A DNA stretch of 64,000 bases from positions 15,687 through 79,686 of IMG/VR virus record IMGVR_UViG_3300001598_000043. One strand, written 5' to 3'. A model generated the notes under the pieces. It saw only the letters and a program-made list of their open reading frames with translations, did not search any database and was not told the DNA's origin. Position 1 is the stretch's first letter. Every line of letters starts with the position of its first letter. The stretch comes from a virus (taxonomy: Duplodnaviria; Caudoviricetes). Below, piece after piece: positions 1 through 64,000 of this stretch. The translations under genes were made by a program, and so were the position numbers.

Positions 1-852
1 ATCTGTATAGTAAATATATTCTAATGCACACTTCCAACACGAGCCACATCTATGTGGCATCAAATCATATTTAAATTTTTCACGTATGAGATTACCTTTG
101 TATTCCCTAAATCTAAAAGTTCCAATACAAGATTGGCTCAGTTTCAATAACTCTTTGTCTGATTTGAATGCATTCATACTCTCATTGACATTTTCTATTG
201 GTGTCATCAGATTAAAATTCGGTATTGTATCTTTAACAATGTCACGGTAGATGTTCCACATCTCAACTGTATCACCACCACACACTTCAAACTTATTATC
301 TTCCAAATAAGCTGTATTGAAATCTCCCATCGCAATGTTGCACGTTTCAATCTCTTTTGCATAATTGATAGCTGCGTTCATAATGATATAGTTCTTTAAC
401 GGATGTTCTATATACATATGGTTACCAGTCAATTTAATACGTTCAAATCTAATTGGTAGAGAAAGATAATTAGCAATGTTCTCAACTGACTTATACTCGT
501 CTGGATAACACTTATTTATCCCAATTAAATGAAATAAATATACATCATATCCTAACTCCTTATAATGTAATGCAGTGGCAGTACTATCTTTTCCGCCACT
601 TACACATACAACAACCTTATTATTGGATTCCAAATCAACTGTGTTAAACTTAAATGGCTTATATTTTGGATTAAACGAATACCCATAAGTCTCGAATATA
701 TCAAATATACCCTTAAAACTCTCTGGATACGACTTATTACTAAATAATCTATTAGATTCTTTTTCATCATAATCACTTGTGTAATAATACACATCGTCTA
801 TCAAATCCAATAATTCACTTACGTTTCTATACTCGTGTGACACTCGTTGCAT
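1..852 (-). CDS. QueC-like PP-loop ATPase (partial, runs off window start; absent from ORF track)
   Basis: Manual translation from ATG 852 is open to position 1: VVVCVSGGKDSTATALH (PP-loop SGGxDS), then SQSCIG and HRCGSCWKC (CGxCxxC zinc motif typical of the QueC family). Confidence 0.75.
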   Translation of the reverse strand, partial: MQRVSHEYRNVSELLDLIDDVYYYTSDYDEKESNRLFSNKSYPESFKGIFDIFETYGYSFNPKYKPFKFNTVDLESNNKVVVCVSGGKDSTATALHYKELGYDVYLFHLIGINKCYPDEYKSVENIANYLSLPIRFERIKLTGNHMYIEHPLKNYIIMNAAINYAKEIETCNIAMGDFNTAYLEDNKFEVCGGDTVEMWNIYRDIVKDTIPNFNLMTPIENVNESMNAFKSDKELLKLSQSCIGTFRFREYKGNLIREKFKYDLMPHRCGSCWKCALEYIYYTD

Positions 853-1668
853 TTATAACCACGCACCTCTTATATCTAAAATCCAATTATCTGTAAGCAT
901 TACTTTATTAACACCTGTAATTCCCAACTGTTGTAAATACTTACTTGTTATATGTATTCCGTCTTTATATTTAAATGGGTCTTCTGGAAAAGAATCTAAA
1001 CAGATTTTCATAAATATCTTCCAGAATAATCTGATATCATATTTATCTTCCTCGTCTTTTAATGCAAGTTTCTCTGTTAATTTAAATGCATTTGAGCCAC
1101 TAACCACTGCAATATTATCAACTACTTTTTCCACATACCCATAAAATTCTTTTGCATTGGATTTAAGTATCATATCAACTTCATAAGGTGTTTCACATAT
1201 ATGGCGTATGATATTCATCTCCTCTGCATCTACCTGATATTTAGATTCAGTATATTCCCTTAACTCATAAGGTGTATAAGCGTCCATATTAAATACAGAT
1301 GCTCTACTCTTTATAGTACCTAATAACTTATTTATATCTTGTACTGTAACTATAAAATATGCATTGTTTGGTGGCTCTTCTGTAACTTTTAATAATGCAT
1401 TAGATGAAGCACCACTCATAGCATCACAATCTGATATAATATAAACCACTTTAGAAGTAACTTTGTAAGCCTGTTCAATAATGTTTCTAACATCATCTAC
1501 TTTGGTTGACACCTCTACAACCTCTGCACCTATTGACTTCCCAATGTATTTGGCTATTGTTCTTTTACCACTACCTTGCATACCTACAAGTATACTAAAT
1601 CTTGGAAAGTTATTATCATTAATTAAATTATCTAACGTCTCTTTTAATCTATTCTGCCCTATCATCAT
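853..1668 (-). CDS. holB: Clamp loader delta-prime-like subunit
   Basis: GMQGSGKRT Walker-A-like, NALLKVTEEPP, TIKSRA motifs; adjacent to dnaX. Confidence 0.8.
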   Translation of the reverse strand: MMIGQNRLKETLDNLINDNNFPRFSILVGMQGSGKRTIAKYIGKSIGAEVVEVSTKVDDVRNIIEQAYKVTSKVVYIISDCDAMSGASSNALLKVTEEPPNNAYFIVTVQDINKLLGTIKSRASVFNMDAYTPYELREYTESKYQVDAEEMNIIRHICETPYEVDMILKSNAKEFYGYVEKVVDNIAVVSGSNAFKLTEKLALKDEEDKYDIRLFWKIFMKICLDSFPEDPFKYKDGIHITSKYLQQLGITGVNKVMLTDNWILDIRGAWL

Positions 1669-1772
1669 CCTCTTCCTCTTCTGGCTCTGGACACATTAAG
1701 TCACATAATTCTTCTGCATCTTTCCACTCACGTTCCGTAAAACCAAAATATTTACATAACTCTACTGTCTTT

Positions 1773-2270
1773 TCATTCATCTTTGCACTCCATCATTAAG
1801 ACTGATTCAATGATAACTTTTGGGTTTGTTTCATACTTGATATTATACTGTAATTTTATGATTACGTCCAATAAATCTTTGCATCTACCAAACTCATAAT
1901 CACCATACTGATTGATTTCTGATTCATATAATGATGGCATCTCAAGATAATCAAAATTTCTTAATATATCATACTTACAGATATCTAACAAAAACTTCAT
2001 ATAAGTCTGCACAAACTGTTTTAAATCCTTTCCACTCATATGAATGTTTTCAATTATCTCAATTACTTTATCTGACTTACAATCCATAATTGCATCGTTA
2101 AGTCTGAACATTGTTTCATAATCTGCAACACCCAATGATTTAATTACATTATCCAAAGTTAAATCTGTACTATATGATAGACATTTATCCATAAGTGTGA
2201 TTGCATCTCTCATACCACCTGAACTAATTTTTGCAATGTAATCTATTGCGTTTTCTTCATACGTTATCAT
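1773..2270 (-). CDS. dnaX: Clamp loader gamma/tau, C-terminal half (lid and collar domains) of split dnaX
   Basis: Begins ITYEENAIDYIAKISSGGMRDAITLMD (sensor-2 GGMRDA); own SD GGAGGT 6 nt before ATG 2270. Confidence 0.85.
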   Translation of the reverse strand: MITYEENAIDYIAKISSGGMRDAITLMDKCLSYSTDLTLDNVIKSLGVADYETMFRLNDAIMDCKSDKVIEIIENIHMSGKDLKQFVQTYMKFLLDICKYDILRNFDYLEMPSLYESEINQYGDYEFGRCKDLLDVIIKLQYNIKYETNPKVIIESVLMMECKDE

Positions 2271-2970
2271 CTATATACCTCCAATGTAATTTACCCGCAC
2301 TATTTCCAAATCTTGCGGCTTTGCTTAAATTTCCTATACCTGTTAATTCTGTGGCTTGTGTGACAGTATCATAAACTACCCCAGTTTCTATGCATTGTAT
2401 TCTTTTGCAATTAGATGGTCTAATTCCTTTATGATGTTCACTCATTCGTTGTTTAGATTCCTCATTATGATGAAATTCACCAACTTTTCTAATATATTTT
2501 GCAACTCTCGGGTCATCTTTAGTCAAACCCTTATTCCACGGTATTTGATTATGTTTTCTGTTGGAGTAAACTCCATTTTGCCAATGTTTTTTAACTGTTT
2601 TAGATATTGCAAATTTCTGCTCATCTGTTATGTGTCGATTTCGTAAAGTTTCTTTGTATTCATCTGTGTGATGATATCCATTAGTACCCTCACCACCTAA
2701 ACACTCATTGTATCCAAAATCTCTATTAGTTAAATTATATTCTGCAATTAGTTGTTTTTCCATAATACAAGCATCTTCTAAAGAGAGATTCTCTGCCATT
2801 ATTATATGTTCAATATTATCCCAACCATATTTCAATATAGCATTATAAAAATGAGGGCTACTTGCATAACCATATCCATTTTTCCATCGTGTCTTCGGAT
2901 TTTGTTTTGTTATACCAACATATCTCTTATTATTAGGCGCTACGTGCATGTATACATAATAACCGTTCAT
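2257..2970 (-). mobile_element. Free-standing GIY-YIG homing endonuclease with NUMOD-type DNA-binding repeats
   Basis: YYVYMH...KRYVGIT...RW...GYN..LGGEG; C-terminal HHNEESKQRMSE and KRIQCIETGVVYDTVTQA motifs; SD GAGGTG. Confidence 0.9.
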
Positions 2971-3001
2971 TTAGTCACCTCGCTAGTTTTGTTATATAAT
3001 A

Positions 3002-3030
3002 ATTATATTATAAAGATAGCAGTATGTAAA
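3002..3030 (-). promoter_or_regulatory. sigmaA-type promoter for the GIY-YIG gene
   Basis: TTTACA-N17-TATAAT immediately after the dnaX-N stop codon. Confidence 0.8.
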
Positions 3031-3034
3031 TAAA

Positions 3035-3565
3035 CTATTTCATATTCTCCTTATCTATAATATACTTCAATCTACTTACAATACCCTGCTGACTAATTCT
3101 GGTAAAATCATATCTCTGCACTCTTGAAAGAATAGTTTTTGGTATCTTCTGTGGGTCTGTTGTTGCAAAGATAAAAATAGTCTTTGCTGGTGGTTCTTCA
3201 ATTAACTTTAACATAGCATTCCAAGCACTGTTTGATAACATATGACATTCATCAAGAATGTATATTTTATATTCACTATCCAAACTCTGCATCTTTGCCT
3301 GTTGAATAATGTTTCTGATATCTTCAACTGAATTGTTACTAGCCGCATCCATCTCAATTGGATTACCCTTAAATTGATTTATTTCATTTGCAAAGATTCT
3401 TGCACAAGTTGTCTTACCTGTACCAGCACCACCACAAAATAGGTAACAATTCTTAATTGTACCAGTCTTTAACTGTTCTTTTAAAATTACTTTAATCGCA
3501 TCTTGTTCCGTAACATCATCAAATGTTTTCGGTCTATATTCAATTGCTAAACTCTTACTTGCCAT
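3035..3565 (-). CDS. dnaX: Clamp loader gamma/tau, N-terminal AAA+ half of split dnaX
   Basis: YRPKTFDDV, GGAGTGKTT (Walker A), ILDECHML (Walker B), NAMLKLIEEPP, TILSRVQRYDF; stops at KENMK. Confidence 0.92.
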   Translation of the reverse strand: MASKSLAIEYRPKTFDDVTEQDAIKVILKEQLKTGTIKNCYLFCGGAGTGKTTCARIFANEINQFKGNPIEMDAASNNSVEDIRNIIQQAKMQSLDSEYKIYILDECHMLSNSAWNAMLKLIEEPPAKTIFIFATTDPQKIPKTILSRVQRYDFTRISQQGIVSRLKYIIDKENMK

Positions 3566-3576
3566 AACTAACTCTC

Positions 3577-3816
3577 CTACTCGTGTAGTATGTATCTTGC
3601 ATATGTTACTGTGTTACCATATCTATTTCTGCAAGTCTCATCAACAGTTTCAATATTTAAAGTATCATCTTTTCTTAAATTCCACACAACAGCCGCAAGT
3701 CTTGTAATTCCGTATCTTTCAAAAGCTTCGATACTTGTTATACTTCCCTCATCTCTTAAATGTTTTAAAACAACCTGTGCCTGTGACTTACTTTCTATCT
3801 TCTCTTTGTTAATCAT
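3577..3816 (-). CDS. Small helix-turn-helix DNA-binding protein
   Basis: VLKHLRDEGSITSIEAFERYGITRLAAVVWNLR, a common phage HTH pattern. Confidence 0.65.
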   Translation of the reverse strand: MINKEKIESKSQAQVVLKHLRDEGSITSIEAFERYGITRLAAVVWNLRKDDTLNIETVDETCRNRYGNTVTYARYILHE

Positions 3817-4162
3817 TATTTCTCTCCTCTTCTCTCAAATAATTTTCAAGTTTTTTAAATAGTTTCTCATTGATGATAAAATGCTGTTTTCCGTCACCAA
3901 AATCAAATACAACTGTGGAATAAGGTTTATTCATAGCAAAGGCTTCTTCTTCGTTCTTCTTTATCCAATCACGTTTAATTGTAAAATTATCTCTTTCTTT
4001 GGTAACGGTTTTAGCCTCAACTAAAAATAAATCTGTTAATACATCACCCTTTATAAATGCCGTTGCACCACTATTTGATGTCTGTTTACCACCCAATGAC
4101 TTTGCAATCTTCTTCTCTTGCTGGTCACTGTAAAATCTTGTTGGTCTATTTGGTTTCAACAT
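3809..4162 (-). CDS. PD-(D/E)XK endonuclease, Holliday-junction-resolvase-like
   Basis: E..IAKSLGG...SGA...KGDV...LVEAKT catalytic pattern. Confidence 0.65.
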   Translation of the reverse strand: MLKPNRPTRFYSDQQEKKIAKSLGGKQTSNSGATAFIKGDVLTDLFLVEAKTVTKERDNFTIKRDWIKKNEEEAFAMNKPYSTVVFDFGDGKQHFIINEKLFKKLENYLREEERNND

Positions 4163-4328
4163 TTTTCTCGTTCTCCATATACATCTTGGCAGTCTCTTTT
4201 ACTATCTTTAATTTAAGAACATCGTCAATCTCTGCACCTACCATCTTTGCATACTTATCAACGTAATCCTTAAAATTTTCATTCTCTTGATATAACTTTT
4301 GCATCTGCCATCTCCTTAAACTTATCAA
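4146..4328 (-). CDS. Hypothetical protein
   Basis: Coupled ORF in operon. Confidence 0.5.
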   Translation of the reverse strand: MISLRRWQMQKLYQENENFKDYVDKYAKMVGAEIDDVLKLKIVKETAKMYMENEKNVETK

Positions 4329-4890
4329 AAAATTTTCTACTAGCCGTATAATCAGCCATATGTACTAATTTGCATACACGTACTATTTCTTCGTCATTTG
4401 AAAAGTCTAATAGTCTCGCTGATTTACTTCCCCACTGACCCATATGTTTCACTATGCCAGCATACACACAATCTACATAGGATGGTCGTATATTATCTAA
4501 ACTTAATATGTACTTTACCCATTCATCAGCTGCTATTAAATCGTGTGTAGTTACAGTATAACCACAATCCGTGTATCCGTGTTTAAATGTGTCGTGTAAT
4601 ATACAAGCAGCTATTACACTATCCTGTATATCTTCACTAAAATCAAACTCTTCTAATCGCATTAATTCGTTTGCAACTTCCACAACCATTTTTGTATGTT
4701 TCACCAATCCGTGTTCACCTACGGTAATACTGGGATGATACTTGCCACTACTTGAAGCTGGCACTGTCCAAAAATAATCAGGTACTTTGCACTCTAAAAA
4801 GGTAATAACTTTTTTACGTAGATTTGCATCTTGTATCATATTTAATTCGTCTTTAAGTAATCCTATTACACTACTCATAAATAACCTCAC
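4279..4890 (-). CDS. HD-domain phosphohydrolase
   Basis: PASSSGKYHP, GLVKHT, ILHDTFKHG, VHMADY. Confidence 0.8.
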   Translation of the reverse strand: MRLFMSSVIGLLKDELNMIQDANLRKKVITFLECKVPDYFWTVPASSSGKYHPSITVGEHGLVKHTKMVVEVANELMRLEEFDFSEDIQDSVIAACILHDTFKHGYTDCGYTVTTHDLIAADEWVKYILSLDNIRPSYVDCVYAGIVKHMGQWGSKSARLLDFSNDEEIVRVCKLVHMADYTASRKFFDKFKEMADAKVISRE

Positions 4891-5233
4891 TGTTCATAAT
4901 ACCATTATAAATAAAATTGTCCAGGACTTTTCTCTGAATATGATTTGGTTTTCCCATATAACCTTGACTCCAAACCATCAAACATCCAGTTTCTTCCATC
5001 AGCCAATCACCAAAATCTACCCATTTTTCTTTTGGACACAACTTATAAAACACATCATCATGAGAACACTTGTGCTTTTGCATCATTATGTTCACAAGTT
5101 TCTCTTGATGACTGGGTACTGCATATTCAACCTTGCCACTTGGATGTACAATGACTTCAAGATAGTTAATAAATGTTGACATATGTTTCTGTATATCAAA
5201 ATCAGAATAAACACTATAGTTACTCATTAACAA
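4871..5233 (-). CDS. Hypothetical protein
   Basis: Coupled ORF. Confidence 0.55.
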   Translation of the reverse strand: MLMSNYSVYSDFDIQKHMSTFINYLEVIVHPSGKVEYAVPSHQEKLVNIMMQKHKCSHDDVFYKLCPKEKWVDFGDWLMEETGCLMVWSQGYMGKPNHIQRKVLDNFIYNGIMNSEVIYE

Positions 5234-5813
5234 TCACATCCTCACGTTCTTCTATAGCACTCTTAATAACCCATCCTTCCCAAGTTATCTCACGCAATCT
5301 CTTACGATACTCACCAACTGCTTTCTTGAGTTCCGTATCATTCTCGAATGGATTAACATAGTTGTGACCACCACACTCTGGACCCATTCCAAAATATCTA
5401 CTAACAGGATTTGTAATCTGTCTTCCACAACACATACAATGTGATGTCTGCTCCTGTAAGATATCAGCGTGTAACTTCATATAAACCATACCTTTGGTCT
5501 CTTTAACTACACTTCCAACCATAACTCTCATTGGCATTGGAATATCATTGTTCCACTTCTTCATAAAATCAAATGTTCCAGAAGATTTCTTTGTCATATA
5601 CTGACGAACCTTAATCTTTGTAAGAGCACTTGTAGATACGTCCACAACCTTGTTATTTGACTCATTTTCAACTGTTTTCTTATTAGACTGTAAAAGAATA
5701 CTAACAGGACCTTTAACTGTCTTAAAATCGAAATTTGATGCATCTAAACCATTATTAAATTCAATGTTATTAATAGTAACTAAACCGTTCCAATTCTTAA
5801 TAGCGTTTACCAT
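5220..5813 (-). CDS. DUF6011-like zinc-finger protein
   Basis: CMCCGRQITNPVSRYFGMGPECG. Confidence 0.65.
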   Translation of the reverse strand: MVNAIKNWNGLVTINNIEFNNGLDASNFDFKTVKGPVSILLQSNKKTVENESNNKVVDVSTSALTKIKVRQYMTKKSSGTFDFMKKWNNDIPMPMRVMVGSVVKETKGMVYMKLHADILQEQTSHCMCCGRQITNPVSRYFGMGPECGGHNYVNPFENDTELKKAVGEYRKRLREITWEGWVIKSAIEEREDVIVNE

Positions 5814-5863
5814 AGTAGTGTCTCCTCTCGTTTTTAAAGTTTTTCAAGTATCTTTGGTGTAGG

Positions 5864-6199
5864 TTAATTAAACTCTACACCAAATGCCTTATCCATTACT
5901 GAATAAAATCCTAATCCCTTAAATGATGGATTGTGATAAGTGTTGTAATCCACAAAATTGAGGAATCTTCTCACCTTATCATCTGTCTGCTTGCAACAGA
6001 TGTCTAAATCTGAAAACCAACAATCTTCATCAGTATTGTCTCTGATATACTCATCAACTTTATCGTTAGTCATTGTTGCTCTATGCTTTCCAAATTCATC
6101 CTCAAGTTCAACCATCATTATTACATTGTTCTCAAAATACTCTCTTGTCATTGTCATAATACTGTTCTCCTTTTGACTAATAAGATTGACTATATTCAC
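5864..6199 (-). CDS. Hypothetical protein
   Basis: First ORF after promoter 6221-6249. Confidence 0.55.
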   Translation of the reverse strand: MNIVNLISQKENSIMTMTREYFENNVIMMVELEDEFGKHRATMTNDKVDEYIRDNTDEDCWFSDLDICCKQTDDKVRRFLNFVDYNTYHNPSFKGLGFYSVMDKAFGVEFN

Positions 6200-6220
6200 A
6201 AATCGTCTTTCGACATAAAC

Positions 6221-6249
6221 ATTGTATCAAACTATTCTATATTTGTCAA
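6221..6249 (-). promoter_or_regulatory. sigmaA-type promoter (conserved family)
   Basis: TTGACA-N17-TACAAT with TG extension. Confidence 0.85.
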
Positions 6250-6287
6250 CAGTTATAAAAAGGGAAGTTTTTACACTCCCCTAATTA

Positions 6288-7331
6288 TTAATCTTCTGTT
6301 ATTTTACTCTCAATGTATGATTCAATCTTGACCAATGTTTCTGTGTTCTCGTCATCTGCCAGGAAATCATATACTCTTGACTGTCCTTGTAGTTTTTCTA
6401 CTACCTCACCTGTCTCTGGGTCGATAATACTAAACCAAGCACCAGCTTTGTCAATTAATCCATACTTAATTGCAACCTCAACCAAGTCTTTTAAATAGTC
6501 AATACCTGTCAAGTAATTAATTGTGTAATAACCTGTACGTCTTGTAGGTGGACAAGTCTTATTCTTTACCATAGACACCATTACAATATTGCCAGCTGGG
6601 TTTTCTGCACCTCTCGTTAATTCATTTCCCTTATCATCAAGATACTTACCCATTCTAAATTCAAGTCTCACTGCACAATTGTGTTTCCAAGCTTGACCAC
6701 CAGTTGTAGTCATACCACCAAACTGACTGTTCAGATTAGCTCTCATCTGATTAATACCAATGATTGTACAATTATGTTTCTTACACGACATCTCTGCTTT
6801 CTTACTAAAATTAGTAAGTGCCATTGCAATACCACCGTAGGTTTTATCTTCCACAGACTTCTCTAATGCTTGATTAGATACCATTACACCCAATGAATCT
6901 AATATAACTAATCCTATCTCACCTGTGTCTATCATCTTTAACATCTTCTCAAAGATTGTCTCTGCACCTTGATTTGTAGGATTAAATATATAGAAATTTT
7001 CATCCTCTACATCTACACCAAGCTTTGTTGCCCATACTGTATCAAGTGTGTTTTCAAAATCACCATACACAACACCTCTTGGATTTTCTTCGTTTCTCTG
7101 CATATTCTGAAAGTTTGCAACAACATCCAAAGCAGTAGTGGTTTTTCCACCGTGTTCTTCACCATAGAATTCTATTAATTTACCCATCGGTATTCCACCG
7201 AATGTCATATAATTCAATCTAGGACTTGTAAAGGGAATTCTAACATAATCATAAGATGCCAATCCTTGATGAACCAATTCTTCTTTGAATTCCTTATTTA
7301 TCTCCTTCATCAATTCCTGCATTTTTGACAT
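6288..7331 (-). CDS. recA: RecA/UvsX recombinase
   Basis: GGIPMGKLIEFYGEEHGGKTT, LVILDSLG, IIGINQMR, TTGGQAWKHNCAVRL. Confidence 0.95.
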   Translation of the reverse strand: MSKMQELMKEINKEFKEELVHQGLASYDYVRIPFTSPRLNYMTFGGIPMGKLIEFYGEEHGGKTTTALDVVANFQNMQRNEENPRGVVYGDFENTLDTVWATKLGVDVEDENFYIFNPTNQGAETIFEKMLKMIDTGEIGLVILDSLGVMVSNQALEKSVEDKTYGGIAMALTNFSKKAEMSCKKHNCTIIGINQMRANLNSQFGGMTTTGGQAWKHNCAVRLEFRMGKYLDDKGNELTRGAENPAGNIVMVSMVKNKTCPPTRRTGYYTINYLTGIDYLKDLVEVAIKYGLIDKAGAWFSIIDPETGEVVEKLQGQSRVYDFLADDENTETLVKIESYIESKITED

Positions 7332-7620
7332 TTTCGTATTCCTCCATAACTATTTTTCTTGCCAATTCGGTATCAAAGTTTGTTGGACTTCTCCATTTTT
7401 TAGATAGTTTCTCTGCATAATCCATATACCACTGTGCCTTACTCATATCCTGTTCCATTGGATTATCGTCTTTACTACCAGCTCTATATAGATACTTATA
7501 AGCCGTGATATAACACCAAACCGTAGTAAACTTTGGGCCAAACTTCTCTTCCATTTCAACAATACATTCTTTTCTTCCACTCTGATTATAATGAGATGGG
7601 TGATTTACCTGTTCTTTCAA
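7294..7620 (-). CDS. DUF3310 (SaV-like) protein
   Basis: VNHPSHYN, AYKYLYRAGSK, DMSKAQWY. Confidence 0.8.
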   Translation of the reverse strand: MKEQVNHPSHYNQSGRKECIVEMEEKFGPKFTTVWCYITAYKYLYRAGSKDDNPMEQDMSKAQWYMDYAEKLSKKWRSPTNFDTELARKIVMEEYENVKNAGIDEGDK

Positions 7621-7953
7621 CTATATAACCTCCTTAAATATGTTTATAATAATTGGTTTTCTATCGTCTGATATATAATCTAATGCTCTTATTGTATTAA
7701 AATCTATCCACTCTACAGATTCTTCAAAACTCCATCCTTGTGTCTCGATTAAATACTCAACCATTAAATCAAAATCATATACTGCTCTTCCATCTTCTGA
7801 CACTCCCACAATTGCAGTTTCATAATCAAAATTTCTGAATACCATTATTTCGTCTGGGTCGTATCCGTTATTCTCTAACAGTATTTTTACTCTGTCAATA
7901 TTATTTCCTTCGCATAAGGTAGACTCTCTATCCATTTGCAAAATTCCATCCAC
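7621..7953 (-). CDS. Hypothetical protein
   Basis: AIVGVSEDGRAVYDFDLMVEYL...EWIDFNTIRALDY; start uncertain. Confidence 0.6.
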   Translation of the reverse strand: MDGILQMDRESTLCEGNNIDRVKILLENNGYDPDEIMVFRNFDYETAIVGVSEDGRAVYDFDLMVEYLIETQGWSFEESVEWIDFNTIRALDYISDDRKPIIINIFKEVI

Positions 7954-8582
7954 TCTGTAAGTTTATGGTCTTTTCTCCAAGTATAAATATTCTTCAATAC
8001 TTCGTAATTTAACATCAGTGTTCGTTTCTGATTGTATGATGATGGTAACAACTGAATCATCTGTTCCCAATATGATTTCTTTCTTATTGCAAATTCTTCA
8101 TCAGTCTCACCGTCAAGTTTCTCTGCATTATTAAATCTGTCTCTGTTCTCGTTCAAGAATGCAAGTACTGTATTAATACAAGCCATAGATTCTTGAGTTA
8201 ACCTATCTGTACTAAAGTCAATTGGTTCAAACTCTTTTGCGTGTATCTTATGCATTGTACTACAACTATCTGCAACTGTACCAACTTTGTACGTATCAAA
8301 TTCTTTCCACCAATATAGTGGTGCATTAACATCTACATACACTGCAATCATTCTTCTATACTTTGCATGTACTGGGCCTCCATTAGCTAATACATTAGCT
8401 AGTTTTAAATCATTCTCTCCCATTACATATGCATATCCTAATCCATTAGAACATCCACTGCCATCATAGTCTTCAAAGTCTACCCATCCACTGTCACTTT
8501 TATCCCAACTGTTTTTAGGGTTTCTCATCCCTCTGATTGCGTGTTCCCAACCTACTACAACATAATCACTTATCTCAATCAT
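7887..8582 (-). CDS. Divergent ThyX-like (flavin-dependent thymidylate synthase fold) protein
   Basis: GWEHAIRGMRNP, HAKYRRMI, APLYWWKEFDTYKVGT..SCSTMHK, QLLPSSYNQ, WRKDHKL.EW..FC; canonical RHR motif absent. Confidence 0.55.
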   Translation of the reverse strand: MIEISDYVVVGWEHAIRGMRNPKNSWDKSDSGWVDFEDYDGSGCSNGLGYAYVMGENDLKLANVLANGGPVHAKYRRMIAVYVDVNAPLYWWKEFDTYKVGTVADSCSTMHKIHAKEFEPIDFSTDRLTQESMACINTVLAFLNENRDRFNNAEKLDGETDEEFAIRKKSYWEQMIQLLPSSYNQKRTLMLNYEVLKNIYTWRKDHKLTEWMEFCKWIESLPYAKEIILTE

Positions 8583-8785
8583 TACTCATCCTCACTATCT
8601 GAATAACCCATTACGATATTCATTACTTTCACACCATACATCATAAGTACCATCTGCACTTCAAATGGTAAATCCTTAAACTCTTCTCGTGCTTCTGTAA
8701 TACCTTTCATAAAGTCTGTACCTGTGATTGTAACTTCCTTACTTAATTTCTTTTCAGCATTAGCTATTCTTGATGTTTCAAACAT
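8582..8785 (-). CDS. Hypothetical protein
   Basis: ORF with SD GGAGG. Confidence 0.55.
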   Translation of the reverse strand: MFETSRIANAEKKLSKEVTITGTDFMKGITEAREEFKDLPFEVQMVLMMYGVKVMNIVMGYSDSEDE

Positions 8786-8797
8786 TTTTCTGTCCTC

Positions 8798-9331
8798 CTA
8801 ATTAGATAATCTTGTTAACTCTATTTCTTGCATTCGTCTACTTAACACTTTCTTAACTGATGATAATAACTCCTGAGCATTATCAACTTTGGATTTCATA
8901 GTCTTATATGCTCTGTTGTAACATACATTAGTTAATTGTTCATGTTGTGATGACAACTCTGCAAAAGTATCTTTATCTGCAACTGTTCCACCTTGTCTTG
9001 ACTCTCGTGAACTGTTATAAGTTTCTCTATATAATGCCTTACTGATATCATCTCGTATTCCCAAGTTCTCACACATTCCACCAGCAAAGTAGATATATGT
9101 AGCTAAGTTCATACAAAAGTCTTCGAGTTCATTATTAGTCGGTGGATTGTTTCCGTCCTTTAAACAATCTGCAATGAATCTAACATAATTGTCTAAATCC
9201 TTACAATAAGGAAAGATGATATCTTTTACAATATCATCTATCGTAGCTGAATTATCCTCGACTCTTAATCGAATATCTTTAATCTTATCAATTACAATGT
9301 TCTCATAAATATTATCTTTACTCATCTGCAC
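8798..9331 (-). CDS. Hypothetical helical protein
   Basis: ORF with SD; coiled-coil-like C-terminus. Confidence 0.6.
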   Translation of the reverse strand: MQMSKDNIYENIVIDKIKDIRLRVEDNSATIDDIVKDIIFPYCKDLDNYVRFIADCLKDGNNPPTNNELEDFCMNLATYIYFAGGMCENLGIRDDISKALYRETYNSSRESRQGGTVADKDTFAELSSQHEQLTNVCYNRAYKTMKSKVDNAQELLSSVKKVLSRRMQEIELTRLSN

Positions 9332-9336
9332 TCCTC

Positions 9337-10173
9337 TTATCTGTCGTACTCTTCATTGAATGACTCTTCAAATATATAAGCATTTGAATCCTTTGTCAAA
9401 GAATCTGTACCTCTGATTGCAAAAATAACTTTGTTAAAAGCATTGGCTTCTTTAAGTACCTTTGCAAAACACTTTGCAACTATTCTTGGGTCCTGTCCAA
9501 ATGCACCACAACCCCAAGCACCTAATATAATTGTATCTACATTATGACTCTGTGCAGACACTAAAAACTTACGAATTCTATTCAGATATATTCTCTCTGC
9601 ACTTGCATCCTTAATACGTGTATTAGGAGCAGGACACGTAATTACATCTACCATCAGAGGTCTAATAATCTCATAATTGATATCATCTTTAAATACCAAT
9701 ACATTTGGTGAATAGATTATTGTATCTGTATAAATGTGGTCATTTGTATATGCTACGTCATAATCATTGATATCATAGTAATCTGGACAAGATATAAGTG
9801 ACTCATAAAGATTTGAACATCTACAAATATTCTCTTCTTGTGTAGTACCACCAACTTCTACTAATCCACCAGGTACAAGTGCATCTGCAAAATTCAACAT
9901 TGCAACTCTCTTACCCATATTACCAATCTTCTCTGAATAAGCAGTCTCTACTGTTCCGCCTGTAATGAATGATATAGACTGATTAAATCCATCAACGTCA
10001 TTTAATCTAACATCGTCATCATACTCAAGTACCTCAGAATCCTTTATTAATTTGTCAGTAGCTTTCTTGAATTTGTTCTGACTCAACTTTCGTGTGTCAT
10101 TAAAGATTGTAACTAAATTATTAAAGTTTGGATGTGTTTTAAACCAATTAGATGTGTAAAATGTCATAAGCAA
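9337..10173 (-). CDS. TIGR02452-family bacterial-type poly(ADP-ribose) glycohydrolase (macrodomain)
   Basis: LNFADALVPGG...GGTTQEENICRCSNLY, DVITCPAPN, LGAWGCGAFG. Confidence 0.85.
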   Translation of the reverse strand: MLMTFYTSNWFKTHPNFNNLVTIFNDTRKLSQNKFKKATDKLIKDSEVLEYDDDVRLNDVDGFNQSISFITGGTVETAYSEKIGNMGKRVAMLNFADALVPGGLVEVGGTTQEENICRCSNLYESLISCPDYYDINDYDVAYTNDHIYTDTIIYSPNVLVFKDDINYEIIRPLMVDVITCPAPNTRIKDASAERIYLNRIRKFLVSAQSHNVDTIILGAWGCGAFGQDPRIVAKCFAKVLKEANAFNKVIFAIRGTDSLTKDSNAYIFEESFNEEYDR

Positions 10174-10258
10174 CTACCTCCGTTTTTCAACTGTTTTAAC
10201 TCTCTTACTTGATTGTGTTTATTATAGTGTGTTATCGCATCACACATATAAGGAAGAC

Positions 10259-10537
10259 TTATCGAATGTCGAATCTTACATAAGTAGAAGACTTGAGATA
10301 TTTGTTGTATGTCTCTGGTTCTTCCTCTTTAAGTTTTTTAGAATCAAGTGCCTGTCTCTCAACTGGTACATAATGTAATCTAAAATCACCTGTATCAATA
10401 CAATCAACTTTTCTCTCATCTAATTCAGATTTGAGTGAATCCTTAATCTCATCCTTAAGGGCTTCTAACTCTTTAATCTTTGCTTCGAGTTCTTTAATTT
10501 CCATTACTTTGTGATTAATCATTGTGTTTGTCATCAT
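10259..10537 (-). CDS. Hypothetical protein
   Basis: Own promoter and SD; LDSKKLKEEEPETYNKYLK motif common in phage small proteins. Confidence 0.65.
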   Translation of the reverse strand: MMTNTMINHKVMEIKELEAKIKELEALKDEIKDSLKSELDERKVDCIDTGDFRLHYVPVERQALDSKKLKEEEPETYNKYLKSSTYVRFDIR

Positions 10538-10593
10538 ATTGACTTCCTCCGTTTTTCAAGTGTTTTAAGTTGTCTATGTCTTTCGACATTATC

Positions 10594-10622
10594 ATTATAA
10601 CATTATATTAAATGTTTGTCAA
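10594..10622 (-). promoter_or_regulatory. sigmaA-type promoter
   Basis: TTGACA-N17-TATAAT perfect consensus. Confidence 0.85.
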
Positions 10623-11107
10623 CTGTACTGAATTTCTGCAATATGGGATATTTTGTTAACAAAGTCATTCATATCATAATCAAACATAACTCTCTTCTTT
10701 TTACCTTTGATTTCCACCCAATCTAAATCACTCATAGTACGTATGTTAACACTTTTTAATCCTTGTTCTTTATAAGTCTGTAAACGGTCTATTGGTATGA
10801 ATATGGTTTTATCGTGGTCAATAAACCACACAAGAATACCCGCACAGACACCTTTTATCTTACTCATTTCTAACAACCCATCCCACTGACGTTCTGTTAT
10901 GCAAGAAAATGGCAATGTGTTTCCGTAGTGGCATTTACACTCAATAAAAAACTGAACTGGATAATGGTAAACTATAAAATCACATATGTTGGCAACACCA
11001 GCATACCCACCCATACTGTCTTGCAATCTATATACGGATGTGTCTGGCACTTTTTCAAAATCACCTCTTACTTGAGTTTCAAACTTCTTACCACGATTCT
11101 CACTCAA
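10619..11107 (-). CDS. recU: RecU-like Holliday junction resolvase
   Basis: NRGKKFE, CDFI, FFIECK, LPFSCITERQW. Confidence 0.75.
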   Translation of the reverse strand: MSENRGKKFETQVRGDFEKVPDTSVYRLQDSMGGYAGVANICDFIVYHYPVQFFIECKCHYGNTLPFSCITERQWDGLLEMSKIKGVCAGILVWFIDHDKTIFIPIDRLQTYKEQGLKSVNIRTMSDLDWVEIKGKKKRVMFDYDMNDFVNKISHIAEIQYS

Positions 11108-11282
11108 TGTCTATTACCTCTTTAATCTTATCAACACACTCATCACATAAGTCTATATTATTTAGTACTGTATTATCTGCAAAACCTCTACTGTCTTTAA
11201 CACTATATATCTTTAATCTTCTTACTTTGTTAATATCATTTACTACATTCTTGCATCTATTACACTGAATTACTACTGCCAT
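11100..11282 (-). CDS. Small zinc-finger-like hypothetical protein
   Basis: CNRC ... LCDEC. Confidence 0.55.
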   Translation of the reverse strand: MAVVIQCNRCKNVVNDINKVRRLKIYSVKDSRGFADNTVLNNIDLCDECVDKIKEVIDIE

Positions 11283-11283
11283 A

Positions 11284-12165
11284 TTAGTTTCTCCTTAAAT
11301 TACAACAATCACCAGAATTAGGGTTAAAATTATTCTTCCAATATTCATATGCCAATGATTCATCTTCACATACTGATATCACAGGAATAGTTATTTTTGA
11401 TATAATCTCTTTCTTTACATCAAGTGGTAGATGTCTATAATTAGATTGTTTCAATGTATGTTTACTATAATCCACATCAGTAAACCATTTCTGAATCCAA
11501 CTATTAACTCTTAAAAATTCTACCTGAGCTTTTCTTATTCCAAGACTATTTAACTTATCAAAATCCATATATTCAGGAATAAGTGGAGATAATCTTATTG
11601 CAACATCATATCCTAAATTTTGAAGTTTCAATATTGCATTAACTCGTTCACTTGGGATAGACGCTTTTTCGTATCCTTTTGATAAATACATCTCATCATC
11701 TAATGTTGTTACTGTAATCTGAATATGAGCCAAATCCTTATCTAACACCTCTATATATTCATCTTCTGCAATAATAGCTGATTTAGTTACTATAAGATAC
11801 TCGATGCCACACTCATTTAGACATTTTAAAGTCTCATAGGTTACTTTATGTGTCTTCTCACAAGGTTGAAAACAATCGGTCATTCCACCCAGTCTAATGA
11901 CTGTTCCTTTTGGTAACTTACGTATTTTCTTTCTTATCTTTTCAATATCTGCAACTGATGGACTCTCTGGATTCCATAAGTTTCTGAAATCTAATAACGA
12001 CTTTGCATAGCAATAACTACAGTCGTGAGAACATCCACATCCATATGTATCAAGTCTTGTATTGTACTGACATTTACCACCCTCATTACCATCAACTGTT
12101 TTGAAAAAACTTTTAAATTCTTTTGTCATCATTCTAATACCAACTCCTCTTCCATAGGCCACCAT
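11284..12165 (-). CDS. Radical SAM protein, SplB/spore-photoproduct-lyase-like
   Basis: CSHDCSYC (CxxxCxxC), IRLGGMTDCFQP, LIVTKS, VAIRLSPLIP; likely start about 12132. Confidence 0.7.
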   Translation of the reverse strand: MVAYGRGVGIRMMTKEFKSFFKTVDGNEGGKCQYNTRLDTYGCGCSHDCSYCYAKSLLDFRNLWNPESPSVADIEKIRKKIRKLPKGTVIRLGGMTDCFQPCEKTHKVTYETLKCLNECGIEYLIVTKSAIIAEDEYIEVLDKDLAHIQITVTTLDDEMYLSKGYEKASIPSERVNAILKLQNLGYDVAIRLSPLIPEYMDFDKLNSLGIRKAQVEFLRVNSWIQKWFTDVDYSKHTLKQSNYRHLPLDVKKEIISKITIPVISVCEDESLAYEYWKNNFNPNSGDCCNLRRN

Positions 12166-12413
12166 CTATCAGGCTTATTTGTAATTTCATCCCATCGTTT
12201 CTCATCATATTGAAATGCCCAATCAGCACCAAATCTTTCAAACATCTTCTCACGTGCCTCAAAGTATGTTCCAAAAAACTTTACATACTTTCCAGCAAAT
12301 TGTTGTCCAACACCAAATGTAAAATAATACCAACATTTTGATTCATTTACATCACTCATTATTACACCTCTTTCTATAACTACAATATTGACAAGTTGAT
12401 TTTGGTAAATCAT
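12129..12413 (-). CDS. Hypothetical protein
   Basis: WYYFTFGVGQ...KMFERFGADWAFQY; likely start MSDVN about 12359. Confidence 0.6.
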   Translation of the reverse strand: MIYQNQLVNIVVIERGVIMSDVNESKCWYYFTFGVGQQFAGKYVKFFGTYFEAREKMFERFGADWAFQYDEKRWDEITNKPDRWWPMEEELVLE

Positions 12414-13146
12414 CAGCAGATGGTTTAGGTGGTACGTTATTTAATTTAACAAAATTATCACATTCTTCTATTCTGCCAACAAGTGTCTGTTTCATATCGT
12501 CAGTAACATTAAACATAAAAGATTTCATTCCCAATGTATCTCTGTTTATATAAACAAATAAAACTTCGTCTATGCCAAATGCAATAGAGTATGAGATACC
12601 TTGATTGTGATGTTTAGGGTCTACATCATTTCTGCCTTGCCATTTATATACACTCTCGGTCTTTAACTCAAGTATATAGTAATGTCCTTTATATCTAATA
12701 ATACCATCGCACAAGAATGACATATTTAATGTCTTGTGGTATAACTTTGTCTCCATTCCATTTTTAGATACAATATCCAAATAATCTAAATTTCTTGATG
12801 TTACAAAATCTGCCACATTAATATACTCACAATCAATTCCGTTTGAAATCATATTAGCAACTGATTTCTGTATTCTTTCATGAATATCTGTTCCACTATT
12901 ACAAATACCTACTAATGCATATGATGTTTCTGATTCGTCTTGCTCTGCACCTGTCACTTGATAATACATATTCCTAATACAATTCATTGATGACGGTTTA
13001 TATGTCTGACTTGGCTGACGTGCATTTAACTTATCTGTAATCTCTATACTACGAATTAAATCAGATAAAAATTCTTTCTCTGGTGGTAATGATTGTGTGG
13101 ATGATTGTATTAACCTACATACGTTCTTTAATGATGACCTTGCCAT
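12352..13146 (-). CDS. Solo Cas4-like PD-(D/E)XK exonuclease with Fe-S cysteines
   Basis: PSSMNCIRNMYY, GTDIHE, CDGII...ELKT, CQYCSYRKRC. Confidence 0.75.
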   Translation of the reverse strand: MARSSLKNVCRLIQSSTQSLPPEKEFLSDLIRSIEITDKLNARQPSQTYKPSSMNCIRNMYYQVTGAEQDESETSYALVGICNSGTDIHERIQKSVANMISNGIDCEYINVADFVTSRNLDYLDIVSKNGMETKLYHKTLNMSFLCDGIIRYKGHYYILELKTESVYKWQGRNDVDPKHHNQGISYSIAFGIDEVLFVYINRDTLGMKSFMFNVTDDMKQTLVGRIEECDNFVKLNNVPPKPSADDLPKSTCQYCSYRKRCNNE

Positions 13147-13572
13147 TTAAACTGTCTCCTTACTTGTAATCTTATTAATTAAATCCTCATATAAAGATTT
13201 ATATGATACCATATCAGTATTCTCTATTCCCAAGTTTCTCCTAATCTCATTATCAATGATTCCCATTACATCCATGTTAACCATTCCTATCTTCTTTCCA
13301 AGTCGAGCTCTTGCGGCATATGTAACCAATCCACAATGCACATATTTAATACTTCCCATTAAATCTATTGGAATTACATCAAATCCAGACTTACTATCCC
13401 CTAACATCAATATACTTATTAATTTATCCATACTACGTATATTTGAAGATATCACAAGTACATAATTTTTAACAGTTCCATCTGTCTCAATAAATTCATA
13501 AATACAACCCCTATCAGCTGGTATAATACATTTCTTATTTACATCGTTCATCTTTATTCTCCTCTTCTTCAT
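13147..13572 (-). CDS. PemK/MazF-like fold protein
   Basis: RGCIY...YVLVISSN, VHCGLVTYAARARLGKKIG...IDNEIRRNLG resembles the PemK pattern; likely start MNDVN. Confidence 0.5.
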   Translation of the reverse strand: MKKRRIKMNDVNKKCIIPADRGCIYEFIETDGTVKNYVLVISSNIRSMDKLISILMLGDSKSGFDVIPIDLMGSIKYVHCGLVTYAARARLGKKIGMVNMDVMGIIDNEIRRNLGIENTDMVSYKSLYEDLINKITSKETV

Positions 13573-13668
13573 TATAAATTTTAATTCCTAATAAAATCAT
13601 TGATATGATACTCCATATGAGCATCCCTATAAGTAAAACTACAGTAAATTCTCTGTCCATTTATTATT

Positions 13669-13998
13669 CTAAACTCCCAATCTACTAAATGCATCAGCTA
13701 TATTTTCAGCCACATTATGAAGTGTTTCTTTTACTTTTTCACTTGTCAAGTACATTCTTGCATATTCAGGATTTTCTAATCCAATCCTTAACCCATTTTC
13801 AAAAGCCTCATCAATACGCTTCTTATATTCACTCTTCTTAATCTTCATATCTATCCTTTCTCCTACAATGTGTTTTACAGGCATATATTGATTTAGGATT
13901 CCAATCCTCACACTTATCATATCTATCAACACATTTCCATGTTCCGTTTTTATTTTTATGTGCTTTGTTAGGATATTCTGCATAACAAGAACAATCAT
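13669..13998 (-). CDS. Hypothetical protein
   Basis: Likely true start at MKIKKSEY. Confidence 0.5.
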   Translation of the reverse strand: MIVLVMQNILTKHIKIKTEHGNVLIDMISVRIGILNQYMPVKHIVGERIDMKIKKSEYKKRIDEAFENGLRIGLENPEYARMYLTSEKVKETLHNVAENIADAFSRLGV

Positions 13999-14007
13999 AT
14001 TTTCTCA

Positions 14008-14208
14008 TTAACGTACCTCTATTCTGAATGTATCTGTTCCTTTTTTGGTTGTTTCAGCAAACACAACTGTTCCATCATTGAAAGTAGTTGCATAACAATA
14101 GCAACGACATTCACCACTTATTCTGCCTAAATCAACAACTGTTTTTACATAATGCAAAGCATCGGCAGTTGGGATGTCATCAGCATAATTAATTATCAGT
14201 CTTCTCAT
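14008..14208 (-). CDS. Hypothetical protein
   Basis: ATGA-coupled, GGAGCAG junction. Confidence 0.6.
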   Translation of the reverse strand: MRRLIINYADDIPTADALHYVKTVVDLGRISGECRCYCYATTFNDGTVVFAETTKKGTDTFRIEVR

Positions 14209-14549
14209 CTCTGCTCCCTTAGATTTTCTAATTGTTCAATCACGGCATTAATAACACCTATATCCCACATTATCCAACGATTTTTAATTGATTGTATGCA
14301 CTCATCAATAGCATCTGCTCTTACTTTGGCATCGTGTTCACTTGTGTCAATATCAAAAGTTACATTGTATTCTTTACGAATAATATACTTATTTAAATCA
14401 TCAGTTTCATTCCACTCTTCACAACTCTTGTTTATAATTGGATTAATATTTTTAGATAAAAGCAAACTTCCAATTACCATTGTAAATGCTTGTGCTAATT
14501 GATTATTTTCTTGTTTTAGAATATCATCTGCAATTCTATTTATGTCCAT
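14205..14549 (-). CDS. Small protein with RADAIDE module
   Basis: KVRADAIDE motif; C-terminus EQLENLREQR. Confidence 0.65.
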   Translation of the reverse strand: MDINRIADDILKQENNQLAQAFTMVIGSLLLSKNINPIINKSCEEWNETDDLNKYIIRKEYNVTFDIDTSEHDAKVRADAIDECIQSIKNRWIMWDIGVINAVIEQLENLREQR

Positions 14550-14824
14550 TAATCTACCTCTTTCATAAATTGTACTGATTCAATTATAAAATCTTCTATA
14601 TTGCCACCTACACCATTATCTAACTCACAAAGAATACTATCTGCAAATCTTTCAATTGCATCCAATTTGATATGCTTCTCATATTCTTCAAGCATTTTTT
14701 CTGCACATTTAAGACAGCATTCACCTGTGTTTCCTTCTTCTTCGGGTTTATCACAACTATATTCAGGACAGCTCCAATTATTTTCATTGTCAAATATTGC
14801 TTGAATAATATTTTCTCTGGTCAT
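14549..14824 (-). CDS. Small Cys-rich protein with KLDAIERFA module
   Basis: CPEYSC...CCLKC; KLDAIERFAD. Confidence 0.6.
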   Translation of the reverse strand: MTRENIIQAIFDNENNWSCPEYSCDKPEEEGNTGECCLKCAEKMLEEYEKHIKLDAIERFADSILCELDNGVGGNIEDFIIESVQFMKEVD

Positions 14825-14994
14825 TTTCCATATCTCACTTTCTCTTTTTCTAATTCAAGTTGCTTTATAGCAAGTTCATAGTCTTTATTTTTCTCTTCTT
14901 CCAAATGATTATAATGTTGCTGTTGTAATGTAGGAATTATCACTATCAATGCAACTAAAATAATTGTTATACATATAATTAACGCTATTTTCAT
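14821..14994 (-). CDS. Small membrane-anchored protein (below ORF-track cutoff)
   Basis: MKIALIICITIILVALIVII... manual translation, ATGA overlaps on both sides. Confidence 0.55.
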   Translation of the reverse strand: MKIALIICITIILVALIVIIPTLQQQHYNHLEEEKNKDYELAIKQLELEKEKVRYGK

Positions 14995-15185
14995 TTTCCA
15001 TCATCTCCTATATAAACTGAACTTCTTAATTGGTTTATTTCCTCTTGCATACTGTTTAATTGTCTAATAAAAAATAAAATTGTTTTATCTTGTTTATCAA
15101 GTCTTTTATATATATTTACTCCAACTACCAACAAATAACCCATATAAATAACTAATAAACCTATACTAACTATTATCTCAACCAT
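14991..15185 (-). CDS. Small membrane protein
   Basis: Hydrophobic N-terminus MVEIIVSIGLLVIYMGYLLVVGV. Confidence 0.6.
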   Translation of the reverse strand: MVEIIVSIGLLVIYMGYLLVVGVNIYKRLDKQDKTILFFIRQLNSMQEEINQLRSSVYIGDDGK

Positions 15186-15426
15186 TGTTCTGCTCCTTTA
15201 ACTGTTCTGCGATGTAATTCTCAATGACTCCAATTGTATATGCTTGTTGGCATACATCTTGGGAATACAATCTATAATCACATTCATCGCACTTTAATTC
15301 CTCGCATCCTAACAAAATCATTTTGTCAATTTTATCTAATTCATCTGCTCTGCCTTGCTTTATTCCGTCATACTTTCCTAACAAATAAGCATCTGTCAAG
15401 CCTTCCTCTTTTATTTGATTATTCAT
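15178..15426 (-). CDS. Small protein with GRADE and AEQLKEQNNG modules
   Basis: Shared motifs with 16308-16640. Confidence 0.65.
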   Translation of the reverse strand: MNNQIKEEGLTDAYLLGKYDGIKQGRADELDKIDKMILLGCEELKCDECDYRLYSQDVCQQAYTIGVIENYIAEQLKEQNNG

Positions 15427-15644
15427 TTGTTCTGCTCCTTTAACTTGTCATATAAACCAAAACTTCCAATACTCTTAACAAGACTTAATGGAAAACAAAT
15501 GTCACTTTCTTCCGTTGGTCTTAATAATACATATTTGTCGCTATGGTATTTATCATATTCAAGAGTACCTTTTGCTATTTCCCCATCTTTAAATGTTAAA
15601 GTAACTTCTTTATGTATGAACATATCAAGTGTTTCTCTCCTCAT
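15423..15644 (-). CDS. Hypothetical protein
   Basis: Coupled ORF ending KLKEQNK. Confidence 0.6.
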   Translation of the reverse strand: MRRETLDMFIHKEVTLTFKDGEIAKGTLEYDKYHSDKYVLLRPTEESDICFPLSLVKSIGSFGLYDKLKEQNK

Positions 15645-15796
15645 TTCTGCTCCTCTTCAATTTCCATCTCGCCACTAACAACATCAGAATCCATTTCTAT
15701 GTGATGTAATATTGTTTCAACTGCTCTAGCTAATGCATAAGGAATGTTATAGAACTCAACCTTGCGATTCTTAAATTCGATTGTGACTTTGTTCAT
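15641..15796 (-). CDS. Hypothetical protein
   Basis: Start MNKVTIEFK after AAAGGAGCAACA. Confidence 0.55.
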   Translation of the reverse strand: MNKVTIEFKNRKVEFYNIPYALARAVETILHHIEMDSDVVSGEMEIEEEQK

Positions 15797-16065
15797 TGTT
15801 GCTCCTTTACAAATTCCTTTGGTAATGGCATCCAAGCCAATACATCATCTTCATCTTCATAATTTTCAAAATAACATCCCATATCTGTGTAAAAAGTAGT
15901 TAATGCTATTCCATAATGAAGTTGAATTAAAACTTCTTGTCCGTGGTCTGGTAGTTCACAATCATAAATAAACTCATACCATTCAGCTTCGTCTGCATAT
16001 TCTTCTTTTTCTTCTTCGGTAAGTGGTCTTGTTTTGATTTCTATCCATTCTCCAAATTTATCCAT
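15793..16065 (-). CDS. DUF551-like small protein
   Basis: EWI...ELPDHGQEVLI...VLAWMPLP. Confidence 0.65.
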   Translation of the reverse strand: MDKFGEWIEIKTRPLTEEEKEEYADEAEWYEFIYDCELPDHGQEVLIQLHYGIALTTFYTDMGCYFENYEDEDDVLAWMPLPKEFVKEQQ

Positions 16066-16315
16066 TATTCTGCTCCTTTAGTTCATAACCACTATGCATA
16101 AGTTGGTCATTGAGATAATATGTTCTTCCTTTACACCATTGCTCATAATAACTTTGATGTAATATAAAATATTCTTTTCCGTTGCTTTCGATTTTAAATT
16201 GGCATTGTCCTAATCTTTTTATGCTTTGAATTGGATTGTTCTTTACAAAATCTCTACATATCATTTGAGTGTTTCTTAAATTAATACCTACGATAATGTA
16301 TGGATAATCAACCAT
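16058..16315 (-). CDS. Hypothetical protein
   Basis: Ends ELKEQNNG at junction repeat. Confidence 0.6.
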   Translation of the reverse strand: MVDYPYIIVGINLRNTQMICRDFVKNNPIQSIKRLGQCQFKIESNGKEYFILHQSYYEQWCKGRTYYLNDQLMHSGYELKEQNNG

Positions 16316-16640
16316 TGTCCTGCTCCTTTAACTGTTCTGCCAATGCCAATATATCAAGGCATATCGAGCCATTATGCACTTTTACATCAATATCATTTGG
16401 CATTATATCCATTATCTTCTCGGCAAATTCATCAATCGCATCTGCTCTTATCTCTGCCACTTGCTTTTCGGTCAGCAACATATACTCTGATACAATTTCT
16501 TGATATTTATCTACTCTGCCTTTGGAATATCCAAAAGATAATTGGCAAGAAAAGTCACCACAATATTTACATAAACTGCAATCTTCTTGTTCATCACACA
16601 GTTTCGTGAACTCTTCATATAATAATTCATCAATTTTCAT
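16308..16640 (-). CDS. Small Cys-rich protein with RADAIDEFA and AEQLKE modules
   Basis: CSLCKYC; EIRADAIDEFAE; LAEQLKEQDNG. Confidence 0.65.
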   Translation of the reverse strand: MKIDELLYEEFTKLCDEQEDCSLCKYCGDFSCQLSFGYSKGRVDKYQEIVSEYMLLTEKQVAEIRADAIDEFAEKIMDIMPNDIDVKVHNGSICLDILALAEQLKEQDNG

Positions 16641-16780
16641 TGTTCTTCTCCTTTAACTGTTCTGCGTATTTCTTGGCATATACTTTTCCATAATCTGTTA
16701 TTTCTCCATCTGATATACACCTATTTCCCAATATGCCTTGTTCAACTAACCAATTAGCAAATTCATCAATCGCATCTGCT
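16423..16780. repeat. 24-bp exact direct repeat encoding ADAIDEFA
   Basis: GCAAATTCATCAATCGCATCTGCT at 16423-16446 and 16757-16780. Confidence 0.9.
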
Positions 16781-16947
16781 TTAACCTTTGCATTTTGATT
16801 TTCAATCTGTCTATTAGCAAGTCTTAATTCATCTTTGTTTAGCCACTTAATCCATTTGCCACAATCTCCACAATACAATCCAATATTGTTTCCACTTTGT
16901 TCTGTAAACACGTCTGTGCTACCACACTTACATTCAAATATTTTCAT
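16630..16947 (-). CDS. Zinc-finger protein with KADAIDEFA and AEQLKE modules
   Basis: CKCGS...YCGDCGKWIKW; start ATG 16947 after AGAGG. Confidence 0.65.
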   Translation of the reverse strand: MKIFECKCGSTDVFTEQSGNNIGLYCGDCGKWIKWLNKDELRLANRQIENQNAKVKADAIDEFANWLVEQGILGNRCISDGEITDYGKVYAKKYAEQLKEKNNEN

Positions 16948-17287
16948 TAGCAATCCTCTTGTATTTTTCATTTTCAGCATCTATATCATACATAGCATCT
17001 TCAATTACAAACTCAAGATTACTTTTGCTGGTATGTATTATATTAAATACCTCTTCATCAATTAATTTACGTTCCATAAATAACACTCTACCAAAATCAT
17101 CAAAGATAGCAAAATCCTTATAAAATTCACTGTTTAAACTGTAGGCAAATGGTTTATATAATTTGCCTACAGTGAATCCCAAATATCTTTTATTGCACAT
17201 AAATGATATGTTACTCGTATGATATGTAAGTCTGCCGAATCTACTTAGTATACTTCTCTTTCTCTGAACAAACATAATGCACCTCAA
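16934..17287 (-). CDS. Hypothetical protein
   Basis: Start uncertain. Confidence 0.4.
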   Translation of the reverse strand: MRCIMFVQRKRSILSRFGRLTYHTSNISFMCNKRYLGFTVGKLYKPFAYSLNSEFYKDFAIFDDFGRVLFMERKLIDEEVFNIIHTSKSNLEFVIEDAMYDIDAENEKYKRIANENI

Positions 17288-17414
17288 ATATCTCTGGTAA
17301 ATTCTCTACTGGTCTCACATTTCCTGCGTGTCTACAAATACCACTTAATACACAATCAATACAAGGTAAACTCTTCTGTACTTCTTCCATTACTTCATCT
17401 TTAAATACTGCCAT
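17241..17414 (-). CDS. Small Cys-containing hypothetical protein
   Basis: PCIDCVLSGICRH; SD GAGAGGAG. Confidence 0.55.
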   Translation of the reverse strand: MAVFKDEVMEEVQKSLPCIDCVLSGICRHAGNVRPVENLPEIFEVHYVCSEKEKYTK

Positions 17415-17436
17415 TTTAAATTCTCCTCTCAATCCT

Positions 17437-17601
17437 TTAATTGTTATTACTATTTGATGTCATACCGATAATTCTTGCTGGTAAAACTACTTCATAATTA
17501 CACTCATCACAACACTCTGCATCATTGTCTTTTACAACTGGCCAAGGGTCATTTCCCCATCCCTTAATTTCTTTTCCACAAATACAACACTTCTTCATCA
17601 T
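17437..17601 (-). CDS. Small zinc-finger protein (below cutoff)
   Basis: MMKKCCICGKEIKGWGNDPWP...ECCDECN manual translation. Confidence 0.6.
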   Translation of the reverse strand: MMKKCCICGKEIKGWGNDPWPVVKDNDAECCDECNYEVVLPARIIGMTSNSNNN

Positions 17602-17605
17602 AATT

Positions 17606-17758
17606 CTATACCTCACTAACGGATATTATTCTATATTCACAATCAATACCTAATCCATAAATCCTAATACACTCATTGACATCAGAGACGGTACATCTCT
17701 GCCGTCTCCATTCCCAATTTGACATATTATCACGATATTCAAACTCTACTGTTACCAT
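17606..17758 (-). CDS. Small hypothetical protein (below cutoff)
   Basis: MVTVEFEYRDNMSNWEWRRQRCTVSDVNECIRIYGLGIDCEY. Confidence 0.6.
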   Translation of the reverse strand: MVTVEFEYRDNMSNWEWRRQRCTVSDVNECIRIYGLGIDCEYRIISVSEV

Positions 17759-18039
17759 TCGTACTCCTCATCTGTCACAACAACTTCATTAACATCATAG
17801 TACCCTAATGGGTAAATACCATATTCACAAGATGACGCTCTTCCTGACTTCAACCAACTACGGTTTGTTGCATCTGTACCAAGTTCTCCCTGGTCAGTTG
17901 CATACACCTTTTCAATTCTTCCACTCTCATACTTGATATTATCACCAGCTTTAATCTCTGTTCCATTCTTATCAAAATATCTATAATTTAAATTGTGATG
18001 TCCATCCTTATGAACCTCATATCTAATATCTCCTGCCAT
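17752..18039 (-). CDS. Hypothetical protein with YopX-like DKNG.EI..GD motif
   Basis: FDKNGTEIKAGDNI; start MAGDIR after GGAGG. Confidence 0.55.
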   Translation of the reverse strand: MAGDIRYEVHKDGHHNLNYRYFDKNGTEIKAGDNIKYESGRIEKVYATDQGELGTDATNRSWLKSGRASSCEYGIYPLGYYDVNEVVVTDEEYEW

Positions 18040-18040
18040 C

Positions 18041-18328
18041 TTACTTGTCCTCCTTATTCTCTTTCTCTGTCCATTTACATTCATAATCATCGTAGTTATA
18101 TGGTTGATGATTAATCTCATATCTACTCTTAACTGACACTGCTGAATTACCATTAACAGTAAGTCCAAAAGCCAAATCCTCTGCATAACTTGATGAGAAT
18201 TCCATCGGTTTTTCAGACTTATCAAAATGAGCCCATTTTGTTGCATTCTCAATACCTGTTACATATACAGGCCCATCGTTTGTGAAAACTAATACATAGT
18301 AATAATATTTTTGTTTTTTGTTTGCCAT
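18041..18328 (-). CDS. Hypothetical protein
   Basis: SD GGAGG. Confidence 0.6.
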   Translation of the reverse strand: MANKKQKYYYYVLVFTNDGPVYVTGIENATKWAHFDKSEKPMEFSSSYAEDLAFGLTVNGNSAVSVKSRYEINHQPYNYDDYECKWTEKENKEDK

Positions 18329-18351
18329 TCTTTTGTCCTCCTGTTGACTAA

Positions 18352-18678
18352 TTAATCTGTTGTTCTTAAATAATATGATAAGTCCTCTCCTTTGAGATTA
18401 TTTAACGCATAATTGTGTGTCTTCTGATATAAGTCAATATATAACTGACAAAACTTTGTGTTTTTCTCACTCCATTGCCAAGACTTCCAATTAAGTACCA
18501 TTACTAATTCTGTCAGATATTCACAATTACTCTTCCAATCCTTAAATGCTCTCTTGTATGTATCCTTAATTGCATTTATTCCAAAATTATCTGCAATTGA
18601 AAAATCCTCAAAAAATGTTGTCTTCTGTGTGTATCCACAAAATGCCTCTGAATCAAATGTTGATATTCTAAATTCCAT
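18352..18678 (-). CDS. Hypothetical protein
   Basis: TTFFEDFSIADNFG..AIKDTYKRAF..WK...YLTELVMVLNWK. Confidence 0.65.
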   Translation of the reverse strand: MEFRISTFDSEAFCGYTQKTTFFEDFSIADNFGINAIKDTYKRAFKDWKSNCEYLTELVMVLNWKSWQWSEKNTKFCQLYIDLYQKTHNYALNNLKGEDLSYYLRTTD

Positions 18679-18681
18679 ATT

Positions 18682-19023
18682 CTATACCTCCTGTGCAATG
18701 TAATTCTTCTTAATGTATGCATCCAACTTATTACATAACTCTACATACTTTGGGTCGTTGTTAAGTTCAGCCTGAACCTGTTCACGTGTAGCTATCTGAT
18801 AGATAACATACGTTGCACCTTCCTTAATCTTATTGACTGATTCACAATACTGTGTCTCAATAAGATTTGTGACTCTTTCTTTAAATTTCTTGTTAGGGAT
18901 ATATGCAAGTTTGATACAGTATGCATCGTCTTTACTTCCAACGAGTAACTGTACTGATTTGCAATGATTAGATTCTAATGTGCTTCTAATTGATTCGATA
19001 AGTGCTCTTGTTCTTGTCATCAT
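18682..19023 (-). CDS. Hypothetical protein
   Basis: First ORF after promoter 19064-19092. Confidence 0.6.
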   Translation of the reverse strand: MMTRTRALIESIRSTLESNHCKSVQLLVGSKDDAYCIKLAYIPNKKFKERVTNLIETQYCESVNKIKEGATYVIYQIATREQVQAELNNDPKYVELCNKLDAYIKKNYIAQEV

Positions 19024-19063
19024 TTTGTCCTCCTGTGATTGACTTACTCTTGACTACATAAAC

Positions 19064-19092
19064 ATTATATCAAATTATTAAACTATTGTCAA
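19064..19092 (-). promoter_or_regulatory. sigmaA-type promoter (conserved family)
   Basis: TTGACA-N17-TATAAT. Confidence 0.85.
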
Positions 19093-19097
19093 CTACC

Positions 19098-19571
19098 CTA
19101 AAAAGAGTAGTCGTAATAGTAATCGGCAACACCAATTGATATGTTCTTTCTGTAGTATTTCTTTTGGATTCCTTTTTCCATAATTACATCTTTGTCAAAT
19201 CCGTTATGACATAACCATAACTGTATATTTAACTTCTCTTTTGTAAATTCTCCGTCAGCATAGGCTTCTTCAATATCTTCTCTGGTTGCAATTACTTCTG
19301 TATACCAATACTTACCACGTTTAACTAATGTGATTGCAGGATTCTCTTCATTACTAATTAACTCCCAATCATTACTATAAGCTCCACCTTTTAACTTATG
19401 GTCGTATTCTCTAATCTTGATATGCTTTTGGTCGGTGACTTCAATAACTTCAAATGCGTGTCTATCACTCCAAAGATATTCAGTGACACCATCACCAACT
19501 TTAATCTCTTTTACAAACTGTCTGTTTTCTTCAAGTCTGTTATTAAGACTTCCATATAAAGTTCTACTCAT
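19098..19571 (-). CDS. Hypothetical protein
   Basis: IKVGDGVTEYLWSDRHAFEVI; own promoter. Confidence 0.65.
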   Translation of the reverse strand: MSRTLYGSLNNRLEENRQFVKEIKVGDGVTEYLWSDRHAFEVIEVTDQKHIKIREYDHKLKGGAYSNDWELISNEENPAITLVKRGKYWYTEVIATREDIEEAYADGEFTKEKLNIQLWLCHNGFDKDVIMEKGIQKKYYRKNISIGVADYYYDYSF

Positions 19572-19616
19572 CTTAAATCCTCCTTTGAGTTTTTCAAGTT
19601 TTCTTACTACACAAAC

Positions 19617-19645
19617 ATTGTATCAAACTATTATATATTTGTCAA
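19617..19645 (-). promoter_or_regulatory. sigmaA-type promoter (conserved family)
   Basis: TTGACA-N17-TACAAT. Confidence 0.85.
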
Positions 19646-19651
19646 CACACT

Positions 19652-19678
19652 AAAAAAGACCACTAAAAAGTGGCCTTT
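19652..19678 (-). terminator. Intrinsic terminator ending replication operon
   Basis: AAAGGCCACU-UUUU-AGUGGUCUUU plus U tract. Confidence 0.65.
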
Positions 19679-19695
19679 AATAATTCCTTTAATAA

Positions 19696-20004
19696 TTAAA
19701 TCTGTAATATCTCTAATCCGTATTCTTCTGCGACTTTGTGTTCTATTCTACATCCCCTTGAATTCTCCCATCCTTCTCCAAAGAATACGTAATCAGCTTC
19801 TGACATTGCTTTAATTGAATTTCCTAACATCCTAACTGGATTATCTGATTTAGTAAACAGTGAATCTATTAGATGTATTTCAGGTTCATACGTTTCAATC
19901 TGTTTAATCACATCTCTCGCAATATCAAAATACCTTGCTCGATTTGCAATTATTTCCTCAGATGATAAATCTTTCATTGGCTGACTTATAAATACTTTAA
20001 CCAT
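19696..20004 (-). CDS. DUF4406-like (nucleoside deoxyribosyltransferase-like fold) protein
   Basis: KVFISQPM...ADYVFFGEGWENSRGCRIEH..A. Confidence 0.7.
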   Translation of the reverse strand: MVKVFISQPMKDLSSEEIIANRARYFDIARDVIKQIETYEPEIHLIDSLFTKSDNPVRMLGNSIKAMSEADYVFFGEGWENSRGCRIEHKVAEEYGLEILQI

Positions 20005-20007
20005 ATT

Positions 20008-21090
20008 TTATTCCTCTGTGAGTAATCCAATAATACTTACTACTTCATCGTTAACTAACTTAATTGCACTATCAACACCATACCAAATTTCAATAGTATC
20101 AGATGTACAAGCCTTAATCTGTGACTTAAGTGTATTCACGTAGATGTTTCCAACAAAATCTGCAACATTATCTGAATCCTTGTAGTTGATTAATTCTGTA
20201 CCTGTTGATGTCTCACTTGATACAATCAATCCATCTTTTGTGAATGTCATTGTGATTGAACCTTCACTAAATGGGTCTATGAATAACGCAATTCTGTCTA
20301 AAGTCTGTAAGAATGTAGTCTTATCAATCTTACACATACTCTCGAATTCAGTATTAACAACATCCATAATATCACTAATCTGATATGTTTCAGTATAACT
20401 TACCAACTTACCATCAATTACACACTTATCGGTAACAAACTGAATCTCACCGTCATTATATCTAACTGATATTGTATCCTCGTTGATAACACCAACTAAA
20501 TCCATCAATTCTGCACTAATAAATAATGGCTCTTCTGTATTAAACAACTTATTGTCTAATGCATTGATTACCATCATATCTGTTGCAACCACGTTGTTTC
20601 CAACGAAATAATTGGTGTAACAAGGTGTATTCATTGCAACTGCTAATGCAGGTTTTAATGAATTAAGAATGGTTTTTACAGTAGATAATTTAAGTGTTCC
20701 AATCTCATTATCAATTATTGTATCTGCTGATTTTGGGAATTTAACTACGCTACCATCCTCATCAAGAATAATATCAATCTTGTATGTACCATTACCTTTC
20801 ACCTCTAAATAGGTATCCTCAACAGTAAGTGTGATATCCTGACTTGTGGTATTTGCAATTAACTTTGCAAACAAATCTGCTGATACAGTAACTTGGAAAT
20901 CGTCTGCATTTACGCCTGTTTCTTTGACAAATAAATAATTGGTCATATCAGTTGTAGATAATGTAAGAACACCATCCTTTAATTCAATTGATAGAAGACT
21001 TGTAAGTGGCATTAATTTATTATTACTAACACCCTTAATTGATTTTGACATCATTTCCTGTAATTTTGTTGTTGATAAAGTAAGTTTCAT
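20008..21090 (-). CDS. dnaN: Sliding clamp (DNA Pol III beta-like)
   Basis: 360 aa; LMPLTSLLSIELKDGVLTLSTTDM, FLQTLDRIALF; phage also encodes a clamp loader. Confidence 0.75.
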   Translation of the reverse strand: MKLTLSTTKLQEMMSKSIKGVSNNKLMPLTSLLSIELKDGVLTLSTTDMTNYLFVKETGVNADDFQVTVSADLFAKLIANTTSQDITLTVEDTYLEVKGNGTYKIDIILDEDGSVVKFPKSADTIIDNEIGTLKLSTVKTILNSLKPALAVAMNTPCYTNYFVGNNVVATDMMVINALDNKLFNTEEPLFISAELMDLVGVINEDTISVRYNDGEIQFVTDKCVIDGKLVSYTETYQISDIMDVVNTEFESMCKIDKTTFLQTLDRIALFIDPFSEGSITMTFTKDGLIVSSETSTGTELINYKDSDNVADFVGNIYVNTLKSQIKACTSDTIEIWYGVDSAIKLVNDEVVSIIGLLTEE

Positions 21091-21101
21091 TTTTACCCTC
21101 C

Positions 21102-21917
21102 TTAAAATAGTTTACTTGTCTTTTTAGGTATTGCCTTGTTATAAGGATTTGTGTTTGGTACAACCTTATATGGTCTACCATTTAATCTTGATAAAGATTC
21201 TTGATAATAATTCTCTGATATCTCAAATCCAATAAAATGTCTATTAAGACTCTTTGCAACATAGCAAGTAGTTCCACTACCACTAAATGGGTCTAATACC
21301 ACATCATTTTCATATGAGAATAAATCAATACATAATTGTGGTAATCTCTCTGGAAAACAAGCAATTGTGTATCCTGGTGTAGTTCCTATATGCCATACAC
21401 CACTACAACCCTCCATAAAATCACCTCTACTTATTGTAGATTTCCCTTTATTCTGTTTATTCCACTGATTCTTATATGCAATTAATATTCCCTCATATGG
21501 TGTCTGTATGAATGGGGCAGATGCTGATAACCAACTACCCCAAGCAGTCTGTTTTTTCATTGTTAAATCATCCCACATTGCAATTTTATGTGTATGATAA
21601 CCAATATCATCCATTATGTTCTTAAAATCAAATAATGGGAATCTTGAACAACTATCACCATTCTTTCTTGGTGCATTACAGAAGTAATGATTAATACATA
21701 TTCTTCCATCATCCTTGAGTATTCTATAACACTCTGATAACCACTCTCTTACCCATTTAAGGTAATCTTCCCACTGCATATTATCATCCCAACTATCATA
21801 CTCAATTCCAACATTGTATGGAGGTGAAGTTACAATTAGGTCTACAGAATTATCTTCGACTTGTTTCAATCCTTTGACACAATCCATATTGTATATGTTA
21901 TCAATTTGTAATCCCAT
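21102..21917 (-). CDS. DNA methyltransferase (N4-C/N6-A, beta class)
   Basis: DLIVTSPPYN, VVLDPFSGSGTT, FIGFEIS; start ATG 21917 after AAGGAG. Confidence 0.9.
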   Translation of the reverse strand: MGLQIDNIYNMDCVKGLKQVEDNSVDLIVTSPPYNVGIEYDSWDDNMQWEDYLKWVREWLSECYRILKDDGRICINHYFCNAPRKNGDSCSRFPLFDFKNIMDDIGYHTHKIAMWDDLTMKKQTAWGSWLSASAPFIQTPYEGILIAYKNQWNKQNKGKSTISRGDFMEGCSGVWHIGTTPGYTIACFPERLPQLCIDLFSYENDVVLDPFSGSGTTCYVAKSLNRHFIGFEISENYYQESLSRLNGRPYKVVPNTNPYNKAIPKKTSKLF

Positions 21918-21930
21918 TGTCATCTCCTTT

Positions 21931-23022
21931 TTAGAATAATTTCTTTTGAGTATGTTTGATTCGATTTTCTGCAATTGCAATATACTCTGGATTTAACTCA
22001 CAACCTACGTAGTTTCTGTGATTTTTCTTTGCAACAACACCGACTGTACCACTACCCATAAATGGGTCAAGTACTACTCCACCTTTAGGACAACCAGCTA
22101 ATAAACACTGTCTTACTAATTCCTCTGGAAATGTTGCAAAATGAGCACCTTTAAACTTTGATGGTTGAATTGTCCATACGTCTCTCTTATTACGTTTTCC
22201 TGTGTATTCTTTCATACCTGGTGTATTAGATGCACCGTCTGGTCTTCCACCACCTAATAATTCTTTCTGCCCTACATTAAATGGAGAATTATATCTTGAT
22301 GCGTATAAAGGATTTGCATCCTCTTGCATTGATTCGTGGTCAAAATAATATGTAGGTGATTTAGTTAATAGGAATATATATTCGTGAGACTTTGTACATC
22401 TGTCAGTAACACTTTCAGGCATTGGATTTGGTTTATGCCATATAATATCCTGTCTTAAATACCAACCGTCATTCCTTAAAGCAAATGCCAACATCCACGG
22501 TATCCCTATCATATCCTTTGGTTTACAGGTATTTACAAGATGTTTACTTGTAATATTATCTACACTACCTACATTTGTTTTCTGCTTATCACTTGTAACC
22601 GAACCAGTATTTGATGAATTATAAGTATCACCAATATTCAACCATAGTGTTCCATCGTCTGTCATTGCTCTTCTAATTTCTCTAAAGATTTCAACCAAAC
22701 GATTTATAAAATCCTCTGGTGTTTCTTCTAACCCAACCTGTTCATCAATTCTAATTGCACCACAATCTGGACATACACTTTTGTATATTCCACTTGCACA
22801 AGCAATTCCCATCTCTCTCATTTTCTTATGAGTTCCTGTTGATGCAGTATCACTTATCGGCTTCATATGTTTACAATTAGGGTCTCCACCTTGCCAAGTA
22901 GCAGTTCCATAGTCACGTAAACCAAAATACGGAGGAGATGTTATACAACAATTTATACTATTATCTGGAAATGTCTTTAAAGTATCTAAATTGTTACCTA
23001 AATAAATTTTATTAACGTCCAT
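21931..23022 (-). CDS. DNA methyltransferase (N4-C/N6-A, beta class)
   Basis: CITSPPYFGLRDY, WLNIGDTY, HFATFP, VLDPFMGSGT, GCELNPEY. Confidence 0.92.
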   Translation of the reverse strand: MDVNKIYLGNNLDTLKTFPDNSINCCITSPPYFGLRDYGTATWQGGDPNCKHMKPISDTASTGTHKKMREMGIACASGIYKSVCPDCGAIRIDEQVGLEETPEDFINRLVEIFREIRRAMTDDGTLWLNIGDTYNSSNTGSVTSDKQKTNVGSVDNITSKHLVNTCKPKDMIGIPWMLAFALRNDGWYLRQDIIWHKPNPMPESVTDRCTKSHEYIFLLTKSPTYYFDHESMQEDANPLYASRYNSPFNVGQKELLGGGRPDGASNTPGMKEYTGKRNKRDVWTIQPSKFKGAHFATFPEELVRQCLLAGCPKGGVVLDPFMGSGTVGVVAKKNHRNYVGCELNPEYIAIAENRIKHTQKKLF

Positions 23023-24077
23023 TTTTTGCCCTCTGTTTATCTACGTCCATTCCGTGAGATGTATTAGTTTCTTTTTCTTTTAGTTTGTTACCATCAATAG
23101 TATCACCGTACCATCTGTAAGTTATTTCAACGTCACATTTAATAGGCATCTCAAGTATTTCCTCAGCTGCGTGTGACATAGTATCTGCAAGTAATTTAGA
23201 GCACTCATATGCATTTTCCTCTGGACATTCTGCAATGATTTCATCGTGTACAGGAATAAGAATCTTAAATCCTAATTCTTGAAGTCTTTTATTCCTATGC
23301 AATTCAATCATCGCAAGTTTTGTAAGGTCAGCTGCTGAACCCTGTATTCTTGCATTTACACACTGTCTAACGGCATCAGATATCTTTTTACCATTGTCTA
23401 TAATCCATATGCCCTCTGAATTAGCTTCTTCAAATATTCTCTGTTTATCTTTAAATCTGCACTTTGACAGTTTCTTTAGATAGTAATTTTGAATATGTTC
23501 TGGTACTTCGTACTCTATAGGTTCACCGTTCTCGTCTACGTCTGATTCAAAATCAAGTAAATCATCTGATGGAGATGAACCATCTTTCCACTTAAATTCA
23601 TAATCGGGTAACTGTAAGTCAGGTAATCTTCTTTTTCTACCACAAACCGTTGTAACAAATCCTACTTCGTGTGCCATATCTAAACTGTCTTGTTCAAACT
23701 GTTTAATAGCTGGAAAACCTTGAAAAACACTATCTTTTATCTGTTGTGCTTTTTCAGTTGTTGTATTGAGCTGTTCAGCAATACTTGGAACTCCTCTTCC
23801 GTACAACACTCCAAGCAAGATTGATTTTGCTTGTGTTCTTCTTTCTTTTCCCTCTTTGTTTGTAGTTCCATCTTCTCTAAACTCTCGACAATCATCGTAG
23901 GATTTATTGAAGGCCTTACTTGCAATCTCACTATATAAGTCCTTTCCTTGCATAAATGTATCATACATCTGTGGGTCACCCTGTTGTCTACATAATGCCG
24001 CTAAACACTTCGGTTCTTGTTGACTAACTAAAGTCACTAGACATTAATACATATTGTGTTCTTGTCCGTAACTTCAT
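23012..24077 (-). CDS. polA: Family A DNA polymerase, C-terminal polypeptide (motifs A, B, C); frame broken by a 4-nt duplication at 24023-24030
   Basis: ATG 24077 with SD GGGGGTG gives MKLRTRTQYVLMSSDFS-stop; removing one TAGT gives SSDFSQQEPK (motif A), RTQAKSILLGVLYG (motif B), VHDE (motif C); 1062 nt after correction. Confidence 0.85.
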
Positions 24078-24313
24078 AACATAAATCACCCCCTTCAACT
24101 TCTTTAATACTATTAACATAAACTATATCATCAGTATCAACAATTAAAGCATCTCCAACTTTTATACTCGATGCACGTTTAAACCCATTTGGTGTTTCTA
24201 CTTCACACCACTTATTAAGTGTAAAAGTATTATTAGTGTCTACTATCTCATTTTCAGAATTAGTAGCTACAAACATCTTTCTAATGTCTTTGTTGTGAGA
24301 TGGTATATTTTGT
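24037..24313 (-). CDS. polA: polA N-terminal polypeptide exon 2: QNIPSHNKDIRKMFVAT plus degenerate Hint/intein-like tail
   Basis: Splicing joins AAC CT to A CAA AAT ATA CCA (NLQNIP); tail TLNKWCEVETPNGFKRASSIKVGDALIV resembles intein block A; stop TAG 24039-24037. Confidence 0.8.
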
Positions 24314-25043
24314 CAAAATTGTTACCTTATAGGCTCTTTATCCTATAATTCAAACACTTGTTTATTCGTGTTTGTTCAGACTATCTCTCAAACCGTTTAT
24401 AAATTGGCCATTAATTTTATTTCTTCTATTTTCTAAATCTTTTATATGATGTACCCCTTGATGTTCAGAGCGTGTAGTTAATTCAAGATTTTCAATTCGA
24501 TTATCCAGTTTATCACCATTTTTATGATGTACTATTTCATCACTATTTAGTGGTCTTCCTAAATAATCTTCCATTACTTTTCTATGAACTTGATATCGTC
24601 CACTCACCGTAGATACACATTTGTATCCACCATATATATATACTCTCTGGGTTTACGATTTCCGCCACGTCTATTAGCAATCTTCAAAGCACTTACTTTA
24701 TGTAAAATTGATGATTGTGTTCGTCCTAAATATTTTGAACATTTTACTAATCCAAGGGTCTCATAATTTTCTTTTAGCCATTCAACATCTTTCTCACTCC
24801 ACCATTTGTACATATTTGTACCTCCTTTATCAAGGAATATTTTATCATAAGAAAGTATGTTTTGTAAACGGTCAACGGGCGCTCGTGTCAGTTTTATTGT
24901 TTTTGCTACTCAACTGTTAGTCGTTACACCTCTTCACTACTTTTATGCAATTCGTGAATTTGGCTCGGTATTCGCATTTCAGCCTTTACCGAATTCACCC
25001 GTTTATGCATTGTACATATTACTATGCACACGCCCACAAATTT
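24314..25043 (-). mobile_element. Group I self-splicing intron (IA2-like, 730 nt) in polA
   Basis: 5' exon ends U and intron ends G. IGS UUUGUGGG pairs with 3' exon ACAAA (P10) and 5' exon CCU (P1). P3 AACGGGUG (24996-25003) pairs with CGCCCGUU (24874-24881). P7 GACUA (24918-24922) pairs with UAGUC (24379-24383). P8 ACCGUUUA pairs with UAAACGGU and encloses the ORF. P9 hairpins present. Confidence 0.93.
24362..24813 (-). pseudogene. Intron-encoded HNH homing endonuclease, frameshifted at an (AT)n tract
   Basis: Two ORFs (24604-24813, 24362-24607) fuse to 149 aa if 2 nt are removed from ATATATATATA (24632-24642); VHRKVME...[16 protein letters not shown]...EH. Confidence 0.85.
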
Positions 25044-26359
25044 AGGTTTGGTTCACTACTTGAGAATCTACCTGTATCTGCACCGTACTGATTAAACTTA
25101 CAATGTACTCTACCGTCTTTTGGGTTAACACAATTAGGCATCTTGTCTATGTAAGTATCAATTAATTTAGATGTTCCTCTATAATCTAAAATAGCTTTAC
25201 ATATTGGATGGTCGATATTAGATAATACTTCTTCACCTGTTCCTCTCAATGGTTTTTTAGTTTTCTTATCAATCGGTTGAGGTAGTTTCAATATATCATA
25301 TAACAATGTAGCTAACTGTGTTGGAGATGCAACATTTATTGGGTCATCCAATTTACAATCACTATGAGTTACAATATATCTCGAAATCTCATCTTCATAG
25401 TCATTACAAATATCGTAAAATGTGTTTAGTTTCTCTTCCAACAAACTATGATATTTCTCTTTTAACTCATTATTATAATCTAAATCTAAAGTAATTCCAT
25501 TATCCTCCATATCAGCAACTACTGATACACAAGGCATCTCAATATTATTGAATACCCAAGCTATATCCTGTAATCCTCTTGACTTGCATATTTCACTATT
25601 CTCATCAAGATATTTACGTTGATACATATATAACTCATATGTAATCTTTGCATCGTGAGCCGCATACAAATAACCTGTGGTAATTGGAATCTGTGAAAAT
25701 GGTATACCCTTAAATAAATCATCAAATTTAAAGGCATCTCCCTCACCACCAAGTACATACTTTTGATGAAGTTTCTTTAAACCATTATTACCAGCTCCCT
25801 CGTTCTCATTTAAACATCGAGCAGCTAAATAACAATCCCATTTACATTCTAAATATACACCTAATCCGTGTCTGATGAATCGTATATCGAAAGCTGCATT
25901 AAACATTATAATATCAACTTTAGCATCTACAATTCTCTGAAATTCTTCTTTAACTACATCAATAGGTAACTGATTCTGTACCTTTGCCATAGTTATATAA
26001 GATATGTGATTTAAAGGGATATATGATGTCTTTTCACCAGGTGTGTAAATACATATACCTACAAGGGTATCTACTAATGGGTCTAAACCTGTGGTCTCTG
26101 TATCAATTGCAATTACATTATTCTCAATACATTTTGATATGTAATTATGCAATACATCTACATCTTGAATAATCAATGATTCTTCTTTAAAATCACCCAA
26201 GTTTTTCTCTACAAATGCATTAATTGTAGATATTCTACCCATAATACCGTTACCACCTCTAACCGAAGTAGCAACGGCTTTAGATTTAGCATTAGACTTC
26301 TTTGCTATAGACATTGATTTAGTTTTATCTGCACGTTGTGGTACATTAAATAAAGCCAT
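25044..26359 (-). CDS. polA: Family A DNA polymerase exon 1 (3'-5' exonuclease, thumb)
   Basis: AIDTETTGLD, FNAAFD, YAAHDA, SPTQLATLLY, GRVHCKFNQYGADTGRFSSSEPNL. Confidence 0.93.
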
Positions 26360-26379
26360 ATAGCTAACCCTTTCTTACT

Positions 26380-27078
26380 TTAAAATCCCTCGTCCTCATT
26401 TCTTCTGCCAGCAGGTGTTCTTCTTGATACAGGTTCTCTGTCTGCTCTGTCATCTCTTCTTGCACCTCTATCAGATGGACGACTAGTTGTTTCTCGTCTT
26501 CTTGTATCTCTATTTGATGAATCATCATCTGGGAATTCACCATTATCAAGATAATAATACATCTCGTCTGCATTCTTATCTAATACAAGTCCACCTAAAA
26601 TTGTAGGCATCTCGAAATCTTCAAGTGTTGAATCGTCTGAACCCTGTTCATAAATTTCATAAGATGTCTGTGTATCACCAGGTTTTCCGTGTCTTTCAAC
26701 CTCGAATTTATGTGATACTAAATTAGAATAGTGTGAACATAAACTTGAGAGTTTTGCACCAAACTGTTTTCCTCTTTCCCAAGTCTGTACTCTGTCTTCA
26801 TCAATGTTATAAACTGGTACGAAATACTTTGCAGTTGTAAACATCTTCTCTGCACAGAATGGACACACATCAAGTGGCTGTCCGTACTCTCTAATACAGT
26901 TTACGTATCTCTTCTTTCCATCAATTTCTACCTGATGTACTGCAAGTCCTTCTACATCATCAATGTCTCTGTAAAGGAATCTAACTCTTGCTACATCCTT
27001 GTCATTCTTGAGTGAAAAGAATCCACCTCCACCCTGTCCACCGTACTTGTCTGCATCATCAACTGAAAATCTTGCCAT
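26380..27078 (-). CDS. Single-stranded DNA-binding protein (gp32-like, zinc-binding)
   Basis: FFSLKNDKDVARVRFL, CPFC, acidic C-terminal tail ending EDEGF; position next to pol. Confidence 0.7.
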   Translation of the reverse strand: MARFSVDDADKYGGQGGGGFFSLKNDKDVARVRFLYRDIDDVEGLAVHQVEIDGKKRYVNCIREYGQPLDVCPFCAEKMFTTAKYFVPVYNIDEDRVQTWERGKQFGAKLSSLCSHYSNLVSHKFEVERHGKPGDTQTSYEIYEQGSDDSTLEDFEMPTILGGLVLDKNADEMYYYLDNGEFPDDDSSNRDTRRRETTSRPSDRGARRDDRADREPVSRRTPAGRRNEDEGF

Positions 27079-27080
27079 TT

Positions 27081-27794
27081 TTACTTTTCCTCCTTTTTGT
27101 TAGTTTTTGATGTTTTTGTTTTATTCTTCAAGATAAGATTATCTATTGAAGTCTTAATAAGGTCTTCTATGATTCTCAATGTCTCGTCATTATACTCACC
27201 AAAGTTAAACTGACAAGGCAATGAATAATTAATAACTTTTGTTGGGGTATTACCATTAATGTTTGACTCTTTGCAGAATAACTTAACTTCCTTTTTAGTC
27301 CACATTAACTTAATAAACTGTCTTCCGTTGTACTGTAGAGGTCTAAATTTGAATGTCTCATCAGATGGTATTCCTACGACTCCACCTAATTCAACTACTT
27401 TTGATGTTACAAATTCAAGTAACTTTGATATGTCATCAGAATTAACATTATTCTTCTTTGACTTCTTATCTTCCTCTGAATTCTTTGACTTTTTAGCCTT
27501 TTTTGTATCTTTCTCTTTAGGTAATTCAACAGGTGTCTCTTCAACAATCTCAACTGGCTTTTCTTCAACCACTACAGGTTCTTCAACTTCTTCCTTTGCA
27601 GGTTCATCTGCAACTTCTACCCACTTTCTCTTATCCTTAAGAGTGTGTCTCTGTAGATTTAAAGTCTTACCCTCTGCCGTCTCAAGCATAACTGTCTTTG
27701 TCTTCTCATCTTCACTGATAACCTTTACAAAGAAGTCCTTATCTGCTCTCTTAAATGTCTTACCTACTAATGTCTCAATACTTACGTTTTTCAT
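27081..27794 (-). CDS. Hypothetical protein with charged linker
   Basis: Start MKNVSIE after AAGGAG. Confidence 0.6.
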   Translation of the reverse strand: MKNVSIETLVGKTFKRADKDFFVKVISEDEKTKTVMLETAEGKTLNLQRHTLKDKRKWVEVADEPAKEEVEEPVVVEEKPVEIVEETPVELPKEKDTKKAKKSKNSEEDKKSKKNNVNSDDISKLLEFVTSKVVELGGVVGIPSDETFKFRPLQYNGRQFIKLMWTKKEVKLFCKESNINGNTPTKVINYSLPCQFNFGEYNDETLRIIEDLIKTSIDNLILKNKTKTSKTNKKEEK

Positions 27795-27900
27795 ACTGTT
27801 TTCTCCTTTTTTAAGTGAATGTTTTTTGATTGGGTGTTGCATAGACAGTGATTGTGAATGGTATGCTCACTGTCTATGCAGAGTGTATATACTATCGGTC

Positions 27901-28224
27901 TTATAACATCTTCTCTAATTTCTTAATTAGTGACCTGTATACATCAAGTTTTAATTTAGACTCATCAGATAATTCATCCTCAGTGATTTCAACATCTCTC
28001 CAAACATTTTCCATTAATGGAATTGTTTGTTCATCATCTTCCCAGAGTAAATCATACTCATGTGTCTCTGAATTCCACTTACGTTTTTGTTCAAGCTCTT
28101 CGGTCTTTCTGTACTCTGTTAACAGATACTTAATATCTGTCTGTACTAACTCGTACAACTTATCCAATTCCTCAAGTTCAATCTGCTTTCTCTTGAATAC
28201 ACTAATCTCTTTTACCATTTTCAA
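27901..28224 (-). CDS. Hypothetical protein
   Basis: Own promoter and leader motif. Confidence 0.6.
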   Translation of the reverse strand: MKMVKEISVFKRKQIELEELDKLYELVQTDIKYLLTEYRKTEELEQKRKWNSETHEYDLLWEDDEQTIPLMENVWRDVEITEDELSDESKLKLDVYRSLIKKLEKML

Positions 28225-28274
28225 ATCCTCCTGTTTTTAAGTGTTTTAAGTGATTGTGTCCTTGACACATTAAC

Positions 28275-28303
28275 ATTGTATCAAACTATTATTTATTTGT
28301 CAA
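28275..28303 (-). promoter_or_regulatory. sigmaA-type promoter (conserved family)
   Basis: TTGACA-N17-TACAAT. Confidence 0.85.
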
Positions 28304-28571
28304 CACTAAAAATGAATATTTTTGTCTTCGTTGACTATTCTCATTACATTATGCAATTCTTGTGCAGTACAATGTATTGCTTTTTTCTTTCTTTTTAGTT
28401 TGGTATCAAGTCTAATATGTTTTCGTTCATCATCTAATTTCTTATTATACTCCTTATAGTATGGTGCATCCATCATATTTATCATCTCCTACAATAAATT
28501 AGGTATCAACGCAATAAGTAATAATAATACTAAAATTAATCCCATAACCAAATAATGTTTATTTTTCATAT

Positions 28572-28811
28572 CTACACCTCTGATAATCCTAATAAATAAT
28601 CTGCACTTACATTTAATGTCTTACATAACAGATATAAAGTATAAGAATTTGGAATCATCGTCTCTTGAACATAAGCATATATATTAGTGTGATTTAAATT
28701 TGATATCTTTTCTATTTGGATATAAGTTAATCCACTATCAAGTATTGATTGTTCTAATCGTTTTCCAAATCCTGTAGGAATTCTTCTTTTTCTAACAGGT
28801 TCGTAACTCAT
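28572..28811 (-). CDS. XRE-family HTH transcriptional regulator
   Basis: FGKRLEQSI...LTYIQIEKIS...LCKTLNVSADYLLGL. Confidence 0.8.
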   Translation of the reverse strand: MSYEPVRKRRIPTGFGKRLEQSILDSGLTYIQIEKISNLNHTNIYAYVQETMIPNSYTLYLLCKTLNVSADYLLGLSEV

Positions 28812-29116
28812 TCCTCAACACCTAACCTCTCTGCCTGTTTCTGATTGCCTATCCAAATCCCAGTAACTTCTTCACATACAGTTATTGGGTCTGCATCTCC
28901 GTACTTTTCTTGCCAAGTATCCCAAATATGTTGTGAGTAACCTATTATATATTTAATATCATCATCATTCATATTAGTCACTTCTTTAAGTGCCATAACT
29001 AATGTTGAATAAGCATACACTACAACATTTTCTGATGCTTCTTTGTAGGCTTCGTCAGTAACCTGACGTTTAGCCCAATCACTCATATTTTGTTTAAGTC
29101 TCTGTTTCCTATTCAT
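28808..29116 (-). CDS. Hypothetical protein
   Basis: Coupled ORF. Confidence 0.55.
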   Translation of the reverse strand: MNRKQRLKQNMSDWAKRQVTDEAYKEASENVVVYAYSTLVMALKEVTNMNDDDIKYIIGYSQHIWDTWQEKYGDADPITVCEEVTGIWIGNQKQAERLGVEE

Positions 29117-29699
29117 TATCTTCTACCACTATAGCATTATAATTTTTTGTATGTTCTTTGATGTAATTAAAATAATTACCTTTATTTCCAAGTATCTTCT
29201 TGATTACTGCCATTGCAAATCCTTTTTCAGGGTCGAATGTTTCATTATCTCCACACTTAACTACTGTCTTTGTTCCATCTCCCCAAAATACTATTGTTGC
29301 TGGTTCATTGTAAATTACATTCTTAATATTCTTAATTGTTGTCATTGTCCTATCCTCAAGATTAAGTAATAATTTATTATATCTAAGTGAATCTAATAAA
29401 TCATCGTTATGTTTGTTATATTTTTCCCATGTCCTACACATATCTTTAGTCCTCTTAAATTCTTTATCTAAATCTCTTATAATCTCTCGTTCAAGTTGTG
29501 GTACGTATTCATCTGTTGGTATACTACGATTATATCTACATTGGATACCATTTACGCTCCACTTGAATTTCAAAATTCTTGATACACTTATTAAATTTAA
29601 ATCCTCAATGCAATCAATATAATTAACCTCACAATACCATCGTAAATTTGACATATTTAAAATTATACTTTCTTCTTCTCTACATTTACTAACTAACAT
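29109..29699 (-). CDS. Hypothetical protein with conserved phage C-terminal domain
   Basis: IKNVIYNEPATIVFWGDGTKTVVKC...FDPEKGFAMA. Confidence 0.6.
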   Translation of the reverse strand: MLVSKCREEESIILNMSNLRWYCEVNYIDCIEDLNLISVSRILKFKWSVNGIQCRYNRSIPTDEYVPQLEREIIRDLDKEFKRTKDMCRTWEKYNKHNDDLLDSLRYNKLLLNLEDRTMTTIKNIKNVIYNEPATIVFWGDGTKTVVKCGDNETFDPEKGFAMAVIKKILGNKGNYFNYIKEHTKNYNAIVVEDNE

Positions 29700-30658
29700 T
29701 AAAATAACTCCTTTAAATTATCAAAATATTCTTTTGTCATATCGTTTATATCTTTAGCAATATTTTTATCCCACTTGTATTGTGTAATAATTTTACCTGG
29801 CACATTTGATTTTATTCTATTCCTTGCATGAATTCCTGCATCATCCATATCAGTAGCTAATATAAATTTTCTACAAGGCATTTTTCTTAATTGTTCAAAT
29901 TGCAAATCATTACCAAGTCCATTCAACGCAACTGCATATTTGCCAAATGCCCAACAAGTCAATGAGTCTATCATTGATTCACATATAATTACTTCTTGTT
30001 TCTCCAATTCACACGACTGATATAACTCGAATAAACCATATACAGGCTTTTCAGCACCGCTAGGATAATTGAAAAACTTACTATTAATGGAACGCCTAGC
30101 AACAAATAAAGTATGCCCATAAACATCTCTGATTGGGAATGTAATGCATTGCGTATTTTTGTCATAGCCGATGTCAAATAATTCAATAACTTCATCTGTT
30201 AATTTCCTCTTATACATATATGGGTGATAATATCTATAACTATCTAACTCTTCTTCACTCACATATTCTTGTTCTTTTTCTACTTTTGGTTGTCTTGATA
30301 AATTTAACTTAATATCTTTTCTCTCATTTGTCTGAATCGTTGCAAAATTCTTAAGTAGCCAATTCCAACCATATGCACCTATCATATCATCATAGTTACC
30401 GAAGCAATGTGAAATAACTTCTTGTAATGAATGTGTTTCACCACAAGTAAAACAGTGGAATTGACCATCAGATTTTCTAATTCCAGCTGATGGTCTCCTC
30501 TCTTGACCGTTTTTATGATAAGGACAACTAATCATAATATCATTTGGTGTCTCTTTAATTGAGTTTAATAGTGGGATTTGATTAATTGTTAATTGAGATT
30601 TAAGTTCATTTACAATCTCACCTAATTCTGCACTAAAATAAATTCCATTTATCTGCAT
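29699..30658 (-). CDS. dnaG: DNA primase (CHC2 zinc finger plus Toprim)
   Basis: CPYHKNGQERRPS, CFTCG, ICESMID, LATDMDDAG. Confidence 0.88.
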   Translation of the reverse strand: MQINGIYFSAELGEIVNELKSQLTINQIPLLNSIKETPNDIMISCPYHKNGQERRPSAGIRKSDGQFHCFTCGETHSLQEVISHCFGNYDDMIGAYGWNWLLKNFATIQTNERKDIKLNLSRQPKVEKEQEYVSEEELDSYRYYHPYMYKRKLTDEVIELFDIGYDKNTQCITFPIRDVYGHTLFVARRSINSKFFNYPSGAEKPVYGLFELYQSCELEKQEVIICESMIDSLTCWAFGKYAVALNGLGNDLQFEQLRKMPCRKFILATDMDDAGIHARNRIKSNVPGKIITQYKWDKNIAKDINDMTKEYFDNLKELF

Positions 30659-30659
30659 C

Positions 30660-31001
30660 TTATCTCTCCAAAATTAAATCTAATTTTCTTAAAGCTTTTA
30701 CGAGTTCACAAACATCCATACCATTTTTTAAGTTATACCAAATCTTATTTGCCATATCCTTATCAAAATAATTAGTTCTGTATGAACCGTTTACGTAACC
30801 AGCATCTACGTTATATGCACTTCCATTAACGTATGGTACTATTGATAATTTGAAATCATCTGTTGGTTCATATGTCTTATAATCTCTCATTCCCATATAT
30901 CCCCAATCTTCTTCAAAAGCTCTTTCAAAGAATACACAAACCTTATGATTCTTTCCAAATCCTTGAATATCCATTGTCTTGATTGTTCTAATCTCTCTCA
31001 T
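30660..31001 (-). CDS. Hypothetical protein
   Basis: Promoter TTGACA-N17-TATTAT at 31049-31077 and leader motif. Confidence 0.6.
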   Translation of the reverse strand: MREIRTIKTMDIQGFGKNHKVCVFFERAFEEDWGYMGMRDYKTYEPTDDFKLSIVPYVNGSAYNVDAGYVNGSYRTNYFDKDMANKIWYNLKNGMDVCELVKALRKLDLILER

Positions 31002-31081
31002 ACTATAGTCCTCCGTGTTTTAAGTATTTAAAGTTTTACTACACTCTAATAATAACATTATATACAATTATTGTCAAATCC

Positions 31082-32389
31082 CTAAAATACGTCTGCCTTA
31101 TCGTTTGAATATTTCTTCTTTGTGTCCTTTATTGTTCTATTAGCATTTGTATCACTGTCACTTGGAATGTATGTGAAATCACCACTGTCAATATCCCACA
31201 TATAATTAAACTTATCACCGATTCTACCAAATCTCTGTTTCTTTATTCCTATCTCAAGCACACCATTGTTTTTCTGCCTAATAGATAATACTTTAGAAGC
31301 ATTGTGGGCAATACCATCTGAATCTCTGATACTCTCTAATTCTGGTGTTCCCTCGTCTTCATCCTTTGACATTGCACCATTTCTGTTGGCCTGTACTACA
31401 ACTAATATTGGTATCTGCATCTCAACTGATAATGACATTAAGTCCTCACTAATATTTGTAAGTGTTGTAGTCTTATTATCACCACGTCTTGACCTTTCAT
31501 CTGATAGATATGTAATACCATCAATTGCAATCATATCTAACTTATATTTTTTAATCCAATTCTTTAACTTTGTAACAGTAACATTCTTACCAAAGTCATT
31601 TGGTGTGGATACAATAAACTTATTACCTCTACTCTTAAGTGATTCTATGTAGTTTCTATACTCTTCATCATCGACTTCATTCTTTCCCCACATCAATCCC
31701 TTATTAGAAAAGTTATTAAATAGTGTATCAAATCTAAATCCAATACTACTTGCACTCATTTCAGGTGACATATATCCTACATTATAGCCTGTCTGCCATA
31801 CGTGTGTACACATTTTTTCAAGTACCCAAGATTTACCTTGATTAGTTCTTGCAACTATTACTAAAAATTCTTCTCCTCTTTGTATTCCGTGAGTAACATC
31901 ATCAATCTCTTTAAACCCACTCTCAAAGAATGCATCTTTCTGATGTTGTTTAGTTTCAATGAATTTATCTAATCTTTCAGATGCCTGTGCAACGATATCT
32001 ACACCTTCAATATCATATTCAGGTTCGAGATTTCCAATCTGACTTATTAAATATTCTGAAGCTGCATTACTATCAGTTTTAAGTAAATCTGCCATATGTT
32101 CAATAACTGGCACTGTTTTGTAATATAAATACTCTTCTCTAATAGTACTTACTAAATATTTATCTGATTCTGACACATCTACTAATTCAAATCCATCAAA
32201 ATTTGCCAAGAATGTTGATTTATCTGGTACATTTCCATATTTATCATAATGGTTTTGTATGAAGTTTATTTCTTCCTCATAACCAACAAAATAATCTGAT
32301 GTTAATAAATTTTCTTCTAATATTGACAAATCTCCAGATGATAAAATCTTTGAGATTATTTGTATTGACACTATTGGTACAGATGTCAT
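31082..32389 (-). CDS. dnaB: Replicative DNA helicase DnaB-like
   Basis: VARTNQGKSW, YMSPEM, IAIDGITYL, VVVQANR, ESIRDSD, KKQRFG. Confidence 0.9.
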   Translation of the reverse strand: MTSVPIVSIQIISKILSSGDLSILEENLLTSDYFVGYEEEINFIQNHYDKYGNVPDKSTFLANFDGFELVDVSESDKYLVSTIREEYLYYKTVPVIEHMADLLKTDSNAASEYLISQIGNLEPEYDIEGVDIVAQASERLDKFIETKQHQKDAFFESGFKEIDDVTHGIQRGEEFLVIVARTNQGKSWVLEKMCTHVWQTGYNVGYMSPEMSASSIGFRFDTLFNNFSNKGLMWGKNEVDDEEYRNYIESLKSRGNKFIVSTPNDFGKNVTVTKLKNWIKKYKLDMIAIDGITYLSDERSRRGDNKTTTLTNISEDLMSLSVEMQIPILVVVQANRNGAMSKDEDEGTPELESIRDSDGIAHNASKVLSIRQKNNGVLEIGIKKQRFGRIGDKFNYMWDIDSGDFTYIPSDSDTNANRTIKDTKKKYSNDKADVF

Positions 32390-32391
32390 AT

Positions 32392-33057
32392 CTACACCCT
32401 CCTATCTGTAGAACCTTTAAGTATGATTTTTCTTGAACCATTCCATATTCTACTGTATAACTTCGGCCCTACTTTTAAATTTAAATCTTTGTCTAATAAA
32501 TTACCTGTAAATATGTTTGACTTTTCTTCTAAATCTCTTTGGTCTAAAAAGGTTAATAACTGTGTCAAATCATAACTTGATAAGTAATCACTACCCATCT
32601 CATCCCATACAACTAAATCTGCACTTATTAGATTATGTTTTAACTCGTTTAACGACTCATCTACACGTTCAAAATCTTTTAGTCGAAGTAATAACGTAGG
32701 TACGTGTACAAACAGTCCTCTTACACGAAATCCGTTGCCTGGCCATATCTCATTGAAGTACTTTAACAATAACTTTATTGACCAACTTGTTTTTCCATTA
32801 CCATTATACTTACTTGCAATATATAGATTGTTTCCATTCTCTACAAACTCAACAATATTATCTTTAATGTCTGCAAGTTCTGTAAATGCTTCAAAATCTA
32901 TTTTTTCTGGTGTAAGACTTTTTGGAATCTGTTTTGCTTTAGGTAATCCACTTGAGTTCATTAAATAACTCATCTCAAGATATCTTATACAACTATTAGA
33001 ACATTCATTTTCACAAACTTGTTTATACCAACAATCAGAAAACCGCTCTTTGTCCAT
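32392..33057 (-). CDS. DnaC/IstB-like helicase loader ATPase
   Basis: GNGKTSW, ADLVVWDEMG, IFTGN, YSRI. Confidence 0.85.
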   Translation of the reverse strand: MDKERFSDCWYKQVCENECSNSCIRYLEMSYLMNSSGLPKAKQIPKSLTPEKIDFEAFTELADIKDNIVEFVENGNNLYIASKYNGNGKTSWSIKLLLKYFNEIWPGNGFRVRGLFVHVPTLLLRLKDFERVDESLNELKHNLISADLVVWDEMGSDYLSSYDLTQLLTFLDQRDLEEKSNIFTGNLLDKDLNLKVGPKLYSRIWNGSRKIILKGSTDRRV

Positions 33058-33928
33058 TTTTCTCTGCCTCCTTTTTCAACATATCAGTAAATTCAATTGC
33101 ATCTGTTTCTGATTCGAGTGATTTAGCATCTGATGCTTGTACTTGCATTGATGTTCTTGGATTTGACTGATTATTAGAAGATGTAGGTTTAAATAATCCT
33201 TTGTATTCGTGACTGATTGAATAATCAATTGTGATTAATGCGTCATCTAAATTATCACATCTCTCATCCAACTTATTTATAATACTCATAAAACTCTTAA
33301 ATTTATCCAATTTGAGTCTCATTGTTAAATACTCGACTAATTTACCCTTAAGAGTCTCTTTGTCCTTATCTGACTTAATAAACTTGCACGTATCTACATA
33401 AGAATCTATATCATCCATACTCTTTTCATATAAATTCTTTTTCTTTGGTTTTTGCTGATTAAATAATTTATTTGATTCAGATTTTTTCGGTTTTTCTTCT
33501 AATACTTTAGTATTAGAATTACTATTATTATCTATTAACTTATTATCTGATGTCATTTTAAAATTACATCTGATGTCATTCTGGAGTGACATCGAGTCAT
33601 CAAAAAGTAAATTAATAGTTAACTCTGATACTGAATAAAATGTTTTAGAACCTCTACTATTTCTCTCCGTTGTAGATAATAAGAATCCTTCTTTTTTAAG
33701 GGTACTTAATCTATTACGTAGAGTTCCTTCTGATATGCCAAGAATTGGTAAATCTTCTTGTAATTTGTTGTGATTAATCCATACATATGGAATATCATCA
33801 CATATAAGATGTGTCATTTTTGGTGACCCATTTGCTTGTATTATATATTCAAGTAAAACTAAATCTGTTAAATCAAGATTAGTTTCCATTACTTTGGCTT
33901 GGTTAAAACCTAATATAGAATATTTCAT
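33035..33928 (-). CDS. Replication initiator (N-terminal winged helix)
   Basis: LDLTDLVLLEYI...YVWINHNKLQEDLPIL; heads the dnaC-dnaB operon; contains iteron-like repeats. Confidence 0.75.
   Translation of the reverse strand: MKYSILGFNQAKVMETNLDLTDLVLLEYIIQANGSPKMTHLICDDIPYVWINHNKLQEDLPILGISEGTLRNRLSTLKKEGFLLSTTERNSRGSKTFYSVSELTINLLFDDSMSLQNDIRCNFKMTSDNKLIDNNSNSNTKVLEEKPKKSESNKLFNQQKPKKKNLYEKSMDDIDSYVDTCKFIKSDKDKETLKGKLVEYLTMRLKLDKFKSFMSIINKLDERCDNLDDALITIDYSISHEYKGLFKPTSSNNQSNPRTSMQVQASDAKSLESETDAIEFTDMLKKEAEKNGQRAVF
33545..33601. repeat. Iteron-like repeats (candidate origin) inside initiator gene
   Basis: ATCTGATGTCATT at 33545-33557 and 33568-33580, inverted core TGACATC 33587-33593, next to a very AT-rich tract. 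Confidence 0.55.
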
Positions 33929-33950
33929 ATTTACCTCTTACTTGTGAATT

Positions 33951-34051
33951 AAAAAACTCATACAATAGAGCATTTGGGGTACTCTAAAGTATGAGTCTAA
34001 TGTTGACCGATATTTAAATAGCATTAACCGATGCCCCAAACATCAGTCAAC
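33951..34051 (-). ncRNA. Structured 5' leader: switchable hairpin, kissing loop and intrinsic terminator upstream of initiator
   Basis: Hairpin with loop UUUGGGG (34034-34040); terminator ACUCAUAC/UAGAG...CUCUA/GUAUGAGU plus U6, whose loop contains CCCCAAA (33973-33979). Confidence 0.65.
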
Positions 34052-34145
34052 GAGTTGTGAATGAAATTTAAACCGACAAGTTATCCGTCACAATCTTTAG
34101 TTAAAGGTGTTAGATAAAGTGTGAATAAACTCTAATCACTCTGTT

Positions 34146-34174
34146 ATTGTATCAAGTGCCATTTTTATAGTCAA
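34146..34174 (-). promoter_or_regulatory. sigmaA-type promoter of replication operon
   Basis: TTGACT-N17-TACAAT, about 210 nt upstream of initiator ATG. Confidence 0.75.
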
Positions 34175-34184
34175 TACAAAATTA

Positions 34185-34418
34185 TTATTTACTTCCAAAA
34201 GTTTTTAAGATATCTGCAATTTGAGTATCTACCTCATTATTTACAGTATCCCATAATAAATTACGTTCTTCTTCAACATCAATATCTTCTAAATCTGGAA
34301 TTAATCTTTCCTCGGCATATTCAATTGTATAGAAATTATCTTTGATTTTTACAGATGCTCTTGACGTAGCAGTGATTGATGTGATTATTGCTTTACTTTC
34401 ATACTTATTCTGTGCCAT
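34185..34418 (-). CDS. Hypothetical protein
   Basis: ITATSRASVKIKDNFYTIEYAEER; start MAQNK. Confidence 0.6.
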   Translation of the reverse strand: MAQNKYESKAIITSITATSRASVKIKDNFYTIEYAEERLIPDLEDIDVEEERNLLWDTVNNEVDTQIADILKTFGSK

Positions 34419-34617
34419 TGTTATTCTCTCCTCTGTACTTAACTGGTGTATATCTCCAATAATTTGCAAAAAAGCTTTTACCGTTAGAGTGTTTATTTAT
34501 GTTCTTACAGTCTACACTTTTCATTTTATTTTTAACTACATCTCTTCTAACACTTCTAATCTTACTACTCATTGTTTTTATCTCTTCTCTTTCTAACTTG
34601 GATGATTGATAGAACAA
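34405..34617 (-). CDS. Small basic hypothetical protein
   Basis: MSSKIRSVRR...FFANYWR. Confidence 0.45.
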   Translation of the reverse strand: MFYQSSKLEREEIKTMSSKIRSVRRDVVKNKMKSVDCKNINKHSNGKSFFANYWRYTPVKYRGENNNGTE

Positions 34618-34686
34618 CTATACCAATACATTCTATTGCTATAGTTAATCCCATTCCAATAAATATTAATAGTGCATTATACATAT

Positions 34687-35088
34687 TTAATCCTCCACAC
34701 TTTTAGATTTGGATACTCTCAATGTAGTAACCTCTTTAGTTTCTCTACACTTATCCATCTCAATAAGAATCTGATTATCAATCTTCTCATTATAGATTGC
34801 AGATTCAAGAGCTTCCATATCAACATATGGTCTCATTTTTACAATATCATTTGGTATTTCATCTTTATGAGATTCTAAAATAGTTAATAATTTATCTACA
34901 TTAAGTGTCTCTCTGTTCTGAACAGTTATCTTTGCAGTGTATCCATTAATCTGATACTTGTCGATATTCATACCAGCCATAATGTTTTTAATCTCGGTAT
35001 TATTAACATCTACAATCTTCTTGTAATCTTCTAAAGATTTCTTGTCATCAACGTATTGCATTATTAAAGCATCTAAAGTTGTTGTCAT
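34687..35088 (-). CDS. Hypothetical protein
   Basis: YVDMEALESAIYN motif. Confidence 0.6.
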   Translation of the reverse strand: MTTTLDALIMQYVDDKKSLEDYKKIVDVNNTEIKNIMAGMNIDKYQINGYTAKITVQNRETLNVDKLLTILESHKDEIPNDIVKMRPYVDMEALESAIYNEKIDNQILIEMDKCRETKEVTTLRVSKSKSVED

Positions 35089-35090
35089 TT

Positions 35091-35384
35091 CTATTTCTCC
35101 TTTTTCTTGTTTTTCTTGACATATTTTTGAGTGATATCACCCATTATTCCATTTCTTCCTTGAGTAAGACTTTTCTTAAACTGAATGAGTTTCCATACAT
35201 CTGACTGATGCCAATATCTTGTTCCTTTTGCACCCTGTTTTATAAAGTCAGGTAGTAACTGAGCCATCTCGTGTGTTGGATTACTTAACTTCCAACGATA
35301 CCAATTGTTAATTGTCTGTATAGAGGAGTCAATTAAGATTGACACCTCTTGTACCTTTAATAATCTTTCCTCTGTATTGTTCAT
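35091..35384 (-). CDS. HTH DNA-binding protein (MerR/excisionase-like)
   Basis: LLKVQEVSILIDSSIQTINNWYRW. Confidence 0.6.
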   Translation of the reverse strand: MNNTEERLLKVQEVSILIDSSIQTINNWYRWKLSNPTHEMAQLLPDFIKQGAKGTRYWHQSDVWKLIQFKKSLTQGRNGIMGDITQKYVKKNKKKEK

Positions 35385-35402
35385 AATATTTTCACCTCCT
35401 AT

Positions 35403-37118
35403 TTATGATAACAGATAGTTTAATAATTCTGTTTTATCTACATTATCAAATGCACCATCAACCATTGCCTTTGACATTGTACCCTTTTTGTATACTATCT
35501 CGTGAATTCTCTCATCAATAGTATTCTTTGCAAGTAATGTATAAACTGTAACATTACTATTCTGACCAATTCTATGACATCTATCAACGGCCTGGTCTTT
35601 AAGTGCCATATTCCAAGGTTCATCTAAAAAGATTTCAACTGAACCAGATGTAAGTGTAAGTCCTGTACCCATAGCACCTACTGTACCAACAATTACTTTG
35701 CACTTATCATCATTCTGAAAACGATTTACCATTGACTGTCTGTCTGCATCATTTGTATCACCTGTGATTACAGCTGGATGATAATTTACAAGTCTCTCAA
35801 GTACTACATCTGTCATCTGTGTCCAATTAGAGAAGATAACAACTTTCTTTCCGTTAGATACAGATTCTTCTACGATTTCTTCCATTCTGTCTAATTTAGC
35901 AGATTCCTTAATTGTAGATGAAAGAATTCCTGTATAACCTGTTGCCTGTCTCATTCTAATGAGTTCTGCAAGTGGGTTAGATACCATCTTGATTTGGTCA
36001 ATGTTGCTTTTGATTTCCATTGATACTTCTTTGTAGATAACAGACTGTTTTGCAGTCATATCAACATATTCATCAATGAATAATTTCTCTGGTAAATCAA
36101 GTACATCATCTTTAAGTCTACGAAGCATTATGTCTGTAAGATTTTCCTGTAACTCATTGAGATTCTTATAACCTACAACCTGATATCCACCATATCCACC
36201 CATTACACAATAGTGTTGTTTGAATGAGTAGAATGAATGTTTTTCATATCCTAACCATTTAAGGATGATATAAAAATCCATTGGTGTATTCATTAATGGA
36301 GTACCTGTCATAGCAATCTTGCAATCTGCATCAATCTTCAACATTCCCTTACCTTGTTGAGACTGTGGGTCTTTACATTTATGTACCTCATCAATTGCAA
36401 CTAATCCAATCTCTCCACACTTGCATAATTCAACGATTTTAGAGGTTATATCTTCATTCCTTAGACTTTCTACGTTAGTAATAATAAAGTAGCTAGAATT
36501 AGATGGCAACTCGTTTAAATCAGTTAATTTATCATTATTACTTCCAATGACTAATCTGTTATTCTTCTGTCTCTGTCCAAGAATGTATCCTGTCTCATCA
36601 GAGTGAACAGATACTTCATTCTGCCAGTTCCACTTAAGACCATTTACACCACAGATTATAAGACAATGTTTGTAACCTTTCTGTAACTTCTTTGCAACTG
36701 CAATATCAATTACCTGTTTTGTCTTTCCAAGTCCCTGCTCATCTGCAAGTAACCATCTGTCGTGACATAAACCAAAATTAAATCCATCAATCTGATGATT
36801 GAATGGTGTTGTCTTAAAGTTAAAATCACTTGGTACAACTGCCTTTGGTTCTTCTGTATTAAACATATCTAAATTATCTGCATTGATTGTAATATCAAAA
36901 TCATTAAGTTTAGATATGAGATACTCAACTTTCTTTAAAGGTACTTCCCATTCCTTATTTGCACTGTCCCAGTACTTTGAAGGTAACTCACGTATAATGT
37001 TTACAATAGTGTTGTCATATGGGAAAGATATGAATGCACTATATTCTGAACTACATCTGTTTGATTTTTTAATATTCATTGTAATCATTTTCAATTCCTC
37101 CGTTTTTTGAGTAGTCAC
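35403..37118 (-). CDS. SNF2-family helicase/ATPase
   Basis: LLADEQGLGKT, AIDEVH, AMTGTP, VVIFS, GTGLTL, QAVDRCHRIGQ. Confidence 0.92.
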   Translation of the reverse strand: MTTQKTEELKMITMNIKKSNRCSSEYSAFISFPYDNTIVNIIRELPSKYWDSANKEWEVPLKKVEYLISKLNDFDITINADNLDMFNTEEPKAVVPSDFNFKTTPFNHQIDGFNFGLCHDRWLLADEQGLGKTKQVIDIAVAKKLQKGYKHCLIICGVNGLKWNWQNEVSVHSDETGYILGQRQKNNRLVIGSNNDKLTDLNELPSNSSYFIITNVESLRNEDITSKIVELCKCGEIGLVAIDEVHKCKDPQSQQGKGMLKIDADCKIAMTGTPLMNTPMDFYIILKWLGYEKHSFYSFKQHYCVMGGYGGYQVVGYKNLNELQENLTDIMLRRLKDDVLDLPEKLFIDEYVDMTAKQSVIYKEVSMEIKSNIDQIKMVSNPLAELIRMRQATGYTGILSSTIKESAKLDRMEEIVEESVSNGKKVVIFSNWTQMTDVVLERLVNYHPAVITGDTNDADRQSMVNRFQNDDKCKVIVGTVGAMGTGLTLTSGSVEIFLDEPWNMALKDQAVDRCHRIGQNSNVTVYTLLAKNTIDERIHEIVYKKGTMSKAMVDGAFDNVDKTELLNYLLS

Positions 37119-37132
37119 TATTGACTGTAAAC

Positions 37133-37161
37133 ATTATACTATAATATTTATTCTTTGTCAA
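37133..37161 (-). promoter_or_regulatory. sigmaA-type promoter of SNF2 gene
   Basis: TTGACA-N17-TATAAT. Confidence 0.85.
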
Positions 37162-37588
37162 ATCTCTGCCATAATTCGTATTCACTGAAAGTTAATCCTG
37201 TCTTTTCACGTACTTCATCTAATAAAGTTGGAATATTGATTTTATTATCATATCTTCGAGACATTTTATAAACTAACTTCAATGTTAAAAATACTCCGTC
37301 ACTAAAACCTTTACTTCTTGTACTATCTTCCCAAGTTTTAATGAATTCCATATTGAGAAATGGATTAAAACTCTCAACATAACTTTCATGAGATTTTTTA
37401 TTATACTCTTTTAATTTATTTCTAATATCTTCAACCGAATGTTTTCCAAGATTAGTAATCTTCTTAAAATCATCTTCATCGAGTTCAGATAATTCTTCAA
37501 CTGTACGTATTCCACCACGTATTAATGCATTATATGTTCTTGGATTTAAATCTAATTCAATAATGTGTGTTCTATCTATTCTATTCAT
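37148..37588 (-). CDS. RNA polymerase alpha-CTD domain protein
   Basis: IIELDLNPRTYNALIRGGIRTVEEL...ITNLGKHSVEDIRNKL matches the alpha-CTD pattern (IEELDLSVRSYNCLKRAGI...NLGRKSLEEV). Confidence 0.85.
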   Translation of the reverse strand: MNRIDRTHIIELDLNPRTYNALIRGGIRTVEELSELDEDDFKKITNLGKHSVEDIRNKLKEYNKKSHESYVESFNPFLNMEFIKTWEDSTRSKGFSDGVFLTLKLVYKMSRRYDNKINIPTLLDEVREKTGLTFSEYELWQRFDKE

Positions 37589-37600
37589 TCTACCACCCTC

Positions 37601-38128
37601 CTATTTAACATATTCTAAAGAACCTCTTGAACTACATACTGCACAGTAGTAGTATTTATTTCTTCCGTACATAATATCTTTTACAGTATTTGTAGTTTTA
37701 CGATACAAGTATGTATAGCCACAATATGTACATCTAAGTTTATGTTTTGGTTGCATTGATTTTCTAGTTTTATCTTTAGGACGTTCAATGCCTTTTTCTT
37801 CATATGATGTGCATCTCTTAATATTATATCCATAAACATCATTTAATAAGTTAGCTGCACTCTTCCACTCACCTGTATGACGCATACCATCTTTAATAGT
37901 ATGTAGTAATTCATGTGCTACAGTATTCTTAACTGACATATCATCTACAGAATCTTCTAATAACTGACTTGATATTGAAATATAGTACTTACCCTGTCTC
38001 TTAGAACACAATCCCCATCTATTTTTAGCTCTTGTATTAACTGTAACATCTGCGATATCTCCAAGTTCAATTCCTAAAGATTCAATATCATTTCTACATT
38101 CGTTTACAAAGTTTTTTAAGTTTTTCAT
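37601..38128 (-). CDS. SprT-like zinc metalloprotease with C-terminal zinc ribbon
   Basis: RAKNRWGLC, VAHELLH, HTGEWK, CTYC...CAVC. Confidence 0.8.
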   Translation of the reverse strand: MKNLKNFVNECRNDIESLGIELGDIADVTVNTRAKNRWGLCSKRQGKYYISISSQLLEDSVDDMSVKNTVAHELLHTIKDGMRHTGEWKSAANLLNDVYGYNIKRCTSYEEKGIERPKDKTRKSMQPKHKLRCTYCGYTYLYRKTTNTVKDIMYGRNKYYYCAVCSSRGSLEYVK

Positions 38129-38129
38129 T

Positions 38130-38495
38130 TTAATACTCCTCGTATTCGTCTATTGCCTTATCTTCAAAATCATATTCATCTAATACATAATCACATAAAT
38201 CATCTAAATTCTCTTCTACAAAAGATTGAATTTCTGATTTATCCAACTCAATTTCAGAACAGATTAAATCAACTAATGATTCTATAATCTGTTGTTTATA
38301 ATCTTCATATCCATCAACTTCAAACTCTGGGTCATCTCCTGGATACCACTGCATCATATGTGTATCGAAGTAATCATCACTACCTTTGTATACACATACG
38401 CAATGAGCATTTACTTCAAATGCAACATCACAAATTTCCTTTAAATCTGCCTTTTCAAGTATTTCATAAATCTTTTCAATAAGTTTGTTTGCCAT
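38130..38495 (-). CDS. Acidic hypothetical protein
   Basis: First gene after promoter 38530-38558. Confidence 0.6.
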   Translation of the reverse strand: MANKLIEKIYEILEKADLKEICDVAFEVNAHCVCVYKGSDDYFDTHMMQWYPGDDPEFEVDGYEDYKQQIIESLVDLICSEIELDKSEIQSFVEENLDDLCDYVLDEYDFEDKAIDEYEEY

Positions 38496-38529
38496 ATATG
38501 ATTGCCTCCTTAAACTTTAATTCATAAAC

Positions 38530-38558
38530 ATTATATCAAACTATTATTTATATGTCAA
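38530..38558 (-). promoter_or_regulatory. sigmaA-type promoter (conserved family)
   Basis: TTGACA-N17-TATAAT. Confidence 0.85.
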
Positions 38559-38564
38559 ATGCCT

Positions 38565-38594
38565 AAAAAATAAGGAGCAATCACTTGCTCCTTA
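38565..38594 (-). terminator. Intrinsic terminator ending post-lysis module
   Basis: UAAGGAGCAA-GUGA-UUGCUCCUUA plus U6. Confidence 0.8.
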
Positions 38595-38928
38595 TCATAA
38601 GTTGAGATTTTAAAATATCATATTCTTCTTGAATATCTGCACTACTTAATAATATATTTATGAATTCATTTATCTCTTTACACATAACCTTTAGAGATGT
38701 TAATACACGTTCTTGATTTACTTCTCCTCGTTGAAATTGTTGTTTAAGAATCTTGTAATTATAGTATTCGGGCAAAATGTCTTTATATTCTTTTACAACG
38801 TCATTTTCTATATTTGATACAAGATGTTCTCTAACAGTATAGAGTGAAGCTAACTTCATACATGAGTCATATGTTGTGTTCCCATCTTCTAAATCTTTTA
38901 TTGTATTTTCAATCTCATAAATATCCAT
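38581..38928 (-). CDS. Hypothetical protein (post-lysis module)
   Basis: IKDLEDGNTTYDSCMKLASLYTVREHL. Confidence 0.65.
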   Translation of the reverse strand: MDIYEIENTIKDLEDGNTTYDSCMKLASLYTVREHLVSNIENDVVKEYKDILPEYYNYKILKQQFQRGEVNQERVLTSLKVMCKEINEFINILLSSADIQEEYDILKSQLMIRSK

Positions 38929-38937
38929 AATATATTC

Positions 38938-39237
38938 CTACATAGCCAACATTTGCTTTATCCAAGCTACTTTTTCTACATACTCTTTATGTGACTTATC
39001 CCATTTCTCTTCCATCTCTACTGGTGGAGTATAGACTTTTGATAGTGTCTCTATTTCAGAGGTTATAATATCATGTATGTAGGTAGCATGTTTCAACTCG
39101 TCATTTGCCATTTCTCGATACTTGTTAGCCCATTGAGCATTTCCAACTGCCTTATATTCAAGATATGATTCTGCATAATCTTTAGCTCCACAAATCTCCT
39201 CGTCAATGTGGTCAACCAATCTTTGTATCTTTTTCAT
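38938..39237 (-). CDS. Ferritin-like (half four-helix bundle) protein
   Basis: HIDEEICGAKDY...MANDELKHA (ExxH metal-ligand pattern). Confidence 0.6.
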   Translation of the reverse strand: MKKIQRLVDHIDEEICGAKDYAESYLEYKAVGNAQWANKYREMANDELKHATYIHDIITSEIETLSKVYTPPVEMEEKWDKSHKEYVEKVAWIKQMLAM

Positions 39238-39436
39238 ACAGCACCTCCAATATCTTATTTATTTTTGCATCTTGAGAATCTAAATGTGTATGAATATCCT
39301 TTAATAACCTATCTATTTGAGTACTTAATTCATTCGACAAATCTTGTTTATCAGATTGTGTTAAGTTTTCATCGTAATTCATAACACCTATTATGAAACT
39401 CATTATGTTTAGAATATCCATAGAATCCTTATTCAT
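39212..39436 (-). CDS. Hypothetical protein (post-lysis module)
   Basis: Coupled ORF. Confidence 0.6.
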   Translation of the reverse strand: MNKDSMDILNIMSFIIGVMNYDENLTQSDKQDLSNELSTQIDRLLKDIHTHLDSQDAKINKILEVLYEKDTKIG

Positions 39437-39834
39437 TAGTCTTTCTCCACTCGTATTGTTGCATTTGTAATTGAGCCAATAACACCTGTAATCATTGCAG
39501 TGATTGTTGATTCACAACAACATTTCTGTCTAATTACACTTGGTGGCAATACTAATGTAACAGTATCTCCATCAGCTACAGTAGCACTTGCACCTGCACC
39601 AGGTATAATAGCACCATCTTTTAATAGAGTGACTGTAACAACACCAGCAGCTCCAGCTACAAATGTTACACTTGCATCTATATCAAAATATCCCTCGTTT
39701 GTAATAGATACCTCTCCACCAGACATATTAATACCACAACCGTATCTTCTAACAACCTGTCCAAAGTCGATTCTATCACCAACTACTATTACCTGTGGCG
39801 TTCTATTAACTCCATATAATAATGATTTACTCAT
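39436..39834 (-). CDS. Beta-sandwich protein resembling BclA C-terminal / C1q-TNF-like domain
   Basis: All-beta pattern GEVSITNEGYFDIDASVTF...VTLLKDGAIIPGA; CCC motif. Confidence 0.5.
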   Translation of the reverse strand: MSKSLLYGVNRTPQVIVVGDRIDFGQVVRRYGCGINMSGGEVSITNEGYFDIDASVTFVAGAAGVVTVTLLKDGAIIPGAGASATVADGDTVTLVLPPSVIRQKCCCESTITAMITGVIGSITNATIRVEKD

Positions 39835-39929
39835 ATATAAACCTCCTTAATGTAAAAAATCTGCATTCTAAGGAGCTTACGTCACTTAAAATGCAGATTT
39901 ACAACTTTATAACCTTGCCTTAAGTGACA

Positions 39930-40544
39930 TTAGATGTTTCCACATCCACAACCATTGTTGCAATTACAGAATGGTGATGTACCTGCATTGTAAGTCCAAG
40001 AATTTGGATATCTTACAACACCACAAAGTGCGTTCTGTAACTGAAGCTGATTAATCTGACCCTGGAGTGATTCAATCTTATTCTGTGAGATTGCATCCAA
40101 AATCTTCTGTGTATTTGCTGTGTCAGTTGCCTGAATAGCACAAGCATAATTAGACATATCAAATCTTACAGAGTCGATATTTCTCTGTGTTGTGCAGCAA
40201 CAGTCTGCAATTTGAGACTGGATTCCTCTACCCTCATCAACAACTCTTCCAGCTACCATTGTATTACCATCCTTAATAGAATTATTAATGGCAAATGTAG
40301 CATCAGCTATTCCGTTTCCTAATCTATCCATCTTATTGTCGAGATTCTGGAATTGCTGACCAAAGAGAATTTCTTGCTGACTAGCGGCAGTAGCATACTG
40401 ACCAAATTCACCAGTTCTGTTCCATCCACCAAGTCCACCATTTGCTAAAATGAGAAGAGCAAAAATCCAAAGAAATGAATTTCCACCCCAATTACCATCG
40501 TTGTTCAAAAGAGCAACATCACTAGCTGATAATCCTGATTCCAT
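39930..40544 (-). CDS. Gly/Asn-rich, Cys-rich hypothetical protein with hydrophobic segment
   Basis: WGGNSFLWIFALLILANGG, IADCCCTT, coiled coil, CNCNNGCGCGN tail. Confidence 0.7.
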   Translation of the reverse strand: MESGLSASDVALLNNDGNWGGNSFLWIFALLILANGGLGGWNRTGEFGQYATAASQQEILFGQQFQNLDNKMDRLGNGIADATFAINNSIKDGNTMVAGRVVDEGRGIQSQIADCCCTTQRNIDSVRFDMSNYACAIQATDTANTQKILDAISQNKIESLQGQINQLQLQNALCGVVRYPNSWTYNAGTSPFCNCNNGCGCGNI

Positions 40545-40628
40545 ATTAAGTTTTCCTCCTTTAATTATTTTAGGTTAGCAACAGATTCTTTCATCTGTCG
40601 GTATATAATAAATAGTTGGCCAACTAAT

Positions 40629-40820
40629 TTATTTAAAATTCATAGGTATTTGAGATAGTATTGAATTAGGGTCAATACCTCTTTCTCTTACTTTTTTAAA
40701 GAATAAATCTCTTGCTGACATTCCACTTTGTCTGACTTCTTGCATAATAGAATTTACGTCAGTTTCTCTTCTGCTATTCTGTGATGACTGGTTTAGTTGG
40801 TTGAACAGGTTGTTTGCCAT
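40629..40820 (-). CDS. Hypothetical protein (post-lysis module)
   Basis: Coupled ORF. Confidence 0.6.
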   Translation of the reverse strand: MANNLFNQLNQSSQNSRRETDVNSIMQEVRQSGMSARDLFFKKVRERGIDPNSILSQIPMNFK

Positions 40821-41157
40821 TATTCTTACCTCCGTTAAATCTCTTATTTAATATTTCATTTAGTTCATCTTTAGTGACAAACTGTGATGTATCTACAAGA
40901 TTTTCACTACTTTTTGGAAAATTAGTAACTTCTTCATACTTGAATGTTCTTAAATTACACATTCCTACGTTATCAGATACCTTAATATAGAATACTCCAT
41001 CATTTTCACTGTCCATTAATAACATATTACTGTTTGGCATTAACTGATATGCTTTTGCTCCTTCTACACCTTGTACCCAAGTTATTCCATTATTTGTTGG
41101 TGAATATGAATATCTTGGCTGATACATATTATTGTATGGATTCTGAAAATTATTCAT
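40774..41157 (-). CDS. Hypothetical protein (post-lysis module)
   Basis: ITWVQGVEGAKAY...LLMDSENDGVFYIKVSD. Confidence 0.7.
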   Translation of the reverse strand: MNNFQNPYNNMYQPRYSYSPTNNGITWVQGVEGAKAYQLMPNSNMLLMDSENDGVFYIKVSDNVGMCNLRTFKYEEVTNFPKSSENLVDTSQFVTKDELNEILNKRFNGGKNNGKQPVQPTKPVITE

Positions 41158-41282
41158 AACACATCTCCTTTAACAATCCCATTTCATCTAATATCATTAC
41201 TACTTGTATTATATACAGTACAGGAATTTTCTTTGTCCTATCATCCCTTAATACTATTTCTAAAGCATCATCAAATTCCATT
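41151..41282 (-). CDS. Small hypothetical protein (43 aa, below cutoff)
   Basis: MEFDDALEIVLRDDRTKKIPVLYII..., SD AAGGAG. Confidence 0.5.
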
Positions 41283-41314
41283 GGATATCTCCTTTCTGTA
41301 ATTAAATTGTACAA

Positions 41315-41350
41315 TAAAAAAGAGTAGCTAAACTTCTGTCTAACTACTCT
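41315..41350 (-). terminator. Intrinsic terminator after HTH gene
   Basis: AGAGUAGUUAG...UUAGCUACUCU plus U tract. Confidence 0.65.
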
Positions 41351-41371
41351 AAAACTTCACTAAAACTTCAC
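41350..41371. repeat. 11-bp tandem direct repeat TAAAACTTCAC x2
   Basis: 41350-41360 and 41361-41371. Confidence 0.8.
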
Positions 41372-41450
41372 TAATACAAAGATGTACACCATATACAAAT
41401 ATGTTCTTTAGGACTTATAAATCTAATATTTACCAATCAATATCTTTATA

Positions 41451-41768
41451 TTAGTGAGTGTCCATCCAAACTTCTTCTTTACTGAATTTTCTTGGTGGAA
41501 ATATTGTATCATCATTTACTTCTTGTTGGATGATATCATATTTCTTTTTAAGTTCTCTTACCATTCTGTATATGTTTGATTTTGAATATCCTAAATAATC
41601 AGCTTGGACGGATACTGGTATTTTGTGGATTCTCGAACGCATAATATAAGCTTCATCATCACTCAACATAGCCATTTCAATGAATTTATCAACTCTACTT
41701 TTTGTCCATGCTACTTGTGTTCGGCATTTACGCTTTTTAGGTTTATCATACTCATCATGCTTTTTCAT
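41451..41768 (-). CDS. HTH protein resembling sigma region 4 / LuxR-type
   Basis: LSDDEAYIMRSRIHKIPVSVQADYLGYSKSNIYRMVRELK. Confidence 0.6.
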   Translation of the reverse strand: MKKHDEYDKPKKRKCRTQVAWTKSRVDKFIEMAMLSDDEAYIMRSRIHKIPVSVQADYLGYSKSNIYRMVRELKKKYDIIQQEVNDDTIFPPRKFSKEEVWMDTH

Positions 41769-41776
41769 AAACCCTC

Positions 41777-42541
41777 CTACTCTACATAAACTTCATTACC
41801 TGAATTCACTGCACAAATCCATCCACTTGGAATTTGAATCCAAATCTGACCATTTGTTGTCTGAACTCCTTTACAAGTAATTTTGGTATTACGCTTTAAT
41901 ATTCCATCACCGTTGTTATCAGCAAATCCATTCTTCTTTGCGTTAACTGATAATTCAGAGAATTTTTTCTTATCTCCTCTTGGTGATACTCTTACAAATA
42001 AATTAACTGTAGTTGTGTAAGTTTTACCGACAGAATATGTTGGTTGTACAATTATATTCTGACTCTCTTCTTTATCATAAACCGTCAGCCCATATTTCTC
42101 GACAGTCTTACACAATGAATTTACATATGTGCTTGATGTGGCATAACCATCCTGTTTCAGCATATCAGCATACTGTCTATATGTCGTTGCATTCTTTAAA
42201 TTAGCATAACGATTTGTAGATATGAAATCATAGTACCCTTTTACTCCGTCTCTATCGTTATCATATGCCCTAAAATTATCTTTGATTGTGACTAAAGTAC
42301 CAGTTATGTATTCCTCCTTAGTCTTCATATTGACTGATTTACCTTTCCAAGAAGAGCCACATTTCATACCAAAGTGGTTATGATAATTTTTAGCAAGTGA
42401 AGATGTACCACATGCACCCTCTATAATTGCCTGAGCAATTACTGTCGAACAAACTTTATAACCTCTTGCCCTTGACTCTATTTGAATTATTGGCGCTATA
42501 TACGATATGAATGCTTTTGCTTGTGATTCTGTATATCCCAT
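41777..42541 (-). CDS. Endolysin: GH73 glucosaminidase plus C-terminal SH3-like wall-binding domain
   Basis: STVIAQAIIEG, HNHFGMK, FRAYD, QDGYATSSTY; WIQIPSGWIC. Confidence 0.88.
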   Translation of the reverse strand: MGYTESQAKAFISYIAPIIQIESRARGYKVCSTVIAQAIIEGACGTSSLAKNYHNHFGMKCGSSWKGKSVNMKTKEEYITGTLVTIKDNFRAYDNDRDGVKGYYDFISTNRYANLKNATTYRQYADMLKQDGYATSSTYVNSLCKTVEKYGLTVYDKEESQNIIVQPTYSVGKTYTTTVNLFVRVSPRGDKKKFSELSVNAKKNGFADNNGDGILKRNTKITCKGVQTTNGQIWIQIPSGWICAVNSGNEVYVE

Positions 42542-42542
42542 T

Positions 42543-42668
42543 TTATTTCCTTTCTTCAATCCATCTCATAAATGCACTTGCAACATCAAGCGCCACTGAA
42601 CTGAAAACTACTAATGTTGTACCTATTAAAATTAGTATTAAAACAATAGCTGTGATTATATCTCCCAT
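42543..42668 (-). CDS. Small single-TM protein (below cutoff)
   Basis: MGDIITAIVLILILIGTTLVVFSSVALDVASAFMRWIEERK. Confidence 0.5.
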   Translation of the reverse strand: MGDIITAIVLILILIGTTLVVFSSVALDVASAFMRWIEERK

Positions 42669-42671
42669 TTA

Positions 42672-43010
42672 TTAGTCTTCTTTCTTACATCTCTTAACAA
42701 ATGCTTCTACAATAGTATCAATGTCATCTAATGACAATGTTATCTTTACTTCATCTTCCATAAACTTAATTACTTTTGACATTACTTCTGATTTCTTTCT
42801 TTCCCACTCATCTGCTGGAATTGTCTGATTAGCCCATTCAACTGCATCTTCAATAAAGTCAATAAGTCTATTAGTTTCAATCTCTCCAATCTTTGATTCA
42901 ATATAAGGTTTAATTACTGTCTTAATAAATGGAATTACGTAGGCAGTGATTATAATACCTAATACTGACATAATACATTTCATAACCTCAATAAAAATTT
43001 CTGTTTTCAT
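42672..43010 (-). CDS. Holin (LL-H-like)
   Basis: N-terminal TM, FIEDAVEWANQ...ERKKSEV...IVEAFV; next to lysin. Confidence 0.7.
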   Translation of the reverse strand: MKTEIFIEVMKCIMSVLGIIITAYVIPFIKTVIKPYIESKIGEIETNRLIDFIEDAVEWANQTIPADEWERKKSEVMSKVIKFMEDEVKITLSLDDIDTIVEAFVKRCKKED

Positions 43011-43022
43011 TTTGAATCTCCT

Positions 43023-43280
43023 TTACATTGTAATGTTTTCTGATACGCTATGTTTATGCATATTTTCAGCTTTGGCTTTCCATATGATAAATCCTGTATG
43101 AATACTTAATTCGGCCCATATAAGAGGACATACTACAGATACAAAAGAATAATCATCAATACCTAATACACTACCAAATACTGATAATACAAGACATATA
43201 AGTGTATACATCCAAGTAAATATTAAATTGATTATATATAGTTTATCTGTAAATCCTCGTTTTTTGAAAAATCTAATCAT
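43023..43280 (-). CDS. Two-TM membrane protein (lysis-associated)
   Basis: Two hydrophobic helices, WKAKAEN motif. Confidence 0.6.
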   Translation of the reverse strand: MIRFFKKRGFTDKLYIINLIFTWMYTLICLVLSVFGSVLGIDDYSFVSVVCPLIWAELSIHTGFIIWKAKAENMHKHSVSENITM

Positions 43281-43285
43281 AATAT

Positions 43286-44314
43286 TTAATCCGTTGTTTT
43301 TGTGTATTCAATAAATACCCTCACTGTTGCTGAGCTTCTATTGTAACCAAACACAACTTCTATATTTGTTCGGCTAACATCACAAAAGTTCGTCAAAGCA
43401 ACATTGATACCAGATGATGTAAATTGCGCTCCTGGCATTGGTTGTACCATTCCACTACTAAACACTAAAAACATTTCATATCTGCAAATATTTTCAACAT
43501 TTGCAATATTATGCGGAAATGTTTGAGTTTTATAAGTTTCGGACGTTGGAGTTATCTCAATCATTTTTCTATAAATAGGCTTGCCATCAATCCATGTTCC
43601 TACAACCTGCTCTTTTGAATAATCATTTAATCCTATATATTCTAAATCGTACTTGATGCAATATAAAACCGACGTATTCGTTGGTCTTGTGGCCATATTA
43701 CCATTATATGTACTTGTTCCCCATTGACTACCTTGTATTGCTTTTCCTCTCGTTGCATTTTTATTTATTTCATCTGCGTTAGATATAAAATCTGTAATAG
43801 AAGGTTTATCATAATATATAAGATGGCCGTTCACATTAGGTGTAATATATGGAATCAATGTAGGTGCTTGATGCACACCTACAGATGAACCTTTTCCACC
43901 ATACTGATGACTGTTGGTTCCAGTACCTCTTAAAAATTCACCTCTTAAATCTGGTACAGCAAATGTTATAATTCCATCTCCACCGAAATAATTAAAACTG
44001 CCAAATTCTTTATTGATGTGGTTTGCCAATTTCACATAATCAGAAATATTATATATGCTACCATCACAGGCAAGATAATTTGCGGGCGGTGTATTCCCCA
44101 TATAAGAAATAATTGTTCCGACTGGTGCTACGTCAACTGATGAACCACTTCCACCTTTTGGTGCAAATACTTCAGTCGTGATTTCATTTATTGTAACCTC
44201 TGCTATTTTTTCACCCTCTGTTACAACTTGTTCCCAATATACATCTGAGCCGCCTGAACTCCCCCCACCATTTGAATAATCTATCCCATTTACAATAAGT
44301 GTTCCTTTATCCAT
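43286..44314 (-). CDS. Tail fibre protein with tail-collar domain
   Basis: PVGTIISYMG...YLACDGS...TFAVPDLRGEFLRG; C-terminal EQVVGTWIDGKPIYRK. Confidence 0.85.
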   Translation of the reverse strand: MDKGTLIVNGIDYSNGGGSSGGSDVYWEQVVTEGEKIAEVTINEITTEVFAPKGGSGSSVDVAPVGTIISYMGNTPPANYLACDGSIYNISDYVKLANHINKEFGSFNYFGGDGIITFAVPDLRGEFLRGTGTNSHQYGGKGSSVGVHQAPTLIPYITPNVNGHLIYYDKPSITDFISNADEINKNATRGKAIQGSQWGTSTYNGNMATRPTNTSVLYCIKYDLEYIGLNDYSKEQVVGTWIDGKPIYRKMIEITPTSETYKTQTFPHNIANVENICRYEMFLVFSSGMVQPMPGAQFTSSGINVALTNFCDVSRTNIEVVFGYNRSSATVRVFIEYTKTTD

Positions 44315-44316
44315 AG

Positions 44317-44805
44317 TTAATCACCTACCTTTGTATATTCTAAAATAATATTAGCGTTATAAACAGCTACTGCACCAATATTATATCTAAAATACATTTC
44401 TAAATTATTATTATTTGGTCTATACCATATTCCACTCAAATATCCATTATTTGTAGAATTTAAAAATTTTGCAGATATAATTTTTATATTTCCAATATTA
44501 TCGTATATATTAGTCCATTCATTTGCCGTTATAGAAATATTTTTTGTTATTTTTATAACTTTTCTGTATAAAGGTTCACCGAACCAAGTACCGATAACAC
44601 GTTCTGTATCATCATATATTTGTTTTCCTTCTCCGCCTTCTGAATAATTAGTAATCAATCTAGGAACACCGTCTGTTAATTTGGTGTAAGGTAACGCTTC
44701 GTATTCCTCCATTGTCATTTCGACAAATTCAGTTCCTCCTCCTCCGCCACCTCCGTGTTCAAATAAATATGCTAATCGTTTATCTTTTCCAACATATTGA
44801 GCCAT
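44317..44805 (-). CDS. Minor tail/fibre protein
   Basis: ERVIGTWFGEPLYRK domain paralogous to the 43286-44314 C-terminus. Confidence 0.7.
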   Translation of the reverse strand: MAQYVGKDKRLAYLFEHGGGGGGGTEFVEMTMEEYEALPYTKLTDGVPRLITNYSEGGEGKQIYDDTERVIGTWFGEPLYRKVIKITKNISITANEWTNIYDNIGNIKIISAKFLNSTNNGYLSGIWYRPNNNNLEMYFRYNIGAVAVYNANIILEYTKVGD

Positions 44806-44809
44806 AAAA

Positions 44810-47029
44810 TCACCTCACAAATTTGAAATTTCTATACGCAGGCGAACCAAAACATCCGAACATTACTATGTAATCAACATATGGTAATGTAGAAATACCC
44901 ACTGAATGAGTCTGCCAATCTGTGACTTCTGTGCAAGTCACATATGGAGATAATCTTGTTACCATTTTACCGTCTATCACGGCCGCCACTCCTGCTTGAT
45001 ATTTGTGCCAATTTTCAACTGATTCCCAGCCTCTCGGCATACCATTATACTGTATCAATCTTCCATCAAATTTAAAGAAATGATAGCCTCTAATTCTCTT
45101 TATAGGTATATAAAACAAAACTGAATTTTGTCCAACTCTTCCTTGTATAGGAGCTTTGTCTGTTCCTACTGCTCCTTTTTTTCTATAATATCCGCCCGAT
45201 GTTTTATAAAACTCTTCGCCATAATACTGACTATGCATCAATATGTATTTAGATAAATACCATTGCGATAAATGCGATACATCGGGGAAATCTGTTACAG
45301 TTGGGCTAGGATTCATATATTTCTTAATCATTGATTCAAATTTAGTAGGGTTATTGTCTAAAATTTCCTCATCCATGTATTCGGGAATGATACCATCTGG
45401 TAATACATCATAACCCCAATTACCAAAATCATCAAAAGCATCATAATCTTCTGTAGAAAATCCACCATCAAATGAATAATCACCACCTGTTGTTGCGGCT
45501 GATAATATGTATGAACTAACAAGGTTTATAGAATCTACTTTACCATTACTTACTGATAATGTTACAAGGAATGTATGATTACCTTTTGTTAAATCTTTTA
45601 TAAGATAGTTTAACATCATCATATGTCCACCATCTCCATAATCACAAGTTATAGTTTTTACTACAGTATCATCTTGTAATAATTTGGCTACTACTCTACA
45701 ATCTGAATATACATCCTCGACAACATTTGTTTCAGCCATAAAATTTATACAACTATAGAATGATGCCTTTTCACCCTCAGAACCATTACTAAATTCAAAT
45801 GTCTCAACAGTATGTGTTTCACCACTTGCTATTGCTGACTCATTAATACTAGCAGGCAACAAATACTCAACTGTCTTAATTGATAATGACTGTTTTTCCT
45901 GTGATGTTCTCTTAATAGACTCAATCTGTGTGTGTAAATCTGTAATAAATTCTACCTGGTATTCATCACCCTCTGATATATAAGAATCTTTTAATGCCTG
46001 TATTCCAGACATCTCTCTGTTTAAAACATAAAATGTTTTGTTTATAAACTCTGAATCATCAGGTTTAGATTTATCGTAGTCATAATTATAAACTTCATAA
46101 CTGACGGCATCTAATCCACATTCTATCCACGGTAATCCATTATTACTACTTTTAACTGGTATATACTTAAAACCACTTATTGAATCATGAATGTATTGTG
46201 CAATAGATTTTTTAACATTCTGACCTAAATCTACAGTAAACATATTACCTTGCACAATGTAAGTATTTTTTCCACCACCATATGCCACCTGTTTAGAATC
46301 ATCCTCATTCTGTCTGACAATAACTCTATCCACAGGTTTTACTTCAAACTCTTCAAAATCAACTGTTCTATAAAAATCAAAATGTTCTACATTCTCTAAA
46401 TCTTTTATTGGTGCTCTATATTCAAATTTACCATCTCTATTTATAATACCAAACATACCATTAATCTGACATATAGAACGTATAACAGTAATTGATTGTA
46501 ATGACTCTGGATTATATTGTTTATTTACTGATATCGTATCAGCTGGCAATGTTGCAGATACTTGTGTTATACCTAAATAGCTAAATAAACTATTTCTTAA
46601 ATTAAGTAATGTTATAGGAAATGTTAGTGATTTATACCAACCAGCTACGTCTATGTTACCTTTTGAGTATAAAACATCATAAGCAGTAATTTCCTTACTA
46701 CGTTTATTACTATCTCGTACAACACTGTCTACAATACCTGAAAATAATTTTATTGGTGATGATGATGTTGCATCTGTATAGATGTAAGCTTCTATCTTCT
46801 TACCTTTAATGTCTTGTTTTAAATTACTAACCTTAATTTTAAAAGAAGATGCAATACAACCTACAAATTCAATATTCTTACTTTCGCATAAAGATTCTTT
46901 TAATTTGAGACTTTCTGTATAAATTTGGTCATTAGTAATTGTCATTCCCAGCTCTGGGAATGACAATCTAATATATTTCATTATTGAATTGTCTCGATAT
47001 TCGTTTTTTACTAAATCTGATACTTGCAT
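44810..47029 (-). CDS. Baseplate hub / tail tip protein
   Basis: Follows Dit-like gene; ESLCESKNIEFVGCIAS, ICQINGMFGIINRDG. Confidence 0.75.
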   Translation of the reverse strand: MQVSDLVKNEYRDNSIMKYIRLSFPELGMTITNDQIYTESLKLKESLCESKNIEFVGCIASSFKIKVSNLKQDIKGKKIEAYIYTDATSSSPIKLFSGIVDSVVRDSNKRSKEITAYDVLYSKGNIDVAGWYKSLTFPITLLNLRNSLFSYLGITQVSATLPADTISVNKQYNPESLQSITVIRSICQINGMFGIINRDGKFEYRAPIKDLENVEHFDFYRTVDFEEFEVKPVDRVIVRQNEDDSKQVAYGGGKNTYIVQGNMFTVDLGQNVKKSIAQYIHDSISGFKYIPVKSSNNGLPWIECGLDAVSYEVYNYDYDKSKPDDSEFINKTFYVLNREMSGIQALKDSYISEGDEYQVEFITDLHTQIESIKRTSQEKQSLSIKTVEYLLPASINESAIASGETHTVETFEFSNGSEGEKASFYSCINFMAETNVVEDVYSDCRVVAKLLQDDTVVKTITCDYGDGGHMMMLNYLIKDLTKGNHTFLVTLSVSNGKVDSINLVSSYILSAATTGGDYSFDGGFSTEDYDAFDDFGNWGYDVLPDGIIPEYMDEEILDNNPTKFESMIKKYMNPSPTVTDFPDVSHLSQWYLSKYILMHSQYYGEEFYKTSGGYYRKKGAVGTDKAPIQGRVGQNSVLFYIPIKRIRGYHFFKFDGRLIQYNGMPRGWESVENWHKYQAGVAAVIDGKMVTRLSPYVTCTEVTDWQTHSVGISTLPYVDYIVMFGCFGSPAYRNFKFVR

Positions 47030-47033
47030 AATC

Positions 47034-47444
47034 CTAATACTCTATAAAATGAAATGTTACTGCGTCATAAATAAATTTTCCGTCACTATCAATGCCAACA
47101 ATTGGCACTTCTAAACTTGGATTAAGATAAAAGTGACCAGTTTTATTTGCACCATATTCTTGGTCGTAGTATTCACAATTGGCATCACGTTCTCTAGGGT
47201 TTCTATAATTCCTTACTATACCATTCATTATACTACGATACTTATCTTCTGACAATTTAATCGTACTAAATTGGATGTCAGTTTTAGTGTGTTCCAATGC
47301 ATTTCTTTGTGTCAAACCACTTGCATCTGTATACGAATCTAGGTCTTGTCTTTGATTTGGCTTTACTTTAAAGGTGTTCCATTGTATGTATTCAAGTGGA
47401 AAATTGTAATCACCAAATTTAAATACTATTCTTGAATTTGCCAT
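47034..47444 (-). CDS. Distal tail protein-like
   Basis: Position after tape measure; QDLDSYTDASG..QRNALEHTK. Confidence 0.65.
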   Translation of the reverse strand: MANSRIVFKFGDYNFPLEYIQWNTFKVKPNQRQDLDSYTDASGLTQRNALEHTKTDIQFSTIKLSEDKYRSIMNGIVRNYRNPRERDANCEYYDQEYGANKTGHFYLNPSLEVPIVGIDSDGKFIYDAVTFHFIEY

Positions 47445-47455
47445 ACTTTTACTCC

Positions 47456-50400
47456 TTATGTGAATGCAGGACTTCCTGTACGTTTTTTATATTCAGTAGA
47501 TTGATTTCTTACAGCTCTAAATACCTCTGCACCATCAATCTGAATAACAATATCACTGTTATCTGTATTTCCACCGTATCCGCCATATGCAGATAAAGCC
47601 TCAATCATTGCTTCTTTCATTGTATTAAGAGGTGAAATAATTTCTGTATCTCTATTATTATCACCGACTCTTACAATATGTTCTTGCATTGTAGGTGGAA
47701 TTACTGTACCTGTGGCAGCTCCGTTTATACGATAACCACTATTTGAATAACTACTAAAAAATCCTGTTACTTTATTCTTAACACTTGTAAGTGATGAGAA
47801 TATGTTACTTATTCCAGACTTAATTGATGATATCCAACTACTGAATGATGAAGATATTTCTCTAAATACATTAATTACATTTTGTTTTGCTTGATTAAAA
47901 CTTTGTCTAAATGTAGTTGGTATATCCTTTAATGTAGTCATCCATTTACTTTGATTTAGTCTATTAACTACGTCATTCTGCCACCAATTTTGAATATCAG
48001 TCTTCCACTGTGTCGTAGTTTCTGTCCATTTGGTTTTTAATGCAGTTTTCATTGTATCATATGTCTTTAACCAATTTTCAGTTGAGAATTTAGGTTTAAC
48101 TGTATCTTCATACCACGATACTATAGCATTTTTAGCATTCTCTTTCCATTCGTTAAATGAATTTTTAGCACTGGATACCACTTCACTTATTTTATCTCCC
48201 CATTGAGTAAACTTATCAGAAGCACTCACTTTCCACTCTTCAAATGACTGTCCTGTTTCAGCTATCCATAATCCTATATTTTGCTTTGTGTTTGTTGACC
48301 ACTCGGTAAATGACTGTCCTACATTTGCGTCCCATTCACTAAATGACTGTCCTGCATTTGTTGCCCAATCACTAATAGATTGCTTAGCTTGTCCAAGTGT
48401 CTCTGGAATCATTTCTGTACAGAAATATTTAAATGAATCAAAGAATCCACCCTCACCAAGCCATTTAAATGAATCATAAAGTTCCTCATCTCCAGTAATA
48501 GTTGCTCCTAACCATTTTCCAAGATGAAAACCACCAATAGCAGCAATAAATGAACCAGCAATTCCTGTAGCAAGTGCAACACCAATTTCTGCGGCAGTAC
48601 CAGCACCGAATATAGTACCTAAATCCATTGTCATCATACTACCAAATCCACCAAAACTCTCCATAACAGTAGATAGAGATTTAACTCCAGCTGAATTTGC
48701 TACTAAATCTTTTAATCCGCCAGCAATACTCTTTATTCCACTTGCAATTGTATCAACATTTTTAAATACATTTAAGAATGTTGATACAATACCATCTATA
48801 CCCTTTATAGCTTTGAATCCAAGAACTGCTAATTTAAATCCTATAAATGCCTTAACAAGTATTTCTATTGCATTTGCTACACCCTCTGGGTCAGCTTTAT
48901 CCATAAATCTTATTAAAGAATCAATAAATTTATCAAATTTATCTGAATTTGCAAAATTAGCAATTGCATCTGCACATCTATCAATGAAAATTATAAGACC
49001 TTCACCTATAGTTTCCATAAATGGTTCTAATGATTTCCACAACTCTTGTAGTTTACTTCTTAAAGCATCCCAATCTATATCATACATAAAATCTTCAAAT
49101 ACTTTAAGTAATTTTGGTAGACCTTCTTCAATTACCCACTGTAAAAATGGTTCTACTACAATACTCGCAAAATCTTCTAATACACCACCAATAAAATCTA
49201 CTGGACCTTGCATTGCTTCAAGTAAATTTGCAATTCCCTCTAATAAAGGATAAAAATCTAATTGGCCAGCCCACTCTGCAAATCCTGATGTGATATTATG
49301 TACATGTGTAGTTATAATTTCAAGAAGTTTAGCAATGTTCTCAAAGATTCTTGTTCCTACATCATTCTTATTCCAAGCAATGTCAAACTGTCTTGCAAGA
49401 TTTCCAATTGCCAAACCAATATCACCTATGATAAGTAATACATTCTGGAATACTTTTTGCATTGTGTCACCAGTCCATACTTTTAAGAATGATTTACCAA
49501 TGTCTTTTACTAATGTCCAAACTTGTTCTAATGCATATTTCCAAGACTTCATAACATAGTCTCCAACTGCATCCCAAGCTTCTTTTAATGGTGCAAATAA
49601 AGATTCAAGAATTTCTCTTACTTTAGCCGCTGCTTCTGCAATTCCACTACTAATAGCTTCATCTACATACTGTACTGATACACCACCAGCACCAGCAGCT
49701 GCATCATCTAATGCATCTAATAATCCTGCTAAATAATCATCATAATCGAACTCTTCTAACTCTGGTTCTTCAATCTCTTGTTCATCAATACTGATGTTAT
49801 TTAATTCATCTAATGGACTTAAATATCCTTTAGCGGCCTTTTCTGCATCTTTATATGCTTTTGCCTGTTTTTCAAGTGCTTTTGCATTTCTATTATTTAC
49901 TCTTTCTTGTTCTTTATCAGCTTTGGCTTTTGCTTTATCTATCTGCTCTTGTTTCTTTTCTTCAGCAGATTTTCCACTCTTTCCACCACCAGCACTATCT
50001 CCACCAGTTACTACAGCTCTTTTCCAAGTACTTGCACCTGTAAGAGCAGCCACAAACTGACTTACCATGCTAACAAGTCCTGACATTGCACCAATGATTT
50101 TATTGATTATTGGCATTGCAATCTCAACAAGAGGTAAGAAAGCAGATGCTAATTGTACTTTTATTGTTTGAATCTGATTTTTAAGTGCATCAAATTGAGC
50201 CTTAACTTTAGGCACTCCCGACAATGCAAGATTAAAACTTGATATGATTGAGCCCCTAATTTTGTTAAAGATTCCCCATAATCCGTGTACACCAAGTGTC
50301 ACACCCATTATAGTTCCAACCATGTTTTTCAAAGAAAAACTACATCTATCAATTGAATTCCTACCTCTTGAGAATCCTGATGTAAATTTAGATAGAAAAC

Positions 50401-51034
50401 TATTTAATTTACCATCTAAACCTATAAACGTATCTGCAAGTCCTAATACACCAGTTCTTACTTGAGCAAACCCATTTCCAATCTTCTGAAAAGCTTGAAC
50501 CATTTTCAAAGTCTTATCAAAAAAGTTTGTAGCTCCATCAGTAGCTTCATCAATACCCATTGCAACACCTAATATAAATGTCTGCAATTTAGAAAAATTA
50601 TTTGATGCTTTTTCACCTGAATCTGATAATTCTTCTGCATTATTAGCTGCTGAGCTCATACCATCTATAATTACATTCATACCCTCGGCCATATCCATAA
50701 ATCCAGCCGCCAATACGGTAGTCATAAACTGTACTTTTTCGTCTATACCAGATATTGCATCAACTAACTCCTGAGAATTATTAGCAGCTTCACTTAAACC
50801 CTCACTCATTCCATCAACTGTATCGGTATTTATTTCACCTAATTTTTGCTTTAGTTGTTCAGCCGTCTGAACATTCTCTTGTAATTGTTTTTGTAATTCT
50901 TTTAACTGTGGATTATCAACATCTACCTTAAAAGCATCTTCAATTTTCTTTTTTAAATCTTCTAATTGAGTACCAATATTAGATGTGTCCAATCCAACGG
51001 TTAATTCTACATCATAATCTACTGATGTTGCCAT
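47456..51034 (-). CDS. Tape measure protein
   Basis: 1192 aa helical, Trp/Phe-periodic repeats, position. Confidence 0.9.
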   Translation of the reverse strand: MATSVDYDVELTVGLDTSNIGTQLEDLKKKIEDAFKVDVDNPQLKELQKQLQENVQTAEQLKQKLGEINTDTVDGMSEGLSEAANNSQELVDAISGIDEKVQFMTTVLAAGFMDMAEGMNVIIDGMSSAANNAEELSDSGEKASNNFSKLQTFILGVAMGIDEATDGATNFFDKTLKMVQAFQKIGNGFAQVRTGVLGLADTFIGLDGKLNSFLSKFTSGFSRGRNSIDRCSFSLKNMVGTIMGVTLGVHGLWGIFNKIRGSIISSFNLALSGVPKVKAQFDALKNQIQTIKVQLASAFLPLVEIAMPIINKIIGAMSGLVSMVSQFVAALTGASTWKRAVVTGGDSAGGGKSGKSAEEKKQEQIDKAKAKADKEQERVNNRNAKALEKQAKAYKDAEKAAKGYLSPLDELNNISIDEQEIEEPELEEFDYDDYLAGLLDALDDAAAGAGGVSVQYVDEAISSGIAEAAAKVREILESLFAPLKEAWDAVGDYVMKSWKYALEQVWTLVKDIGKSFLKVWTGDTMQKVFQNVLLIIGDIGLAIGNLARQFDIAWNKNDVGTRIFENIAKLLEIITTHVHNITSGFAEWAGQLDFYPLLEGIANLLEAMQGPVDFIGGVLEDFASIVVEPFLQWVIEEGLPKLLKVFEDFMYDIDWDALRSKLQELWKSLEPFMETIGEGLIIFIDRCADAIANFANSDKFDKFIDSLIRFMDKADPEGVANAIEILVKAFIGFKLAVLGFKAIKGIDGIVSTFLNVFKNVDTIASGIKSIAGGLKDLVANSAGVKSLSTVMESFGGFGSMMTMDLGTIFGAGTAAEIGVALATGIAGSFIAAIGGFHLGKWLGATITGDEELYDSFKWLGEGGFFDSFKYFCTEMIPETLGQAKQSISDWATNAGQSFSEWDANVGQSFTEWSTNTKQNIGLWIAETGQSFEEWKVSASDKFTQWGDKISEVVSSAKNSFNEWKENAKNAIVSWYEDTVKPKFSTENWLKTYDTMKTALKTKWTETTTQWKTDIQNWWQNDVVNRLNQSKWMTTLKDIPTTFRQSFNQAKQNVINVFREISSSFSSWISSIKSGISNIFSSLTSVKNKVTGFFSSYSNSGYRINGAATGTVIPPTMQEHIVRVGDNNRDTEIISPLNTMKEAMIEALSAYGGYGGNTDNSDIVIQIDGAEVFRAVRNQSTEYKKRTGSPAFT

Positions 51035-51047
51035 AATTTTTCACCAC

Positions 51048-51635
51048 CTACGTGCTATTCCATAATGCCCTAGCTAATTTATCAGCCTCTTTCTGTTCTG
51101 ATGATTTACTATCCCAAACAAAATATTGAGGATTGTTTCTTTTAAATTCTAATTCATATTTTTCAAGTTTTTTTCCTTTTGCCATTTTACTTCTAATGCC
51201 AACTACTGTGGACAATGAGGATTCACCTACTGCCATATAATATCCCATAAATGACCACCAATGTAAGTATTCATCTGCTCGAATTTCACGTCCTGCGACA
51301 TTATTTACGGCAGAGAATATTAACATACTGTCAGTGTTCCAGTCCATTAGTTTTGGTTTAGGTGTTGTATCTTGATAGTCACTGCCACAATTAAAAAATA
51401 AATTCATTTTATCGACAGCTTCTTCAATATCAGGTAAAAAATTAAGGTCATCAACTGTCTCCATATCCTCAAAAAATACTATAAGACACGTTAATAACCT
51501 TTCTTTTTGACTTAATTCCATATCACCTAAAATCTCAAAACAGTCAAGTACTACACGAAAATCTCCTTGATTTCGTATTGGTACTTGTGAACCGTCATTA
51601 AAAGTGATTTCTGTAGGAAGACTGTATGAAGCCAT
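51048..51635 (-). CDS. Tail assembly chaperone (A118 Gp15-like)
   Basis: DFRVVL, DSMLIFSA, YLHWWSFMGY. Confidence 0.75.
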   Translation of the reverse strand: MASYSLPTEITFNDGSQVPIRNQGDFRVVLDCFEILGDMELSQKERLLTCLIVFFEDMETVDDLNFLPDIEEAVDKMNLFFNCGSDYQDTTPKPKLMDWNTDSMLIFSAVNNVAGREIRADEYLHWWSFMGYYMAVGESSLSTVVGIRSKMAKGKKLEKYELEFKRNNPQYFVWDSKSSEQKEADKLARALWNST

Positions 51636-52183
51636 TAACGCTTCTTTCTTCCCTTTGTATATTTAGCGGCAGTAGAATTTATTCTCTTTGACATCTTCTT
51701 ATATTCATCATTGATGTTTGTCTCATATAACTTTGTAAGAGTGTCAATAATATGTTCAAATCTAAATGAACCATTAAATGGGTCATACATTGAACCTTTT
51801 GGAGCACAAATCTCAGATACTGGATAATCAAATATATTATCAATACATTCTCTCATCCTATTATCAATTTCTTTGAACTGTGAATAATCAACCGATAACG
51901 ATTCAACATCATCATTTGTTGTAGATGCAAGTTCTTTAACAGTATTCATATAGTCCATCAGTTTCTTGTATTCTTCATCCAATCTGTTACCGATTGTCAT
52001 ATCTGATAAATCCAATTCAATTATCTTTGAATTATCTCCATTGATACGGATTCTCTTCTTACGTGTTACTGATAAATCTAAATCAATATCAACTACCACA
52101 TCATTTACGTTTTCTATTACATCAGAGGATGTAGATTCCACTACATCCTCGACATCATTAAGTTTAATGTTAGTATCACTCAT
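51635..52183 (-). CDS. Tail assembly chaperone
   Basis: Between major tail protein and Gp15-like gene. Confidence 0.6.
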   Translation of the reverse strand: MSDTNIKLNDVEDVVESTSSDVIENVNDVVVDIDLDLSVTRKKRIRINGDNSKIIELDLSDMTIGNRLDEEYKKLMDYMNTVKELASTTNDDVESLSVDYSQFKEIDNRMRECIDNIFDYPVSEICAPKGSMYDPFNGSFRFEHIIDTLTKLYETNINDEYKKMSKRINSTAAKYTKGRKKR

Positions 52184-52205
52184 TATATAACTCCTCTCTA
52201 CTCAA

Positions 52206-52727
52206 TTAAATTGTTACATCTGGTGTAAATGTGAAATCATCTGATAACTTATCAACTGTACCATTAGTAATTACATTACTAAAGTAAATAGAAATTGGGA
52301 AGTTAACATTTGCATCTCCACCCATTGATGTATATGTGATTGTACATCCAGTATGCTTTTCAGCTTCATAACCATCTTCTGCACTACCAACGAATGCAGT
52401 AATGATATAAAGTGTAAACTGTGAAAGTTCTGAAAGAGCATTTCTCTTTCTGATATCATTAAGTTTAGCACCAAGTTTTGAACCACCAAGTACAAGATAT
52501 GGGTCGAAATCCTGCTGTGGTTGAGTCTTATTAATATCTGTGAAGTTGTGACCGAGAATATCTGTAGATGTCTGAATATCTGTGTTATATTCAATTGCAG
52601 AATCCTCTGTACGAGTACCAAGAATCTCTCTTACCTGAGTACTGTCCTCTGTCCATTCAGCAACAGTGATAAGAAGTTTTCTCTCGGCTCTCTGACCTTC
52701 AGCTAAGTTAAACTGATTAACTGCCAT
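52206..52727 (-). CDS. Major tail protein
   Basis: Position; acidic beta-rich 173 aa. Confidence 0.7.
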   Translation of the reverse strand: MAVNQFNLAEGQRAERKLLITVAEWTEDSTQVREILGTRTEDSAIEYNTDIQTSTDILGHNFTDINKTQPQQDFDPYLVLGGSKLGAKLNDIRKRNALSELSQFTLYIITAFVGSAEDGYEAEKHTGCTITYTSMGGDANVNFPISIYFSNVITNGTVDKLSDDFTFTPDVTI

Positions 52728-52733
52728 TTTAAA

Positions 52734-53216
52734 TTACCTCCATAATTTTTTAGAAAAGTCTATGTAATCAATTTGAATTGATATACTATATTTTGCTAGT
52801 GACGGTGTACTTGATGAGTCGATACCATTCAAGTTTGGATTTTCACTCAACGCTTTAATCTCTTCAATCTGTGTATCTTTTCCAAAGTCTGGAAAATTCC
52901 TAATATCATTCTGTTCAGATATCCAATCAATAATGCCTTGTGCATCAAACATATCTGACACATTTTCATTCTTGTACTGTTCACCAGGTAGTTTAACTAC
53001 TGGTTGGTACGTAACAGATTTGAAATCAATAATTGTGAACGTATAACGTCTCATTACACTTCCATCTATAAATGGTTTATTGACTTTAATATCGTTTGCC
53101 AACGTCACTATCTGTTTATTATTATCTTGAGCATTTATAGCATTGAAAAACAATGGATTTTGTTTGAGTTGAGGACAATCCAATAAATACTCAATTACTG
53201 ATTGATTTTTGTCCAT
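52734..53216 (-). CDS. Tail terminator / head-tail joining protein
   Basis: Position in neck module. Confidence 0.55.
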   Translation of the reverse strand: MDKNQSVIEYLLDCPQLKQNPLFFNAINAQDNNKQIVTLANDIKVNKPFIDGSVMRRYTFTIIDFKSVTYQPVVKLPGEQYKNENVSDMFDAQGIIDWISEQNDIRNFPDFGKDTQIEEIKALSENPNLNGIDSSSTPSLAKYSISIQIDYIDFSKKLWR

Positions 53217-53603
53217 TTATTTTCCCTTTGCCTTATTCTTAAGTAACTCACAAACTTCTTGTGCAAATGGTTCTCTTTGTGATTGCATTGCAACCTTATC
53301 CCACATAGCAGTGGCTAATGGGTGAAATTGTGGATTGAAATTCATATGAGTTCCATAATAAATGTACACATCATAATCAATATCTCCACCACCATAAATT
53401 ACTCTGTCTGGCTTTACTTGACGTAAACCTGAACGAGATGTTGCACCTGTTCTATATGGAGTCCAAGGGTCTATGGTTTCTGCAAATTTCTGATGTACTT
53501 GTAACATTAAATCGTCATCAATTAAACTATCAATTCTCTGTTGAATTGCATCCTTATTAATTGTTGTCTTACAAGATAATCCAAAAGCTCCCATATTATT
53601 CAC
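53217..53603 (-). CDS. Neck/minor capsid protein
   Basis: WTPYRTGA, YIYYG, HPLATAMWD. Confidence 0.6.
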   Translation of the reverse strand: MNNMGAFGLSCKTTINKDAIQQRIDSLIDDDLMLQVHQKFAETIDPWTPYRTGATSRSGLRQVKPDRVIYGGGDIDYDVYIYYGTHMNFNPQFHPLATAMWDKVAMQSQREPFAQEVCELLKNKAKGK

Positions 53604-54042
53604 CTGTGACTTTATAATGTGGGTTACATCTACCTGCTCCTACATCAACAGAGAGAGTTTTAATCTGTATGCATCCTTGCAATGATTTATACTTTGCTAC
53701 AAAATCTGTAGAACGACTACCACTTACATACTCGTTTATCTCATCCTCAACTTCACCTAAAACAATAATGTCACCAACACCGAATGTGAAATATTCACTC
53801 ATCTCGAAGTTTGGTAACTGTTCCCATTGATATTTAGGTAAATATTTTGGATTTTCAGGTATTCTACATACTGTATTGTTTGTCTCAATTACTGTAGTAC
53901 CTACACTAAGCTTCTCTCCTACGTACTTCCAAAAACAACCTGTAAGTACTGTTCTGTGCCAAGTAACAAGATTAGTTAACTTATCTTCATACTTGTTGTA
54001 TACAGTTAGTGTATTTTCCCACCAAATTGGATAATTACTCAT
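53596..54042 (-). CDS. Head closure / adaptor protein
   Basis: TLTVYNK...WHRTVLTGCFW; HYKVTG. Confidence 0.6.
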   Translation of the reverse strand: MSNYPIWWENTLTVYNKYEDKLTNLVTWHRTVLTGCFWKYVGEKLSVGTTVIETNNTVCRIPENPKYLPKYQWEQLPNFEMSEYFTFGVGDIIVLGEVEDEINEYVSGSRSTDFVAKYKSLQGCIQIKTLSVDVGAGRCNPHYKVTGE

Positions 54043-54466
54043 CTGAATATAATCCTTTAAACAATAATCTGTGTCCTAAACTGTTTACTTCCCAAGCAAG
54101 ATATTGAGAAATGATGCTCTTAATATCATTGGTATATCTTCCAACGATTTCTGTTGCAGATAATACGTTATAACTGATTGATACACCATCATTTGACTGT
54201 GATGTAATACCAGCTGATGTAGCATCTACATTTCCATTGGCATCAAGTTTAGGAACAAGTGTAGATTTAGACTGAACGAGTTTAATTAATGCATATACAC
54301 ATCTCTTAACATTGTCAGAGAATTCAACATCATTGTGTAGTCTGTTGTATGTGTATAAATTTATAATACTCTCTGCTTCAAAATCTAACTCATCAAAAGT
54401 GGTAGAATCCATCGTACCACCCATATTCAAATATTCATCATATGTTAAATACATAAACTCTACCAC
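54035..54466 (-). CDS. Head-tail connector protein
   Basis: YLTYDEY..MGG, SQSNDGVSISY, LLFKG. Confidence 0.7.
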   Translation of the reverse strand: MVEFMYLTYDEYLNMGGTMDSTTFDELDFEAESIINLYTYNRLHNDVEFSDNVKRCVYALIKLVQSKSTLVPKLDANGNVDATSAGITSQSNDGVSISYNVLSATEIVGRYTNDIKSIISQYLAWEVNSLGHRLLFKGLYSDE

Positions 54467-54480
54467 CTACTTAAGTTACA

Positions 54481-54789
54481 TTATTTAGAAGTCTTTGCAC
54501 TTCTTTTTGGTTTAGCTTCGGGTTCTGCATTCTCTGATACTACAGGTTCGTTGTTTGCACTCTTTAACTTCTTGATTTCATCTTTCAACTTTTTGTTTTC
54601 GTTTTCGAGTTCAATAACAAGTACTTTCTGTGCATCCAACTCGGCTTTTAACTCATCAATATTGGTAGGTGCTGATTTCTTCAGCACCTTACCATTTTCA
54701 TCAACTACGTTATAACCTTGATTGATGTATGTTTCTACATCAAGTTCAGAGATACTAATAACCCTATTAGCTTTTTGAACTAATACCAT
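54481..54789 (-). CDS. Hypothetical protein after capsid (coiled coil)
   Basis: Position and SD. Confidence 0.55.
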   Translation of the reverse strand: MVLVQKANRVISISELDVETYINQGYNVVDENGKVLKKSAPTNIDELKAELDAQKVLVIELENENKKLKDEIKKLKSANNEPVVSENAEPEAKPKRSAKTSK

Positions 54790-54815
54790 TATTCTTCCTC
54801 TTTACTGTCTGTTGA

Positions 54816-55703
54816 TTAAGCTACGTTAAACTGAATAGCGTCTGCTTTCTTGTTAAGAATGAATACATCTTCAAATGATTCCTCAAAGTAGATGTACTTA
54901 CCTTCTGAACCAGCACTTGGCTCATCAATCTGAGCAAATGTGTAAGTTACAGGTGTGATAACTGCTGATGGATGAACAAGGAACATATTAATCTGTGATG
55001 CTCCACCTGCTGGCTTCCAACCTGTTGTGAAGTCATATGATGTCATCATAAGTGATGCAGGTACACCAATTACTTCAACTTCATCAAGTCTGTTAACAAC
55101 TCTGTTAATGAGTGTTCCAGCTGACTCAACATCAAGACTTCTTGTAATCTGAGCCGCTGTCTTAAGAAGCTTCTTAACTTCGTGTGTACAGTAGAGAATA
55201 CGTCCGTTTGCAGGTACATTTGCATTGTCCATATTGAGCATTAAGTCATCAAATACTGTAAGTACATTTGATGCTGAAAGAGTCTGTGTATCTGCCTGCT
55301 TACCAAGTGTTGTCCAATCTGCATAAACCTTTGAGATAAGGTATGCATCCATTTCAGGGAACTTCTGTTCATCATTGAATACCTTTGTGATGTTAGAAAT
55401 TGTTGCAACCTGATTTGTCTGGTCAATGTCCATTGGATGAACAAGTGTAGACCACTTTCTCTGATTTGAGAGTACCTTTGTCTCCCAAGCATTATCAAAG
55501 TTTCTCTGAGCAGTACCGATTGTATCTCTGTTAGAGTCTACACGTCCTGTTGTAACGATTGATGGGATTTCAATTGTCTTTGCGTTTACCCATCTGTAAG
55601 TCTGGTTATTTGCAGTAGCATATAATGCACCAAAGTTGAGTGTGTAAGGATATGCCTGTGCAAGTGCATCACTATACTGCTTTGCATAATTTAATGCTGC
55701 CAT
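54816..55703 (-). CDS. Major capsid protein
   Basis: LNYAKQY...ANNQTYRWVNAKTIEIP...EQKFPEMDAY; follows scaffold. Confidence 0.88.
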   Translation of the reverse strand: MAALNYAKQYSDALAQAYPYTLNFGALYATANNQTYRWVNAKTIEIPSIVTTGRVDSNRDTIGTAQRNFDNAWETKVLSNQRKWSTLVHPMDIDQTNQVATISNITKVFNDEQKFPEMDAYLISKVYADWTTLGKQADTQTLSASNVLTVFDDLMLNMDNANVPANGRILYCTHEVKKLLKTAAQITRSLDVESAGTLINRVVNRLDEVEVIGVPASLMMTSYDFTTGWKPAGGASQINMFLVHPSAVITPVTYTFAQIDEPSAGSEGKYIYFEESFEDVFILNKKADAIQFNVA

Positions 55704-55730
55704 TTTTCTTTTCTCCTTTTGAATAAAAAA

Positions 55731-56402
55731 TTAATCTTTTGCTCTAACTCCTGTAAAGTTAAAGTTAAATACGTCTTTATTATCGGGTTCTGCACCCTTT
55801 GTTGAAGCTGCGAATGATGGCAATGGCTCTGCTGGTGGTGTAGGTTCTGGTTCTTCTACAACAAAAGCATCTGAATTTTCTTTTGCATAGTTTTCAACAA
55901 AATCTTCTCTACCTAAAATCTTTCCATCTTCCATCTGAAGCTCTCTAGCCATCATTGAGTTAACAAAATCTCTCTTTGCGGCCTGTGAAGTGAACTTTTG
56001 TGTGTTAGCAAATTCTCTAACTGCAAACTCGTAAGACTGTTTAGCCATTTTTGACTGATAGTCTTTTACATCCTGTTCGTACTTACTCTGTAACTGAGTT
56101 AAACTTGCATTCAAATCAGAAATCTTTGTAGCATCTTCACCAGCTAATTCTAATTTCTTCTGTAATTCAGATAAGTCTGTATCTCTTGTGGTAATTGTTG
56201 CATTTAAATCCTCAATCTGTGTGTTGAGAGATGTCATTGCATCATCTTTTGACTTAATATCTGAATCATACTTTGATTTACTTACATACTTACCTTCTGA
56301 TAAGTCAGTAAATTTTGCTCCACCATCTTTAGCAAGTTTTTCAAACTGTTCATATGTGAGTGTTCCGTTTTCAGAGTTTTCAAAAAGTTCCTTAATGTTC
56401 AT
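55731..56402 (-). CDS. Capsid scaffolding protein (Gp20-like)
   Basis: FTDLSEGKYVSKSKY, coiled coil; start ATG 56402 after GGAGG. Confidence 0.8.
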   Translation of the reverse strand: MNIKELFENSENGTLTYEQFEKLAKDGGAKFTDLSEGKYVSKSKYDSDIKSKDDAMTSLNTQIEDLNATITTRDTDLSELQKKLELAGEDATKISDLNASLTQLQSKYEQDVKDYQSKMAKQSYEFAVREFANTQKFTSQAAKRDFVNSMMARELQMEDGKILGREDFVENYAKENSDAFVVEEPEPTPPAEPLPSFAASTKGAEPDNKDVFNFNFTGVRAKD

Positions 56403-56420
56403 TATGTTACCTCCTAACAA

Positions 56421-56580
56421 TCTTTTAAATCAGTTTAATTTGTAAAGCCGCAGGCACTAATCTGCGTGGATTGTGTGTTGTAATCATCTCAACTACCCTA
56501 TTTCTTATTGAGCATCCCCATAGAAATCTATGAGGATACCCACAAGTAAGAGGGTTAGCATAATGAGTTGCTTACCACAT
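56421..56580 (-). ncRNA. Structured leader of scaffold-capsid operon
   Basis: 12-bp hairpin GUAUCCUCAUAG/CUAUGGGGAUGC (56512-56539) plus smaller stems. Confidence 0.4.
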
Positions 56581-56584
56581 AAGT

Positions 56585-56613
56585 ATTATATACAATTTTC
56601 AGCCAATTGTAAA
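56585..56613 (-). promoter_or_regulatory. sigmaA-type promoter of capsid operon
   Basis: TTTACA-N17-TATAAT. Confidence 0.7.
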
Positions 56614-56629
56614 TAATTAAATCGTGATT

Positions 56630-57820
56630 TTATTTAAATTTTAATTTAATTTTTGACTTTGTTTTGCCAAAAGATTTCAATGCATTATAATCCTTTAATG
56701 CCTTACTTAATTTCATTTTATATTTTAATTCCATCTCACTGTTGCCATATGTACGGGCAATGTCAAGTGAGTCTTGTAAATGATTGATTTTATTCTCATA
56801 AGACTTTAATTTCTGGTCATACTCATATAGAGTTAAATGTTTTCCACCTGGTAGAATTATTCCTTTAACATTCTCATCTAAAATATCTTTTAATTGGTCA
56901 TCTGAATATTCTTGTTCATTAAACCCTACAAAGATTGGATATACAAGATGTCTACAATTCCATTCACCAATCTTTCTTACAAATGCACTATAATATCTAC
57001 CTTGTACATCTCGACACATCTGATTAGATTGCATCTTCTCAAAATTCTCATTAGAAAACTGATGTCCTTGTACTGGAGAGTGGTCTGGTGCTGGATGTAT
57101 ATGAGCACTTAATTCAATCCCATCTGTACCAAGTAACTTACCAACATAATCTAAAATGTCTTGTTTAATCTGCCACATACCATTCTCTAATAAACCATCA
57201 AGCCAACCATTACAATTATGAAGACTTCTTTTGCCGTTTTTATCATACATAACATTTAATAATTGAGATTTAGCCAACTTATAAACTAAATCATCATTTA
57301 ATTTTTTGGCACTGACATTATCTAAAGCACCTTTATTACTCAATGCATGATTAATAACATTTTTATATGTGGTTTTTATCCCATTTACTACTTTTTGGCC
57401 TCTGTTATTGATATCAACATCATATGCAAGATTATTCATTCCCCTTAAATAATCTTTTCTAATCCCATTAATGGTATTAGTAATCATTGATGATAATGCT
57501 ACATCTTTAGATAAAGGTGTAAATGGTCTCTTTTTATAGTCAAACATTGCTTTTGTGTCGTTGTATGTCCTATAAGCAACTTGTCTAAATAATATTGCCA
57601 TTAGAGACAATTGCTCAGCAACCATTCTTCCCAATTCTTCATCAATATCATTTAAATCTTTAGTGGTCTTATCAACTTGTTTAAGTGTATAAATAGAGTA
57701 AAGACTCAGCCCATTTATTAAGCTGAGTCTCTTGACTATTTTCTTTAAAACATATTTGTTGTAAGACTTATTAAGATTTAAAATATCTAATTTTAATTCT
57801 TGATTTGTCTTATTTTTCAT
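56630..57820 (-). CDS. Minor capsid protein 2 (SPP1 gp7/A118-like)
   Basis: GTDGIELSAH..PAPDHSPVQG, GEWNCRH. Confidence 0.85.
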   Translation of the reverse strand: MKNKTNQELKLDILNLNKSYNKYVLKKIVKRLSLINGLSLYSIYTLKQVDKTTKDLNDIDEELGRMVAEQLSLMAILFRQVAYRTYNDTKAMFDYKKRPFTPLSKDVALSSMITNTINGIRKDYLRGMNNLAYDVDINNRGQKVVNGIKTTYKNVINHALSNKGALDNVSAKKLNDDLVYKLAKSQLLNVMYDKNGKRSLHNCNGWLDGLLENGMWQIKQDILDYVGKLLGTDGIELSAHIHPAPDHSPVQGHQFSNENFEKMQSNQMCRDVQGRYYSAFVRKIGEWNCRHLVYPIFVGFNEQEYSDDQLKDILDENVKGIILPGGKHLTLYEYDQKLKSYENKINHLQDSLDIARTYGNSEMELKYKMKLSKALKDYNALKSFGKTKSKIKLKFK

Positions 57821-59601
57821 TATTCACCCTCATTTGGATTCTGTGGATTAACTGGTTTGTTTTGTGGATATTCCTCTTCATCTTGAGGATTCTTATTTTC
57901 AAGATTCTGACTTGCCATTTGAGCAGCTGCCATATTATCTTCCATAGCCTGTTGATTATCTGATTTAATCTTATCCAAAGCTTCTCTGGCTTGTCTTGCA
58001 GTCTCTCCAAAATACCACATTCTGACTTCTTCTTTACTTGTAAGTCCACTCTGCATTAATGTAAGTCTCTTTGATAATTCTGCATCAACATCTACAAGAA
58101 TACTATCATCCCAAGTAAATGATACATCATATAATCCAAGTTTTGATGTATCTACCTGACCCTTTGCATTGACATTTACATCACCAACAATATTATAAAG
58201 TGTACAGTAAACATCCATTGCATATACAACATCTCTTAATGCATCTTCGAGTGCATTCTGAACTTCTGCATTACTTGAATAGCTTCTTTGTTTCAGTATT
58301 TTCAACTCTGTAGCAGTTCTTGCTTCAGCAGCCACATCAGATATTGTACCTCTTGATAATGCACACACATCTTCAATTCTCATTAAGATGTTATTCAAAC
58401 CATTTACAAGTGAGCCATCTCTTAATGATGGTGCATATGGTTGATATGTGTTAGATTCACCCAAGTCTATAGGTCTAAATAGTCTTGCTTGTAGCTTAGG
58501 ATTTACATAGTGTGATTTACCTGTAAAGTCCTTAACATCATTTAAGGCATCTCTATCAATATCTATTGCTAACTCTCCACCTTCATATTCCCACAATAGT
58601 CTTGAATATTGTTTATCTGCCTCACGAATTAATGTCTTTGCTCTTGCAAAACCACTTATACCTAATGGTGAATGAGGGTCAATTGTATTTGCATCTGGCA
58701 TCTTGAAATAACCAAACAATAACTTGTTTACGTTATTGATAGTTACTTTTGGTGATAAACCACTCCACTCTGGTACTGCACTAAGTGGAATCTCGTGACC
58801 CAACATATCTTGATTTAATGCACTTGAAATATCATTAGTATGTTTATTTTGGAATGCCTTATTTATAATTGTGACATTGTTACCCTCTAACTTATGATAC
58901 TCAAGTCTTGTGTATACAGAATCTTTATCAACTTTAGTCTGTACAAATGCAACTTCTGTAAGATTACCTGAACTATCAAATGAGAATGGATAAAAACAAT
59001 CTGCTTGAATAAAATCATATTCAATATCATATTTGTCTTGCATCTCACTACCATTCTTTAGTCCTGCAACTTCACTTACTTGAGACTTAATTACATATGG
59101 CTTAATGATTAAAGAACCTTTTGCAATACCATACTCTAACTGAGTTCTTATTTTAGATAATAACTTATCTTGATATTGCTTATTCATATATTCAGCACGT
59201 TCAAATGGACTGGTTACGGTCTCTTTAATAATTGTCTTTGACTGACCACTTACTGATACATTTCCAAACATATCCATAGTAGGTGGGTAGTAATCTGGAT
59301 TAACAATTTCTTCTGTCTCCATAGGTGCAGTTATCTCTGATTGCATTTCTATTACTGCCATTCTGGCTTTTTCACTTGCAATGAAAGCTGGTAAACCTAA
59401 TGAGACTACCATAGTAGGGTCTCCAAAATCAGGTTCGTGTAACCATGACGCCTTATCTTCATACATATCAGTCCAAACTTTTATTTCCTCTATCATTCTA
59501 TTACTGATAGCTGGAGTTATATGAAAAGTCTGTTCGATTGTTTGTCTGCCTACCATTCTACTTACAATCTCCTTTATTCTATCCCATAATTGAGAAAACA
59601 T
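57820..59601 (-). CDS. Portal protein (A118 family)
   Basis: SLGLPAFIASEKAR, SPLGISGFARA, YSRLLWEYEGG, TATE, VSFTWDDSI. Confidence 0.88.
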   Translation of the reverse strand: MFSQLWDRIKEIVSRMVGRQTIEQTFHITPAISNRMIEEIKVWTDMYEDKASWLHEPDFGDPTMVVSLGLPAFIASEKARMAVIEMQSEITAPMETEEIVNPDYYPPTMDMFGNVSVSGQSKTIIKETVTSPFERAEYMNKQYQDKLLSKIRTQLEYGIAKGSLIIKPYVIKSQVSEVAGLKNGSEMQDKYDIEYDFIQADCFYPFSFDSSGNLTEVAFVQTKVDKDSVYTRLEYHKLEGNNVTIINKAFQNKHTNDISSALNQDMLGHEIPLSAVPEWSGLSPKVTINNVNKLLFGYFKMPDANTIDPHSPLGISGFARAKTLIREADKQYSRLLWEYEGGELAIDIDRDALNDVKDFTGKSHYVNPKLQARLFRPIDLGESNTYQPYAPSLRDGSLVNGLNNILMRIEDVCALSRGTISDVAAEARTATELKILKQRSYSSNAEVQNALEDALRDVVYAMDVYCTLYNIVGDVNVNAKGQVDTSKLGLYDVSFTWDDSILVDVDAELSKRLTLMQSGLTSKEEVRMWYFGETARQAREALDKIKSDNQQAMEDNMAAAQMASQNLENKNPQDEEEYPQNKPVNPQNPNEGE

Positions 59602-59644
59602 AGTAATACCTCTTGTTATATTACGATTTAATTTTTACTATATC

Positions 59645-59673
59645 ATTATATCTTATGTTAATAATATTTTCAA
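59645..59673 (-). promoter_or_regulatory. sigmaA-type promoter of portal gene
   Basis: TTGAAA-N17-TATAAT. Confidence 0.7.
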
Positions 59674-59676
59674 TAC

Positions 59677-59705
59677 TAAAGGACATCCGTAACTGGTGTC
59701 CTTTA
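59677..59705 (-). terminator. Probable terminator
   Basis: TAAAGGACA...TGTCCTTTA inverted repeat. Confidence 0.5.
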
Positions 59706-59728
59706 GATTTTAAAATATGGTGTTCTAC

Positions 59729-60058
59729 TTAATTCTGTGACTGTGGTGGAACATTCTTTAATTGCATCAAATCTTTTCGTTTACTATCCATTACACCGTT
59801 TGCACCAAGTAAATGATATTTCTGGTATTGATTTTCCCAATCATCCAAATCTTCCAATTCAATCCATCCTTGTTGCACGTATTTTTTATAATCCTTTAAG
59901 AGTTGTCCTCTCATCTGTGCCTGCTGACTATCCATCAACACTTTCATCTGTTTTGTAAATTTCTTACAAGCCGTTATACAATATCCTGTCATAGCAAATA
60001 TTGTTGGAATTCCTAGCAGACTTAACCATCCTGCAATCTCTTTAATGTTCATTAACAA
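59729..60058 (-). CDS. Holin-like single-TM protein
   Basis: N-terminal TM; QMRGQLLKDY...YQKYHLLGANG pattern seen in phage lysis-adjacent proteins. Confidence 0.55.
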   Translation of the reverse strand: MLMNIKEIAGWLSLLGIPTIFAMTGYCITACKKFTKQMKVLMDSQQAQMRGQLLKDYKKYVQQGWIELEDLDDWENQYQKYHLLGANGVMDSKRKDLMQLKNVPPQSQN

Positions 60059-60113
60059 TTTAACCTCTCTATTTTCATTTATTACCGATATTTATCTGCC
60101 ATAATTATAACAT

Positions 60114-60144
60114 AAAAAGACACATAATCAAATGATTATGTGCC
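60114..60144 (-). terminator. Intrinsic terminator after recombinase
   Basis: GGCACAUAAUC-AUUU-GAUUAUGUGUC plus U5. Confidence 0.75.
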
Positions 60145-60166
60145 AATTTTTAAAACAATTTTAAGA

Positions 60167-61159
60167 TTAACAATATCTCATATACTCATTTTTGACGTGC
60201 TGGTTAGATAATACTGTATATGTGGTAGTTGTATTGATGTCTGAATGCCCCATTAACAACTGAACTGTTCTAATATCCATACCTCTTTTAACTTTATCTG
60301 TGCCAAATTGTCTTCTAAATTTATGTGGATGTACTCGTTCAATTGATGTTCGTTCAGCAAGTTTTCTCATATCATTTTCTATAGAATTTTTGCCAATTCT
60401 TGTACCAAATTTATTAACAAACAATGCTATATCATTATCATTTCTTGACTCCAAATATCTTGCAAGGTGATATGCACATACGTCTGTCATATACGTGACT
60501 CTTTCTTTATTGCCCTTTCCATGTCTGATAACAACATCGTGTGTAGTTAGATTAATATCATTAATATTCATTGCAGTCAATTCAGATACACGAGCTCCAC
60601 TTGATAACAATAATTCGACTTCTGCACGTTCTCTTAATGTCTTACAGTTCTCTCGTATCTTATCAATCTCCACATCTGTAAATGTAGACTTGACTTTTTC
60701 TTGGAATGTTATTGGATTTATCTTCTGCATTGGATTCTTTTCAATTAAATCCTCTTTCAATGCCCAATTATAAAAAGATGATAGATACGACCGATAGTTT
60801 TCCAATGTTCTTAATGATATATTTTTCTGTTGTTTTGCCATCCATCCTCTAATATCAAATACGGTGACTTCCAATAGTGGTTTTCCTAAATCATCGTGAA
60901 ATCTATTAAGTATTCTCATATACATATAACAAGTCTTTTTTGACTTACCCTCTGTAAGCAATGAACCTATATAATATTTTATTAGTTCTTCTGTGGATGT
61001 ATCATACTCAACTAATGTAGTAACTCTTGGTGATATCTCATATTTATCAAATATCCCAATAAAAATATCAGTTATTTTACAAATATCATCTGGAAAATAA
61101 TTATTTGTAATCAAAGCGTTTTTAAATTCTCTTAACATGTTTTCTCTGTAATCGTTCAT
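60167..61159 (-). CDS. Tyrosine recombinase (XerC/D-like)
   Basis: SSGARVSE (R), GKGNKER (K), HPHKFRR (HxxR), LMGHSDINTTTTY (H, Y). Confidence 0.93.
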   Translation of the reverse strand: MNDYRENMLREFKNALITNNYFPDDICKITDIFIGIFDKYEISPRVTTLVEYDTSTEELIKYYIGSLLTEGKSKKTCYMYMRILNRFHDDLGKPLLEVTVFDIRGWMAKQQKNISLRTLENYRSYLSSFYNWALKEDLIEKNPMQKINPITFQEKVKSTFTDVEIDKIRENCKTLRERAEVELLLSSGARVSELTAMNINDINLTTHDVVIRHGKGNKERVTYMTDVCAYHLARYLESRNDNDIALFVNKFGTRIGKNSIENDMRKLAERTSIERVHPHKFRRQFGTDKVKRGMDIRTVQLLMGHSDINTTTTYTVLSNQHVKNEYMRYC

Positions 61160-61194
61160 ATAGTGTTCTCCTTTTTTAAGTGTTTTTGTCTTTG

Positions 61195-61223
61195 ATTATA
61201 CTTGTATACCATCAATATGTCAA
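61195..61223 (-). promoter_or_regulatory. sigmaA-type promoter of recombinase
   Basis: Perfect TTGACA-N17-TATAAT. Confidence 0.85.
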
Positions 61224-61248
61224 TAGTTGTACATAATGTTTATAGTAA

Positions 61249-61284
61249 TAAAAAAGACTGTAGTTTTTATCCTACAGTCTTTTT
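61249..61284. terminator. Intrinsic terminator (bidirectional-looking)
   Basis: AAAAAGACTGTAG...CTACAGTCTTTTT. Confidence 0.8.
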
Positions 61285-61287
61285 AAA

Positions 61288-61791
61288 TTATATATGCATA
61301 AATATAAATTTGTAATTTACATCTTTTTGTAGTTCTGATTTATTATTATTTGTGTTTTTGAATGTAACAAATTCATTATCGATAGACGCATTATCATCAA
61401 AACTGCGTGGATAACTATTCGAATTACCGCCATCATAACCTGCAATATAACAGAATGGAAATAATCCAAATGCGCCATTTACTAGCAAAGTTAAATACAT
61501 TAATGGTGTATTTAATGGTGGTATATCGTCACCATCTCTAACTACTAATACTAAATTAGGTGGAACACTTAATCCGTGTTCGATAATTCTTCCGTTAAAT
61601 AGTCTGCGTGATGTAGTAGACGATTCTGTCTGAACAACATCGACAACATTTATTTCAACATTGCTACCGCCTGCAATATTTAATATTCTTTCTGCAAAAT
61701 CAGATACTCGAATAGGTGATTCACTTTTTTCTTTTTCTCGTATGGCATCTGCAATACTTGAGAGAGTTTTTGTATCAATTACTTTTTTCAT
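61288..61791 (-). CDS. Fibre-associated hypothetical protein
   Basis: N-terminal LSSIADAIREK...FAERILNIAGG motif typical of gut phage fibre-like proteins. Confidence 0.55.
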   Translation of the reverse strand: MKKVIDTKTLSSIADAIREKEKSESPIRVSDFAERILNIAGGSNVEINVVDVVQTESSTTSRRLFNGRIIEHGLSVPPNLVLVVRDGDDIPPLNTPLMYLTLLVNGAFGLFPFCYIAGYDGGNSNSYPRSFDDNASIDNEFVTFKNTNNNKSELQKDVNYKFIFMHI

Positions 61792-61922
61792 TAATATTCC
61801 TCATCTTCTGCTTTGCCAAGCTTTTCAACTACCTTTTCAGCAATAGCATCATAATCAGTGTCTGTTAGTCCTTTGCCAGATGTTTTTTTCCATCCGTCTA
61901 CATCTTTTATCCAATCACTCAT
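61791..61922 (-). CDS. Small protein (43 aa, below cutoff)
   Basis: MSDWIKDVDGWKKTSGKGLTDTDYDAIAEKVVEKL. Confidence 0.5.
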   Translation of the reverse strand: MSDWIKDVDGWKKTSGKGLTDTDYDAIAEKVVEKLGKAEDEEY

Positions 61923-61936
61923 AGTTTATACCTCAA

Positions 61937-62179
61937 TTATTCTTCAACAGGAATGTTGTATGGAACTTCTCCAAATGATGTCTTTGCATATCTTGTTCCG
62001 TTCTCATCTTCGATACAAATATAACCGAAAACGAAAGGAGCTTTTCCGTAATATGTTTCAATAAGATTTCCGTACTTCTGCATTGCAAGGTCGAAGTCTG
62101 TTGTTTTTAACTCTGTCTTGTATGCCCATCCTTTGTTTTCTCCGTTGAACAATCTATAATCTACAAAATAAGTTTTCAT
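61937..62179 (-). CDS. Small protein, paralog of 62856-63089
   Basis: M..Y.V.Y...N....G.AYK......A..KY pattern shared. Confidence 0.6.
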   Translation of the reverse strand: MKTYFVDYRLFNGENKGWAYKTELKTTDFDLAMQKYGNLIETYYGKAPFVFGYICIEDENGTRYAKTSFGEVPYNIPVEE

Positions 62180-62330
62180 TTATTTTTCTCCTTTTATTCT
62201 TGCGTGTCATCCACATAAACTGATTTTTATCAGAGGATAACGTGGTACGCATCTTAACAAATGTTTTCTTTGAAATATGGGTATTCATCATTCACCCTTG
62301 CTCACCAATGATATACTTTAAGTATGAAAG

Positions 62331-62558
62331 GTGGTGAACAGTATGCCTAATGTTTTCGGTGATAAAGAACGTAAAGGAAGCCAAGGTAGGATACCAGATT
62401 CTGTACGTCCTTCTCACAAGCTTTTCCAAAAAGTTAATGTATCAATAGAGCCTACAATTTTTGACCGATTGGAACTCTATTGTGAAGAACAAGAACGTGC
62501 TAGGTCTTGGGTCATACAAAAAGCTTTGGATTCTTGGCTTCGTGAAAGTGGATACTAA
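62331..62558 (+). CDS. Ribbon-helix-helix (CopG/Arc-like) regulator; the only credible plus-strand gene
   Basis: KVNVSIEPTIFDRLELYCEEQERARSWVIQKALDSWL; SD GAAAGGTGGTG before ATG 62343. Confidence 0.75.
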   Translation: MVNSMPNVFGDKERKGSQGRIPDSVRPSHKLFQKVNVSIEPTIFDRLELYCEEQERARSWVIQKALDSWLRESGY

Positions 62559-62571
62559 ATTTCATAGTAGT

Positions 62572-62607
62572 TTTGGGTAGTGCTAGTATACATTGGTACT
62601 ACCCAAA
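62572..62607. terminator. Hairpin between convergent genes
   Basis: TTTGGGTAGT / ACTACCCAAA perfect 10-bp stem. Confidence 0.7.
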
Positions 62608-62625
62608 GTTTTCTTTAACGCACTT

Positions 62626-62835
62626 TTAGTTTTTGTTATTGGTATACCAACTTTTAGAGAAATTATCCTCTTGTCTTTTTTCTTCTTTTTTCATTTCTAT
62701 AAAATTGGGTATAAATATCCCTAAAAATATTCCTACAAAATATGCTATTCCAGAATCGAAGATATACCATAAGAATAAGCCTATCATCAAAGCACAAATA
62801 GCTTGTTTAACTTCTCTGTTATCATTCATTTTCAT
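62626..62835 (-). CDS. Small two-TM membrane protein flanked by direct repeats
   Basis: AICALMIGLFLWYIFDSGIAYFVGIFLGIFIP. Confidence 0.6.
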   Translation of the reverse strand: MKMNDNREVKQAICALMIGLFLWYIFDSGIAYFVGIFLGIFIPNFIEMKKEEKRQEDNFSKSWYTNNKN

Positions 62836-62855
62836 CTACCTTCTTTAACGCACTT

Positions 62856-63089
62856 TTACTCTGTTACGATTGCCATTGAATCGTCATAGTCAGCATCTAT
62901 CTTGTTGCCGAACGCATCTGTAATAAATACTGATACATAATCGAATGTGCTACTGTTAAAATCATTGCCACAAATTGCGTGATATTTCTTCTTTGCTTCT
63001 GTTAAACTTTCAAAAGCTGAATCTACCTTGTAGGCAACTCCACCTGTTTCTGCATTGTGTCTTACATATGTTACTAAATATAATTCCAT
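62856..63089 (-). CDS. Small protein after fibre gene (possible fibre chaperone), paralog of 61937-62179
   Basis: SD AAGGAG; shared pattern. Confidence 0.6.
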   Translation of the reverse strand: MELYLVTYVRHNAETGGVAYKVDSAFESLTEAKKKYHAICGNDFNSSTFDYVSVFITDAFGNKIDADYDDSMAIVTE

Positions 63090-63110
63090 AATTTATTTCT
63101 CCTTTACTTT

Positions 63111-64000
63111 CTATAATTGTATGTAAATGATGGTTACAGTACCTAGTGTTGTACTTTTTAACATAGGCATCATATTGTCAGCATTCGCAGATGTGTACCA
63201 TCTTAAAACTAGATTTCCACTAGAATATAATGGGAACGCTCTATAATTTGAATCTGCTGAGCAATATGCTTTTAGCACTAATACATTATTCAAATCTGTG
63301 CTTAGATTAGCATAACCACTTGAACTTGCATTACTGATTGTTGCAGTTTTTATATTCACTTTGTTGCTCAACTCTTTCAAGCTTGTCTGCTTCCAATGAG
63401 TTGTATCTGATGCACTCGGTCTTGTTGTTGTGGTAGCAATACACAACCAAGCTTTATTGTCATCTATGCAAACCTCGCCCTCGTTGTATGTTCTCTGTGT
63501 CCAAGCATCGCCACCAACAAAGTGCGTTAAATTCTGTATTTGGCAAACTGTACTCTGCATAAGATGTTGCCGAACTTCCTTTTTCAAGCTGAATCTTAAA
63601 TGTTCTAAATTCCGAATCAGGAAATTCTGTCTGTAATGACGAGCCACCATCTGTGTTTGTTCTGCTGAATGTAATAACAATTTCAGCATCTGATGATATA
63701 GTGAAAGTATACGGATGATTTGTTAACTGAAATACACCATCAGCATTAACAATATCTACATTTAATGTCTTGTTGTAAATTCTTAAACATCTTAAAAATT
63801 CACTATTTCCATTCTGCTCTGATAATGTATATGTGCCTTTATTCAGATATACAGTATTGCGTCTATAAGGAGTTTGACTTGACTCTCTATGCATATCTTG
63901 GTATCCGTATACACTATTATCAACGAACAAATTCTTACTCTTTAACCAATCAGCAGAATCAGTTTTCAACTGTGTTAAAGTCTGCTTTAAACAAGCAGAG
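63111..64000 (-). CDS. Fibre/receptor-binding protein C-terminal part (partial, runs off window end) with a 1-nt frameshift near 63530
   Basis: Frame open from 63999 (KQTLTQL...KIQLEKGSSATSYAEYSLPNTE); removing one T gives ELTHFVGGDAWTQRTYNEGEVC...WLC...P...HW (CBM5/12-like) and on to stop 63111. Confidence 0.7.

Follow-up and report, generated by a model that had tools for sequence, protein, structure and literature searches.

In an uncultured phage of about 80 kb, known only from a metagenome, the gene for the clamp-loader ATPase, dnaX, is cut into two genes with a GIY-YIG homing endonuclease gene (HEG) between them. The same break occurs in many related phages, so the split enzyme is most likely active as two polypeptides joined without a covalent bond. 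We give a probability of roughly 80% to the reading in which an HEG cassette split dnaX into two genes, no splicing takes place, and the halves reassemble non-covalently. The evidence on the two-gene structure comes from sequence and comparison. The window that we analyzed is a stretch of 64,000 nucleotides from a 79.7-kb genome that CheckV rates as complete, and the genes of the locus are as follows.

3035..3565, minus strand: dnaX-N, 176 aa, ends KENMK, stop codon TAG
2971..3034, minus strand: gap of 64 nt, the 5' region of the HEG cassette
2257..2970, minus strand: free-standing GIY-YIG HEG gene, 237 aa
1773..2270, minus strand: dnaX-C, 165 aa, start MITYEENAIDYIAKISSGGMRDA
853..1668, minus strand: delta'-like clamp-loader subunit, 271 aa (DNA_pol3_delta2, 5.2e-21), the downstream partner gene

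The open reading frames, their coordinates and the 64-nt gap are exactly as an earlier note on this DNA had given them, and its claim of two separately initiated halves with a free-standing GIY-YIG HEG between them is backed by both the sequence and the comparative evidence.

The two halves and the position of the break

dnaX-N matches DNA_pol3_delta2 (2.9e-29) and AAA (9.9e-16) and aligns to E. coli gamma from 11 to about 195-202. It contains the Walker A motif GGAGTGKT, the Walker B motif LDECH and SRV(Q), which is an SRC-type motif, as well as the first lid helix, and its last residues are two beyond the conserved ..KEN. dnaX-C matches DNAX_ATPase_lid (6.1e-7, positions 15-47 of 49) and DNA_pol3_gamma3 (2.9e-8), and holds the remaining lid helices, the sensor-2 motif GGMRDA (residues 18-23) and collar domain III. 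The AlphaFold model of dnaX-C has a pLDDT of 89.3, and in Foldseek its best matches, with an E of 2e-5 and TMq as high as 0.70, are gamma/tau chains of the E. coli clamp loader. On the phrog_5846 profile (380 positions), dnaX-N covers positions 1-171 and dnaX-C covers 175-287, so the halves abut. The alignment to uninterrupted dnaX of relatives that the earlier note had proposed gives the same picture, with the halves adjoining on whole DnaX without overlap or loss.

The break corresponds to the position between His195 and Ile196 of E. coli gamma. The earlier note had put it at the linker between domains I and II, which is wrong; the true position is within the lid, beyond the domain I/II boundary by one helix. 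In the AlphaFold model of a whole relative the break is in loop 177-184, between lid helices 163-176 and 185-198; this block has the lowest internal pLDDT of that model (74) and is variable in length. Judging from the model, the break appears to fall in a tolerant loop of DnaX. Since it comes after the first lid helix, the Walker A and B motifs and the sensor-2 Arg are on different chains.

The dnaX-N and dnaX-C open reading frames are separated by 764 nt, and dnaX-N, the HEG and dnaX-C are in three different frames, the start of dnaX-C overlapping the end of the HEG by 14 nt; a single chain with domains I-III is absent. There is no second dnaX in the 79.7-kb genome, making the split pair its sole clamp-loader ATPase gene. 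The same genome encodes delta (G000:C1:13669-14595, 2.4e-77) and a beta clamp at about G000:C1:36465-36776 (DNA_pol3_beta over cut-off). We looked for terminator-like sites between the genes and found none, and GC content at the locus shows no foreign island. A megablast search of 1600..3800 against GenBank phages returned no match, so protein-level searches were needed.

Recurrence of the split, and splicing or decay as alternatives

Uncultured relatives commonly show this split, and its site can be filled by members of two HEG families or by other cargo. We found 155 homologues of the C half, and among the best 120 of these at least 87 are stand-alone protein clusters that begin at the same loop, 17-21 residues ahead of the sensor-2 motif. 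In the 13 loci that we read, the insert at the split is a GIY-YIG HEG (5), an HNH HEG (4), a small ORF (2, L094 and L177, in place of the HEG), a DNA methylase (1, L178) or nothing at all (1). In this last case, L022, the split persists with a gap of 10 nt. The whole form is commoner among relatives (67/76 distinct DnaX), and in a DnaX tree the split alleles are scattered among the whole ones, with at least six changes forced by well-supported branches. The flanks of split alleles share RLKYIIDxEN before the break and MITY after it, whereas their whole sisters differ; the co-conversion signal, measured as regional identity of split versus whole alleles, is modest. This patchy distribution and the shared flank signature, together with a diverged candidate site in HEG-bearing alleles described below, suggest that the HEG is mobile. 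One candidate for a second split site, P0045/L175, proved to be a 1-nt frameshift.

The classic location of a phage GIY-YIG HEG, as with I-TevI, is within an intron, whose ORF can overlap the sequence of the ribozyme core (PMC2988022). The HEG could thus sit inside a self-splicing group I (or II) intron, with the spliced mRNA giving a single full-length DnaX, but DnaX homology reaches the dnaX-N stop and restarts at the dnaX-C ATG, so that non-coding sequence amounts to no more than about 70 nt on the 5' side of the HEG ORF and is absent on its 3' side. A cmscan of 1500..3900 against all of Rfam (E<=10) found no intron and returned only three chance snoRNA-like matches. The statement in the earlier note that there is no room for a ribozyme therefore stands. 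Sister cassettes are without non-coding room as well, with a 6-nt gap in L095 and ORFs that overlap at both junctions in L011, and the L022 split allele has its 10-nt spacer and no insert. We consider an intron very improbable.

dnaX is a frequent intein target, and relatives of this phage carry continuous Walker B inteins after residue ~107. Fractured genes, in which a free-standing HEG lies between split-intein halves, are known (PMC2677866), and the dnaX locus has the same order of half, HEG, half. If intein fragments were present at the ends of the two halves, protein trans-splicing would ligate them into one DnaX. However, only MK follows ..KEN, only the initiator Met precedes ITYEEN, and there are no Hint-domain residues at the junction. 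The insertion site also differs from that of fractured genes, the break being in the lid loop and not at the Walker B intein site. With no intein fragments at the junction, trans-splicing is impossible, and we treat the chance of a fractured gene as virtually negligible. Reassignment of the stop codon was likewise rejected, as a TAA stands 8 codons beyond the TAG of dnaX-N and would end any read-through, and in sister loci the terminating codon is TAA or TGA.

A further reading is that the split dnaX is a disabled remnant, with the host clamp loader used in its place or only one half keeping a role. Many phages do use host replication proteins, and an HEG insertion that parts sensor 2 from the P-loop could inactivate the enzyme. 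Against this, both halves are intact and every catalytic motif is kept in at least 13 of the loci read, the 87 stand-alone C-half clusters speak for the same conclusion, and the Shine-Dalgarno sequence (SD) and start codon of the C half are kept at every split locus read. Among 29 diverged C halves (43-57% identity), G18, R21, D22, A23, I24, T25, D28, K29 and C30, which include sensor 2, are invariant. Split pairs are too diverged for dN/dS, their synonymous sites being saturated, and motif and ORF conservation was used instead. The split also outlasts loss of the HEG (L022, L094, L177), and delta, delta' and beta, for which the phage would have no use if it lacked a gamma-type ATPase, are all retained. 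Decay is improbable on this evidence. Instead, from the conservation of both halves and of their signals across many lineages, we infer assembly in trans.

The endonuclease cassette and its candidate target

In the HEG product a probable GIY-YIG domain at the N terminus (YVY...YVG, invariant E71) is followed by linker repeats resembling NUMOD3 and then by a DNA-binding domain of the helix-turn-helix type; its C-terminal ~56 residues match PDB 8b6e (2.6e-7). It matches phrog_314 (2.9e-30) and phrog_5123, 'homing endonuclease with GIY-YIG motif' (2.7e-8). It misses the cut-off of Pfam PF01541 (GIY-YIG), and its NUMOD3 and I-TevI_DNA-bd matches are sub-threshold, so that the assignment to the GIY-YIG family rests on PHROGs and homologues. 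These include the same-site HEGs of L082, L095, L097 and L176, to which it is 60-67% identical. PF01541 is matched by three members of the HEG alignment (61-67% identity) and, over cut-off, by L176. A Pfam EF-hand_14 match of the window HEG is spurious. The HEG is a single copy in its genome, and none of the 75 IMG/VR loci that contain GIY relatives of it has dnaX, those relatives being at other sites.

The signals within and around the cassette are the following.

3030..3025, minus strand: -35 element TTTACA, with N17 spacing (whole site 3030..3002)
3007..3002, minus strand: -10 element TATAAT, inside the inverted repeat
about 3020..3012 and 2992..2982, minus strand: arms of the inverted repeat, eroded
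2981..2976, minus strand: SD of the HEG, GAGGTG, 5 nt ahead of the HEG ATG
2277..2282, minus strand: SD of dnaX-C, GGAGGT, 6 nt ahead of the dnaX-C ATG, in the last codons of the HEG
2224..2242, minus strand: ATTACATTGCAAAAATTAG, which encodes DYIAKIS and lies 28-46 nt downstream from the junction, a recognition-site variant that is a candidate for HEG resistance

The earlier note had assigned a promoter and an SD to the gap, and to the final codons of the HEG a further SD that serves the second half; a promoter-like sequence and both SD sequences are present at these places. TTTACA-N17-TATAAT and GAGGTG are conserved across cassettes and are predicted signals. The promoter-like site scores 11/12 and is the best in 700..4400, a stretch of AT-rich DNA in which such sites are no commoner than chance (24 found against 21.9 expected). 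The -35, spacing and -10 are kept in 4/5 GIY cassettes, and the 64-nt 5' region has 81% column identity across four of them. The SD of dnaX-C (2282..2277) is built by the Trp-Arg codons of the C-terminal LHWRY motif of the HEG, and CATTGGAGGT is found 5-6 nt ahead of the dnaX-C start in 5/5 GIY cassettes.

The inverted repeat around the -10 is predicted to form a hairpin of -30.2 kcal/mol in L082 (z -7.4), -18.3 in L097 (z -3.5) and -11.5 in the window (z -1.95). Its arms copy the dnaX DNA that encodes EYIAKIA, agreeing with whole alleles at 19/20 positions (L016) and 18/19 positions (L027), and the match score of 18 compares with 8.9 +/- 1.4 for shuffles. The corresponding site in the window, ATTACATTGCAAAAATTAG, matches the operator-like 19-mer at 12/19 positions. 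Distinct whole alleles match this 19-mer at a mean of 14.7 positions (range 8-18), while the five GIY-bearing alleles match at 7, 8, 10, 11 and 12 (Mann-Whitney P = 2.4e-4, a value that ignores phylogeny, with the GIY alleles in different clades). Divergence at the site was predicted for GIY-bearing alleles and then found in L176. That GIY-bearing alleles have diverged at exactly this place suggests that the EYIAKIA DNA is a candidate recognition site and that the repeat is an I-TevI-style operator.

The repeat may, however, be an RNA hairpin for translational control only, or an insertion scar, and its likeness to dnaX would then have no DNA-binding meaning. According to the literature, phage HEGs normally have a hairpin that sequesters the RBS and contains a promoter, this logic having been described for I-TevI, segB and mobE (PMC2988022), and the predicted hairpins of L082 and L097 are strong. 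On the other side, both arms are conserved in sequence and we found no compensatory changes in the hairpin, the arms agree with the dnaX target at all but one of the 19-20 positions compared, and it is specifically at the matching dnaX site that the GIY-bearing alleles have diverged, which mirrors the likeness between the I-TevI operator and its homing site (PMC2988022, section 10). We regard an RNA-only role or a scar as less likely than not. The RNA hairpin and DNA operator roles of the repeat are mutually compatible. Given its score below the Pfam cut-off and the eroded hairpin and operator upstream, the window copy of the HEG may be losing regulation or activity.

Combining these observations, we tentatively propose, at somewhat short of an even chance, that the lid loop is a landing pad for GIY-YIG, HNH and other cargo, such as the DNA methylase, and that the GIY cassette has inverted decoy sites acting as operator and RBS-masking hairpin and is accompanied by resistant alleles. 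The lid loop of DnaX would then tolerate permanent fission and would have been entered independently by GIY-YIG and HNH cassettes.

Proposed assembly in trans and comparison with known split genes

In the mechanism that we propose, a mobile GIY-YIG cassette entered the loop between the first and second lid helices of DnaX and brought with it all that expression of both halves requires, namely the stop of dnaX-N, the promoter-like element and SD for the HEG, and, in the last HEG codons, a strong SD and the ATG for dnaX-C. With neither RNA nor protein splicing, the two polypeptides would reassemble non-covalently, lid helix 1 of the N piece packing against lid helices 2-4 of the C piece, and the collar of the C piece fixing both in the gamma3-delta-delta' pentamer. 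Two chains would thus contribute to every ATP site, N with the P-loop, Walker B and SRC, and C with the sensor-2 Arg. The HEG probably recognizes the EYIAKIA-encoding dnaX DNA, about 30-45 nt downstream of the insertion point; alleles that lack the HEG would be cut, and their recombinational repair would spread it. The HEG is probably restrained by the inverted target-like pair around its -10, which could serve as an operator and, in read-through mRNA, could form a hairpin partly covering the SD. What the sequences show is how the genes are laid out, that intron and intein are absent, that the split recurs and is conserved, and that the repeat resembles the target; the reassembly, the activity and specificity of the endonuclease, the use of the promoter and the autoregulation are inferred.

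The closest precedent is that of Aeromonas phage Aeh1, in which nrdA is split by the free-standing HNH HEG mobE, an example of 'genes in pieces' (PMC2988022, PMC3045599). The analogy, drawn in the earlier note, is apt, as both loci have two ORFs with their own starts and an HEG between them, and neither an intron nor an intein. In both, an essential DNA-metabolism gene has become two separately translated ORFs without splicing, there is a promoter and a hairpin around the RBS of the HEG (predicted for dnaX), and the active site comes from two chains (proposed for dnaX). Unlike Aeh1, the gene that is split here is a clamp-loader ATPase, the HEG is GIY-YIG in this phage and HNH in sister phages, and dnaX is split in dozens of lineages, with different cargo. 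Aeh1 NrdA-a/b require interaction tails (PMC3045599), whereas the predicted dnaX junction tails are 1-6 residues. With tails this much shorter, assembly would rely on native lid packing.

The modular layout of the HEG, in which a linker connects the probable GIY-YIG domain to the DNA-binding domain at the C terminus, is that of I-TevI of the T4 td intron (PMC2988022, sections 10 and 12). Also shared with I-TevI are the predicted promoter embedded in an RBS-sequestering hairpin and the target-like sequence overlapping the promoter. In contrast to I-TevI, the window HEG is free-standing, and its putative target-like sequence is present twice, as inverted copies on the two sides of the -10.

Two other replication proteins, T4 gp39/gp60 and the gp43 of Aeromonas phages, have been divided into two cistrons at an HEG insertion, as dnaX has, and are still functional. 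The HEG is mobA in the case of the T4 topoisomerase gp39/gp60 and a seg-like gene in the case of gp43 of Aeromonas phages 25 and 44RR (cited in PMC2988022). dnaX differs from both in being an AAA+ ATPase that is split within the lid. In the literature that we searched, which included few subscription journals, we found no description of a dnaX split by an HEG.

Clamp loaders are textbook AAA+ machines whose ATP-driven motions depend on the link between P-loop core, lid and collar. A lid that is cut after its first helix, with sensor 2 on the other polypeptide, is a natural test of how much covalent continuity is needed, and the clamp loader would be added to the few essential phage genes known to withstand being split by a free-standing HEG. 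The allele series is unusually rich, comprising whole, GIY-split, HNH-split, methylase-bearing and HEG-less split forms, plus Walker B inteins in relatives, and the locus offers a candidate recognition site and operator that can be tested. At present the halves, of ~165-175 aa, are annotated either without a name or as partial 'gamma/tau' proteins, so that automated pipelines overlook that the two make up a single, probably functional gene. If the landing-pad reading is true, the cassette would amount to a gene-splitting module that is both self-contained and self-limiting, and in the split gamma nature would provide an AAA+ ATPase with sensor 2 delivered on a separate chain.

A clamp-loader gene in two parts

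ORF and profile analysis bears out the earlier note's reading, coordinates included, that the clamp-loader gene dnaX is split into two separately started ORFs, dnaX-N and dnaX-C, with a GIY-YIG-type homing endonuclease gene (HEG) between them. The three genes occupy three different reading frames.

Genes around the split dnaX (window coordinates)
3816..3577, minus strand: winged-helix gene (HTH_39), just upstream of dnaX-N
3565..3035, minus strand: dnaX-N, 176 aa, identified by ORF and profile matches
between 3035 (end of dnaX-N) and 2970 (start of HEG), minus strand: gap of 64 nt
2970..2257, minus strand: HEG ORF, 237 aa, matching homing-endonuclease PHROGs
2270..1773, minus strand: dnaX-C, 165 aa, overlapping the end of the HEG ORF by 14 nt
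1649-1780, minus strand: very acidic 43-aa ORF ending EPEEEEDDDRAE, overlapping the dnaX-C end and the delta' start
1668..853, minus strand: delta'-like gene

The dnaX-N product matches DNA_pol3_delta2, AAA and positions 1-171 of the 380-position clamp-loader profile phrog_5846, and dnaX-C matches DNAX_ATPase_lid (positions 15-47 of 49), DNA_pol3_gamma3 and phrog_5846 positions 175-287; one of the PHROGs matched by the middle ORF is named for the GIY-YIG motif. The window corresponds to bases 15687-79686 of a 79,686-bp IMG/VR virus record rated complete by CheckV. No second dnaX was found anywhere in this genome, which also codes for delta and a beta clamp.

Synteny is conserved upstream, with the HTH_39 gene directly before dnaX-N in five relatives' loci (L010, L012, L095, L176, L177), and small ORFs also occur at the position of the 43-aa ORF in L096, L010 and L097. 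A QueC-like PP-loop gene between delta' and delta (window 1-852; delta at G000:C1:13669-14595 in the full genome) breaks the dnaX-delta'-delta order usual in Dp-1, phiCTP1 and most relatives; in L010 and L096 a radical-SAM gene is found in this region.

In the comparison with uninterrupted dnaX that the earlier note had proposed, the two halves together cover, end to end, the whole DnaX proteins (341-368 aa) of Streptococcus phage Dp-1, Clostridium phages phiCTP1 and FA88, and Bacillus phage Flasso. The dnaX-N stop lies two residues past a conserved ..KEN, and dnaX-C begins with a Met immediately before ITYEEN..GGMRDA. Aligned with E. coli gamma, the junction falls between residues 195 (last of the N half) and 196 (first of the C half). 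In an AlphaFold model of L014, the closest relative with an undivided DnaX (pLDDT 93.6), lid helices 163-176 and 185-198 are separated by the loop 177-184 and followed by GGMRD at 200-204. The break therefore lies within the lid domain, just past the first of its helices, and not at the domain I/II linker where it had been placed before. The length of the loop differs between relatives, with about 30 additional residues in phiCTP1, and the loop sits in the block of lowest internal confidence in the L014 model. Because the cut is within the lid, one chain carries Walker A, Walker B and the SRC-type motif, and the other carries the sensor-2 arginine and the collar. Modelled alone, dnaX-C reaches pLDDT 89.3 (lid part 75-84, collar at least 90), and in structure searches it is most similar to E. 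coli gamma/tau chains.

There is no room for a ribozyme, as the earlier note had argued. Whole-DnaX homology extends to the dnaX-N stop and from the dnaX-C start, which leaves, outside the HEG ORF and this homology, at most about 70 nt 5' of the ORF and nothing 3' of it, and an Rfam search (E<=10) found no intron. Two sister cassettes, the DNA inserted between the halves, remove even that room, because the gap is 6 nt in L095 and the ORFs overlap at both junctions in L011. Intein fragments at the junction are ruled out, since only MK on the N side and M on the C side are unaccounted for. Stop read-through was also rejected, as a TAA lies eight codons beyond the dnaX-N TAG.

Unlike the window junction, some relatives do carry continuous Walker B inteins: L024, L032, L066 and L078 have in-frame inserts of about 300-350 aa, free of stops, after DnaX residue ~107 (Walker B), and the one in L078 includes a 250-aa ORF in another frame (1870-2622). 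Long ORFs are also present in L029, L040 and L060. In L175:1851-2337 (Logan SRR14160766), one extra base at AASNN|GVE shifts the dnaX frame, which could be a sequencing error or programmed recoding; the downstream 280-aa product belongs to a cluster of 16 member sequences.

Recurrence and probable mobility of the split

A search restricted to proteins of 90-289 aa returned 155 C-half homologues, and 87 of the best 120 are stand-alone C halves of about 160-175 aa. In these the N terminus precedes the sensor-2 motif by 17-21 residues (up to 30 in a few), so they start in the same loop. Across 29 of them, 43-57% identical to the C half of the window, G18, R21, D22, A23, I24, T25, D28, K29 and C30 are invariant. 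Whole DnaX is the majority form among relatives (67/76 distinct sequences from IMG/VR and GenBank phages), and what fills the split varies.

Inserts between the DnaX halves
GIY-YIG HEG: window, L082, L095, L097, L176 (relatives' HEGs 60-67% identical to the window's)
HNH/NUMOD4 HEG (I-HmuI-like): L010, L011, L012 (= L013), L096
N6/N4 DNA methyltransferase (Pfam 1e-47), overlapping both DnaX halves, no endonuclease: L178:1318-2091, a Logan SRR18765423 contig
ORF of 70-91 aa: L094, L177
10 nt only: L022

Every split locus with readable context keeps a Shine-Dalgarno sequence (SD) and start codon for the C half. The 10-nt case (L022:786-2878, IMGVR_UViG_3300028591_000129) has a 40-aa loop extension on its N half, a GTG start for its C half and a 300-aa GIY-YIG HEG upstream of dnaX-N instead of between the halves; it is either a real HEG-less split or an assembly frameshift.

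On a maximum-likelihood DnaX tree, with split forms entered as concatenated halves, split alleles are interspersed with whole alleles, and the well-supported branches require at least six state changes; GIY and HNH forms are not grouped by type. Split alleles share a flank signature, RL(K/R)YI(I/L)(D/E)xEN | MI(T/K/N)Y, absent from their whole sisters, and identity to those sisters falls, modestly, within 25-30 codons either side of the junction. GIY junctions read ..EN(xx)*/MIxY and HNH junctions ..E(G/N)Yxxx*/MExKxxY, a difference that argues for independent entries into the same loop. At L097:700-1693 there is a second GIY-YIG HEG, directly upstream of dnaX-N. It is preceded by a 46-aa ORF that duplicates DnaX residues 3-45 at 72% identity and may reflect partial duplication of the target by another insertion.

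Expression signals and a candidate recognition site

The TTTACA-N17-TATAAT element noticed earlier in the 64-nt gap is present (11/12) and is the top promoter-like site in 3.7 kb, where such sites occur at chance frequency overall. The 5' region is 81% conserved over four GIY cassettes, against an identity to the window's of only 60-67% for the HEG proteins.

Promoter-like elements in relatives
L097: TTTACA-N17-TATAAT, same as window
L176: TTTACA-N17-TATATT
L082: TTGACA-N17-TATACT; -35 overlaps the dnaX-N stop codon

An inverted repeat has the -10 in its loop, and its 3' arm extends into the SD. The predicted hairpin is strong in L082 (-30.2 kcal/mol, z -7.4) and L097 (-18.3, z -3.5); that of the window, where the repeat is eroded, is weak (-11.5 kcal/mol, z -1.95). 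Control by a promoter within an RBS-masking hairpin has been published for I-TevI, I-TevII, I-TevIII, segB and Aeh1 mobE (PMC2988022, section 12). The L095 HEG must be translated from the dnaX-N message, since its cassette lacks the element and its gap is 6 nt. All five GIY cassettes encode a C-terminal HWRY motif in the HEG, and its Trp-Arg codons make up the dnaX-C SD (GGAGG), in agreement with the earlier claim that the last HEG codons supply it. No terminator-like site was found between the genes. HNH cassettes have short inverted repeats just before the HEG's SD (L010:3450-3494, for example TGTATCATTTAT...ATAAATGATACA, and L012:3437-3485), which suggests hairpin control there too.

The repeat arms match HEG-less dnaX alleles where these encode E-Y-I-A-K-I-A, a short way before the sensor-2 codons. 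The L082 arm, AGTATATAGCAAAGATAGC, with its complement on the opposite side, matches dnaX at 19/20 in L016 and 18/19 in L027; the local score of 18 compares with 8.9 +/- 1.4 in shuffles and was reached by 0/200. GIY-bearing alleles (n=5) match the 19-mer at 7, 8, 10, 11 and 12 positions and encode YIAKIS, YISKLC, YLARLS, YICRLS and YISKLS, against a mean of 14.7 (range 8-18) for 52 distinct whole alleles and 11-17 for non-GIY split alleles (one-sided Mann-Whitney P = 2.4e-4, not corrected for phylogeny). We predicted that stand-alone C halves with the K-L-S variant would lie behind a GIY HEG and that KIA(D/E) C halves would not, and this held at the three loci with readable DNA (L176, L177, L178; a fourth, P0068, is without DNA). 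The hairpin has no compensatory changes, which fits conservation at the sequence level. On the simplest reading, the HEG would bind the 19-mer, which lies 28-46 nt downstream from where the cassette is inserted, in which case HEG-bearing alleles would be resistant variants and the inverted copies flanking the -10 an autorepression operator, of the kind shown for I-TevI (PMC2988022, section 10). We offer this target and operator reading of the sequences tentatively, at close to even odds.

A probable gene in pieces

We favor, at roughly 80%, a model in which a free-standing HEG has cut dnaX into two translated ORFs. The two polypeptides would come together by native packing of the lid and through the collar, forming a gamma-like subunit of a gamma3-delta-delta' loader, and the endonuclease would be active and homing. 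The split-DnaX tails are just 1-6 residues long, whereas the insertion-derived tails of Aeh1 NrdA-a/b are essential (PMC3045599).

Gene fission by free-standing HEGs is already known from Aeh1 nrdA/mobE, T4 39/60 with mobA, and Aeromonas phage gp43. In full-text literature, with incomplete coverage, we found no report of a HEG-split dnaX or of any split clamp loader. The added interest of the present case lies in where the AAA+ lid is cut, in how widely the split occurs and with what interchangeable cargo, and in the candidate operator made of decoy sites.

Follow-up and report, generated by a model that had tools for sequence, protein, structure and literature searches.

The DNA polymerase gene (polA, family A) of the phage analysed here is split, and its C-terminal fragment is broken within motif A by four extra bases that create a stop codon; we put at roughly three in four the probability that this site is a programmed short translational bypass, or stop-hop, at which the ribosome would leave the mRNA before the stop and re-pair just beyond it. 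The site lies in a stretch of 64,000 nt (the window) of an IMG/VR phage record of 79,686 bp, rated by CheckV as 100% complete. The closest cultured relatives of this phage are Clostridium phage phiCTP1 and Streptococcus phage Dp-1, at ~49% amino-acid identity, and none of 50,697 GenBank phage records matched the locus by megablast. PF00476 matched only the polA locus in the genome and PF00136 matched nothing, polA being therefore its sole recognisable DNA polymerase. A search for tRNA genes found none in the window, and thus no phage tRNA-Ser is encoded there. The region on the 3' side of polA (20008-23022, minus strand) encodes two N6/N4 DNA methylases (PF01555) and a sliding clamp (PF00712), and the order of the replication module resembles that of phiCTP1.

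The polymerase gene, on the minus strand, is interrupted at three places, namely by a putative intron, by a Hint-like tail with its cassette, and by the 4-nt stop insert. Exon 1 of the N-fragment (25044..26359, minus strand) encodes the 3'-5' exonuclease domain and the start of the polymerase domain (PF01612; PF00476 positions 27-128) and ends in ...TGRFSSSEPN-L(CT), as aligned to the phiCTP1 and Dp-1 polymerases. The main ORF of the C-fragment (23012..24022, minus strand), reading QQEPKCLAAL... to its stop, is the 336-codon remainder of the polymerase after the coding gap; it holds the rest of motif A and motifs B and C (PF00476, E 4e-48) and is 59-76% identical to its IMG/VR relatives.

The first interruption, a putative group I intron at PNL|QNIP (24314..25043, minus strand), lies where the polA frame breaks after ...SSSEPNL, to resume 730 nt further on with QNIPSHNKDIRKMF. 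A focused Rfam search matched RF00028 (Intron_gpI) at 25053-24821 with an E-value of 6.6e-10 and 44.3 bits, short of the gathering score, which is 50; Rfam applied to 10 kb had missed this match. The putative intron has U before its 5' splice site and G before its 3' splice site, its fold has a z-score of -5.8, and joining of the exons restores PNLQNIPSHNKDIRKMF (PNLQNIPS) as in relatives. It contains an HNH_3 endonuclease gene (24813-24362, minus strand; E 7e-16) broken by a 1-nt frame shift into two ORFs of 69 and 81 aa, the frame changing near 24640, within a (GA)n(TA)n tract; the gene may be decaying, the tract may be prone to slippage, or the break may be an error of sequencing.

Exon 2 of the N-fragment (24037..24313, minus strand) encodes QNIPSHNKDIRKMFVAT and, past IRKMFVAT (xGYVLMSSDFS in relatives), an all-beta Hint-like C-terminal extension of ~60 residues that ends at the stop codon TAG 24039-24037. 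A profile of this tail retrieved 102 cluster representatives among 1.84 billion proteins, mostly C-terminal tails of PolA N-fragments. Its AF2 model is all-beta (pLDDT 76.7), and the PDB neighbours of the model, weak at E 0.065 or weaker, are nearly all inteins or Hint domains, the best being the gp41-1 split intein. The tail has no conserved Cys1 (the position varies among C, I, T, V, N, D and others), no TxxH and no C-terminal HN, and no IntC partner was found for it. Protein splicing was ruled out on the absence of the intein catalytic blocks, and we regard the tail as Hint-derived and not as an intein; with neither intein blocks nor IntC present, trans-splicing is not expected and the N- and C-fragments must assemble non-covalently. 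A tblastn of three extension domains against the 50,697 GenBank phage records likewise gave no match, so that no cultured phage among the records searched carries the cassette; the 61-sequence alignment of the extensions was too diverse to serve for locus searches. Five other N-fragments (P0022, P0034, P0050, P0065 and P0087) appear to carry a genuine intein a little way upstream, whose junctions at the PNLQ motif read ...HNC/HNT/SNC, and this region of the polymerase thus appears to have been invaded by introns, inteins and endonuclease cassettes across lineages. In one relative (L025, 172-560) the N-fragment keeps its own GYVLMSSDFSSQE ahead of the Hint-like tail and the motif-A strand is encoded twice, which suggests that the original insertion point of the cassette was DFS|QQE, the same place as the proposed hop.

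The C-fragment has its own translation signals, which open inside the tail ORF in a different frame. A Shine-Dalgarno-like run, GGGGGTGA (24086..24094, minus strand), precedes the ATG (24077-24075) of a leader ORF (24024..24077, minus strand) of 17 codons, MKLRTRTQYVLMSSDFS, the last of which is AGT 24029-24027, followed by the stop TAG 24026-24024. The minus-strand codons around the break are GAC 24035-24033, TTT 24032-24030, the AGT and the TAG, then a lone T at 24023, after which CAA CAA GAA CCG AAG runs from 24022. Bases 24030-24023 form a perfect tandem TAGT TAGT, breaking motif A as DFS|QQEPK, and deletion of any four of them gives DFSQQEPK, exactly the motif A of 68 uninterrupted relatives, which have no added Ser; the first-pass annotation had read the site correctly as GAC TTT AGT TAG with a 4-nt duplication. 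The candidate landing codon, AGT 24023..24025 (minus strand), overlaps the AG of the stop, is the first downstream match to the take-off codon and restores DFSQQEPK, so that the coding gap proper is the single T at 24026 (minus strand) and the ribosome would shift by +4. An 8-nt tandem repeat is statistically unremarkable on its own, and a take-off codon AGN followed by the stop TAG makes the +4 match automatic, hence the match in the window alone argues little. The exact TAGTTAGT was seen only in this genome and in a 36 kb contig (L035) of the Logan assembly of SRR1221442, which is 100% identical over 3240 nt, motif-A site included, and which may derive from the same reads as the IMG/VR record. 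Since this second assembly is identical at the site, an assembler artefact, which the annotation had kept among its options, is unlikely.

As far as the sequences compared allow, the weight of evidence is in the family rather than in the window site by itself. Searches with the C-fragment, the tail and the proteins from the profile search yielded 17 other distinct cassette loci, or 18 including the window; two contigs (L023 and L024) end too early to show the hop sites. A stop stands directly 3' of the last leader codon in 18/18 loci (among unique sites TAG 12, TGA 3 and TAA 1), and in every one of the 18 the triplet that restores motif A and a long ORF is the first one downstream, in whichever frame, to match bases 1-2 of the pre-stop codon. 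The motif so restored, D[FY]S(Q/A)QEP[KR], is the consensus, without an extra residue. The gap is 1 nt in the window and 1-12 nt in relatives, with inserts of 4-15 bases, and the resulting shifts (+4, +5, +6, +7, +8, +11 and +15) fall into three frame classes in the ratio 6:5:5. The take-off and landing pairs comprise AGT>AGT (window), TCT>TCA, TCT>TCT, TCC>TCT, TCC>TCA, TCA>TCA, GCC>GCT and GAA>GAA, the matched codons across the family thus being for Ser, Ala or Glu; GCC>GCT (Ala) and GAA>GAA (Glu) belong to two distant lineages, with the break displaced downstream by one and three codons. The landing codon differs from the take-off codon at the third base in 9/16 distinct pairs (TCT>TCA eight, TCC>TCA one), where a hop would therefore need a wobble-tolerant tRNA-Ser or two-of-three pairing. 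Many of the TCN cases may have come from one ancestral TCT-TAG-TCA, in which case the independent origins would number ~4 and not 18. The cassette has an endonuclease gene between the N-fragment and the leader in some relatives (GIY-YIG in L005, L006 and L029; HNH_3 in L030), and others, like the window, are without one.

Downstream of the gap the ORF is intact wherever the contig reaches its end (298-391 codons, 46-76% identity). Because indels in the gap have changed its length and the frame repeatedly while this ORF is intact and the leader is constrained (see below), the joining has to be frame-independent, and the absence of an extra Ser from the 68 continuous relatives fits re-pairing and not fresh decoding of the landing codon. 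A conventional +1 frameshift, or out-of-frame decoding in the A site, would instead yield DFSSQQEPK or DFVSQQEPK, with one residue too many for the consensus motif. A +4 shift is equivalent to +1 and places a stop in the A site, as at prfB-type sites, but a tRNA-Ser paired with AGU would find no match at +1 (GUU), no Shine-Dalgarno sequence stands at the prfB-like spacing (~3 nt upstream), and the +5 to +15 shifts of the relatives are out of reach of frameshifting, so that we hold this explanation to be very unlikely. Recoding of TAG or TGA as sense was also considered and rejected: TAA, TAG and TGA are all ordinary stops in the genome, the gap of L006 contains both TAA and TGA, and most gaps are out-of-frame. 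An SD-like run of G before the landing codon occurs in ~12 of the 18 loci, with no spacing, and is not claimed as an element of the site.

The leaders of the cassette loci have 17-22 codons, are basic (MK[KR][LS][LI]R..) and end in the motif-A strand, with an SD-like run 8-12 nt ahead of the ATG or GTG in the loci where this was looked at. Across 14 unique relatives, the YVLMSSD[FY]S codons of the leader showed 269 synonymous against 141 nonsynonymous pairwise differences, the third positions being the most variable. The presence of the SD-like run and start codon, together with differences that are mostly synonymous, indicates that the leader is translated and constrained. In L032, a split gene with no gap, the C-fragment starts in the same manner and reads straight through YVLIGSDFSQQEPK, from which the leader is taken to be the true N-terminus of the C-fragment. 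Three relatives (L086, L091 and L101) have a leader peptide, MKRSIRTRK..., resembling RRSIK, a stretch that we take to belong to T4 gene 60's nascent-peptide signal; the likeness probably reflects shared basic composition only.

These features weigh on the proposal that the inserts are scars of endonuclease immunity, or decay, with a C-fragment made without the motif-A Asp strand, for instance by re-initiation at GTG 24037, or with a dead polymerase whose work is done by another enzyme. The GTG is in frame with QQEPK yet downstream of the Asp codon, as the first-pass annotation had said, and the other loci lack a conserved in-frame start, on which ground re-initiation was rejected. A 4-nt tandem duplication is a common and typical kind of mutation, and the N-fragment of L025 retains a GYVLMSSDFS copy of its own, both of which would suit scars or decay; the coding constraint on the leader codons, the position of the stop immediately before SQQEPK in the in-frame class, the intact downstream ORF at each locus whose contig reaches its end and the lack of another polymerase in the genome would not. 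Scars or decay would, moreover, leave the matched-codon, first-match and stop-adjacency rules unexplained, and we judge this account distinctly unlikely.

Upstream of the take-off codon, folding identified a 5' hairpin (24030..24075, minus strand) in which leader codons 2-5 pair with the 14 nt ending one base before that codon (5' strand 24075-24063, GAAGUUACGGACA; 3' strand 24043-24030, UGUCUAGUGACUUU). The duplex energies were -7 to -13.5 kcal/mol in 17/18 gap-bearing loci (p 0.004-0.13 vs shuffles), as compared with -3.3 kcal/mol (p 0.85) in L032, the one gene serving as gapless split control, and with a mean of -4.9 kcal/mol in 67 continuous genes, 1.5% of which fell at p<0.05. In an 11-sequence gap-free alignment the paired cells made up 88%, a share that dropped to 30-50% when the register was slid, and three pairs of the hairpin change on both sides; the third base of the Ser codon and its partner pass from A-U to G-C via G-U intermediates, and a further clade has GUCG/CGAC. 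The hairpin is thus specific to gap-bearing genes and covaries. It may assist the bypass, or it could alternatively serve translational coupling. The ORFs of the N-fragment and the leader share 41 nt (24037-24077, minus strand) in different frames; the former ends inside the 3' strand of the hairpin, so that its translation would open the hairpin and could couple to it the initiation of the C-fragment.

The same context makes it extremely unlikely that the window insert arose recently in this genome alone, or through an error of sequencing, without relation to the inserts of the relatives. The confinement of the exact TAGTTAGT to this genome and its identical, possibly same-read, contig would fit such an origin, but the break falls at the same codon boundary as in nearly all other cassette loci (the two distant ones lying one and three codons downstream), the insert obeys the same rule within the same leader and hairpin context, and L032, the only insert-free split relative, is also without the hairpin. 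The duplication is private in its exact letters and not in kind, 17 cassette relatives having other stop-containing inserts in the same motif. The first-pass annotation did not note that a homing-endonuclease-type cassette splits the gene, that the hop would come only 17 codons into a C-fragment gene with an initiation of its own, or that a conserved 5' hairpin goes with it. Among the three options that it raised, a recent inactivating mutation is disfavoured by this comparison and the matched-codon stop-hop is favoured, the differing inserts of the relatives obeying its rule.

Removal of the extra bases from the RNA by micro-excision or editing, leaving a continuous mRNA, would be frame-independent too, and a GUGAC...GUCAC pairing could loop out the gap in several loci. 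This pairing shows no covariation, the AGC clade creating a mismatch, and was for that reason rejected as a conserved element; excision would need neither an adjacent stop nor a matched downstream codon, and we know of no mechanism of this kind in bacteria or phages. RNA removal is, to our minds, highly improbable.

The bypass that we favour would proceed as follows. A mobile cassette has cut polA just ahead of motif A, leaving an N-fragment that ends in the Hint-like tail and a C-fragment that starts at its own SD-like sequence and ATG 24077, the 17-codon leader encoding the motif-A strand YVLMSSDFS. While AGU (Ser) occupied the P site and UAG the A site, the peptidyl-tRNA-Ser would release the mRNA, which would slide by 4 nt until the same tRNA re-paired with the next AGU, overlapping the stop. 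Decoding would then restart at CAA and give ...DFSQQEPK... with no added residue, and the hop product, at whatever efficiency it is made, would carry YVLMSSDFSQQEPK. When the ribosome took off, it would enclose the hairpin's 3' strand and leave the 5' strand free; re-zipping behind the ribosome would therefore pull the mRNA forward. The insert may persist by destroying the target site of homing endonucleases such as those carried in the relatives' cassette.

No published report of this polymerase bypass family was found in our literature searches. On comparative grounds, the loci probably represent a widespread natural bypass family in motif A of split phage polymerases, with gaps of 1-12 nt in any frame, borne by endonuclease cassettes and driven by a re-zipping hairpin, and as such they would be the first natural stop-hops. 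If so, dozens of natural variants in codons, gap lengths, frames and hairpins would be at hand for testing take-off, slide and landing, homing endonucleases could be said to make an essential gene depend on recoding, and phage polymerases annotated as 'frameshifted' may be intact genes.

Efficient natural bypassing has so far meant one element, T4 gene 60, besides the mitochondrial byps and some candidates. Gene 60 and the polA cassette are alike in that a mobile endonuclease cassette divides a replication gene that is essential, with the hop early in the downstream gene, and in that the codon of take-off matches that of landing, a stop is adjacent and a 5' stem-loop stands upstream of take-off. 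They differ in that gene 60 encodes a topoisomerase subunit, whereas the present site lies in polA motif A (PF00476) and has no homology to the gene 39/mobA/gene 60 element; mobA adjoins gene 60, while the polA cassette contains GIY-YIG or HNH_3 in relatives and neither in the window. The gene 60 gap is 50 nt with a take-off stem-loop, against 1-12 nt in polA, which leaves no room for a hairpin in the gap; its leader has 46 codons against 17-22, its matched codon is Gly GGA against Ser, Ala or Glu, and the nascent chain at the polA hop, with its 17 residues, falls far short of the peptide signal of gene 60, which counts against a bypass. The gene 60 insert, a 50-nt bypass within the mobA homing-endonuclease cassette (Bonocora 2011, cited in bioRxiv 10.1101/2022.08.31.505936; Manning & Atkins 2022), may guard against the endonuclease, as is proposed for the polA insert. 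A re-zipping 5' hairpin has been proposed as a driver for gene 60 (bioRxiv 10.1101/2024.12.09.627546), whose bypassing was called isolated until homologous cases appeared in other phage topoisomerase genes (Manning & Atkins 2022).

A prfB-type +1 frameshift is unlike the polA site in all three respects set out above, that is, the pairing from AGU to GUU, the Shine-Dalgarno spacing and the +5 to +15 shifts of relatives. Synthetic E. coli stop-hops, reportedly roughly 1% efficient, are artificial, and their inefficiency speaks against the bypass; the polA family is natural and conserved, sits in an essential gene and has a dedicated hairpin as well as variants that are out of frame (+4 in the window). 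The TCT TAG TCA of the relatives, which would be the natural counterpart of those constructs, has the same layout of nine bases for one residue (Weiss et al. 1987, reviewed in PMC5009743). According to the same 2016 recoding review, short matched-codon counterparts had long been presumed, and no natural in-frame stop hop was known (PMC5009743). Fractured genes, in which split inteins occur with a free-standing homing endonuclease (Dassa et al. 2009, PMC2677866), share with the polA loci a broken replication gene, an endonuclease in between and a Hint-like tail. Unlike the split inteins of fractured genes, the polA tail is without the conserved Cys1, TxxH, C-terminal HN and IntC partner. The byp inserts of Magnusiomyces capitatus are tens of bases long; they occur in mitochondria, the A site being occupied by an unused codon, and are largely independent of context, whereas the polA hop would involve bacterial ribosomes, a true stop and one fixed site per gene. 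The two systems are nonetheless alike in that translation passes over many short inserts within coding sequence and in that an approximate codon match, of two bases in three, is found at take-off and landing (PMC5009743).

Follow-up and report, generated by a model that had tools for sequence, protein, structure and literature searches.

We have identified, at the entry to the replication module of an uncultured rumen phage, an RNA leader that can form either of two mutually exclusive hairpins, the first of which displays a loop exactly complementary to the loop of an intrinsic terminator located further downstream. Comparison of sequences from related phages confirms that this loop-loop pairing (hereafter the 'kiss') is real and goes far beyond chance. 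The leader most likely determines what share of transcription continues into the replication genes. For the more specific reading that it constitutes a two-state, bistable attenuator, which gates transcription into the initiator-DnaC-DnaB genes such that the kiss leads to read-through and the terminated RNA represses in trans, we see an even chance of being correct.

The stretch of DNA analysed here (the 'window') comprises 64,000 nucleotides of a 79,686-bp IMG/VR virus record rated complete, and all features described below are located on its minus strand. The first gene 3' of the leader encodes an O-like replication initiator of 297 residues (33035-33928; match to phrog_678, E = 1.2e-12), and is followed by genes for a DnaC-like helicase loader (32392-33057), a DnaB-like helicase (31082-32389) and a primase. 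The leader occupies the 256-nt intergenic region between the initiator and a conserved gene for a 77-residue protein (34188-34418), which is located directly upstream of the leader promoter. The element thus sits downstream of a promoter of its own and ahead of the initiator-DnaC-DnaB genes, the expression of which it was proposed to gate in an earlier note on this DNA. In bacteriophage lambda, the origin repeats are located inside the O gene; since the layout here is similar, two tandem 23-nt repeats (ATCTGATGTCAT...) within the initiator gene (33545-33593), where inverted repeats are present as well, probably represent the replication origin. A tyrosine integrase/recombinase is encoded at about 60200-60676 of the window (75886-76362 of the record; PF00589, E = 5e-37). 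The phage may thus be temperate or plasmid-like, which bears on the usefulness of an immunity-type RNA.

The leader itself is readily delineated. A candidate sigma-70 promoter, TTGACT-17-TGaTACAAT (34146-34174), is near-consensus and TG-extended (score 10/12 plus TG). It places the transcription start near 34139 and predicts a leader of ~211 nt, in agreement with the ~210 nt proposed earlier, and a terminated RNA of ~189 nt. A poorly conserved 5' part (34053-34139) is followed by strand A (GUUGACUGAU, 34051-34042), the loop sequence L1 (UUUGGGG, 34040-34034), a proximal partner of strand A (AUCGGUUAAU, 34032-34023) and a distal partner (AUCGGUCAAC, 34011-34002). Pairing with the proximal partner yields hairpin P (34022-34052), which has a 12-bp stem with three G-U pairs and carries L1 in its loop. 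Pairing with the distal partner yields hairpin D (34002-34051, ~21 bp), which reuses strand A, buries L1 and thereby excludes P. The intrinsic terminator hairpin T (33956-33996) has a lower stem of 8 bp and an upper stem of 5-7 bp, separated by a UU/UU internal loop; CCCCAAA, its loop of 7 nt (33979-33973), is perfectly complementary to L1. A U tract (33951-33956), a Shine-Dalgarno sequence (AGAGG, 33938-33934) and the initiator ATG at 33928 (together with the former spanning 33926-33938) complete the arrangement. All strands, loops and the terminator named in the earlier note are thus present on the minus strand where it had placed them, including the 7-nt loop complementarity. Its '13-bp stem, U6' terminator needs to be qualified: the hairpin exists (-20.2 kcal/mol), while the 13-bp stem is interrupted by the UU/UU loop, and the tail counts as U5 or U6 since its first U doubles as the last base of the lower stem. 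On the transcribed strand, T combines a G+C-containing hairpin with a U tract immediately 3' of it, and thus has the sequence features of an intrinsic terminator; that a simple terminator scanner missed it is due to the internal loop and the low G+C content of the stem.

In addition, the motif UU(U/C/A)AUUCACA occurs in three copies of the same orientation (34117-34127, 34055-34066 and 33942-33953), that is, right after the start site, right before hairpin P and right after the U tract, so that two of the three copies are found in the 5' part of the leader. One copy is a perfect match to a DnaA box (TTATTCACA). Related leaders show no enrichment of the DnaA-type motif (14 found versus 12 expected), and the repeats are specific to the window.

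Within the window alone, the 7-mer complementarity of L1 and the T loop is not significant (3 copies per 64 kb versus 3.3 expected), and it is the relatives that carry the argument. Protein searches with the initiator provided 98 homologues, which led to 78 loci in viral, genome and metagenome collections, mostly from rumen samples, with 52 unique upstream regions; a BLASTN search of the leader against 50,697 phage records yielded no match. Twenty-nine leaders are of the window's type, 21 of them located directly before the initiator and eight with a gene inserted before the initiator. In every one of these 29, the apical loop of the terminator possesses a perfect Watson-Crick complement of 6-8 nt, at a distance of 37-67 nt on the 5' side of the terminator. 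A binomial calculation assigns this outcome a nominal probability of ~2e-46, a figure which ignores relatedness; shared ancestry is, however, not a sufficient explanation, since the loop pairs represent 24 distinct sequences, and merely 2.65% of 754 non-cognate loop pairings reach 6 nt. For example, UUUGGGG/CCCCAAA (L1/terminator loop) of the window is replaced by GUGCGAG/CUCGCAC in leader L011, GGGCAG/CUGCCC in L012, CCGCACC/GGUGCGG in L016 and GGGUGAG/CUCACCC in L042. The window and L011 share an identical stem, GUUGACUGAUG, and yet have wholly different loop pairs, their initiators being only 41% identical, while between the close relatives L039 and L004 a double change in one loop is matched in the other (UGUCGGG/CCCGACA versus UUACGGG/CCCGUAA). 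Complementarity of the loops is thus conserved with strong covariation, as it should be if the loop-loop pairing with the terminator that had been proposed from the window takes place. No further copies of L1 or of the T loop exist within 1.5 kb at 27 of the 29 loci, and the other two contain only scattered, distant 6-mers.

A formal count of base pairs was obtained from a covariance-model alignment of the GGUUAGC subfamily (A6), which comprises 12 leaders, does not include the window and treats the kiss as a pseudoknot. MAFFT alignments, either of all 29 leaders or of the window's subfamily, are out of structural register, and the window is therefore covered by the register-free comparison of loops given above. 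In A6, (i) the kissing helix is 94% paired, with five of its six pairs changing on both sides, (ii) the whole structure is 97.3% paired, compared with 72.4% in shuffles, (iii) the covariation score is 0.76 versus 0.29 in shuffles, none of 500 shuffles being as good, and (iv) sliding the partners by 1-3 columns reduces pairing to 25-50%.

The surroundings of the leader are likewise preserved. It stays after the 77-residue gene and before the next gene even where a gene has been inserted ahead of the initiator. An extra gene between leader and initiator is seen at loci L004, L006, L008, L034, L037, L045, L046, L058 and L061, and at some loci it resembles, by eye, a GIY-YIG/T5orf172-type endonuclease. 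Identical loop pairs also occur on clearly different scaffolds (L039, L046 and L067; L014, L036 and L055; L005 and L037), UGUCGGG/CCCGACA occurring three times, and near-identical scaffolds can bear different loops; this hints at either module exchange or preferred kissing sequences. T loops begin with C nearly always.

Several lines of evidence indicate on which strand, and as which kind of molecule, the element acts. The sense fold is better than the antisense fold in 26 of the 29 leaders, by 8.2 kcal/mol on average, and a strong sigma-70-type sense promoter (scores 10.5-12.5) is found in ~20 related leaders, 65-175 nt upstream of the terminator. Given this, along with the G-U pairs in the stems, the leader acts as an RNA on the sense strand. 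The antisense strand of the related leaders carries no promoter scoring above 10 and none at a conserved position, which speaks against the control by a cis-encoded antisense RNA that had been considered before. An open reading frame of 4-40 codons led by a Shine-Dalgarno sequence, as required for a leader peptide, is present in merely two of 21 leaders, and none is conserved. The U-rich tails of the relatives are comparable to that of the window, and weak in a few.

The same comparison bears on the very improbable alternative that the element functions as DNA, that is, as a set of initiator-binding repeats, an origin cruciform or an operator. This explanation can point to stem sequences that are conserved within subfamilies, and to the motif ATCRGTYAA, which occurs at 12 sites in the window (including 33163, 34003, 34024 and 34042) versus 3.4 expected from shuffles, three copies being the leader strands A, A' and A''. 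Free variation of loops which retain complementarity is, however, indicative of nucleic-acid pairing and not of recognition by a protein, and the G-U pairs let only the sense strand fold well; moreover, the element is preceded by a promoter and followed by a U tract. In view of the strand asymmetry, the loop variability and the better origin candidates inside the initiator gene, initiator-binding repeats were rejected as an explanation.

Free variation of the loops also argues against a small molecule being recognized. The 29-leader alignment, although out of structural register as stated above, has no invariant column, and the loops have no invariant letters, so that a ligand pocket in the loops is unlikely; in the absence of invariant unpaired nucleotides, a metabolite riboswitch, the element having been called riboswitch-like before, is thus unlikely as well. 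More broadly, it appears improbable to us that a trans factor other than RNA, either a small ligand or a protein (the 77-residue protein, the initiator or a host factor) bound to conserved stem or spacer sequences, selects P or D. Stem letters are admittedly conserved within subfamilies, as for the stem that the window shares with L011, and spacer motifs such as AACNNCAUA recur, yet the spacer letters pair, in D, with the 5' flank of L1, which accounts for their conservation. The 77-residue gene always adjoins leaders of the window's type, and its product (43-75% identity among relatives) is more conserved than the initiator. The protein is predicted to form a β-hairpin and a long helix (pLDDT 86), and has no Pfam family and no fold match in the PDB, its only look-alikes being uncharacterised phage proteins; it exhibits no known RNA-binding fold and was not detected beside a second type of leader that is described below. 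We regard its gene as a syntenic neighbour of the leader, for which a role in the mechanism is conceivable.

Turning to the two-state behaviour, the leader of the window is far more stable than shuffled versions (z = -5.25; none of 200 shuffles is as stable), and the constrained fold of P (-12.9 kcal/mol) is far less stable than D, which is the minimum-energy fold (-23.7 kcal/mol). The distal partner had originally been noted as the better match for strand A. When transcripts of increasing length are folded, P is the minimum-energy structure at 112-130 nt and D from 136 nt onwards, while 167 nt are needed before the T loop has been fully made. As D takes over, the unpaired probability of L1 drops from 0.57 to 0.07; that of the T loop is 1.0 in the mature RNA. 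This two-state design is retained in all 29 leaders: P shows L1 in a loop of 6-9 nt, and D, which shares the 5' strand of P and in which the spacer pairs with the 5' half of L1, excludes P. Across the 29 leaders, energies range from -8 to -13 kcal/mol for P (mean -10.5), from -18 to -32 kcal/mol for D (mean -24.2) and from -6 to -14 kcal/mol for the kiss duplex (mean -9.9). Since the sum for P and kiss (-20.4 kcal/mol) comes close to the value for D (-24.2 kcal/mol), the design is near-bistable. Consistently, the family mean of the unpaired probability of L1 is 0.90 in nascent and 0.32 in mature RNA, compared with 0.97 for the T loop.

P and D never overlap the stem of T. They end 0-11 nt before it in all 29 leaders, and the linker between D and T has 0-5 nt, and 11 nt once. 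The kiss is thus the sole link between switch and terminator. The earlier proposal of an attenuator that works by alternative folds therefore holds for the two folds and for the kiss with the terminator, while the folds themselves do not touch the terminator stem; for this reason, the leader does not represent a classical competition between antiterminator and terminator.

A strong promoter that is followed at once by a strong terminator, ahead of essential replication genes, leads us to infer that termination is regulated or deliberately partial. We envisage the following course of events. During synthesis, the local hairpin P would fold first and display L1. The distal strand would emerge ~20 nt later and could displace P in favour of the more stable D, by which L1 is hidden. 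The T loop would emerge ~30-45 nt after the distal strand. If L1 were still exposed at that point, it would capture the T loop in a 7-bp kissing helix, which presumably would keep the stem of T from closing completely and allow the polymerase to read into the replication genes. If D had already formed, the terminator would fold freely, and the ~189-nt RNA would be released. With its own L1 hidden and its T loop displayed, this RNA might in turn bind L1 of nascent leaders in trans and pre-empt the capture in cis. It is here that we speculate most freely: accumulation of leader RNA would shut down expression of the replication genes, and the effect would grow with the number of templates, in a manner reminiscent of the CI RNA of phage P4. 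Since D wins by energy ~30 nt of transcription before the T loop is available, the kiss in cis would require a long-lived P or a helper.

The direction in which the kiss acts is suggested by three arguments, among them one from analogy and one from rough geometry. First, the guanidine-IV riboswitch provides a precedent for read-through driven by a kiss (PMC11611296). Second, the linker between P and T (17-35 nt) would come under tension if the kiss were coaxial and both stems were complete, for which we roughly estimate a mean of 4.4 Å per nucleotide and values of up to 6.7 Å. Third, in the second type of leader, pairing of the T loop with the start region should block translation, so that only a kiss promoting expression makes the transcriptional and the translational output agree. 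The linker argument is not uniform across the family. In several relatives the span amounts to 2.8-3.5 Å per nucleotide, so that the linker is unstrained and leaves room for the kiss and the full terminator together, which counts against the kiss being the 'on' state.

It is thus worth considering the opposite sign, although we judge it unlikely: the kiss would lock T or speed its folding and switch expression off, whereas D, abutting T, would weaken termination and switch it on. In this case, termination would be relieved by leader RNA in trans, and the leader would serve lytic replication as a delay timer that has positive feedback. Both loops are located on closed stems of a size seen in classical kissing hairpins, making a kiss with the intact terminator plausible, the linker is long enough in several relatives, and D, being directly beside T, could clash with the exit channel of the polymerase. 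The weakening of a terminator by an adjacent helix has, however, no known precedent, and the guanidine-IV precedent points the contrary way. Furthermore, with the opposite sign the second type would always be off, since the kiss would terminate transcription and, when no kiss is formed, the free T loop would block the start region.

This second type comprises seven further unique leaders, which are found ahead of more distant initiators. As read from their sequences, the promoters are of the Bacteroidota style (TAnnTTTG) and Shine-Dalgarno sequences are absent, and the carriers probably are Bacteroidota phages. Here too, a hairpin loop matches the tip of the terminator hairpin, over 7-8 nt. 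A mini-hairpin presents the tip, and the conserved strands flanking it, GAAA and GAGUA, resemble the loop E (sarcin-ricin) motif. In five of the seven leaders the T loop matches, in addition, a third site of 6-8 nt that is located 9-17 nt before the start codon and covaries (CUGCUAU, CGGUCAU, CAACUAC). The leaders with three sites, located ~175 nt ahead of the initiator ATG, are L021, L022, L024, L078 and L080, and covariation extends to each of the three sites. In the window's type (the window and 28 relatives), only the upstream site is present. Transferring the sign of the kiss from the second type to the window's type hence assumes that the two share a mechanism.

There are two further proposals. 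We tentatively advance the idea that the attenuated product represses its own leader: the T loop of the ~190-nt RNA would bind nascent L1 and, in the second type, also the site at the start codon. Such a sense-on-sense circuit for copy-number control or immunity would do without a countertranscript, would possess a private specificity of 6-7 nt in each phage lineage, and would operate in phages of two bacterial phyla. The other, rather unlikely in our judgement, is that the leader primarily is a stand-alone small RNA gene for immunity or copy control, comparable to P4 CI or P1 c4, with the T loop as the antisense element and L1 as a built-in mask or decoy, and with the replication genes being reached by read-through or from upstream promoters. 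A strong promoter and a strong terminator do enclose 120-230 nt, the mature RNA displays the T loop while hiding L1, and the second type exhibits the three-site layout known from P4; the presence of the tyrosine integrase makes possible a lysogenic or plasmid state in which replication needs to be silenced. Leaders of the window's type, however, offer no second target within 1.5 kb, the sole other copy of the L1/T-loop sequence in the 79.7-kb genome is located inside a coding region, and the C4 model of Rfam remains unmatched. We prefer the attenuator reading.

Accounts of how phage replication genes are controlled usually centre on repressor and antiterminator proteins. Here, a compact RNA whose covariation is very clear is located at the entry to the replication module of many uncultured rumen phages, and is associated with promoters of both the Firmicutes and the Bacteroidota type. 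If the mechanism proposed here were true, the leader would be a natural terminator switch operated by a freely variable kissing code of 6-7 nt, and its 24 natural loop pairs might be used as non-interfering parts in synthetic biology. It would then also serve as a model for how replication is timed or limited in phages that have no known repressor, and would represent a new RNA family for the annotation of phage genomes. Finally, the leader provides a testable case of co-transcriptional kinetic control in which no ligand takes part.

As to known RNA elements, a cmscan search of the whole window against Rfam at the gathering score gave no hit, in line with the earlier note's view that this is not a known Rfam family. 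Permissive searches (E up to 10 for the leader and up to 1 for 11 related loci) gave matches at chance level only (snoRNA, miRNA and caiA, with E of at least 0.35), none of them to C4 or IsrK, and a literature search found no paper describing this leader element. Membership in the C4/CI, guanidine-IV, IncI/IncB and pT181/pIP501 families was rejected, since of each family at least one of the defining features tested is absent here. Comparison with these systems is nonetheless instructive.

Guanidine-IV riboswitches are ligand sensors, which implies a conserved binding site. They likewise contain two leader hairpins, with the loop of the first kissing the loop of the terminator hairpin, a feature that they have in common with the phage leader. 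In guanidine-IV (the mepA motif), the kissing loop hinders completion of the terminator stem and so causes read-through, within a narrow co-transcriptional window (PMC11611296). The phage leaders differ in having 24 loop versions, no invariant columns and no Rfam hit, so that no ligand is implied, and in possessing the additional choice between P and D.

The rep leaders of the plasmids pT181, pIP501 and pAM-beta-1 are similar in that an intrinsic terminator is located within the leader and that kissing RNA contacts decide on it co-transcriptionally, as is proposed here. In the plasmids, one strand of the terminator takes part in the alternative pairing, and a countertranscript serves as effector; in the phage leader, by contrast, neither P nor D ever overlaps T, and a conserved promoter for a countertranscript is absent. 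In the IncI-alpha and IncB plasmids (repZ of ColIb-P9 and repA of pMU720), an activating pseudoknot is opposed by the antisense Inc RNA (PMC8053102). The likeness consists in expression of an initiator being governed by a hairpin loop that pairs in cis with a distant site, while an inhibitor RNA competes for this pairing and thereby provides a copy-number-like feedback (PMC8053102), an arrangement which for the phage leader is proposed. Those systems act on translation, require a leader peptide and employ an antisense RNA from the opposite strand, whereas the phage leader has neither a conserved leader peptide nor a conserved antisense promoter, and the partner of its hairpin loop is the loop of a terminator.

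While the kiss with a terminator loop is thus common to guanidine-IV, the leader as a whole would, by analogy, work most like the leader-derived antisense RNAs of phage P4 and the c4 type. In the immunity of satellite phage P4, the CI RNA carries seqB and targets seqA and seqC, and we group with it the c4 RNA of phages P1 and P7. Antisense-RNA control by seqA and CI RNA is confirmed in PMC3632133, which cites Sabbattini 1995 and Forti 2002. The differences are considerable: the phage leader matches the Rfam C4 and IsrK models neither in sequence nor in structure; its antisense element is the loop of an intrinsic terminator, with the end of the RNA predicted to result from termination and not from processing; a built-in switch between P and D hides one of the partners; and the hosts are rumen bacteria of Firmicutes and Bacteroidota type. 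A loop complementary to both an upstream and a downstream site, as in C4/CI, is present in the five three-site leaders of the second type, which also share with P4 the order of upstream site, antisense loop and downstream site; the window's type has two sites. Otherwise the likeness would extend to the entire family: (i) a short RNA is made from the leader of the very operon that it controls, on the same strand, and is complementary to sites therein, (ii) the outcome is that transcription ends prematurely, or translation is blocked, upstream of genes for phage replication or antirepressors, and (iii) the complementary sites change together between relatives.
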